In this document: positions 1-50,870 of the stretch, in pieces
Numbering within the stretch: position 1 is the stretch's first letter
How the letters are laid out: every line of letters starts with the position of its first letter
Virus record (IMG/VR): IMGVR_UViG_2645727821_000011
DNA: 50,870 nucleotides
Direction: 5' to 3' (one strand)
Source: a virus
Taxonomy: Duplodnaviria > Heunggongvirae > Uroviricota > Caudoviricetes
Made by a program: the position numbers and the translations under genes
The notes under the pieces: generated by a model
The model's database searches: none
The model's input: only the letters and a program-made list of their open reading frames with translations
What the model was told of the DNA's origin: nothing

Positions 1-73
1 TTACAGGTGCTTCACCAGCAATTTTTGTTTTTTCAGCGATTTCACGAAGCTTTTGATAATCAATCTTGCTCAC
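1..73 (-). CDS. start of a gene whose 3' end lies beyond the window edge; N-terminus VSKIDYQKLREIAEK resembles the N-terminus of the 1088..1954 protein
   Basis: GTG at 73..71 overlapping the upstream stop (GTGA), AGGAGG 6 nt upstream, frame open to position 1. Confidence 0.3.
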   Translation of the reverse strand, partial: MSKIDYQKLREIAEKTKIAGEAPV

Positions 74-804
74 TGGTTGCCTCCTTTGCGAAGCTGGGCA
101 GCAAAGTCAACTAACCACTCAGTCATTTCAACCTTCCCTACCAGGTCTGAACCAGGGTGCATACAGCAATCACTCTGCGCCGCTTTGAAATCCTTATACT
201 CATATTCTTGGGCCACCAGATTTTTTGCAGCTTCTATAGCAGCATCCACGCCCTGCGCCCGCACTTCAGCCAGGAAAGCATCGGTGGCTGGCATATTTCC
301 TGTTGCCTTCATGGCCTCCAAAATAACCAGAACGCCATCTCGCCCAACCACCTCAGCGATAACCTCGGTGTTGTCGCCAACAACATCGCAGAATGCCTGA
401 ACTGCCTTACGAGCCAGCTCATTCTCCACTGCCAGCGCCGTGCGATTACCCTCCAGCTCTGCAATGCGCTGTTTTGCGGCATCCAGTTCAATCGACAATT
501 TTTCCAACTGCTCTTGATGCTTCTTGTATTCCTGATATGCGTGCCAAGACTGACCTTTGCGCACACTATCAGTGATATCAGTAATCTGTTCTGGTGTTAG
601 CGTGGTCAGTGGCTGTGATGGGAAAATAAGCACTTTCCCGGAATCCCAATCAAAACCAGCGTGAATTGACTGAACCTCAACTGAAGGTGTTGAACCAATG
701 CTGCCAGGCGAATGAACAACGATTGTTACATCCATATCGCGACGATGGCTGTGGTTGTTGGACAAAATACGATTCACCAACTCAGAAAATTTGGAAAATT
801 TCAT
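70..804 (-). CDS. hypothetical coiled-coil protein (244 aa); C-terminal ATDAFLAEVRAQG segment paralogous to the 1088..1954 product (prophage Ea22-like type)
   Basis: ORF with AAGGGG RBS; ATGA overlap with upstream gene. Confidence 0.6.
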   Translation of the reverse strand: MKFSKFSELVNRILSNNHSHRRDMDVTIVVHSPGSIGSTPSVEVQSIHAGFDWDSGKVLIFPSQPLTTLTPEQITDITDSVRKGQSWHAYQEYKKHQEQLEKLSIELDAAKQRIAELEGNRTALAVENELARKAVQAFCDVVGDNTEVIAEVVGRDGVLVILEAMKATGNMPATDAFLAEVRAQGVDAAIEAAKNLVAQEYEYKDFKAAQSDCCMHPGSDLVGKVEMTEWLVDFAAQLRKGGNQ

Positions 805-1091
805 GCTGATTCCCCTTTCTCTGCTCTCTCCTGTCGGAACATCACTATCATCAGGTCGCCTTTTGTCGCTATCCTGGCTGTTGTACCTGGTTCAATGCGG
901 CTAAGCTCAAATGCGTCATAGAACGCTTCTAATGCCTTCTGGCGTAGTTCCTGTTTGCGCCGTTTTTTCCACTGTTTTAGGAAAATGGAACCCAGCCATC
1001 GCCATGTGCGGGACATGATGTAAAGCCAACCGAGAAGTGCCAGACCGGTATTTAGGAGCGTATCGATCGTTATTGTCGTGTCGATATTCAC
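801..1091 (-). CDS. small membrane protein (96 aa from GTG; one hydrophobic helix then basic tail)
   Basis: GTG at 1091 overlapping upstream stop, AGGAAG RBS; its stop overlaps the next start. Confidence 0.45.
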   Translation of the reverse strand: MNIDTTITIDTLLNTGLALLGWLYIMSRTWRWLGSIFLKQWKKRRKQELRQKALEAFYDAFELSRIEPGTTARIATKGDLMIVMFRQERAEKGESA

Positions 1092-1954
1092 TGGCTGCTT
1101 CCTTTGCGAATCTGTTCCGCCCATTCTTCAAGGGATTTCTCCGCATATTCACCAGACAGGCCATCAATCGGATGCGCTTCATTAGCCAACTCTTCTTTCG
1201 CTGACAAAATCATGCGTGTAACGTCGAAAACTTCACGCAAAGACTTATTGATAAATCCGTGATTGAACGCAGCAGCAAGACGGCTGGCGGTATAGTTAAT
1301 CCCCTCGTTGCGTGCTTCCGCACGAATTTCAGACAGGAAAGCATCGGTGGCTGGGGTTTCGACATTAGGTCGAAGCTCATAATCACAAACTCTTTCAATC
1401 CATGGTGATACTCTGTCGCATTTCCTCTTCTTGCGTTCACCGACCTTGGTTGCCTGCTGAATAATTACCCCCCAGCAAATGCTTTCGACCTCTTCGCTCC
1501 ATCCATCGCAAGCATCGCCTCTATAGTCGTCAATTGCAGCCTCAGCAGCAGCGATAGCCTCCTCAGCAGTTTTGTGACACTCGAAACTAAATTCAGAGCC
1601 ATATGAGAAATACATAGCCCCGGCCTTCAGCGCCGCATTCTCCGCTGCCAGCGCCGCGAGATTAGTCTCAAGCTCTGCAATTCGACACATAGCATCAATA
1701 TTTGTGTCCTCCAGGCGCTTAATTTCACCAAGCAGCTCCAGTGCAACCTTTGGGTTGAACGCGGCAACATAACGAGCGTTGTTCTCTGCATTTTTCTGTC
1801 CATCAAAGCCGGTCCATTTGATAACGTCTTCACATCGTTCATCACCGGGCGTGTGCACCGCATAAGTACCAGTATCCGTCGAAATAAATGCGACCCATTC
1901 GTCTGGTGTTGCCTTTTCTGCCGCCTCACGCAGTACCTGATAGTCAATTGTCAT
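1088..1954 (-). CDS. coiled-coil protein of prophage Ea22-like type (288 aa from second ATG)
   Basis: ORF; ATG at 1954 overlaps upstream stop (ATGA) with GAAGGA RBS. Confidence 0.6.
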   Translation of the reverse strand: MTIDYQVLREAAEKATPDEWVAFISTDTGTYAVHTPGDERCEDVIKWTGFDGQKNAENNARYVAAFNPKVALELLGEIKRLEDTNIDAMCRIAELETNLAALAAENAALKAGAMYFSYGSEFSFECHKTAEEAIAAAEAAIDDYRGDACDGWSEEVESICWGVIIQQATKVGERKKRKCDRVSPWIERVCDYELRPNVETPATDAFLSEIRAEARNEGINYTASRLAAAFNHGFINKSLREVFDVTRMILSAKEELANEAHPIDGLSGEYAEKSLEEWAEQIRKGSSQ

Positions 1955-2403
1955 TCTCGCCATCCTTCACAGTTGTAATCACTACAGCCTTCAAAATCAT
2001 ATGGGCTGTACTGCCAGGTTATTTTTCCGCAATGCGGACAATTCCAACGCACCTTCCCGCTTCGCGACTTCTTTCTTCTGTTTTGCTTTTTCAACCAGTC
2101 AGGCATGACCAAACCTGCGCCCTGAACCATTGTTCTGCGGTTAAAGTTATTGATATTGAACGTCCGGCGCTTTGCTGCATCAGCAATGGAAAATGGCAAC
2201 CAAACTATTCCTGGTTCGTTTTTGTTGGCGACGCTAAAGATGGTCGCTTTACTGAAGTCATCTGTTGGCAATCCACCGTGTTGAAGCCAGTAAACATCGT
2301 TGCCGTTCCAGCTACCTTTTTTGTAGGCCACATACGCAGTGCAATCTGACTCAATCAGGCTTTCTGTAGGGATGTACTGGCAATCAACGTGCCACACAGC
2401 CAT
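1951..2403 (-). CDS. hypothetical protein with C-terminal Cys-rich zinc-ribbon-like motif (CPHCGK...CSDYNCEGW)
   Basis: ORF overlapping the 3' end of the upstream gene in another frame; start uncertain. Confidence 0.4.
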   Translation of the reverse strand: MAVWHVDCQYIPTESLIESDCTAYVAYKKGSWNGNDVYWLQHGGLPTDDFSKATIFSVANKNEPGIVWLPFSIADAAKRRTFNINNFNRRTMVQGAGLVMPDWLKKQNRRKKSRSGKVRWNCPHCGKITWQYSPYDFEGCSDYNCEGWRE

Positions 2404-2996
2404 TGCATCCACGCTACCCAAACCCAGGGATTAGCACTCCAGCTTTCTTCGCCGTAGATGGATTCCCACAGGCGCTGGAACGCAACCTTGGCCATTGCGA
2501 AATCCCCCTTGGGAGTAAGGAATGTTCCCGGGTGATCAGGAAGCAAACTTCCAGCAGGCGGAACGCCCTCATCCCTTGCATCGCATTCGCTGATATCGTT
2601 CAACCGCTCAACGCGCACGTTGGTAATTTCCAGAAGAATGCGCGATGCCCAGCGCGGCATGTGAATTGATGGCGTCCACTTTTCTGATACTGGTTTATTA
2701 CAAACCTCGACCGGAACCCGGTGCGTTTGTTCTGTCCAGGAGTTACGCACGCTTGCGCGATAAACCAGCGTTGCGACGTCCGTCGCTTTGCCATGTACCC
2801 GGTAGGTTTCGCGAACCCAAATACGATCGCCCGGTTGACCATATGGACAATGCTTGGCAAGCAACTCTGCGGCCACTGCCCGTCCATAGAATTTTTCTTC
2901 AACAATCCTGCGAGTCTGTGTTTTATTCCCGCCAAGAATTGCCCGGACCATCTCATCGTTAAAAATCATGCCGCGCTCTTTCACTTCGCCTTTCAT
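2355..2996 (-). CDS. hypothetical protein (213 aa)
   Basis: ORF with AAGGGGG RBS 4 nt upstream of ATG. Confidence 0.55.
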   Translation of the reverse strand: MKGEVKERGMIFNDEMVRAILGGNKTQTRRIVEEKFYGRAVAAELLAKHCPYGQPGDRIWVRETYRVHGKATDVATLVYRASVRNSWTEQTHRVPVEVCNKPVSEKWTPSIHMPRWASRILLEITNVRVERLNDISECDARDEGVPPAGSLLPDHPGTFLTPKGDFAMAKVAFQRLWESIYGEESWSANPWVWVAWMQWLCGTLIASTSLQKA

Positions 2997-3005
2997 GCAT
3001 CCCCC

Positions 3006-3092
3006 TTACCCATGTGCGACGATGCCGCCAAAAGTGATAGAGAACAGCCAGAAATAGATCGCGGCCATAATGATTTTGAATGCCGTGTTCAT
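3006..3092 (-). CDS. candidate 28-aa hydrophobic peptide MNTAFKIIMAAIYFWLFSITFGGIVAHG
   Basis: ATG with AGGAG RBS 8 nt upstream; stop abuts the RBS of the next gene. Confidence 0.3.
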   Translation of the reverse strand: MNTAFKIIMAAIYFWLFSITFGGIVAHG

Positions 3093-3120
3093 ATTTTCAG
3101 CTCCTGTGATTGATTGGATA

Positions 3121-3150
3121 CATGCCGCGCCTTGCGGCATGTTTTTATTT
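3121..3150 (+). terminator. intrinsic-terminator-like hairpin followed by TTTTTATTT, oriented for the + strand (antisense to local genes)
   Basis: CATGCCGC-GCCTT-GCGGCATG then T-run. Confidence 0.4.
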
Positions 3151-3175
3151 TCACTTTCTCTGTTTTAAAAATCAA

Positions 3176-3192
3176 GATTTATTAGTGCAATT
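3176..3192 (-). promoter_or_regulatory. P1 C1-repressor operator-like site AATTGCACTAATAAATC (consensus ATTGCTCTAATAAATTT)
   Basis: ATTGCACTAATAAAT core with one mismatch; overlaps stop of the HAD gene. Confidence 0.35.
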
Positions 3193-3697
3193 ATTGTTGA
3201 TGGAGAAGCGCGTTTTCATACTCCCTGACCATTAACGTAAGTACGCCGTGACTCCTGAAAACACGCGCCACGTCAATCTTATCTTCCAGCGCGAACGCAA
3301 TTTTACTTAGACCAATTTTCTTCAGGAGATCAATCTTTGCTGGACCGTCATTTCTGTCATCGGTGGCAGGACGCATAGATAGCAAAGGCTCAGTCCCATT
3401 TGTTACGTGCTTACGCAACCAGGCTCGTGTTTTATCCCTGGCTATCTCACAGCGCCCGGTTACAAACCAGAGGGTGTAAATGCCGGACAACTGGCGCACC
3501 ATATCAATAACTGGAGTGATGGGAGCATCAGTGTCACAGGCAAGGTTAAACTCGTTCCAGTGCTCTGTTAATGCACCTTTGCCAGGTGGTGGAAGTAAAT
3601 GCAGCCTGTCTTCCGTTGCCTCTGATATCGTCCCATCAATATCTACTATGACGATGTACGGACGTTCCTGGTGTGCGTGTTTATTGAAAATACTCAA
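3191..3697 (-). CDS. HAD-superfamily phosphatase (motif I IVIVDIDGT); position of P1 pap as I recall the map
   Basis: DxDGT near N-terminus with downstream T/S and ED motifs; TTG start after GAGGAGGG. Confidence 0.6.
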   Translation of the reverse strand: MSIFNKHAHQERPYIVIVDIDGTISEATEDRLHLLPPPGKGALTEHWNEFNLACDTDAPITPVIDMVRQLSGIYTLWFVTGRCEIARDKTRAWLRKHVTNGTEPLLSMRPATDDRNDGPAKIDLLKKIGLSKIAFALEDKIDVARVFRSHGVLTLMVREYENALLHQQ

Positions 3698-3769
3698 ATG
3701 CCCTCCTCATTGGACGAAAAAAATGCTGGTGGGAGCACTCCACCAGCATTAAAAGTGACACTGTAACTA

Positions 3770-5032
3770 TCAGCGAACGTAAATAGTGCCGCCGTTCTCT
3801 TTTTCCCATGCATCGCTACGTGCATAGCAAACATCGAGAAGTCTTCTTGCCGCAGTTTCCTCTAAACCCAATTCGACAACCAACTGCTCATGACGGCGGG
3901 TAACCACATCAAACAGGGTATGCAGCCCTTTAGTTGCCAGATCATCAATGAATTCCGGTTCGAACGGAAGCTCTGCATCTGCCAACATAACCTCTTGCGC
4001 CCACTCAACTCGACGGACCAATTCCGGGCGGCGGCTTTCCATCTCTTTACAGATCAATTCATGGAAGAACTCTACCCAACCTTCCGGCTGGAACTCGCGG
4101 AAAATTGCCAACGGCTGGAAGTTTGGCATCAACCATTCGTTGATTCGGATATCAATGGCATAGCCCATGTCGCAGCAGAACTGATAAGCAAAGTCCAGCT
4201 TAGACACGATATAAGGACGCTCGTTATTGAACTCTTTAGGCGATGAGATCCCATAAGCCAGGAGGCGCGGGAAGAAGGATATTTGCCCTAACGTCGGATG
4301 AAGTTTGCTTGCAGGGAAACGGCGCTCAGTAATGCCATACATTTCCTTCTTGAGCGTCGCAAATTTGGCATTCTCATTAACCAGCGCGGTAACCTCTGCT
4401 TTTTTATTAGCAAATGCCACGCGCGCTTCGCTTGCATCTTTAATAGTTTTTTTGAGCTGTTGGTTAAGGTCGGCGACCTGCTTACGCAGTTCCTGTCGCT
4501 CGCTTTTAGCTTTGTTATAGCGTTTCTCAAGGTTAAAAGGATCAAGTTTCATGATCTCTTTATATTGAGATTTTAGCGTTGAAATCTGTGAGTTCCGCAG
4601 TTCAACCATCGCGGTCATTTCATTGAGTTTTGTTTCCAGCTCAATGCTTATACGTTCGGCATTATCAGCACGCTGGTTGGCGTCATGCGTCGCATCGTCG
4701 ATCGCGTCCTGTTGCTGGCGTTTCAAATGTTCAATTTGCAGCTGAAGCTCTTCAATTTCTTTATCCTTCAGACCGAGATCCAACTGCATATTTTCAGCTG
4801 CATCTACCAGGGAGTTATGGCTATCAGCTTCTGCGTTATAAACATCAATAAGCTGTGCGTGAAGCATCTCCGCTGACTGAACCGCATTATCAAAAAAACG
4901 CGCTGTGAGGTCATCACAACTAACGCGGCGTTGCGCGGCCCGGATGTTCTGGATAATGGCCGGGATACCGGCATTCAGGACGTCAGGGATAGATACATTT
5001 TCGATTGATTGGTTTTGTGCTGAAGTGATCAT
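3770..5032 (-). CDS. hypothetical protein (420 aa) with long N-terminal coiled coil and globular C-terminal domain
   Basis: ORF; K/E/Q-rich heptad-like region. Confidence 0.6.
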   Translation of the reverse strand: MITSAQNQSIENVSIPDVLNAGIPAIIQNIRAAQRRVSCDDLTARFFDNAVQSAEMLHAQLIDVYNAEADSHNSLVDAAENMQLDLGLKDKEIEELQLQIEHLKRQQQDAIDDATHDANQRADNAERISIELETKLNEMTAMVELRNSQISTLKSQYKEIMKLDPFNLEKRYNKAKSERQELRKQVADLNQQLKKTIKDASEARVAFANKKAEVTALVNENAKFATLKKEMYGITERRFPASKLHPTLGQISFFPRLLAYGISSPKEFNNERPYIVSKLDFAYQFCCDMGYAIDIRINEWLMPNFQPLAIFREFQPEGWVEFFHELICKEMESRRPELVRRVEWAQEVMLADAELPFEPEFIDDLATKGLHTLFDVVTRRHEQLVVELGLEETAARRLLDVCYARSDAWEKENGGTIYVR

Positions 5033-5033
5033 T

Positions 5034-5252
5034 TCAAAGTTCCGTATTAGCTTGTGCTTCGGTCATTTTTCCTAAGTATGAAGGAGGAAGGACTACGCAA
5101 TTTGTATCCAGTCCCTCACCTATGGCAGCCTGTAAAATTCTGGCTAAGGTGAGTCTCTTGTTGCGATACCTGGTGATGACATGCCTGATACCGCCGGTCG
5201 GCGTAACAAAGGCGATCAGCCAGTAGTGATATTTCCGTCGGAATGGCCACAT
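5034..5252 (-). CDS. hypothetical small protein (72 aa)
   Basis: ATG with AAGGTG RBS. Confidence 0.45.
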   Translation of the reverse strand: MWPFRRKYHYWLIAFVTPTGGIRHVITRYRNKRLTLARILQAAIGEGLDTNCVVLPPSYLGKMTEAQANTEL

Positions 5253-5266
5253 AGTGCACCTTGTAT

Positions 5267-5283
5267 ATTGCTCTAATAAAAAA
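5267..5283 (+). promoter_or_regulatory. C1 operator-like site ATTGCTCTAATAAAAAA
   Basis: full ATTGCTCTAATAA core. Confidence 0.45.
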
Positions 5284-5307
5284 CGTGATGAGTGTACATC
5301 ACGTTTT
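5280..5307. terminator. bidirectional intrinsic terminator hairpin (AAAACGTGATG / CATCACGTTTT) flanked by A and T runs
   Basis: perfect 11-bp inverted repeat with 6-nt loop. Confidence 0.5.
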
Positions 5308-5315
5308 AAAAATAT

Positions 5316-5332
5316 GGAATTATTAGAGCAAT
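5316..5332 (-). promoter_or_regulatory. C1 operator-like site ATTGCTCTAATAATTCC overlapping a -35 TTGCTC / -10 TAAAAC promoter reading into 5252..5034
   Basis: consensus core; 17-bp spacer to -10. Confidence 0.45.
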
Positions 5333-5333
5333 A

Positions 5334-6035
5334 TTATTCTGATTCTCGCTCAAAAAATGAGCTGATAAGGGGAAGCCAATCCTCTGACACTTCGCGAGGT
5401 CGCGGTTTGCCGTGGAAAAAGATTATTCGGCAGTCTTTTGGTAATGCCCCATTCCCCCTGGAGTAACGCGCGCTCGCATATTTTGAACCAGGTTCCACAA
5501 CATCGGCCTTGTAACTTACAAACCATCCTGGATACAGATCCTGAAATGCTGGTGTATCATCGCCCATAACCTTTCGTAAGAACCCCTGGTCACCCCAACA
5601 CTCAGTAGTGACACAACGAGAAATCCAACCTTCCGGATCTTGCCAGAATGAACTCCAGATATGCGCTTTAACACTATTTGGTATCCACAGGGCACCGCTG
5701 CCACGATATTGTGGATGGTAAAAATCCCTAAGCATGGTGAAGCTGGTTGGTGGATGCTCTAGGATTGGGCGTATATCACCGGCAATAACCGTGTCCAAAT
5801 CCAGATAGAACAGATCATCGGTTATATCCGGTCGGAACAACTCGATTTTCGCCCACCAGCCACGGCACTTTTGCCACTGGTTGATCAATGGGACAACTTT
5901 GACGCCAGGTACATGTAAACGCTTCAGGTCTGTCAGGCAAATAATTTCATAGCCTTTTGGCAGTTGATTAACCAGCCACTGCACATCGGAAGCGTTATAG
6001 TCACCACCAGAGCGAAAAACTAAAGCAATCTTCAT
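5334..6035 (-). CDS. putative GT-A-type glycosyltransferase-like protein (DxD-like motif in FYLDLDTVI)
   Basis: ORF with ATGA overlap to upstream gene; motif-level similarity only. Confidence 0.45.
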
Positions 6036-6723
6036 GCTGCACCATCACCTTTCACTTTCATCAATGTCAGGTTTCCGCAAAATACGGCACCAGTGTCGAT
6101 ATACTGCTGATTCCAGAATGTCTTCGGGCTTTTCACCGGAGTGTGACCAAAGATAAAACGATCTGCGCCCGAAATTTCGCCACCAATATCATCCATCGAA
6201 TCACTGATACGCTCGCGCGCCCAGACAACGTTGAAAAGCGGCACCTCCTTACCGAATTGGTATTCATTATCCGGATAGTCGGCATGGGCTATAACGATAG
6301 TTTCTTGCCCGGTGTTCAACTCAATGATATAGGGCAGACGCTTTACCAGCTCCACCAGCGCCCAGGCTAATATTTCCTGATCAGTGTCCAGCATGAAGAA
6401 CATTGTCCGCCATTCATTAGCCAGTTATTCACGTTGCCATCTGGACTTAACGCATCAATCATCAGCCGCTCATGGTTCCCCATCACTGCCCTGAACCAGG
6501 GCATCTGCAATAGTTCCAGACATTCGACATTTTCAGTACCGCGATCGATAAGGTCGCCGACCGATATCAGTAAATCCTGCGCCGGGTCAAAATCCACACG
6601 ATGGAGTTCGGACATCAGTCTGGTGTAGCAACCATGCAGATCACCAACAACCCAGACATTCCTGTATTTGGTACCGTCGATACGGTGATAAATTGTGGGT
6701 GCCATCATGTATTCTTCAGCCAT
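6032..6723 (-). pseudogene. ppp: lambda-type Ser/Thr protein phosphatase (metallophosphatase, P1 ppp) interrupted by a 1-nt deletion near 6404
   Basis: GDLHG, GDLIDRG, GNHE motifs in frame 6367..6723; FIFGHTP half in frame 6032..6403; junction NGGQ / WFFML lacks one G of the expected TGG codon. Confidence 0.65.
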
Positions 6724-7331
6724 TCTTTAAGAGTCATCTGCGGAATACCTCCCATTTTCCCGCATGAAACAACGTCAATCCGTTCACGCGCAGACTGGAA
6801 TAACAAAGGCAGGTGACTTAGATTTTTTGGCGTGCCGCCGGAGTGAACGCGTGGTTCTTGTGTAGCGTCAACGCCCACCAGGGCGACATGTTTGAATCCG
6901 ATATGGAAAGCCAGGTTCAGAGCGCCATATGCACTATTGCCGCTGGCAATTTCATTCTCATCTTCGCAAAGTCCGAAATGTGCGGACCAGCGCCACGCCC
7001 ACCACTCGGGAGAATTCGTATTTTTTGGCTCCATGCCACGTTCAGCCACACGACGGAAGCACAGAACGCCGTCTCTGACTTCACGTTCTTTAACATCGGG
7101 TAGTGCCATGCAATAACAAACACCACGGCGACGGCGGCCACGACCAACGCGCCGCATATTGTCTGGCGATGGATCAAGTGTGAAAAAATAAGAAGCGCGG
7201 TTCAGCCAGTCGATGGCCCCATTGACCGCTATAATCGGCACTCCGCGCGGCGCAACAAAGTTTGCGGCGCTTGGGCCACTGCCGACGATAATAACGCGAT
7301 CACTGCCTCTAAATTTATTCTTGGGAAACAT
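6705..7331 (-). CDS. DUF115/Maf-like (MptE-like) putative transferase, paralog B (VGSGPS...IIAVNG)
   Basis: ORF; paralogous to adjacent gene; motif-level assignment. Confidence 0.5.
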
Positions 7332-7891
7332 TGAATTGCACTGCTCCTACTTGCATTCAAAATATGTAAATCTGCGTGTTTTTTGCGGGTATCCAGGAAC
7401 TGCTGTTGCCATTTTGAAATAGACACCTGCGTTGGATTCCGTAGGGCTTGAGGGTGCGCGCCATGCCAATGAAGGCCGTTTTGCAGAGAACAGTCATAGC
7501 CGACTAATACCACTACTTCAGCCCCTGATTCAGCAGCCAGACTGATAGCCTGCGCGCCGCTATTTACCCCTTCCGCCGGTCCACAATATCGCCTGTACTC
7601 CAACGAAAATGATTTCGCCGCCGCCAGGTTGGCTGTCACTTTGCGGAATCTCCCTCCCGGTATGGTGGATCCGTATTGCTTCCACCATGACAAATCACCG
7701 GCGTATAAGGCATAAATGTCATCGAACATCTGCCAGGAATTGTTAACCGCGATGATTGAACAGCCAGTTTTTTCTATAGCAGCACAGTCCTCACGAGTGA
7801 GTGACGGACCGCTACCGACACAAAAAACAGTCCTAGTCGCCCTGGGTGGTATGTTCATTCTCAGCTGCAAATTCAGCCTCCAGGCGAGCAT
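7229..7891 (-). CDS. DUF115/Maf-like putative transferase, paralog A (VGSGPS...IIAVNN); true start may be ATG at 7858
   Basis: ORF; 103-nt out-of-frame overlap with paralog B. Confidence 0.5.
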   Translation of the reverse strand: MLAWRLNLQLRMNIPPRATRTVFCVGSGPSLTREDCAAIEKTGCSIIAVNNSWQMFDDIYALYAGDLSWWKQYGSTIPGGRFRKVTANLAAAKSFSLEYRRYCGPAEGVNSGAQAISLAAESGAEVVVLVGYDCSLQNGLHWHGAHPQALRNPTQVSISKWQQQFLDTRKKHADLHILNASRSSAIQCFPRINLEAVIALLSSAVAQAPQTLLRRAECRL

Positions 7892-8054
7892 TCATTTCAG
7901 CGATTACAGGGTCCACTACAGCATCTGTTTCCTGTTCATTACGCGGCATGATCGATGCCAGCGATTCATAATTAGCCTTGGATGACACGACTATTCTCCC
8001 GATGTTAATGTGCGCTATATCAAATGGCGCATATGTACTAATTAATTTATTATT

Positions 8055-8633
8055 TTAAGCAGCATACAACCACTTGTCGCCGTTCAATACATGCTCAATA
8101 GCCTCACCCTTTTTAAGGCTTATGTATTCCAGGATGGCGGTTATCGCTTGTTCTGCACCATACGCAAGAACGACGTAGTAACCTTCCTCTCTAAGCCTGC
8201 GCATCCAGGCGATCTGCTCTTTCGTCGGGGCTTTACCATTTGGTTCTTTAAGCTCAATTCGCATGCCGTGATAAATACCGCATGCTTTATCGAGACTCAT
8301 GTCCGGATAACCTTTTTTCTGCCCTTCAGCCTTCATTTTCCCGGCGGTTGCTTTTGAACGTTTCCCTCCGTTAGGCGTTGCATGCAACAGCTCATAGATG
8401 TCAGGGTGCTTGCGTTCGAAGTAATCAAAAATGAAAACCTGCTCGAAGTGCTCGCAATTTCCGTCGCGCAGGTCTGGGTTCTTTGCAAGTGCTGCAAGTG
8501 CCTTCGCATGTGGAGAAACTTCTTTTACCGGCGCAAGCGATAAGAATGGATCCTTTTTGGTTTTTGGCCTGGGCCGCCCCTTATTTCGACGCTCACTAAA
8601 AGCCTGAAACTCTTCCTCAGTAAAGCGCAACAT
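8055..8633 (-). CDS. VRR-NUC domain nuclease-like protein
   Basis: C-terminal signature GYPD...IELKEPNGKAPTKEQIAW of PD-(D/E)xK VRR-NUC type. Confidence 0.6.
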   Translation of the reverse strand: MLRFTEEEFQAFSERRNKGRPRPKTKKDPFLSLAPVKEVSPHAKALAALAKNPDLRDGNCEHFEQVFIFDYFERKHPDIYELLHATPNGGKRSKATAGKMKAEGQKKGYPDMSLDKACGIYHGMRIELKEPNGKAPTKEQIAWMRRLREEGYYVVLAYGAEQAITAILEYISLKKGEAIEHVLNGDKWLYAA

Positions 8634-8635
8634 AA

Positions 8636-8881
8636 TCAGTCAAATCCTGCCGGTCGCATGCCATATTTACGCTGTTTTGCGGCCTGCTCTTCCCTGTGCC
8701 ATTGCGCACATTCAGCGTCACAATAAATGCCTGATTCAATCGATTCATTGCAGTAACGACACTTCCCTGTAAATACCTGGCTCACGACCTGTGCCTGCTT
8801 TCTGATGTTATCGATGGCCATGTCTTTGAGAGCTTCTAACTGATTCATGCTCAGCTCTGCATCATCAACACGTTCTGCCAA
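8636..8881 (-). CDS. small Cys4 zinc-ribbon protein (CRYC...CDAEC)
   Basis: TTG start with GAGGAAA RBS; first gene of the leftward operon. Confidence 0.5.
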   Translation of the reverse strand: MAERVDDAELSMNQLEALKDMAIDNIRKQAQVVSQVFTGKCRYCNESIESGIYCDAECAQWHREEQAAKQRKYGMRPAGFD

Positions 8882-8937
8882 TTTTGTTTCCTCGTGAAGA
8901 ACCTACTTAAGGGCAGAATGATACATTTCACAATCAA

Positions 8938-8954
8938 AATTGCACTAATAATTT
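8938..8954 (+). promoter_or_regulatory. C1 operator-like site ATTGCACTAATAATTTT in the divergent intergenic region
   Basis: 15/17 consensus match. Confidence 0.35.
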
Positions 8955-8976
8955 TCTTTTATTGAGTTAAATATTC

Positions 8977-8998
8977 AACAAATGACTAGCGGTAGAAT
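8977..8998 (+). promoter_or_regulatory. candidate late promoter AACAAATGACT-N5-TAGAAT
   Basis: same motif and spacing recur at 28832 and 40746 upstream of structural operons. Confidence 0.45.
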
Positions 8999-9027
8999 CA
9001 CCATCATCTATTTCTGGCAGGCTGACT

Positions 9028-30672: not shown

Positions 30673-32262
30673 ATGTCTCAATATTCAATTCAACAGTCAT
30701 TAGGTAATGCATCCGGCGTCGCGGTTAGCCCGATCAATGCCGATGCGACGTTATCTACCGGTGTTGCATTAAATAGCAGCTTGTGGGCTGGTATTGGCGT
30801 ATTTGCGCGTGGCAAGCCGTTTACTGTTCTGGCGGTTACTGAGTCCAATTACGAAGATGTTCTCGGCGAACCGCTGAAGCCGTCTTCCGGCTCACAGTTC
30901 GAACCAATTCGTCATGTGTACGAAGCTATTCAGCAAACGTCTGGTTATGTTGTTCGTGCTGTTCCGGATGATGCGAAGTTCCCGATTATTATGTTCGATG
31001 AATCAGGCGAACCGGCTTACAGTGCGTTGCCATACGGTTCTGAAATTGAACTTGATAGTGGCGAAGCCTTTGCTATCTACGTTGATGATGGTGATCCGTG
31101 TATTTCACCTACCCGTGAGTTAACCATCGAAACGGCAACAGCGGATAGCGCGGGTAATGAACGCTTCCTCTTAAAACTGACCCAGACGACTTCGCTCGGC
31201 GTGGTAACGACCCTGGAGACACACACTGTATCTTTGGCGGAAGAAGCGAAAGATGACATGGGCCGCTTGTGTTATCTGCCTACGGCTCTGGAAGCCCGTT
31301 CTAAATATCTGCGCGCGGTTGTTAATGAAGAGCTGATTTCGACGGCGAAAGTAACAAATAAAAAATCGCTGGCGTTCACTGGTGGTACCAACGGTGATCA
31401 GTCGAAAATCTCAACCGCTGCGTACCTACGTGCGGTTAAAGTGCTGAATAATGCGCCGTACATGTACACCGCTGTTCTTGGCCTGGGCTGCTATGACAAT
31501 GCGGCTATCACCGCATTAGGTAAAATCTGTGCAGATCGCCTGATTGATGGCTTCTTTGATGTCAAACCGACATTGACGTACACGGAAGCGATCTCTGCTG
31601 TTGAAGATACCGGTTTACTTGGTACCGATTATGTAAGCTGTGCTGTCTATCACTTCCCGTTCTCCTGCAAAGACAAATGGACCCAATCCCGTGTGGTCTT
31701 CGGTCTGTCTGGCGCGGCGTATGCGGCGAAAGCTCGCGGCGTCAAGAAAAACTCTGATGTCGGCGGTTGGCATTACTCACCGGCTGGTGAAGAACGTGCC
31801 GTCATTGCTCGTGCGTCAATTCAACCGCTGTATCCGGAAGATACCCCGGACGAAGAAGCAATGGTCAAGGGCCATCTCAATAAAGTATCTGTTGGCACCT
31901 CTGGCCAGATGATCATCGACGATGCTTTAACTTGCTGCACGCAGGATAACTATCTGCACTTCCAGCACGTCCCATCCCTGATGAATGCAATCAGCCGTTT
32001 CTTTGTCCAGTTAGCCCGACAGATGAAGCATAGCCCGGACGGTATTACTGCGGCTGGCCTGACTAAAGGGATGACCAAACTTTTAGATCGCTTTGTCGCC
32101 TCCGGCGCTCTGGTGGCTCCTCGTGATCCTGATGCTGACGGTACAGAACCGTATGTGCTGAAAGTTACGCAGGCGGAATTCGATAAATGGGAAGTAGTCT
32201 GGGCCTGCTGCCCGACTGGCGTAGCCCGTCGTATCCAGGGCGTACCGCTGCTTATTAAGTAA
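30673..32262 (+). CDS. contractile tail sheath protein (529 aa; P1 gene 22 position)
   Basis: size and composition typical of sheath; AGGGAAAG RBS. Confidence 0.65.
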   Translation: MSQYSIQQSLGNASGVAVSPINADATLSTGVALNSSLWAGIGVFARGKPFTVLAVTESNYEDVLGEPLKPSSGSQFEPIRHVYEAIQQTSGYVVRAVPDDAKFPIIMFDESGEPAYSALPYGSEIELDSGEAFAIYVDDGDPCISPTRELTIETATADSAGNERFLLKLTQTTSLGVVTTLETHTVSLAEEAKDDMGRLCYLPTALEARSKYLRAVVNEELISTAKVTNKKSLAFTGGTNGDQSKISTAAYLRAVKVLNNAPYMYTAVLGLGCYDNAAITALGKICADRLIDGFFDVKPTLTYTEAISAVEDTGLLGTDYVSCAVYHFPFSCKDKWTQSRVVFGLSGAAYAAKARGVKKNSDVGGWHYSPAGEERAVIARASIQPLYPEDTPDEEAMVKGHLNKVSVGTSGQMIIDDALTCCTQDNYLHFQHVPSLMNAISRFFVQLARQMKHSPDGITAAGLTKGMTKLLDRFVASGALVAPRDPDADGTEPYVLKVTQAEFDKWEVVWACCPTGVARRIQGVPLLIK

Positions 32263-32271
32263 GGGAATACA

Positions 32272-33087
32272 ATGAGCAAAAACTTTTTTCAATCCGGGGC
32301 ATTTTTGGGGAATGGACTGTCCCGTTTCGCTTTGAACTCTGATCCTGTGCAGCTGATGGAGTCTGCCCGAGCAAGCGCCGAACCGCCAACAGATCCGGTT
32401 ATTAATAATAATCCGGAACCGGCGGCACAGACTAACGATAACGTTCCATCTGCCCCGGCTCCTGAGCAAATCCTGGAAGGGAAAGACGGTAAAGAATGGA
32501 CCGTCGAACAGGCGCACCAGATGATTCTGGAAGCTGCAAATCGAAGTGCTATGCAGAATGCGTTGAGTGATGCGGCCGACGCCGTTTTCGCCTGGGCTGA
32601 TAGCGGTGATCTGACTTTCGACTCCCTTGATGGTTTCGTTCAGGCTATCGCTGGTATCTCTGATGACGACGACGCCGAAGTTACAGAAGAACAGGACGAT
32701 GCCTATAACGAAGCATGGGCAAATGTTGCTGACTTCCTCGCAGCATGCGGTGTAGATGATGACCTGATCGAAGCACTGGCTGACGATGAAGACGACGACG
32801 CAGCCGCTGATGTTGGTGCCTCTATCGCTGGTTTAGATAGCGACGACCGTGACGAACTGGAAGCGGCGTTTGTTGTAGCTGGCACTTCTGATGAAATGCT
32901 GACTGAAGCATTTAAGAAGGTTGTTCGTAACGGTGAGATCAAACTCATCCGTAAACGCCTGCGTAAAAAACGTCTGACTGCGGCTCAAAAATCGGCGCTG
33001 AAAAAAGCGCGTCGAAAAGCCCAGACCGGCGCGGCAAAACTTGCCCGCAAAAAGTCAATGAAACTGCGCCGTAAGCGCCTTGGCTAA
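32272..33087 (+). CDS. acidic structural protein with Lys/Arg-rich C-terminal tail (271 aa)
   Basis: ORF with AAGGGAA RBS. Confidence 0.55.
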   Translation: MSKNFFQSGAFLGNGLSRFALNSDPVQLMESARASAEPPTDPVINNNPEPAAQTNDNVPSAPAPEQILEGKDGKEWTVEQAHQMILEAANRSAMQNALSDAADAVFAWADSGDLTFDSLDGFVQAIAGISDDDDAEVTEEQDDAYNEAWANVADFLAACGVDDDLIEALADDEDDDAAADVGASIAGLDSDDRDELEAAFVVAGTSDEMLTEAFKKVVRNGEIKLIRKRLRKKRLTAAQKSALKKARRKAQTGAAKLARKKSMKLRRKRLG

Positions 33088-33122
33088 AGGAGGAGGCCGG
33101 AGAACTCCGGCCTTTAACTTGA

Positions 33123-33704
33123 ATGGCACCTATACCTTATGGGGTTTACAGCCAGGCTGACGGTGTATCGCCATTTCTGAAAGTTACTTTAACGAACTCT
33201 CAGTACCAGGTTACCGGATATATCAGCCAGGGGGCAGCAATGAATATGGCCCAGAATTGGGAAGCGCCGTTTACCGGTATGTCCATGGGGTCTGTTGCTG
33301 GTGCTTTCAGTGGTTTTGCGCAGGTTGGTACTGAAACAACGTCGGTGGCCCGTTGGAACAGCTTAATGGTTTGGGAGGGGGGAACACCGCCGACTTTCAC
33401 GCTGCCAGTAACTTTCATCGCTTTGTTTGACCCATTCACGGAGGTTTCAGGAGCTATCGCCGCATTGTCAGCGATGATTAGCCCGGAACTTAAAGATGCC
33501 AGTATTGGTGGTCGAATCCCGGAGCGTGTGACGCTAAACATTGGTCGCCGGATCAACATCATTGATGTCGCTATCCAGGACATAAGTTTCGATCTCGATG
33601 CGCCCAGGGACAGCAATGGGCATTTCCTGAAAAACACCGTCAACCTCCAGTTGACCGGTTCTTCGATATATAACAGCTCCGATATTGTTCGGGCGTTCCA
33701 GTAA
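33123..33704 (+). CDS. tail tube-like / baseplate tube-type protein (193 aa)
   Basis: ORF; composition resembles myovirus tube family. Confidence 0.5.
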   Translation: MAPIPYGVYSQADGVSPFLKVTLTNSQYQVTGYISQGAAMNMAQNWEAPFTGMSMGSVAGAFSGFAQVGTETTSVARWNSLMVWEGGTPPTFTLPVTFIALFDPFTEVSGAIAALSAMISPELKDASIGGRIPERVTLNIGRRINIIDVAIQDISFDLDAPRDSNGHFLKNTVNLQLTGSSIYNSSDIVRAFQ

Positions 33705-33715
33705 AAGGATTTTAT

Positions 33716-34225
33716 ATGGGGCACAATAACACTAAGGGAAACCGTAAATTTATTAAGGGCCGCTATACTGCCAACGCGGCCAAAGGCGAACGACTGGTAT
33801 CTTCTGAATTCCAGCTCACTTTTGCAGGCCATGAAGATATCAGCGTACTGGTTCGCACGTCGCAAATTCCTGAAATGACCCGCGAGGATGTGGAGGACTA
33901 TGGTCCGAATGGTGTGAAGTTCAACCAGCACGGACCAATTCGAAACTCTGGGGAAATCCAGGTCCAGTGCGTGGAGACTATCGAAGGCGATATTCTTCAG
34001 TTCATCAAGGATCGCATTGCGGCGAAGGACTATGTTGATATCACGATGGCTGCTACCCCTGAATCCAAATCTTCCGGGGTTAACGCTGTAACAAAAGCTG
34101 CTACAACAATTGAAATGTTGGACTGCAAAATCTACAGTGATGCAATCGACTTTAGTACCGAAGATGTGACTGCCGCTGTGCGCCCGTCACTTCGTATCGT
34201 CTACAACTGGATTGAGTGGGATTAA
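33716..34225 (+). CDS. tail tube-like protein (169 aa; T4 gp19-like C-terminus)
   Basis: ORF; C-terminal IVYNWIEWD. Confidence 0.5.
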   Translation: MGHNNTKGNRKFIKGRYTANAAKGERLVSSEFQLTFAGHEDISVLVRTSQIPEMTREDVEDYGPNGVKFNQHGPIRNSGEIQVQCVETIEGDILQFIKDRIAAKDYVDITMAATPESKSSGVNAVTKAATTIEMLDCKIYSDAIDFSTEDVTAAVRPSLRIVYNWIEWD

Positions 34226-34244
34226 GAGTCATCCCTTGTATTTT

Positions 34245-34270
34245 AAAGCTCCTTCGGGAGCTTTTTTATT
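34245..34270. terminator. bidirectional intrinsic terminator
   Basis: AAAGCTCC-TTCG-GGAGCTTT then TTTTATT. Confidence 0.55.
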
Positions 34271-34341
34271 TGGAGATGAAAGGGTGCATTGAGGATACCT
34301 GACACACTAAGAGTGGCGGAGATCTCTCCCCGCCAGGTCTC

Positions 34342-34497
34342 TTACCTTTCAGATTCGTAGGCTGTGAAGACAGTGACCTCCGTCTGGCCGGTTCGGATTC
34401 GTACCTCGCAGAGGTCTTTCCTCGTTACCAGTGCCGTCACAATGACGGTTAAACAGATGACGATCAGAGCGATTAACATCGCTTTTTGCTGCTTCAT
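34342..34497 (-). CDS. hok: Hok/Gef-family type I toxin (51 aa) MKQQKAMLIALIVICLTVIVTALVTRKDLCEVRIRTGQTEVTVFTAYESER
   Basis: near-identical to E. coli HokD/RelF as I recall it. Confidence 0.7.
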   Translation of the reverse strand: MKQQKAMLIALIVICLTVIVTALVTRKDLCEVRIRTGQTEVTVFTAYESER

Positions 34498-34555
34498 AGC
34501 CTGCTTCTCCTTGACCTTTTGGTCGGTAAGAGGCTAATCTACGTATGCTAAGCAT
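34349..34555 (-). CDS. mok-like overlapping leader ORF of the hok locus
   Basis: 68-aa ORF starting upstream of hok and overlapping it out of frame. Confidence 0.4.
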   Translation of the reverse strand: MLSIRRLASYRPKGQGEAGYEAAKSDVNRSDRHLFNRHCDGTGNEERPLRGTNPNRPDGGHCLHSLRI

Positions 34556-34620
34556 AGATATGGCCTCAGATTAATGTTAAGCGTCTTGCAGGACGCGTAA
34601 TGTTATCTGGGGCTTTCTTC
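34545..34620 (+). ncRNA. expected position of a Sok-like antisense RNA opposite the mok start (not delimited)
   Basis: hok-family architecture; TTGACC -35-like element at 34516; boundaries are guesses. Confidence 0.2.
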
Positions 34621-34678
34621 TATCTGCTTTTCGGGTAATGCCTGAAGCAGATAGCCTCAAGCACCCGCAACGATTGTA

Positions 34679-34924
34679 TCAATGTCTGGCTTTTTTTCTA
34701 TAGAAATCACCTGGAAGGGTGAATATCCACATCAGAAGAAATGTTGCAGCAAACATGATCCCTAATGGCCAGACCGCGCCAAAGAAAATCCATACTAAGA
34801 TCTCCTCTGCTCGTTCTTTGCGGTCGATATCGACAAGCATTTTTCGGCTGATCATGTATACACAGAAGCCAATACAAACATATCCTGCAAAAGCGATCGC
34901 TAACTGTAAAAAATCAGATTGCAT
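34679..34924 (-). CDS. small two-helix membrane protein (82 aa)
   Basis: ATG with GAGGT RBS; hydrophobic segments. Confidence 0.4.
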   Translation of the reverse strand: MQSDFLQLAIAFAGYVCIGFCVYMISRKMLVDIDRKERAEEILVWIFFGAVWPLGIMFAATFLLMWIFTLPGDFYRKKARH

Positions 34925-34974
34925 CTCCGACCTCAAACTGAAAACGCCAGGTGACTCCAGATTAGAGCAATCTA

Positions 34975-35820
34975 TCACCCTCTGAATCCTGCCGGTATAC
35001 CCCATTGTTCGTTATCTTTATTTTTGGCTAAAACCGCATTAAGAGCTTCGTTTACCGTCATGCAATGCGGCAGATTATCGAAGTTTGATATCCCGCCAAT
35101 ATCAGGAGAACGCTTGTCCTTCAGGTAAGCATATTTCCGCGCTGCCGCCTCTACTTTCTGCTTGAACTCATGTTTTTGAGCGCGTTTTTTGGATAACCGC
35201 AGATTGTCAGCCTTTGCTTTTGCCTCAGCGATCCATGAAGTCAATTTTTTGAGTCTGGTCGTTCCGGCACCGCCGGAAACTGATCTTTTTGTTTTTTTAA
35301 CTTGTGACTTCTTATTCTTTATTGCCACGTCATCCTGACAGGGGGAGGGGGTATCATTTTGACATGGGGGTGTGGATAAAAAATTAAATAAAGCCAATGT
35401 CTTAGCGAGAACAGCTTTAACCTTGGTTGCCGCTGAAGAGATCTTTAATTTGCTTTCAATCAGCGCATTTTTGGCTTGTTGTGCGAAGGCCAAAAAGGAT
35501 GGTGTAAACCGGTACAGGTTAGCGCGACGTTCACGGTGATCGCCGATAACAATCTCTACAGACAGGATTCCTTTGTTTACAGCTTCACGGAATGCACGAA
35601 CGACGGTTGATTGGCTATAACCAGTTTCTGCCGCGATCAGGCGGTGAGGCTTGTGAATGAAGTATTCACTGGTTGTTGCCGCGAGATTTGCACATTGCGA
35701 CAGGATATGCCAGGCGCTACGGGATAGACCGGAGTGTGTTACAAAGCAGGCCAATTCATAGCCAGAAAAAGTAAAATCGCTCATCGTTATACAGCTCAGG
35801 AAAGTGACTTTAGCCAGCAT
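34975..35820 (-). CDS. repL: lytic replication initiator RepL (contains oriL)
   Basis: recognised as P1 RepL; downstream of kilA. Confidence 0.8.
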   Translation of the reverse strand: MLAKVTFLSCITMSDFTFSGYELACFVTHSGLSRSAWHILSQCANLAATTSEYFIHKPHRLIAAETGYSQSTVVRAFREAVNKGILSVEIVIGDHRERRANLYRFTPSFLAFAQQAKNALIESKLKISSAATKVKAVLAKTLALFNFLSTPPCQNDTPSPCQDDVAIKNKKSQVKKTKRSVSGGAGTTRLKKLTSWIAEAKAKADNLRLSKKRAQKHEFKQKVEAAARKYAYLKDKRSPDIGGISNFDNLPHCMTVNEALNAVLAKNKDNEQWGIPAGFRG

Positions 35821-35849
35821 TACAATGCTGGTGGTTCTTACTACGTCTG

Positions 35850-36650
35850 TTAGCGCGTTGCCGCGACAGGTACCAGCACACCAGCATCAAGCAATCGCTT
35901 CATCAGCCACTGCTGACCCTTGCCGGTTATACGAGTCGTGAAAGAAATCCTGCTTCCATTGCTTGTATCGATCACGGTTTCTTTAAGGGTGAAATACCCA
36001 CGGGATATGTATTCTTGTTTGGGGACGTTCCTGCGTTCACCGGTTGCGATCAGAATTCCGTTATCACGCAACCAGGTGAAGAGATAGTTTTGGCCCAGGC
36101 CGAGCACTTTGGCATAGTTGCCGATTAGAACCCCGCTGGCGGTAGCAACGCGTTCGGCGAATTCGACTTTAGGTGCATCCATAAGCATTTTTTGCTCCAG
36201 CCGTTGCTTTTGCTCTGCCAGGTCGGCAGCCAAACGGAGAGCTTCAGGGAGACTCTGCGGAATAGCAGGTTGTAATCTTCCGGCTCGATAGTCGATAAAT
36301 GTCTGGTTTACCTTCAGCCGAAACGCGGGAGAAATCCAGCCTGCGTACTCCACAGCGAGCAATTCATGGGCAAAAGTGCCGCCGCCACGGCCTTCGAACG
36401 AAACTATGCAATTCTGCATAGTTTCTTTTTCAAGCTCTTCGATGAGCTGTTTTGCTGACAGCGTTCTTAGCCATTGAGCTGGCGCTTTATGGGCACCGAG
36501 TCCGCTCGCTCTGTGTAGAGCATTAAGGTTGTAACGGCCAGCGCGGTCGGTCGTAATTTCAACACCACAAATAACGGGCAGAGTGGTTGAAGGATCGACA
36601 TTTTGATGAAGGTTTGATATATTCATATCCGCATTGAATGTTTGTTGCAT
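35850..36650 (-). CDS. kilA: KilA (KilA-N domain with antirepressor-like C-terminus)
   Basis: C-terminal half paralogous to Ant C-terminus. Confidence 0.8.
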   Translation of the reverse strand: MQQTFNADMNISNLHQNVDPSTTLPVICGVEITTDRAGRYNLNALHRASGLGAHKAPAQWLRTLSAKQLIEELEKETMQNCIVSFEGRGGGTFAHELLAVEYAGWISPAFRLKVNQTFIDYRAGRLQPAIPQSLPEALRLAADLAEQKQRLEQKMLMDAPKVEFAERVATASGVLIGNYAKVLGLGQNYLFTWLRDNGILIATGERRNVPKQEYISRGYFTLKETVIDTSNGSRISFTTRITGKGQQWLMKRLLDAGVLVPVAATR

Positions 36651-36720
36651 TTTTTCTCCAAATTTGCATCAACCTTCAATCACCAGCTCGAAATGGTGAT
36701 TCTTTGCACTTAGAAAACGA

Positions 36721-36737
36721 AATTTATTAGAGCAAAT
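36721..36737 (-). promoter_or_regulatory. C1 operator-like site ATTTGCTCTAATAAATT upstream of kilA-repL
   Basis: consensus core match. Confidence 0.55.
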
Positions 36738-36814
36738 TTTTCTGACTCGATCCAGATCGGGTTGGACGATCTGCTCAGAAACCTGCCAGTTTGCTGGCAG
36801 GTTTTTTTCTTTTG

Positions 36815-37852
36815 TTAACCTATTGCTACTGGTTTTAACAAACCAGCATCAAGTAGCTTGCGAGTTAACCACTGCTGGCCTTTACCCGTTAATTGGGGCG
36901 TCAGCCGTATCTGGTAGCCATTTTCATCATCCAGCACCACTTCTTTCACCGTGAAATACCCGGCGTTGATGTACTGTTGGCGCGGTACGTTTTTGCGCGC
37001 ACCAAAAGCCATGAGAATGCCGTTCTGGCGCAACCATGAGAAAAGGGCGTTTTGCTTAAGTCCAACGACCTTTGCAAAGTTCCCGATCAGGATTCCATTA
37101 GCCACTGATACCCGGTCGGCAAAATCGACTTTAGGGGCTGCGGCCACCAGCTGTTGTTCCAGCTGCATTTTCTGTTCTGCCAACTCGGCAGCCAGGCGTA
37201 GAGCTTCTGGTAATGTTTGGGGGATCGATGGGGCAGGGGAGTTTGCCTGCTGCAATTCTTCCAGTTTGTCGATCAGCGAACGGCGGACCGCTTTTGACTC
37301 GCGCGCGGCGACTCGCAGGGCTTGTTTGAAAGTCATGGTTATGACAAGCATTGATGTTTTGTTCATTTTTTCCACTACACTTTTTGTGTAGTGCTCACCA
37401 TCAAGCTCATCGAGTATTTTTTCGATGAATTTGTTGTTCCGAACCTCTGGTTCCCCACATAACTTACGCGCTTCATTGACCATCTTTAACAGTGTCAGGC
37501 TGTCGATTGTGTCTCCGGTGTTGGAGATAACATTCACTGCTGGTGATGGCGTAGCTGAAGCAACAGGTGCTGGTTTTTCAACATTCAAATTATTACCGGT
37601 CATTCTGCGCGCCTCCTTTCTCATTTCTGCTGCCACTGTTGCGTAACGTAGACGTCCTTGTTCAATCAAATAATCCCTGATCTCGGCTATCAGTAGCCTG
37701 TTGATCACAGCCTTATCTGTTCGGGTATAAAAACGTCTGGTTATCATGAAATAGTTGGCAATTGCGCCGGGGATCTCCCGTGTCGGCATACAGGTTGTAT
37801 GCAAAGCGATCGCTTCGGCTATTTCATTACGGGTGACGAGAGGTGTTTTCAT
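36815..37852 (-). CDS. ant: antirepressor Ant (Ant1, with internal in-frame start for Ant2)
   Basis: recognised as P1 Ant; ATGA coupling with icd. Confidence 0.8.
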   Translation of the reverse strand: MKTPLVTRNEIAEAIALHTTCMPTREIPGAIANYFMITRRFYTRTDKAVINRLLIAEIRDYLIEQGRLRYATVAAEMRKEARRMTGNNLNVEKPAPVASATPSPAVNVISNTGDTIDSLTLLKMVNEARKLCGEPEVRNNKFIEKILDELDGEHYTKSVVEKMNKTSMLVITMTFKQALRVAARESKAVRRSLIDKLEELQQANSPAPSIPQTLPEALRLAAELAEQKMQLEQQLVAAAPKVDFADRVSVANGILIGNFAKVVGLKQNALFSWLRQNGILMAFGARKNVPRQQYINAGYFTVKEVVLDDENGYQIRLTPQLTGKGQQWLTRKLLDAGLLKPVAIG

Positions 37853-38070
37853 AAACCCCCCTGAACGTTGGCAGAGAAGGGGAGGCTCCAGTAACTAAGT
37901 GAATTGCGCGAGTCAGTTGAAAAACGGGCAGTAAAAATGCAGGGGCCATCAGGCAATTGAGAGCGTGCTTCGTCTTCAGTTGCTGCGATAACGAAGTGAT
38001 AGTGGTGTTTTTTACAGGAATAGAAACGCCAGATGAATTCTGGGCGTGCGCAAGGATTGGCATTAACCAT
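37849..38070 (-). CDS. icd: Icd (73 aa), translationally coupled to ant
   Basis: 73-aa ORF whose stop overlaps the ant start. Confidence 0.6.
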   Translation of the reverse strand: MVNANPCARPEFIWRFYSCKKHHYHFVIAATEDEARSQLPDGPCIFTARFSTDSRNSLSYWSLPFSANVQGGL

Positions 38071-38089
38071 AGTTACGGCCTCACAATCA

Positions 38090-38300
38090 GGTTTAACAAC
38101 CTGCTACCCGCTGCTAAACAGGTGGCAGGACGTGACGGGGTTAGCAGACTGGCGATTGTGAAACCAGCAGGCCGAAGCCTCCCCATCACGCCCCACCATA
38201 ATTTGGGCGTAACGCGGTTTTACGGACACAAAAATACCGCAATATCGGATATCTGCGGCTGTCCGCACAATCATTCAGGCTGCTAAACCCGGTCGCAGAA
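38090..38300 (-). ncRNA. region expected to encode the c4 antisense RNA precursor (not delimited)
   Basis: position between operator and icd; boundaries are guesses. Confidence 0.3.
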
Positions 38301-38384
38301 TTTGCTACGACGGCGGAACTATAAGCCTGAACGATTAAAAGGTCAATATGATGCGAAAAGATAGCATTCGCGACTTAAAAATAC

Positions 38385-38401
38385 AAATCTATTAGAGCAT
38401 T
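38385..38401 (-). promoter_or_regulatory. C1 operator-like site AATGCTCTAATAGATTT upstream of c4-icd-ant
   Basis: 15/17 consensus match. Confidence 0.5.
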
Positions 38402-38497
38402 ATCTGATTGGTAAATACACAACTGGATCTAATAACCTCTTTTTTTTAAAGGCGAAAATATGTACCCTAAATGAGTTATAAGGCAGGTGAGGTTATA

Positions 38498-38989
38498 ATG
38501 AGAAAACTATTACTACCGTTATTATTTATGGCTGGGACTGTTAATGCAGCATCAAGCGTAAAGGAGATTTGTACCGATTATACGAAATACCTTGGGCACG
38601 TTTACGGCTTTGCTGTCAGTCAAGACGAATCCATGCGCAAGAAGTTACTGTCAGATATGAAACGCCTTAAACTTTCTGAAGCGATGGTGCAGCAAGAACT
38701 GTATAAAGTCGTAACCAACGAAAATGCTAAATATCAATATTCTCGCCTATTAAATCCCGACGCAAACGAGATCAATCGAAGCACTTTCGATTATATGGTA
38801 AAGGCATGCGAAACCGCTCCTGATTTTGCTATCCCTAGCTGGGGTGTGCTGGTGGCGAGCAATGCCGTTAATAAAGAAGATGTTGGAAGAAATGGCATTG
38901 ACTCAATAAGAAATGCCCCAGGAATGCGCCATCAAAACGTACAGGGTACGCTTGAAGAACGAGCCAGGGGGCCGGGTGTAGCCCCATAA
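38498..38989 (+). CDS. secreted protein (163 aa with signal peptide) whose C-terminal ~28 aa copy a motif found twice in Sit; sim-like superinfection-exclusion candidate
   Basis: ATG after GGTGAGG; MRKLLLPLLFMAGTVNA signal; C-terminus GIDSIRNAPGMRHQNVQGTLEERARG. Confidence 0.6.
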   Translation: MRKLLLPLLFMAGTVNAASSVKEICTDYTKYLGHVYGFAVSQDESMRKKLLSDMKRLKLSEAMVQQELYKVVTNENAKYQYSRLLNPDANEINRSTFDYMVKACETAPDFAIPSWGVLVASNAVNKEDVGRNGIDSIRNAPGMRHQNVQGTLEERARGPGVAP

Positions 38990-39077
38990 TTTAATAAATA
39001 ATATTAAATTCTCTGGGCATAGTGGATCTAACAATATGGACTATGCCTATAATATCTAAAAACAAAAGGATAAAAAT

Positions 39078-39584
39078 ATGAAATTGTATAAGTCATTGTA
39101 TAGCTTTTTATTAATGTCCTCTTTTCTGCCATTATCAGCAATGGCAGGTTCTACCGTTTGGACGGTAGGAGGTGAGCAAGGGTGGAGAGAAATCGCTGCA
39201 ACCAATGACGATGGTTACACAATTAACTTTTCTTGTGATGCTGGAGCAAGGGAAGGTTCAGAAGATCATATCGCTGGAAGAAATTTGTATGTAAGCGGAG
39301 GAAAAGAGAATGCCGATTTTTCTACACGCGACACAATATCACGTAAAGCAGATGTAATTACTTTAATTGTTGGCCCGGATAGTTTTAATATTGGCACGCA
39401 AAACACTGCTCCTAATCGTAGGGAATGGTATTCATTTTGGAAGGCAGTGTCATCTACAAATGAAAAAAACATAGATGTATATATCGGTTCGAGTCGAATC
39501 ACATCATTCACTCTGGATGGTATTTCCAGTATTTATACAGAAGCTAAAAATGACGGGTGTTTAAAACAAAATGACGGTGAATAA
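39078..39584 (+). CDS. secreted protein (168 aa, signal peptide)
   Basis: MKLYKSLYSFLLMSSFLPLSAMA signal; AT-rich codon usage. Confidence 0.6.
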   Translation: MKLYKSLYSFLLMSSFLPLSAMAGSTVWTVGGEQGWREIAATNDDGYTINFSCDAGAREGSEDHIAGRNLYVSGGKENADFSTRDTISRKADVITLIVGPDSFNIGTQNTAPNRREWYSFWKAVSSTNEKNIDVYIGSSRITSFTLDGISSIYTEAKNDGCLKQNDGE

Positions 39585-49485: not shown

Positions 49486-50870
49486 ATGAATGACGTTACA
49501 GTTGTTACATCAGTTACTTACCCATCACCCGAGTCGTTGGCTCTGGTGGCTGATGTGCAATACCACGAACCATATCTGTCAGCCGCGCTAAACCGAAAAT
49601 TCAGGGGGATTGTTGACCCGGGATTTTATGCCGGTTTCTTACCTAAGCCTGGCGGTGGGATGAACCTGTTAATCACCTCAGTGGATGGTGATAAAACCGC
49701 AGGCGCGGCGTCGGTGGATATTGGTGAATTCTACCAGGTAACTATTCAGCAACGTAAGGATATTTCTCTTGCACTTAGTGCAGGCAAGAAATATGCAATT
49801 GTGCTGAAGGGAAGATACCTCCTTGGAGAAGATACCTATCAGGTGAATACCGCGTCACATATTCATGCGGCTGAATTTGTTGCCAGAACCTATACCGATT
49901 CATATCAGTTAGGAGATGGAGAGCTGCTTGTTTGTACGGTGAATATCCCTGCTGGCGTATCAGCCATTACCCAGGAGATGATTGATACATCCGAGCGTAT
50001 TAACCGCACGATCGGCATTGATATTTCAGACTCTGTAACCAGTAGCAGAAGTGATGTTGCTGCAAGTTCGCTGGCAGTTAAAAAAGCCTACGATCTGGCG
50101 AAAAGCAAGTATACGGCGCAGGATGCAAGCACAACGCAAAAGGGATTAGTTCAGCTCAGTAGCGAAACTAACAGCGACAGCGAAACAATGGCGGCTACCC
50201 CTAAAGCCGTTAAGTCTGTAAAAGATCTTGCTGATACCAAAGCGCCAATAGAAAGCCCGAGTCTGACAGGAACGCCAAGCGCGCCGACGGCAGCGCAAGG
50301 TACAAACAGCACGCAGATAGCAAATACAGCCTTTGTTAAGGCAGCTATAACTGCACTTATCAACGGTGCACCTGGCACACTGGATACACTTAAAGAAATA
50401 GCTGCTGCGATCAATAACGACCCGAATTTCAGCACAACTGTCAACAATGCTCTGGCCCTTAAAGCGCCTTTAGCAAGTCCTGCATTAACGGGAATACCTA
50501 CTGCGCCTACCGCTGCACAGGGTACGAATAACACGCAGATTGCTACGACCGCTTATGTAAGAGCTGCCATATCCGCACTGGTCGGCTCATCACCTGAAGC
50601 TCTTGATACCCTGAATGAGCTTGCAGCAGCACTGGGCAATGACCCGAACTTTGCGACAACAATGACAAATGCGCTGGCAGGGAAACAGCCACTTGATGCA
50701 ACTTTAACCGCGCTTGCTGGTCTTGCGACAGGCGCAAATAAATTGCCGTACTTTACCGGTACAGACACTGTTTCTCAGACTGACTTAACGTCAGTCGGTC
50801 GCGATATTCTGGCCAAAACAAGCGTTCTTGCTGTTATCCAATACCTTGGTTTAAGAGAACTCGGTACCAG
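49486..50870 (+). CDS. tail fibre protein, constant N-terminal part with tandem ~47-aa repeats; 3' end beyond window
   Basis: ATG after AAGGA; open frame to window end; repeats SP(S/A)LTG(T/I)P(S/T)APTAAQGTNxTQIA. Confidence 0.75.
   Translation, partial: MNDVTVVTSVTYPSPESLALVADVQYHEPYLSAALNRKFRGIVDPGFYAGFLPKPGGGMNLLITSVDGDKTAGAASVDIGEFYQVTIQQRKDISLALSAGKKYAIVLKGRYLLGEDTYQVNTASHIHAAEFVARTYTDSYQLGDGELLVCTVNIPAGVSAITQEMIDTSERINRTIGIDISDSVTSSRSDVAASSLAVKKAYDLAKSKYTAQDASTTQKGLVQLSSETNSDSETMAATPKAVKSVKDLADTKAPIESPSLTGTPSAPTAAQGTNSTQIANTAFVKAAITALINGAPGTLDTLKEIAAAINNDPNFSTTVNNALALKAPLASPALTGIPTAPTAAQGTNNTQIATTAYVRAAISALVGSSPEALDTLNELAAALGNDPNFATTMTNALAGKQPLDATLTALAGLATGANKLPYFTGTDTVSQTDLTSVGRDILAKTSVLAVIQYLGLRELGT

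Follow-up and report, generated by a model that had tools for sequence, protein, structure and literature searches.

Several described systems resemble the overlapping phage genes analysed here, pmgO and pmgP. The flagellin-modifying Maf enzymes (motility accessory factor; nonulosonic-acid O-glycosyltransferases, PDB 5mu5) are ~600 aa or longer, carry extra N- and C-terminal domains and are encoded in flagellar/nonulosonic-acid loci, whereas PmgO and PmgP are bare catalytic domains of 190–210 aa that share a phage cassette with a GT8 and a GT4 enzyme. When expressed in E. coli, Maf enzymes use the endogenous CMP-Kdo of the cell to attach Kdo to Ser/Thr (bioRxiv 10.1101/2020.06.03.131540). WaaZ (RfaZ; TIGR04437, PF27901; E. 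coli K-12/R2 and Salmonella), a single-domain member of the same superfamily that uses CMP-Kdo, is ~75 residues longer than the P1 proteins and encoded in the waa LPS-core cluster, in K-12 between waaU and waaY; phage pmgO/pmgP genes were never encountered in this cluster. WaaZ represents family GT73 of CAZy, and its overproduction, as Frirdich and colleagues are said to have found in 2003, truncates the outer core. The GT42 sialyltransferases CstI/CstII of Campylobacter jejuni differ from PmgO/PmgP by a lid domain, and neither phage protein is matched by the Pfam family CST-I. Archaeal 6-hydroxymethyl-7,8-dihydropterin pyrophosphokinase (MptE, 8sd5) and thiamin pyrophosphokinases share with PmgO/PmgP only the likeness in fold; they catalyse ATP diphosphoryl transfer and are found in other genomic contexts, whereas the partners of PmgO/PmgP are glycosyltransferases and methyltransferases.

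Further parallels exist. Mycobacteriophage cassettes (Freeman et al. 2023, cited in PMC11600133) likewise combine several glycosyltransferases with an O-methyltransferase and modify capsid and tail-tube proteins. They comprise other enzyme families, act in Gram-positive-type hosts and have demonstrated glycosylation, whereas that by the P1 cassette is hypothesised. In the Aah/AIDA-I and TibC/TibA heptosyltransferase systems and in the GtfA/B plus GT8 systems of serine-rich-repeat adhesins, which use precursors of LPS or the cell wall, cytoplasmic glycosyltransferases are encoded beside the adhesin that is their substrate, as chromosomal pmgO/pmgP/pmgQ homologues flank adhesin genes, and GT4 plus GT8 combinations in adhesin systems also elaborate protein O-glycans. 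However, these systems employ GT-B heptosyltransferases or GT4-type primers, whereas PmgO/PmgP are MptE-like; the likeness lies in the gene neighbourhood only.

The stretch of DNA analysed here (50,870 nucleotides, referred to as the window) stems from a P1-like phage with ~99% identity to P1, and the overlapping ORF pair represents the P1 genes pmgO and pmgP. Both have long been annotated in P1, and pmgO, pmgQ and dbn already bear public transferase labels. The relevant features are compiled in Table 1.

Table 1. Coordinates of genes and control elements of the pmg region and of dbn in the window
Feature	Position	Strand	Description
pmgQ	5334..6035	-	233 aa; GT8-like (GT-A fold, retaining-type); PHROG 1962 'glycosyltransferase', E 2.5e-128
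ppp	6032..6723	-	lambda NinI-like Ser/Thr phosphatase; each half matches Pfam Metallophos and PHROG 246
pmgP	6705..7331	-	208 aa; distant pmgO paralogue, same fold; PHROG 2111 'unknown function'
pmgO/pmgP overlap	7229..7331	-	103 nt, out of frame
pmgO	7229..7891	-	220 aa; single-domain MptE/Maf/GT42-like transferase fold; PHROG 4603
pmgN	7833..7988	-	first operon ORF, 51 aa; PHROG 2350, unknown function; P1 annotation
C1 operator Oppp	8032..8048	-	transferred from P1 annotation; 2 substitutions vs P1
PpmgN	8032..8087 region	-	predicted sigma-70 promoter; -10 8061-8066, -35 8082-8087; from P1 annotation
LPpmgL	8970..8988	-	late promoter upstream of pmgL; identical to P1
dbn	13826..14824	-	332 aa; GT4-like (GT-B), downstream of ban; P1 'glycosyltransferase family 4 protein' (RefSeq)

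The assignment of the pair to a late operon in the original prediction holds only in part. According to the P1 annotation, pmgO and pmgP are located downstream of LPpmgL, from which late read-through into the operon could occur, but they also stand behind the C1-repressed sigma-70 promoter PpmgN with its operator Oppp, so that the operon is not purely late. The upstream pmgN runs 59 nt into pmgO as annotated, and the true start of pmgO may be M12 at position 7858. In the literature, P1 knock-outs of these genes are described as having no plaque or antirestriction phenotype, i.e., the genes are non-essential in the laboratory; antirestriction in particular was unchanged in pmg knock-outs (PMC9024508).

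An out-of-frame overlap of about 100 nt had been predicted; both ORFs lie exactly where they had been placed, and the measured overlap of 103 nt is also present in P1's own annotation. It encodes residues 187–220 of PmgO (last helix and non-conserved tail) together with residues 1–34 of PmgP (leader, strand 1 and GSGPS loop), and since the third base of codon 187 in pmgO is the first of the pmgP ATG, the two genes are read in different frames. The N-terminus of PmgP (M-x-P, ~16 residues before GSGPS) is kept in homologues, and the next in-frame methionine is M59, so that a Met start past the pmgO stop would lose GSGPS as well as IAVNG. Considering the P1 annotation, the conserved PmgP N-terminus and the intact ORFs across haplotypes (see below), the overlap is genuine and was not created by annotation. 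The conserved domain of PmgO spans approximately residues 20–203, while the last ~17 residues are not conserved; close relatives end sooner, and the length of the overlap varies by lineage (133, 103, 94, 49, 40, at most 43, 7 and 7 nt). A programmed -1 frameshift yielding an O–P fusion was considered and rejected: the two candidate heptamers in the pmgO frame (T_TTC_CCA and A_AAT_TTA) owe their presence in P1 to the codons for the conserved M-F-P of pmgP, are not conserved in the overlaps of C. rodentium, Chimaeribacter and Brevundimonas, and a -1 slip in the overlap would remove the last PmgO helix.

Near-identical loci retrieved from the viral_contigs scan with the PmgP alignment provided a population sample of 79 P1-like loci, comprising 52 distinct haplotypes. 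Both genes are intact in all 52, with ratios of synonymous to non-synonymous changes of 33:7 (pmgO) and 35:16 (pmgP). Both are under purifying selection. Among these haplotypes, variable sites amount to 2.9 per 100 nt in the overlap versus 5.9 and 9.4 outside.

The motifs expected to be shared by the two proteins are present as CVGSGPS (residues 24–30) and IIAVNN (46–51) in PmgO and as IVGSGPS (15–21) and IIAVNG (33–38) in PmgP. Direct comparison of PmgO and PmgP by BLASTP is weak (E 0.004), but the profile–profile comparison of their families (probability 97.3%, E 1.7e-11, 162 columns) substantiates the predicted paralogy as more than chance. The GxGPS loop, (I/V)AVN, an acidic residue after strand 3 and NS(G/A)...GxD show no or hardly any variation in either family. 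The sole Pfam family matched by PmgO and PmgP is PF01973 (MptE-like/DUF115/Maf_flag10), the match covering the NSG...GxD segment; the scores (PmgP 21.0, PmgO 23.4 bits) are under the gathering threshold of 34.6 bits. Many homologues carry a precomputed PF01973 match, and two double-domain members score 41.5 and 43.6 bits. Searches of PDB sequences with the family profiles yielded no significant match, including no Maf chain, and a faint match to CstII; the fold was thus assigned by structure prediction. Both models are confident and share the same top structure matches; Maf is the best for either, and agreement with the solved members Maf 5mu5 and MjHPPK 8sd5 upholds the MptE/Maf-type fold of the original prediction. 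On the basis of these models, PmgO and PmgP, two single-domain paralogues of ancient divergence, have the predicted fold of MptE/Maf/GT42/WaaZ-type nucleotide-sugar transferases. The name of PHROG 4603 ('alpha-2,3-sialyltransferase'), to which PmgO belongs, is probably wrong with respect to the sugar, since E. coli K-12 makes no CMP-Neu5Ac.

With the WaaZ equivalog TIGR04437 (cut-off 200 bits), PmgP reaches 11.9 bits (E 0.11) and PmgO gives no match, while a natural O–P fusion protein (P0051) scores 20.3 bits (E 2.9e-4). A single WaaZ sequence was uninformative, and the comparison required a WaaZ family alignment: with this, the PmgP family aligns over its full length (probability 82.8%, E 9.3e-6, 189 columns) and the PmgO family weakly (probability 42%, E 2.6e-4, 83 columns). 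WaaZ homologues themselves carry PF01973, and the WaaZ motifs SGP(S/T), VIAVNG, LTD/TLD followed by a basic stretch, and xxAYxAxxxAYxLG...GxD correspond to those of PmgP. Judged from these sequence comparisons, PmgP appears to be a distant relative, but not a member, of the E. coli KdoIII transferase WaaZ. Acinetobacter KdoT is an unrelated GT-B enzyme.

Two further genes of the window had been called GT-A-like and GT-B-like, and both calls proved correct. In case of pmgQ, the single protein sequence matches no Pfam family at threshold, and the family profile (A7) matches glycogenin-1 (E 1.2e-6) with DxD, GDQG and the C-terminal metal-ligand motif FHG..KPW all aligned over profile positions 69–209. 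The GT-B-like gene, predicted at 13826–14800, is the slightly longer GT4-like dbn. Dbn scores 25.0 bits with Glycos_transf_1 (PF00534), just under the cut-off of 26.4 bits, and its homologue in E. coli phage IME392 (50% identical, E 2e-100) 26.5 bits, just over it.

Of 21 diverse loci, 16 have pmgQ together with pmgO and/or pmgP; the complete trio is also found in IME392 and in the jumbo phage XacN1. While dbn is far from pmgO/P/Q in P1, its IME392 homologue is part of the cassette, flanked by P and Q, and others are near the cassette in two further loci (L104 and L005). Recurrence of the trio across phyla and the position of the IME392 Dbn homologue agree with the earlier view that these transferases belong together. 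Thus, PmgO, PmgP, PmgQ and Dbn constitute one widely conserved glycan-building cassette, with Dbn as its dispersed fourth member. Two MptE-like domains in one protein recur: besides the verified O–P fusion P0051, three proteins (P0302, P0323 and P0378) display two matched stretches each in the family search; separate O and P genes exist in many lineages and phyla. At the sequence level, the natural fusions support that O and P may act together. Sugar-type O-methyltransferases (Methyltransf_23/25, FkbM and TylF types) are adjacent or fused.

The cassette frequently adjoins lysis genes and in several loci is near packaging and head genes. It is located between portal/fibre-like and head-tail connector genes in Rhizobiales prophages, in the late block between lysis and terminase genes in a lambdoid prophage (L006), and inside the structural block in L109 and L112. 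In IME392, a 116-kb E. coli myophage, the annotated neighbours are of replication type (polymerase X, DNA ligase). Chromosomal copies are associated with adhesins: in five Pseudescherichia-type genomes pmgO is located 61 nt downstream of the gene for an inverse-autotransporter adhesin of 1178 aa, with other Big_1 proteins flanking P and Q in these islands; in Serratia, O adjoins two Big_1 proteins; and a single fusion protein combines an O-like part with Big_1/Big_13 domains. A Big_1-like domain as candidate common acceptor was found neither in the window nor in the other phage loci (jackhmmer with island Big_1 queries). All named source organisms are Proteobacteria, Bacteroidota or Gemmatimonadota, i.e., they belong to Gram-negative phyla.

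The explanation we favour, which as a whole chain is plausible but falls short of an even chance, is a cassette of PmgO/PmgP, PmgQ and Dbn that is fed by CMP-Kdo and builds a glycan on a protein acceptor. PmgO and PmgP are probably glycosyltransferases rather than kinases; they are repeatedly found fused with one another or with sugar O-methyltransferases, which favours this activity over that of a pyrophosphokinase. CMP-Kdo is the preferred donor, with nearly even likelihood, due to the kinship of PmgP with WaaZ and the Gram-negative nature of all named sources, and our preference for a protein or virion acceptor over LPS is more tentative. Each of PmgO and PmgP would bind a CMP-activated ulosonic acid by means of the GSGPS loop, the asparagine of IAVN(N/G) and NS(G/A)...GxD; CMP-Kdo, also the LPS precursor, is the sole CMP-ulosonic donor in P1's hosts. 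The two enzymes would each add one acidic sugar, in sequence or as a pair, and PmgQ and Dbn would lengthen the glycan with hexoses from UDP-sugars. The acceptor would be Ser/Thr of a protein, in P1 of a protein exposed on the virion surface that receives its glycan in the cytoplasm prior to assembly, paralleling the action of Maf on flagellin and of the mycobacteriophage glycosyltransferase/methyltransferase cassettes. The cassette would be expressed in lytic growth, and in other genomes it also recruits sugar O-methyltransferases. That all four enzymes jointly O-glycosylate surface proteins, drawing on CMP-Kdo for a short Kdo-containing, sometimes methylated glycan on virion targets in phages and on inverse-autotransporter/Big_1 targets in islands, is regarded as somewhat unlikely.

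Purifying selection of genes whose loss affects neither plaques nor antirestriction fits a modification dispensable on laboratory plates. A protein or virion acceptor is further favoured by Maf as the best structure match, by the siting among structural genes in Rhizobiales prophages, by the adhesin neighbours and the Big_1/Big_13 fusion, by the mycobacteriophage precedent, and by the occurrence in XacN1 and IME392, to which lysogenic conversion seems unlikely to apply. Domain scans of selected genes around the cassette revealed neither flagellin nor nonulosonic-acid (synthesis) genes, which, like the Kdo transfer by Maf enzymes in E. coli, favours CMP-Kdo as donor. On the other side, P1 virions have no reported glycan; the word glycosylation is absent from the P1 proteome paper and from two recent P1 cryo-EM papers, which does not imply absence of a glycan. 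The virion proteins of the phages that carry the cassette are unrelated, which leaves no evident common protein acceptor, and WaaZ, the nearest sequence relative of known function, acts on LPS, which speaks against a protein acceptor.

Remodelling of the LPS inner core is the most prominent alternative, albeit an unlikely one. WaaZ-like PmgO/PmgP would add extra Kdo onto Kdo2-lipid A, and PmgQ (GT8, WaaO/WaaR/WaaJ family) and Dbn (GT4, WaaG family) would build an alternative core; the new LPS, devoid of P1's terminal-glucose receptor, would reduce superinfection or loss of progeny on debris. A set of Kdo transferase-like, GT4 and GT8 enzymes indeed mirrors the families of enterobacterial core synthesis. 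The sequence kinship to WaaZ, itself of the PF01973 superfamily, is clearest for the PmgP family and extends to the conserved basic stretch after the TLD motif; the exclusively Gram-negative named sources and the frequent vicinity of lysis genes would also suit this model. However, the P1 proteins remain far below the WaaZ equivalog (11.9 vs 200 bits), and the chromosomal copies reside beside adhesin genes rather than in waa or O-antigen clusters. The C1 operator at the P1 operon promoter and the late/structural block siting in L006, L109 and L112 also argue against it, as lytic-only expression could not replace LPS already present in the outer membrane. Moreover, the cassette is carried by XacN1 and IME392, neither of which looks temperate.

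A pyrophosphokinase of the MptE/thiamin type, transferring diphosphate from ATP onto a small molecule, either at a hydroxymethyl group or at the hydroxyl of a sugar, and perhaps thereby activating a sugar for PmgQ/Dbn, is improbable: sequence-level signals all point to WaaZ, CstII, PseD or 'sialyltransferase' and none to MptE or thiamin pyrophosphokinase, domain scans of selected neighbours detected no folate, pterin or thiamin gene, and the genes consistently accompany glycosyltransferases and sugar O-methyltransferases, in part as fusions with the enzyme. T4 is an established case of a phage with glycosyltransferases acting on DNA, and the cassettes near packaging and head genes would be compatible with glycosylation of phage DNA, i.e., base hypermodification for antirestriction. 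To our knowledge, methylation is the sole base modification described in P1 DNA. This possibility is very improbable, given that no hydroxymethylase or base-modifying enzyme is present among the selected flanking genes scanned, that proteins, glycolipids or small molecules are the substrates of the enzymes related by structure, and that antirestriction of P1 is unaffected by the pmg knock-outs. Hardly credible, finally, is that the pair lacks separate functions, being one gene broken by decay or frameshift or an overlap wrongly annotated; single-chain O–P fusions and the non-conserved tail of PmgO could be taken in its favour, but the separate O and P genes of many lineages, the intact reading frames in 52/52 haplotypes under strong purifying selection, the confident folding of both proteins and the lack of a conserved slippery heptamer in the overlap contradict it.

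What is new is a cassette of four P1 genes common to temperate, jumbo and other large phages as well as to adhesin islands in several Gram-negative phyla. P1, a heavily used and well-mapped phage, possesses four conserved sugar-transferase genes under purifying selection that lack a laboratory phenotype, and their 'putative morphogenetic' labels condense to a single question, namely which glycan is built on which acceptor. We know of no previous description of phage-encoded virion glycosylation for phages of Gram-negative bacteria. If the favoured modification of a virion protein were true, virion glycosylation would extend beyond the mycobacteriophages to P1 itself, with bearing on immune recognition, stability and phage therapy, and Kdo would have a novel use beyond LPS and capsules. 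An LPS acceptor, in turn, would imply a WaaZ-related receptor-editing system of the lytic phase. Either acceptor would provide a function for a whole large family (about 3,800 clusters of 50% identity at E<=1e-10).

In P1-like phages, pmgP and pmgQ are separated by the inserted phosphatase gene ppp, which is outside the conserved cassette; it is missing from it in the examined loci outside P1-like elements (e.g., L006, L003 and L113). In the window, ppp is split into two ORFs by a 1-bp deletion near position 6400 relative to P1.

By sequence, the analyzed DNA is that of a P1-like phage or phage-plasmid; its region 5000–9000 is 98.8–99.0 % identical over the full length to P1, RCS47, P7, SJ46 and relatives. 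The minus-strand gene order is pmgL, pmgM, pmgN, pmgO, pmgP, ppp, pmgQ. Placing the transferase genes in a late operon, as originally predicted, covers half of the picture, since in addition to the late promoter upstream of pmgL, a repressor-controlled promoter (PpmgN/Oppp) precedes them. The stretch from the start of pmgN to the operator (8009–8036) holds a cluster of nine substitutions relative to P1; two of them fall in Oppp (8032 and 8036) and presumably reduce its match to the C1 operator consensus. The true start of pmgO may be M12 (7858). The ppp gene is split by a 1-bp deletion near 6400 (AACC to AAC, plus strand); since its ORF (~231 aa) is intact in 81 of 82 other P1-like loci, this is either a frameshift private to this phage or an error of sequencing. 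Literature on pmgN is contradictory: CRISPRi knock-down scored it as essential (EOP 1.4e-2), whereas phage deleted for pmgN is viable and every gene downstream of it is non-essential (PMC10695390).

Coordinates of transferase genes, neighbouring genes and control elements
Feature	Position	Strand	Description	Basis
pmgO	7229-7891	minus	220 aa	P1 annotation match
pmgP	6705-7331	minus	208 aa	P1 annotation match
pmgN	7833-7988	minus	overlaps annotated pmgO start by 59 nt	
ppp	6032-6723	minus	lambda NinI-like Ser/Thr phosphatase; two ORFs in window	
pmgQ	5334-6035	minus	GT-A-like	
dbn	13826-14824		GT-B-like ('downstream of ban')	
Oppp (formerly Op83)	8032-8048		C1 operator just upstream of pmgN	mapped from P1 annotation
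PpmgN	8061-8087		predicted sigma-70 promoter just upstream of pmgN	mapped from P1 annotation
LPpmgL	8970-8988		late promoter upstream of pmgL	mapped from P1 annotation

The original prediction of two paralogs sharing sequence motifs and overlapping out of frame by about 100 nt was borne out: PmgO contains CVGSGPS and IIAVNN, PmgP contains IVGSGPS and IIAVNG, and the genes share 103 nt (7229–7331) in different frames. When an alignment of 23 PmgO-like proteins is compared in hhalign with one of 22 PmgP-like proteins, the two match with 97.3 % probability (E 1.7e-11, 162 columns); pairwise BLASTP aligns the N-terminal motif region alone (E 0.004). As judged from these comparisons, PmgO and PmgP are true paralogues that diverged long ago (~24 % identical). 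Their overlap is real, since the PmgP N-terminus (M-x-P, 16 residues ahead of GSGPS) is conserved and the next in-frame methionine is M59, so that a methionine start past the pmgO stop would remove strand 1, the GSGPS loop and IAVNG. Dual-frame constraint covers part of the overlap rather than all of it: the conserved domain of PmgO stops near residue 203, the ~17 residues beyond it show no conservation, model confidence is low over the final 20, and the protein terminates earlier in close relatives. Overlaps in other lineages measure 133, 94, 49, 40, at most 43, 7 and 7 nt. Each of the 52 haplotypes from 79 P1-like loci keeps the two ORFs intact, with synonymous to non-synonymous ratios of 33:7 (pmgO) and 35:16 (pmgP), and 2.9 variable sites per 100 nt in the overlap versus 5.9 and 9.4 in its flanks.

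The sole Pfam match of both proteins, PF01973 (MptE-like), lies below threshold, and PHROGs assigns PmgO to phrog_4603 ('alpha-2,3-sialyltransferase') and PmgP to phrog_2111 (unknown function). The proposed MptE/Maf fold is supported at the level of predicted structures, because two independent comparison methods concur: Foldseek retrieves MptE (8sd5, an archaeal pyrophosphokinase; E 7e-4) and Maf (5mu5; E 9e-4), and in the other fold search SteA, thiamin pyrophosphokinases and GT29 sialyltransferases rank after the best matches. A family-invariant G-Y-D-C-S...H-W-H-G-x-H segment in PmgO (residues 131–146; C134, H141 and H143 invariant, H146 nearly so) is absent from PmgP and from WaaZ, the KdoIII transferase of the E. 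coli K-12 LPS core. We take this loop to be the equivalent of that carrying the catalytic histidine in CstII; it could form a general base or metal site.

Both additional transferases proposed for this phage were recovered as known P1 genes. The PmgQ family is GT8-like (profile versus glycogenin-1, E 1.2e-6; DxD, GDQG and FHG..KPW motifs aligned), and the homologue of Dbn in E. coli myophage IME392 is GT4-like (50 % identity, E 2e-100). In a survey of one genome per species, homologue-encoding contigs and named phages, all 21 diverse loci contained a pmgO-like and/or pmgP-like gene and 16 of them a pmgQ homologue. Sources were Enterobacterales, Zhongshania, Microbulbifer, Commensalibacter, Methylophilaceae, Brevundimonas, Rhizobiales, Sinomicrobium (Bacteroidota) and Longimicrobiales. 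Since IME392 has the order O, P (37-nt overlap), GT4-like gene, Q, and dbn homologues lie within ~3 kb of the cassette in Buttiauxella and Serratia islands, the four transferase genes of P1 represent one cassette that is dispersed in this phage; ppp is an insertion found, among the loci examined, in P1-like elements only. Several loci also encode SAM-dependent methyltransferases (class I types; FkbM type in Sinomicrobium). The PmgO-family profile matches 7,578, 3,766 and 480 clusters (50 % identity) at E ≤ 1e-3, 1e-10 and 1e-30, respectively. Long matches P0302, P0323 and P0378 contain two MptE-like stretches, P0051 is a verified O-P fusion, and an O-like domain is joined to a TylF-type methyltransferase in P0395 and to Big_1/Big_13 Ig-like domains in P0308. 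In Xanthomonas jumbo phage XacN1 (L114 5324–11220, ORF375-372), an O-like and then a P-like gene precede a TylF-type O-methyltransferase fused to a GT8 domain (438 aa), directly followed by a 1088-aa PKD (Ig-like) domain protein. A podophage-like locus with SU10-type portal (L003 8001–10335) encodes a PmgO-PmgP single-chain fusion (376 aa) right after lysis genes; next in line are a homologue of PmgQ and another weak nucleotide-diphospho-sugar transferase.

PmgO and PmgP are probably glycosyltransferases rather than pyrophosphokinases. Structure alone does not decide the chemistry, MptE and Maf being equally close, but all sequence-level signals are of the transferase type: the PHROG label, faint PseD and CstII matches, and TIGR04437, the model for WaaZ (E 2.9e-4 with P0051, 0.11 with PmgP). 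WaaZ itself carries PF01973, and its family aligns end to end with the PmgP family (probability 82.8 %, E 9.3e-6, 189 columns, parallel motifs), more weakly with PmgO, which likewise favours a glycosyltransferase. So do the constant partners (GT8, GT4, sugar-type O-methyltransferases), some on the same polypeptide, and the lack of cofactor-pathway genes in domain scans of selected neighbouring genes.

The sugar donor may be CMP-Kdo. Where enzymes of this fold transfer sugars (GT42, GT29, Maf, WaaZ), their donors are CMP-activated ulosonic acids, in the case of WaaZ CMP-Kdo. Domain scans of selected cassette-flanking genes revealed no nonulosonic-acid synthesis genes, and we know of none encoded by P1. 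All named source organisms belong to Gram-negative phyla; CMP-Kdo is, to our knowledge, the one CMP-ulosonic acid donor shared across LPS-producing bacteria. Maf enzymes in E. coli BL21 put Kdo on Ser/Thr (bioRxiv 10.1101/2020.06.03.131540). The sialyltransferase label is accordingly probably wrong as to the sugar.

With respect to the acceptor, a protein (in P1 a virion protein) is tentatively favoured over LPS. Maf as best structural match argues for protein, as does the cassette's location in Rhizobiales prophages between portal/fibre-like and head-tail connector genes. Jumbo phage XacN1 and the 116-kb myophage IME392 both carry the cassette, pointing to a virion protein; lysogenic conversion seems unlikely there. 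Five Pseudescherichia-type genomes carry the O gene 61 nt downstream of an inverse-autotransporter gene (1178 aa), surrounded by P, Q and further Big_1 proteins, and two Big_1 genes adjoin O in Serratia; this resembles known adhesin gene-glycosyltransferase pairings and also counts for protein. In mycobacteriophages, cassettes that pair glycosyltransferases with a methyltransferase act on capsid and tail-tube proteins (PMC11600133). Like these, the P1 genes are dispensable: CRISPRi and deletions gave no plaque phenotype (PMC10695390), and pmg deletions no antirestriction phenotype (PMC9024508). They are nevertheless kept by selection, a combination again favouring a virion protein. Against it count that a search found no shared acceptor domain and that a word search of P1 proteome and cryo-EM papers gave no mention of glycans, which speaks to the word and not to the glycan. 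Transfer to LPS would agree with WaaZ as closest relative of known function, with GT4 and GT8 as LPS-core families and with the lysis genes frequently adjoining the cassette; it is nonetheless rather unlikely, as gene position suggests lytic-phase expression, by which LPS already in the outer membrane is not replaceable.

The annotation of the P1 genome already listed pmgO, pmgP, pmgQ and dbn; published work shows them to be non-essential, and all except pmgP bear transferase labels in public annotation. New are the assignment of PmgP to the fold of PmgO as its paralogue, the definition of a conserved O-P-(Dbn)-Q(-methyltransferase) cassette that spans phage types and phyla and in which fusions recur, and the links to WaaZ and CMP-Kdo and to adhesin islands. 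The cassette would belong with phage glycosyltransferase cassettes, built here on enzymes of predicted MptE/Maf fold, and its function is clearly and cheaply testable in the model phage P1.

In the five Pseudescherichia/Enterobacteriaceae loci (L093–L097; e.g. L093 235–14419), O, P and Q flank the inverse autotransporter (IAT_beta plus seven Big_1 domains), three more Big_1 or RCC1 proteins are close by and phage structural genes are absent; these are possible adhesin-glycosylation islands. Buttiauxella (L104 6726–9604) and Serratia (L005 4014–6404) have Q and P placed between a LydA-type holin and a phage lysozyme, with no phage structural genes found nearby, and could represent prophage remnants or holin/endolysin-type secretion loci. 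The former also has a DUF2514 spanin-like gene, the latter a lipase, a lipoxygenase, two Big_1 proteins, two O copies and a Dbn homologue.

Follow-up and report, generated by a model that had tools for sequence, protein, structure and literature searches.

The minus strand of the window (the whole stretch of 50,870 nucleotides analysed here) very probably carries, at positions 34700-34245, a type I toxin-antitoxin cassette of the hok/mok/sok kind, intact and belonging to the hokD/hokW lineage of lambdoid prophages. The cassette is located in the variable region of a P1-like phage-plasmid between the bplB terminator and repL, and its likeliest role is post-segregational killing. All sequence elements of such a locus were found in place, and their features are not a chance pattern. 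The first-pass annotation had read a hok/mok-type type I toxin locus next to repL. As far as sequence can tell, toxin, mok frame, Sok gene and fold-back pairing all bear this out. The position next to repL (34975..35820, minus strand) held approximately, as an 81-aa open reading frame, orf81 (34679..34924, minus strand), intervenes. The cassette itself is not new: public records already contain the family, the RNA mechanism and the exact sequence, and the site has been published as a variable region.

Toxin gene and overlapping mok frame

The hok gene was found at 34342..34497 on the minus strand and encodes a peptide of 51 aa, MKQQKAMLIALIVICLTVIVTALVTRKDLCEVRIRTGQTEVTVFTAYESER. The hallmarks of the family were present, namely a length of about 50 aa, a single N-terminal transmembrane helix and a conserved Cys. 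Assignment of the product to the Hok/Gef toxins, already made from the letters alone, was supported by a match to the Pfam model HOK_GEF (PF01848; 78.7 bits, cutoff 22, E=2.4e-22) and by a match of 110.7 bits to phrog_251, 'MokW-like host killing'. NCBIfam Hok models also matched, yet under their curated cutoffs (49.5 versus 73). Compared with HokW, the toxin of the Stx2 phages Sp5 (VT2-Sakai) and 933W, codons 1-41 of hok contained five synonymous and no non-synonymous changes, a pattern in the coding sequence which points to purifying selection on the peptide. Conservation among P1-like plasmids was dropped as evidence of selection, because their backbone is young and shared and is 96-99% identical throughout.

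The mok-like frame described in the first-pass annotation was recovered as an open reading frame of 68 codons at 34349..34555 on the minus strand, which spans almost all of hok in another frame. Its ATG (34553-34555) is preceded by a GAGG Shine-Dalgarno sequence 8 nt upstream, and the frame matched phrog_37205 with 75 bits. The layout is that of the out-of-frame Mok in an IncFIA/IncFIC plasmid locus (L009), which encodes an R1-type Hok peptide. In 933W, by contrast, mok is in frame with hok and yields an N-terminally extended Hok. The frame differs here because of one extra base, the A at 34514 (TTGACC versus TTGCCT in 933W).

The hok mRNA and the Sok antisense RNA

A candidate hok/mok promoter was found by consensus scan at 34673..34700 on the minus strand (TAGAAA, 16-nt spacer, TACAAT; 9 of 12 consensus matches), with a TG at 34680-34681 forming an extended -10. 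Of its two boxes, the -10 belongs to the stretch with homology to 933W and the -35 to the 3' end of orf81, the TGA stop of which falls within the extended -10. Transcription is predicted to start at about 34666, which coincides with position 1 of the Rfam model RF01794. The leader matched this model over its full length (34492..34666, minus strand; 114.9 bits, gathering score 59, E=1e-26). The same model matched seven reference hok loci with 87-114 bits, including those with R1-type Hok peptides. Alignment to Hok family and hok/sok RNA models, which had been proposed as a check in the first-pass annotation, was therefore positive for both the peptide and the RNA. Further Rfam matches near the locus were below threshold and were dismissed: CRISPR-DR46 on the terminator hairpin (25.9 bits versus 50), ceN48, sbrA, and a 21-bit match of the 'sok' model on the plus strand.

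The leader opens with a 5' stem-loop (34609..34665, minus strand), seen as an inverted repeat, as the first helix of the RF01794 alignment and in the predicted fold. The 10-bp inverted repeat of the structured leader, noticed in the first reading, is exact, with copies at 34620-34629 (CTATCTGCTT) and 34645-34654 (AAGCAGATAG), and it forms the core of a 21-nt imperfect repeat (34609-34629/34645-34665). At the very 5' end of the mRNA lies tac, GGGUGCUUGAGG (34655..34666, minus strand). According to the folds, tac can pair with three partners: the fold-back inhibition element fbi in the inert form, nt 51-58 (the upstream complementary box, ucb) in the active form, or a local 5' hairpin. fbi, GGUAUCCUCAAUGCACCC (34282..34299, minus strand), was recognized as an inverted repeat complementary to tac and is situated 43 nt past the hok stop.

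In the minimum-energy fold of the 424-nt mRNA, nt 1-12 were closed on fbi (34282-34294), with -164.6 kcal/mol and a z-score of -8.2. The tac-fbi duplex alone gave -21.9 kcal/mol, a value reached by only 1 of 500 shuffles. Fold-back elements, the absence of which would have spoken against the locus according to the first-pass annotation, were thus found. The pairing recurs, with covarying sequence (GGGUGC:GCACCC versus GGCGC:GCGCC), 43-52 nt past the stop in five of the seven other hok loci, namely in 933W and in four plasmid loci that are more distant. For the two loci with R1-type peptides, it could be seen by eye and was not statistically separated. The isolated 5' 60 nt folded into the tac-ucb hairpin of the Rfam consensus (-26.9 kcal/mol, z-score -5.2). 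For the truncated 370-nt RNA, the minimum-energy fold showed a different 5' hairpin, the alternative hairpin spanning nt 1-34. A GC-rich stem-loop directly past the hok stop (34314..34335, minus strand) was identified as an inverted repeat, and the minimum-energy folds contained it. Its homologue in plasmid R1 is the GC hairpin at which the active hok mRNA, once processed, has its 3' end.

The Sok antisense RNA is predicted to be about 70 nt long and to be encoded at 34547..34620 on the plus strand. A reading of the Rfam 'sok' match as Sok on the minus strand was rejected; the consensus of that model ends in the hok AUG, and in every reference locus it is the sense leader that the model fits. 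Homology to the annotated sokW of 933W (1767-1837 of the reference locus L003), which maps to 34547-34617, accordingly put Sok on the plus strand. The predicted RNA begins with an unpaired 5' tail, which is followed by a long hairpin (34562-34614) and then by UUUCUUCU; it is complementary to the start codon of mok and the preceding Shine-Dalgarno sequence. Its terminator hairpin folded with -33.2 kcal/mol and a z-score of -5.8. A candidate Sok promoter was read from the sequence at 34511..34540 on the plus strand (TTGACC at 34511-34516, 18-nt spacer, TAATCT at 34535-34540), where the homologous position in 933W has TTGCCT-17-TAACCT, upstream of the annotated sokW. The base responsible for the shifted mok frame also alters the -35 and the spacer of this promoter, which is 17 nt in 933W and 18 nt here. 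The generic promoter scan did not flag the Sok promoter, because its -10 matches the consensus at only three of six positions. On the opposite strand, the Shine-Dalgarno sequence of hok (AAGGAG, 34507-34512) shares positions with the -35. A Sok promoter and terminator opposite the mok start, which the first-pass annotation had advised looking for, are accordingly both present as predicted elements.

The 3' end of the cassette is different from what had been supposed. A hairpin with an 8-bp stem and a 4-nt loop is present at 34245-34264, and the first-pass annotation had taken it for part of a bidirectional terminator at 34245-34270. The hairpin is real; the bidirectional reading did not stand, as the T-run and the terminator scan flag were found on the plus strand only and the hok strand has AAAAUAC. 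It is the intrinsic terminator of the P1 backbone past bplB, and P1 homology continues through it to 34267. A consensus search for a minus-strand terminator past fbi gave none, the sole hairpin there (34245-34264) having no U-tract on the hok strand. Plasmid R1 has a strong intrinsic terminator immediately past fbi. 933W, a functional relative, also has no recognisable terminator there, and a terminator directly past fbi is therefore a feature of R1 and not a family-defining one. The native 3' region has not been retained, as homology to the lambdoid cassettes stops at fbi (34282).

Relatives and insertion site

The closest relative is hokW-mokW-sokW of Sp5 and 933W, with 87% DNA identity over 34282-34678 and 47 of 51 identical Hok residues (92%). 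The order of elements is shared, and in both cases the carrier is a temperate phage. hokW-sokW is toxic, with its Sok RNA as the neutralising partner, and in Sp5 it is a toxin-antitoxin system of type I which aids lysis on induction (PMC8621323). The flanks differ from 933W, as it is the P1-like element that supplies the hok -35 and all sequence 3' of fbi.

The hok/sok locus (parB) of R1 fits the cassette well in organization. hok, the overlapping out-of-frame mok, a Sok promoter at the homologous position, the tac-fbi end pairing, the GC hairpin past the stop and the Rfam family are shared. The Hok peptides are about 42% identical and the DNA has diverged. A plasmid-stabilising function is proven for R1 hok/sok, whereas it is putative for the cassette described here.

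The name hokD rests on PGAP naming and on 96% protein identity to HokD of E. coli K-12. The chromosomal hokD (relF) of K-12, which shares the PGAP name, lies in the Qin prophage. K-12-type copies match only 34282-34511, which covers the open reading frame and the 3' part, and are without mok start, Sok gene and leader; unlike them, the present cassette has the full regulatory region. The HokD coding sequence was toxic in one study (preprint 10.1101/2025.08.07.668861).

Blastn against NC_005856 (P1) and 933W, together with the junction sequences, delimited a 693-bp segment (34268..34960). It replaces 1826 bp of P1 and consists of the hok cassette of lambdoid type (34282-34678) and orf81. orf81 encodes a small predicted membrane protein, is also called as a PGAP CDS and has a full-length match to phrog_3772 (181 bits); among the phages of the collection, only P1-like ones carry it. 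At this position NC_005856 carries pmgF, rlfB and rlfA and no hok, in agreement with the first-pass annotation, which knew of no such locus in canonical P1. The suggestion that the module was acquired fits in so far as it is acquired relative to P1. Eight variable regions have been published for P1-like phage-plasmids, and the site is one of them (PMC9603915). Between the bplB terminator and repL, the P1 genes ('variable region 5') and the cassette segment take one and the same place, which is recognised as replaceable cargo (PMC9603915), and their gene content is wholly different. SJ46 carries another set at the same site, with a 210-aa open reading frame, an orf81 homologue and a Lom-like protein.

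The arrangement of the window was found in 216-261 of the 507 PLSDB plasmids with P1 repL. The possibility that the locus had gone unannotated was not upheld. Every listed plasmid record from the NCBI pipeline carries the PGAP name 'hokD: type I toxin-antitoxin system toxin HokD', and the phage record MH422554 names the gene 'MokW'. In many P1-like plasmids, for example pMCR-1-P3, an IS4-family insertion lies between the hok stop and fbi. A literature search found no paper naming hok/sok in P1-like phage-plasmids, the nearest being an 'antibacterial toxin' (PMC6906374). PMC13596339, PMC8085198, PMC10101111 and PMC9748602 were set aside as concerning other plasmids or as false matches.

Proposed mechanism and role

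The mechanism proposed here is inferred from homology to R1 hok/sok and Sp5 hokW-sokW. A constitutive promoter would give a stable mRNA of about 420 nt, in which tac pairs with fbi near the 3' end, and the full-length RNA closed in this way would be neither translated nor bound by Sok. Slow 3' trimming would strip fbi, upon which the 5' end would refold onto ucb and expose the mok start, and translation of mok would drive that of hok. As long as the plasmid is present, the short-lived Sok of about 70 nt, made from a stronger promoter on the opposite strand, would pair with the mok start region and mark the RNA for cleavage by RNase III. Once Sok synthesis stops, due to plasmid loss, transcription shut-off or possibly prophage induction, the stored mRNA would be translated and Hok would collapse the inner-membrane potential.

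Unlike in Sp5 and 933W, the host element is a plasmid prophage, and post-segregational killing is therefore possible. Killing of this kind, stabilising the unit-copy plasmid prophage alongside phd/doc, is the likely role of the cassette on the present analysis. phd/doc of P1 presumably serves this purpose too, by killing cells from which the plasmid prophage has been lost. Its sequence and mechanism are unrelated, as it is a type II system with a protein antitoxin and a Fic-domain toxin. phd/doc is absent from these 50.9 kb and is present in the other half of a plasmid that is 100% identical across the 1-kb junction. With phd/doc already in P1-like plasmids, a second system would be redundant, which speaks against a stabilising role. 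Chromosomal hok loci with intact elements show neither post-segregational killing nor activation by rifampicin (summary in 10.1101/2025.08.07.668861). The only role tested for the closest relative is help in lysis, not stabilisation (PMC8621323).

A possible alternative, to which we give roughly a one-in-three chance at best, is that the same molecular system was selected for help in lysis on induction and not for addiction; this is compatible with post-segregational killing as the best explanation. Inactivation of C1 would lead to loss of Sok, and Hok would depolarise the membrane before holin and endolysin act, giving faster or greater release. In Sp5, of which the hokW-sokW locus is the one with 87% identity to the cassette, sokW RNA vanishes on induction by mitomycin C or heat in a RecA-dependent manner, HokW appears about one hour before endolysin, and deletion of hokW-sokW halves the released phage (PMC8621323), although the effect is only about twofold. 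The location fits as well, as the cassette is directly 3' of the lytic operon kilA-repL-orf81 on the same strand and the scan found a single weak terminator-like site in the gap (5-bp stem at 34722..34707). Read-through from the operon would then meet the Sok promoter head-on. Both the read-through and the promoter interference are only conjectured, however, and P1 has its own holins, antiholin and lysozyme, which are annotated in a related plasmid.

The location could also allow dual use, which we regard as unlikely: the cassette would serve addiction in lysogeny, and on induction read-through from the C1-repressed kilA-repL-orf81 would silence the convergent Sok and free Hok as an early lysis helper. 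If true, the trigger lacking so far for the loss of sokW RNA on induction of Sp5 would be accounted for, as would the frequent presence of hok in a hot spot beside the lytic replicon.

It is quite unlikely that the cassette is mainly an abortive-infection or exclusion module, as the first-pass annotation had offered besides addiction. A lytic phage would shut off host transcription, Sok would decay and Hok would kill the cell. High-copy R1 hok/sok cut the plating efficiency of T4 by 42% and gave smaller plaques (cited in PMC8621323), and P1-like elements have a hot spot for cargo at the insertion site. On the other hand, hok is not enriched beside defence systems (10.1101/2025.08.07.668861). 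The PADLOC defence-system models gave no match for Hok or orf81 at E<=0.01, and P1 is unit-copy, whereas the weak effect of R1 depended on a high copy number. Activation of hok mRNA in R1 takes tens of minutes, which is slow compared with the T4 infection cycle.

Very unlikely is an inert passenger, intact in sequence and silent, carried along with a successful backbone lineage: the inactivity of intact-looking chromosomal hok loci in post-segregational killing (10.1101/2025.08.07.668861), the replaced native 3' end, the tolerated IS4-family insertions and the lack of the cassette in about half of the P1-like plasmids would agree with it, but all regulatory elements and both reading frames are intact, change in codons 1-41 relative to HokW is synonymous only, and hokW-sokW, the closest relative, is demonstrably active (PMC8621323).

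P1-like phage-plasmids serve as vehicles of mcr-1 and ESBL genes, and about half of them carry, in addition to phd/doc, a second putative addiction system that could aid their persistence. Records of P1-like plasmids annotate the hok coding sequence only; mok, Sok RNA and tac/fbi can now be placed by coordinate. With the cassette beside the lytic replicon, it can be tested simply whether hok/sok on phages serves prophage stabilisation, help in lysis or both.

Elements of the hok-type locus

A complete hok-type set of elements was found on the minus strand at 34700-34245, and from sequence the identification of the locus as a hok-type toxin-antitoxin system is confirmed. The 51-residue product that the first-pass annotation had called a Hok/Gef toxin (34342..34497, minus strand) matched Pfam HOK_GEF with 78.7 bits (cutoff 22, E=2.4e-22) and PHROG 251, 'MokW-like host killing', with 110.7 bits. 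The proposed overlapping mok-like frame is a 68-codon ORF (34349..34555, minus strand), which begins upstream of hok, covers almost all of hok in another frame and carries the Shine-Dalgarno sequence GAGG 8 nt before its ATG. The structured leader was recovered as an end-to-end match to Rfam RF01794 (34492..34666, minus strand; 114.9 bits, gathering score 59, E=1e-26), so that the protein family and RNA models suggested for checking the locus were both matched. The 10-bp inverted repeat described in the leader is exact (34620-34629 and 34645-34654), and the first hairpin of the leader is built around it. Although RF01794 is named as the 'sok' antitoxin, its consensus terminates in the hok AUG and it matched the sense-strand leader in seven reference hok loci (L003, which is the phage 933W locus, L005-L009 and L012), including both plasmid loci with an R1-type Hok peptide. 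RF01794 therefore marks the hok mRNA leader and not the Sok strand; read literally, the match would give the wrong strand for Sok.

The Tyr47 codon of hok (34357-34359, minus strand; context CCUACGAAU at 34354-34362) lies in UACG, as at TadA A-to-I editing sites. Such editing was reported at hokB, hokC, hokD and hokE, where Tyr is recoded to a disulfide-forming Cys (PMC12214031). The codon context suggests that toxicity of the window Hok may be partly dependent on RNA editing.

Predicted Sok RNA and folding of the hok mRNA

Sok is placed on the plus strand, where the annotated sokW of phage 933W maps to 34547-34617. A search for a Sok promoter and terminator opposite the mok start had been suggested, and both were found at the sequence level. 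The candidate promoter (TTGACC 34511-34516, 18-nt spacer, TAATCT 34535-34540, plus strand) is homologous in position to that of 933W, and the fold predicted for Sok RNA consists of a free 5' tail and a long hairpin followed by UUUCUUCU (-33.2 kcal/mol, z -5.8). Sok is antisense to the Shine-Dalgarno sequence and start codon of mok. The mok AUG itself lies in a hairpin of the predicted mRNA fold, and the Sok 5' tail is complementary to the loop of this hairpin, CUUAGCAUA. At 34514 on the plus strand the window differs from 933W by 1 nt (TTGCCT in 933W, TTGACC in the window), with two effects. In 933W mok is in frame with hok and gives an N-terminally extended Hok, 'MokW', whereas in the window it is out of frame, as in the IncFIA/IncFIC plasmid locus with an R1-type peptide (L009). 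The same base brings the -35 of the window Sok promoter nearer to consensus than that of 933W, with a spacer of 18 nt.

From the candidate hok promoter (34700..34673, minus strand; TAGAAA, 16-nt spacer, TG-a-TACAAT), transcription is predicted to begin near 34666, the first position of the RF01794 model. For tac, the first 12 nt of the mRNA (GGGUGCUUGAGG), three pairing partners were predicted. In the minimum-energy structure of the predicted 424-nt full-length RNA (-164.6 kcal/mol, z -8.2 against shuffles) tac pairs with the fold-back inhibition element fbi, CCUCAAUGCACCC (34282-34294). In the isolated 5' 60 nt it pairs with nt 51-58, the upstream complementary box, matching the Rfam consensus (-26.9 kcal/mol, z -5.2), and in RNAs without fbi nt 1-34 were predicted to fold into a local 5' hairpin. 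We take these three folds as similar to those described for R1 hok mRNA in its inert, active and metastable states.

Pairing of the mRNA ends was tested against chance in eight loci: the window, 933W, two IncF loci with an R1-type peptide, and an IncI2, a Fukatsuia, a Klebsiella IncF and an Enterobacter plasmid. The 5' 16 nt were paired with the 170 nt past the hok stop codon and compared with 500 shuffles of the 5' end. Six of the loci had their best duplex 43-52 nt past the stop codon, matched by at most 9 of the 500 shuffles in each; the energy of the window tac-fbi duplex, -21.9 kcal/mol, was reached by one. The paired sequences vary by lineage (GGGUGC:GCACCC versus GGCGC:GCGCC). In the two R1-type-peptide loci the algorithm picked a bulged duplex no better than shuffles; fbi, GAAGCGCC, is visible by eye in both.

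A GC-rich inverted repeat forms a hairpin 3' of the hok stop codon (34314-34335, minus strand). Of the bidirectional terminator annotated at 34245-34270 the hairpin stands, but the bidirectionality is not supported. The 8-bp hairpin (34245-34264) is a consensus terminator for the plus strand only, in the direction of bplB, and is followed on the hok strand by AAAAUAC. It belongs to the P1 backbone, since P1 homology spans hairpin and T-run and stops at 34267. The window locus differs from an R1-type-peptide locus, which has a strong terminator past fbi; at the 933W locus no recognisable terminator was found past fbi.

Replacement in the P1 backbone and distribution

The window is a P1-like phage-plasmid, and the locus is flanked by BplB (33716..34225, plus strand) and RepL (34975..35820, minus strand). 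Homology to canonical P1 (NC_005856) covers 32500-34267 and 34961-37495, and 693 bp of the window stand in for 1826 bp of P1 with pmgF, rlfB and rlfA, in agreement with the first-pass remark that no hok locus is known from the canonical P1 annotation. The left breakpoint lies directly past the terminator T-run. The right breakpoint falls within the C1 operator Orlf (Op55), of which the first 11 nt, ATTGCTCTAAT, are kept (34961-34971, minus strand); the operator reads ATTGCTCTAATTATAAC in P1 and ATTGCTCTAATCTGGAG in the window, and the PrlfA promoter of P1 is lost. Further matches to the C1-operator consensus ATTGCTCTAATAAATTT with 0-1 mismatch were seen at 18997-19013, 22519-22535 and 36720-36736 (all minus strand) and elsewhere in the window, one perfect match overlapping a second site on the opposite strand (18986-19013).

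Within the replacement, the hok cassette (34282-34678) is of lambdoid type, 87% identical to 933W and 91% to a Rac-type phage. The segment 34679-34960, between repL and hok, holds orf81 (34679-34924, minus strand), an 81-residue predicted membrane protein of the function-unknown family phrog_3772, confined to P1-like phages in the phage collection. The extended -10 of the candidate hok promoter includes the TGA stop codon of orf81. A 44%-identical homologue occupies the same position in Salmonella phage SJ46 (NC_031129.1 12300-15400), where the bplB-repL slot is filled by a 210-aa ORF, this homologue and an outer-membrane protein resembling Lom, and has no hok. Other plasmids carry further cargo variants in this slot. 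The annotation of pMCR-1-P3 (L014 1216-2328) places an IS4-family element of the IS421/IS186 type in the interval from bplB to hok. Homology to the window starts again at 34321, within the GC-rich hairpin 34314-34335 and between the hok stop codon and fbi, so that the toxin ORF is separated from the fold-back element. The match breaks at the same point in further PLSDB plasmids.

The hok family is among the best-studied toxin-antitoxin families. The whole arrangement was present in six records of the phage collection, one of which calls the gene 'MokW'. P1-type repL was found in 507 PLSDB plasmids; of these, 216 contain 80% or more of the 1-kb bplB-hok-orf81-repL junction and 261 contain 80% or more of the 750-bp replacement, a share of roughly 43-51%. 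All PGAP-annotated records among the matches listed name the gene 'hokD: type I toxin-antitoxin system toxin HokD'. This cassette lineage occurs in 4739 of 5426 complete E. coli genomes, mostly chromosomally, at ~88-91% identity. K-12-type hokD copies match 34282-34511 only and thus lack the mok/Sok region. The Citrobacter plasmid CP057748.1 has a relB-relE-hok arrangement at which the RF01794 leader was not found, which parallels K-12 relBEF (hokD), where hok has lost the mok/Sok control region. The region 'rlfA, rlfB and pmgF' is among eight regions with high variability in P1-like phage-plasmids (PMC9603915), and the window locus is a common, already annotated variant of it. In the literature on P1-like elements no paper was found naming the module hok/sok or testing its function there.

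Possible role of the cassette

Among tested systems, the nearest relative is hokW-sokW of the Stx2 phage Sp5, with HokW identical to the window Hok at 47 of 51 residues; over codons 1-41 the two differ by five synonymous changes only. Sp5 HokW is toxic and localised to the inner membrane, and is neutralised by sokW RNA, partly via RNase III and Hfq (PMC8621323).

With function inferred from homology throughout, post-segregational killing is judged the most likely role of the window cassette, because its host element is a unit-copy plasmid prophage. For R1 hok/sok post-segregational killing is proven. Several chromosomal hok loci did not mediate it (summarised in 10.1101/2025.08.07.668861). Help in lysis upon induction, compatible with post-segregational killing, is a serious alternative: on induction of the Sp5 prophage sokW RNA vanishes and HokW builds up, and deletion of the locus delayed growth arrest and halved phage release (PMC8621323). 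That the cassette acts in phage exclusion, or is inert, appears less likely. The type II addiction module phd/doc was not found within the 50.9-kb window and is present in a plasmid 100% identical over the junction. Post-segregational killing by the cassette, as the favoured role, would add to phd/doc.

Follow-up and report, generated by a model that had tools for sequence, protein, structure and literature searches.

What does the first gene of the sim locus, simA, do in the P1-like phage-plasmids that carry it at full length, and why does its product end in a peptide that also occurs in the tape-measure protein Sit? The locus is a hypervariable, low-G+C hot spot of these elements and is known for its mosaicism (PMC9603915, PMC6906374), and its function has so far been understood for P1 SimC alone. 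The question was addressed in a stretch of 50,870 nucleotides of a Caudoviricetes virus (IMG/VR record IMGVR_UViG_2645727821_000011), referred to here as the window. Judged by its synteny with coliphage P1, relative to whose reference it is inverted, the window is a P1-like phage-plasmid. After ant1, icd and c4 it carries a plus-strand cassette, followed by pmgC, tub, pmgB, sit, pmgA, bplA, gene 16 and R. The cassette comprises three genes (38471-40644) in place of P1 simA-simB-simC, and homologues of SimB and SimC are absent from the window. The SimA gene opens the locus, divergent from c4-icd-ant and upstream of pmgC, a placement also seen in P1, Ro157c2YLVW, JK004 and plasmids, and all products of the locus have signal peptides. 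The genes concerned are as follows.

36815-37852, minus strand: ant1, followed by the icd and c4 region.
38498-38989, plus strand: full-length SimA-family gene (mechanical ORF 38471-38989).
39078-39584, plus strand: ORF2, a 168-aa secreted protein with a signal peptide and two cysteines (phrog_3429, function unknown).
39571-40644, plus strand: ORF3, 357 aa, with a C-terminal bacterial SH3 domain (SH3_3, E=3e-6; phrog_7086) and a hydrophobic segment at about aa 215-237.

Some further features were seen at the edges of the cassette and elsewhere. Where c4 and simA are transcribed from divergent promoters, the sequence AAATCTATTAGAGCATT lies between these at 38385-38401, a position homologous to that of the C1 operator Oc4 (Op51) in P1, and C1 may influence simA transcription through this candidate. 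At the other end, a hairpin with a 6-bp stem (AAGCCTcttaAGGCTT) at 40627-40642 overlaps the stop codon of ORF3 ahead of pmgC; it was scored as terminator-like on both strands and could be where the sim transcription unit stops, ahead of the late sit operon. The window also has three minus-strand tRNA genes, for Met (CAT, 16474-16549), Thr (TGT, 18177-18252) and Asn (GTT, 18255-18330), and P1 presumably carries a comparable cluster.

The probable start of simA is the ATG at 38498 (MRKLLL...), with GGTGAGG upstream, and most homologues likewise begin with MRKLLL or MKKL. The precursor is 163 aa long from this start and 172 aa long from 38471, and it ends in ...NGIDSIRNAPGMRHQNVQGTLEERARGPGVAP before the stop codon. 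It matched phrog_3933 with an E-value of 8.6e-114, and relatives are named "simA domain protein" at NCBI. We found 23 homologues with 59-99% identity, and 51 columns were invariant in an alignment of 19 sequences. Both the signal peptide and the conserved domain (CTDYTKYLGHVYG ... IPSW) are covered by the homology, and on this comparison the window protein is an intact SimA-family member, encoded by a moron-like gene of the hypervariable sim locus. Its parts are listed below.

38498-38548, plus strand: Sec-type signal peptide MRKLLLPLLFMAGTVNA, read from the sequence and of a type conserved in the family, with cleavage predicted before ASS.
38549-38875, plus strand: conserved N-domain, all helical, aa 27-135 (172-aa numbering), in which C34 and C113 are invariant.
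38894-38971, plus strand: Sit-like linear motif GIDSIRNAPGMRHQNVQGTLEERARG, aa 142-167 (G142-G167), defined by BLASTP, shuffles and profiles.
38977-38978, no strand: mosaic joint, placed by DNA alignment; the megablast match stops at 38977.

Cleavage would fall between MRKLLLPLLFMAGTVNA and ASS, and the signal peptide has no lipobox cysteine. Since a classical Sec signal peptide is combined with two invariant cysteines, SimA is very probably periplasmic; the same two features bear out, as a prediction, the view of an earlier note on this DNA that the protein is secreted. In an AlphaFold2 model built on the 19-sequence alignment, aa 31-130 formed an all-helical domain with pLDDT values of about 88-97, whereas the values fell below 50 from aa 142 to the end, which is the motif region. 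The tail is thus predicted to be disordered, as would suit a linear motif on display.

No significant neighbour of the fold turned up in the PDB or BFVD, and the search of PDB sequences returned nothing relevant. There is no NCBIfam model for SimA, no known peptidoglycan- or membrane-binding domain was detected in it with Pfam and NCBIfam, and PADLOC gave no match and no defence-model membership for SimA, ORF2 or ORF3. Neither fold nor sequence similarity was found to the periplasmic lysozyme and transglycosylase inhibitors Spackle, Ivy and MliC/PliC. A Pfam assignment to the PTP-like phytases (PF14566) was rejected, as the score was exactly at the threshold and the C-x5-R catalytic loop is absent.

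The C-terminus of SimA was said in the earlier note to match two segments of Sit, and the alignments agree. BLASTP aligned SimA aa 131-171 with Sit 921-957 (21 of 41 residues identical, E=1e-7) and, as a second HSP, SimA aa 143-157 with Sit 997-1011 (E=0.006). The Smith-Waterman score of SimA against Sit was 90, compared with 38.1 ± 5.4 for shuffled SimA, and none of 2000 shuffles reached 90, so that the alignment stands as significant against the shuffled controls that the note had called for. With Sit copy 1 masked, the second segment scored 53 against 31.8 ± 4.2 (2 of 2000 shuffles), and the two Sit segments also resemble each other, forming an internal repeat (52 against 20.8 ± 4.0; 0 of 2000 shuffles). 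Independent support came from the Sit-family profile phrog_2533, positions 929-963 of which matched SimA aa 138-171 with an E-value of 4.4e-5. Among the six-frame ORFs of the window, Sit was the sole cross-match of SimA (E=3e-6); ORF2, ORF3, P1 SimB and SimC and the alternative SimA tails matched no other ORF of the window. A short motif of about 26 aa could be suspected of chance or low-complexity resemblance, but the shuffles, the BLASTP E-value, the independent profile match and the exclusiveness of the motif among 1.84e9 proteins (see below) refute this, and we consider its probability practically nil. SimA is not a Sit-family protein or a Sit fragment either, as only aa 131-171 align and the N-domain has no match in Sit.

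The Sit protein and its two copies of the motif are placed in the window as follows.

42965-46339, plus strand: sit, tape-measure protein with a lytic transglycosylase domain, 1124 aa (Pfam SLT; P7 Sit).
45188-45505, plus strand: SLT (lytic transglycosylase) domain, Sit aa 742-847 (Pfam PF01464, E=2.4e-14).
45713-45823, plus strand: motif copy 1, DKIGNAVGVNDLVNKFMNGRGMRREVVQGTLEERARG, Sit aa 917-953, present in all P1-like Sit examined.
45917-45994, plus strand: motif copy 2, DQLGAQMGIDGLFDKLRNSPGMRKNN, Sit aa 985-1010, supported by the internal repeat score of 52.

The positions given earlier for these segments were right to within a few bases: copy 1 reads NGRGMRRE... from 45764, and copy 2 has the G of GID at 45938 and reads LRNSPGMR from 45962. 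Sit is the tape measure of P1, and its SLT domain is thought to provide the cell-wall-degrading activity of the tail, as the P1 counterpart of the T4 gp5 lysozyme (PMC9024508). Sit is not resolved in the cryo-EM structure of P1 (PMC12810830), and our AlphaFold2 model of Sit 700-1124, based on a three-sequence alignment, had a mean pLDDT of 38, too low to show any docking of the motif on the SLT domain.

The motif region of the window Sit is identical to that of P7 Sit. Copy 1, which on the sequences compared is the ancestral copy, follows the pattern DK[IL]G..[VA]G[VI].DLV.KFMN[GS]RGMR.[EQ].VQGTL..RA.G. It lies directly after the SLT domain, within a conserved element that is followed by a variable linker rich in Pro, Thr and Ala. 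Against divergent Sit proteins (JK004, an S. arizonae plasmid and P0033), the block 931-945 was 0.84 identical, compared with 0.70 for the SLT domain and 0.53 for the whole protein. From its sequence, this layout resembles a short linear motif exposed close to that end of the protein which enters the periplasm. The divergent set was drawn from phage and plasmid records and P0033; a word-indexed protein search with a 143-aa Sit segment returned only frameshifted Sit fragments, and the relatives found with full-length Sit were at least 93% identical among the matches listed.

Copy 2 does not have the VQGTLEERARG half. It is located inside an insertion (window 45845-46030, Sit aa ~961-1022) that is confined to Sit of the E. 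coli P1/P7 lineage and is absent from Sit of Cronobacter phage JK004, S. arizonae and P0033. The duplication inside Sit that the earlier note described therefore holds for the E. coli P1/P7 lineage, while Salmonella and Cronobacter Sit have a single copy. The insertion occurs as two alleles, FDKLRNSPGMRKNNAPEP and YDKLINARGMRSNNSPQP (RNSPGMRK and INARGMRS), which sort independently of the sim cassette.

Length variation was also observed near the N-terminus of Sit. In two E. coli proteins, P0035 (1223 aa) and P0054 (1257 aa), a segment of ~99 aa is tandemly duplicated (..RVATVDPVSRSVSALNRTIENS..AMKRLNLGDVSR.. occurs twice), and P0054 has additional tandem EANAKEI[AT]PELKAPVNS units. If Sit is the ruler of the tail, these variants predict different tail lengths.

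The consensus of the motif is N-x-[PR]-G-M-R-x-[QEN]-x-[VT]-[QE]-G-[TAS]-L-x-x-R-A-x-G. In every full-length SimA, K-E-D-x-G, 8-13 residues and then N-x-[PR]-G-[MV]-R-x-Q come after the helical domain. The N..G[MV]R core was kept in all full-length SimA examined, from elements of E. coli, Salmonella, Klebsiella and Cronobacter, and the sequence after it varies freely. Several subfamilies (E. coli types, the Salmonella arizonae plasmid and P0032) continue with [VT]-[QE]-G-[TAS]-L-x-x-R-A-x-G; others have a Cys-containing tail instead, and the Klebsiella and Cronobacter subfamilies have the N..GMR.Q half only.

A profile of 44 positions, built from eight instances, was searched against 1.84 billion representative proteins and gave nine matches, eight of which were Sit, Sit fragments or SimA; the ninth was a 22-aa fragment of uninspected sequence. 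In a tblastn search of the tail against 50,697 phage records, sit and simA genes alone were found at meaningful E-values. Within these searches, the motif is private to SimA and Sit, both families of P1-like elements, and the idea that it is part of a wider domain family was ruled out by the profile search, Pfam, NCBIfam and the phage tblastn.

The annotated simA of P1 encodes only 52 aa. Its first ~45 residues are identical to the window SimA and then diverge at a mosaic joint; the DNA upstream of the gene is 95% identical to P1, and the similarity stops near window 38637 (window 38471-38640 against 4172-4330 of the P1 locus, L001). By this alignment, the P1 gene is a truncated remnant of the 163/172-aa gene of the window. 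It is the same gene without nearly all of the helical domain and without the Sit-like tail, so that the annotation "putative superimmunity accessory function" names a gene remnant, and the motif could not have shown up in studies of P1 itself.

The second joint, at 38977/38978, lies just past the motif. Similarity to the 215-aa SimA of vB_EcoM-Ro157c2YLVW stops two codons beyond it (..RARGPG, with the joint after the last G), where the window reads VAP and a stop codon and the other allele runs on for 47 unrelated residues. In this pair of alleles the motif has been retained and the sequence past it exchanged. Five assembly-derived SimA sequences (P0003, P0004, P0007, P0008 and P0016) are versions of the 215-aa allele frameshifted just before or after the motif, which could be due to sequencing errors or to real decay.

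The DNA of the two segments had also been described as similar. This is true in a weak sense, with 38 of 53 positions identical between 38912-38964 and 45764-45816, a value reached by 1 of 1000 codon shuffles, but the similarity is no more than the shared peptide predicts. Over VQGTLEERARG, with 11 identical residues, 26 of 33 nucleotides match, whereas 24.7 ± 1.8 are expected for independently drawn codons. In the 24-codon block, different codons are used at 10 of the 17 identical residues. Synonymous sites of VQGTLEERARG are saturated between SimA and Sit (pS 0.76, pN 0) while the peptide is identical, so the DNA similarity is explained by the conserved peptide. The codon differences and the pS value rule out that DNA was recently copied between sit and simA, or exchanged by gene conversion, and the independent codon choice points to an old duplication with the peptide under selection in both genes.

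The comparison of SimA alleles gave a similar picture. Between the window and Ro157c2YLVW, the 33 tail codons differ by eight synonymous changes and one replacement (pS 0.33, pN 0.013), compared with a pS of 0.024 in the rest of the gene, that is, the signal peptide and N-domain. The sole replacement, A to S, gives a residue that is present in Sit copy 2. These codon comparisons demonstrate purifying selection on the peptide in SimA as well as in Sit.

The same results bear on whether the tail is an evolutionary relic, that is, a fragment of sit or an ancestral shared module that was captured in the sim locus and has no function in SimA. The locus is a known mosaic hot spot (PMC9603915, PMC6906374), with joints inside and just after the simA gene, and SimA is truncated on many elements, all of which would suit such an origin. 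However, the peptide is intact while its synonymous sites are saturated, the excess of synonymous over replacement changes in the tail (eight to one) and the pN/pS values disfavour a relic, and the motif is found in all full-length SimA subfamilies from four host genera although the flanking tail is freely replaced. We therefore consider a functionless relic very unlikely.

To place SimA among its neighbours, 79 loci from phages, plasmids and IMG/VR were surveyed; the SimA scans covered 69 loci in IMG/VR and four in genome contigs. A full-length SimA was followed by an ORF2 homologue (153-179 aa, secreted, phrog_3429) in 45 of 46 complete loci, sometimes with ORF3 as well, suggesting that SimA and ORF2 probably act together. 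As third gene, ORF3 is optional and was found in a subset of the loci; its first 14 nt lie within the end of ORF2. Truncated SimA was accompanied by SimB and/or SimC in all 18 cases and was never followed by ORF2. Among plasmids with a SimA match (n=267), the query was covered to at least 80% in 126; with the gene truncated in about half of the P1-like plasmids, its function is evidently dispensable.

One locus of the survey, L048 (IMGVR_UViG_2695420521_000002), was the only one in which a full-length SimA (221 aa, NARGMRTQNTQGALERRALG type) is followed by a SimC homologue and not by ORF2. By its gene order, it is a natural hybrid of both cassette types.

The constancy of ORF2 and the conservation of the N-domain suggest that the tail may not be the working part of SimA. 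The motif could be a shared address label, a peptide for periplasmic localisation or anchoring that binds, for example, peptidoglycan or an envelope protein at the entry site and positions the SLT domain of Sit. The SimA tail would then only deliver the N-domain, alone or with ORF2, as the real effector, which might inhibit Sit or the channel or might serve something other than exclusion. In line with this, the N-domain is better conserved than the tail (51 invariant columns in 19 sequences) and has a confident independent fold, and it must therefore do something in its own right; the presence of ORF2 in 45 of 46 loci suggests a multi-part system over a bare peptide decoy; and the motif directly follows the SLT domain in Sit. 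On the other hand, the searches revealed no domain known to bind peptidoglycan or membranes, no relative of the fold hints at an inhibitor, and by sequence alone this possibility is inseparable from a decoy. We regard it as somewhat unlikely.

SimA could also bind Sit directly. In that case the N-domain or ORF2 would recognise the Sit motif and the SimA tail would be a pseudo-ligand, intramolecular or oligomerising, that is displaced by the incoming Sit; or the tail would be a poison subunit that co-assembles with Sit. The presence of a motif in both a target and its candidate antagonist is typical of autoinhibited binders, and SimA is constantly accompanied by ORF2. Within the tail, tape-measure proteins form multimers, and a homotypic contact through the motif is conceivable on that account. 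AlphaFold2 did not dock the tail on the N-domain, however, and the tail had pLDDT values below 50. Nor was covariation of the alleles found: in the same element, the SimA motif allele does not covary with the Sit copy 2 allele, and RNAPGMR-type SimA occurs with both RNSPGMR and INARGMR Sit. Direct binding is thus distinctly unlikely in our estimate.

For a probably periplasmic protein of the sim locus that bears a selected Sit peptide on a predicted disordered tail, interference with injection is the simplest explanation. We tentatively propose, at somewhat less than even confidence, that SimA interferes with the injection of incoming P1-like phages by mimicry of, or competition with, Sit. The earlier note had likewise read SimA as a periplasmic decoy that stops incoming phage at injection, and the present results support this reading in part, with the peptide as a candidate interaction motif. 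After export to the periplasm, SimA would be a compact helical domain bearing a flexible C-terminal tail, which would display the motif that is also found just after the SLT domain of Sit. If Sit behaves like other tape measures with a cell-wall-degrading domain, its part behind the SLT domain would be among the first to be expelled into the periplasm. The SimA tail would occupy the partner of the Sit motif, be it a host envelope factor, Sit itself or another ejected protein, or would deliver SimA there, and the DNA conduit would then fail at the crossing of the cell wall or inner membrane. Both the role of the motif as a binding site and the exclusion phenotype are what we infer from these features. 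The gene lies in the interval from the c4/icd/ant immunity operon to pmgC that simABC fills in P1, a position that speaks for interference by mimicry. Against it stand the 52-aa stump in P1, whose experimentally established exclusion protein is SimC, the lack of covariation between SimA and Sit alleles, the half motif of some subfamilies and the frequent truncation of the gene.

A more specific form of this proposal, which we consider doubtful, is that the mimicry is escape-proof. The prophage would secrete a copy of the most constrained peptide of Sit, the handle by which ejected Sit grips an envelope factor or its partner chains on its way through the cell wall and inner membrane. If so, incoming P1-like phages would be out-competed and an escape mutation would cost infectivity, Sit of the E. 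coli type would have countered with its lineage-specific second motif copy, raising avidity, and the motif peptide would be a direct bait for the DNA-entry factor of P1. In any case, a selected 26-residue peptide that is private to Sit and SimA offers a concrete experimental handle. If mimicry is true, it would also help explain why P1-like phage-plasmids, which are widespread in Enterobacteriaceae and in many cases carry resistance genes, are incompatible with one another.

Several phage systems are known to act at the same stage as that proposed for SimA. According to Kliem & Dreiseikelmann (1989), as cited in PMC8546580, Sim of P1 stops P1 at the stage of DNA entry, once adsorption has taken place. 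SimC of P1 is encoded at the same locus as the window SimA, from the c4-icd-ant operon to pmgC, and both are exported with a signal peptide, but SimC has no sequence similarity to SimA, lacks a Sit-like motif and belongs to PHROG 14355 rather than 3933; in the window, the cassette of full-length SimA, ORF2 and ORF3 is found instead. Spackle (Sp) of T4 is said to be a small periplasmic phage protein that inhibits the tail lysozyme gp5 of an incoming tail. No sequence or fold similarity to SimA was detected. Spackle engages its target with a folded surface, and copying of a peptide from the target is not known for it. Ltp of TP-J34 and gp15 of HK97 reportedly act when the genome enters, by way of tape-measure proteins, ejection proteins or the host partners of these. 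The same holds for SNIPE (PMC13190303), and SieA of P22 is an exclusion protein that acts on ejection proteins (PMC10883804). SieA, Ltp, gp15 and SNIPE are either membrane proteins or lipoproteins, and none is homologous to its target, whereas the candidate SimA is a soluble protein that has a homologous peptide in common with Sit, its presumed target. To our knowledge, none of P1 Sim, P22 SieA, T4 Spackle, HK97 gp15 and TP-J34 Ltp shares a homologous peptide with its target. Full-text literature searches, with the P1 genome paper (PMC523184) outside their scope, gave no mention of the motif, of full-length SimA or of a comparable peptide-sharing excluder, and exclusion by homologous peptide competition in place of a dedicated binder, which SimA would represent if mimicry is true, was not found described. 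Prophage-encoded periplasmic proteins that act on injection are known; what would be new in SimA is a homologous copy of a tape-measure peptide as the working part.
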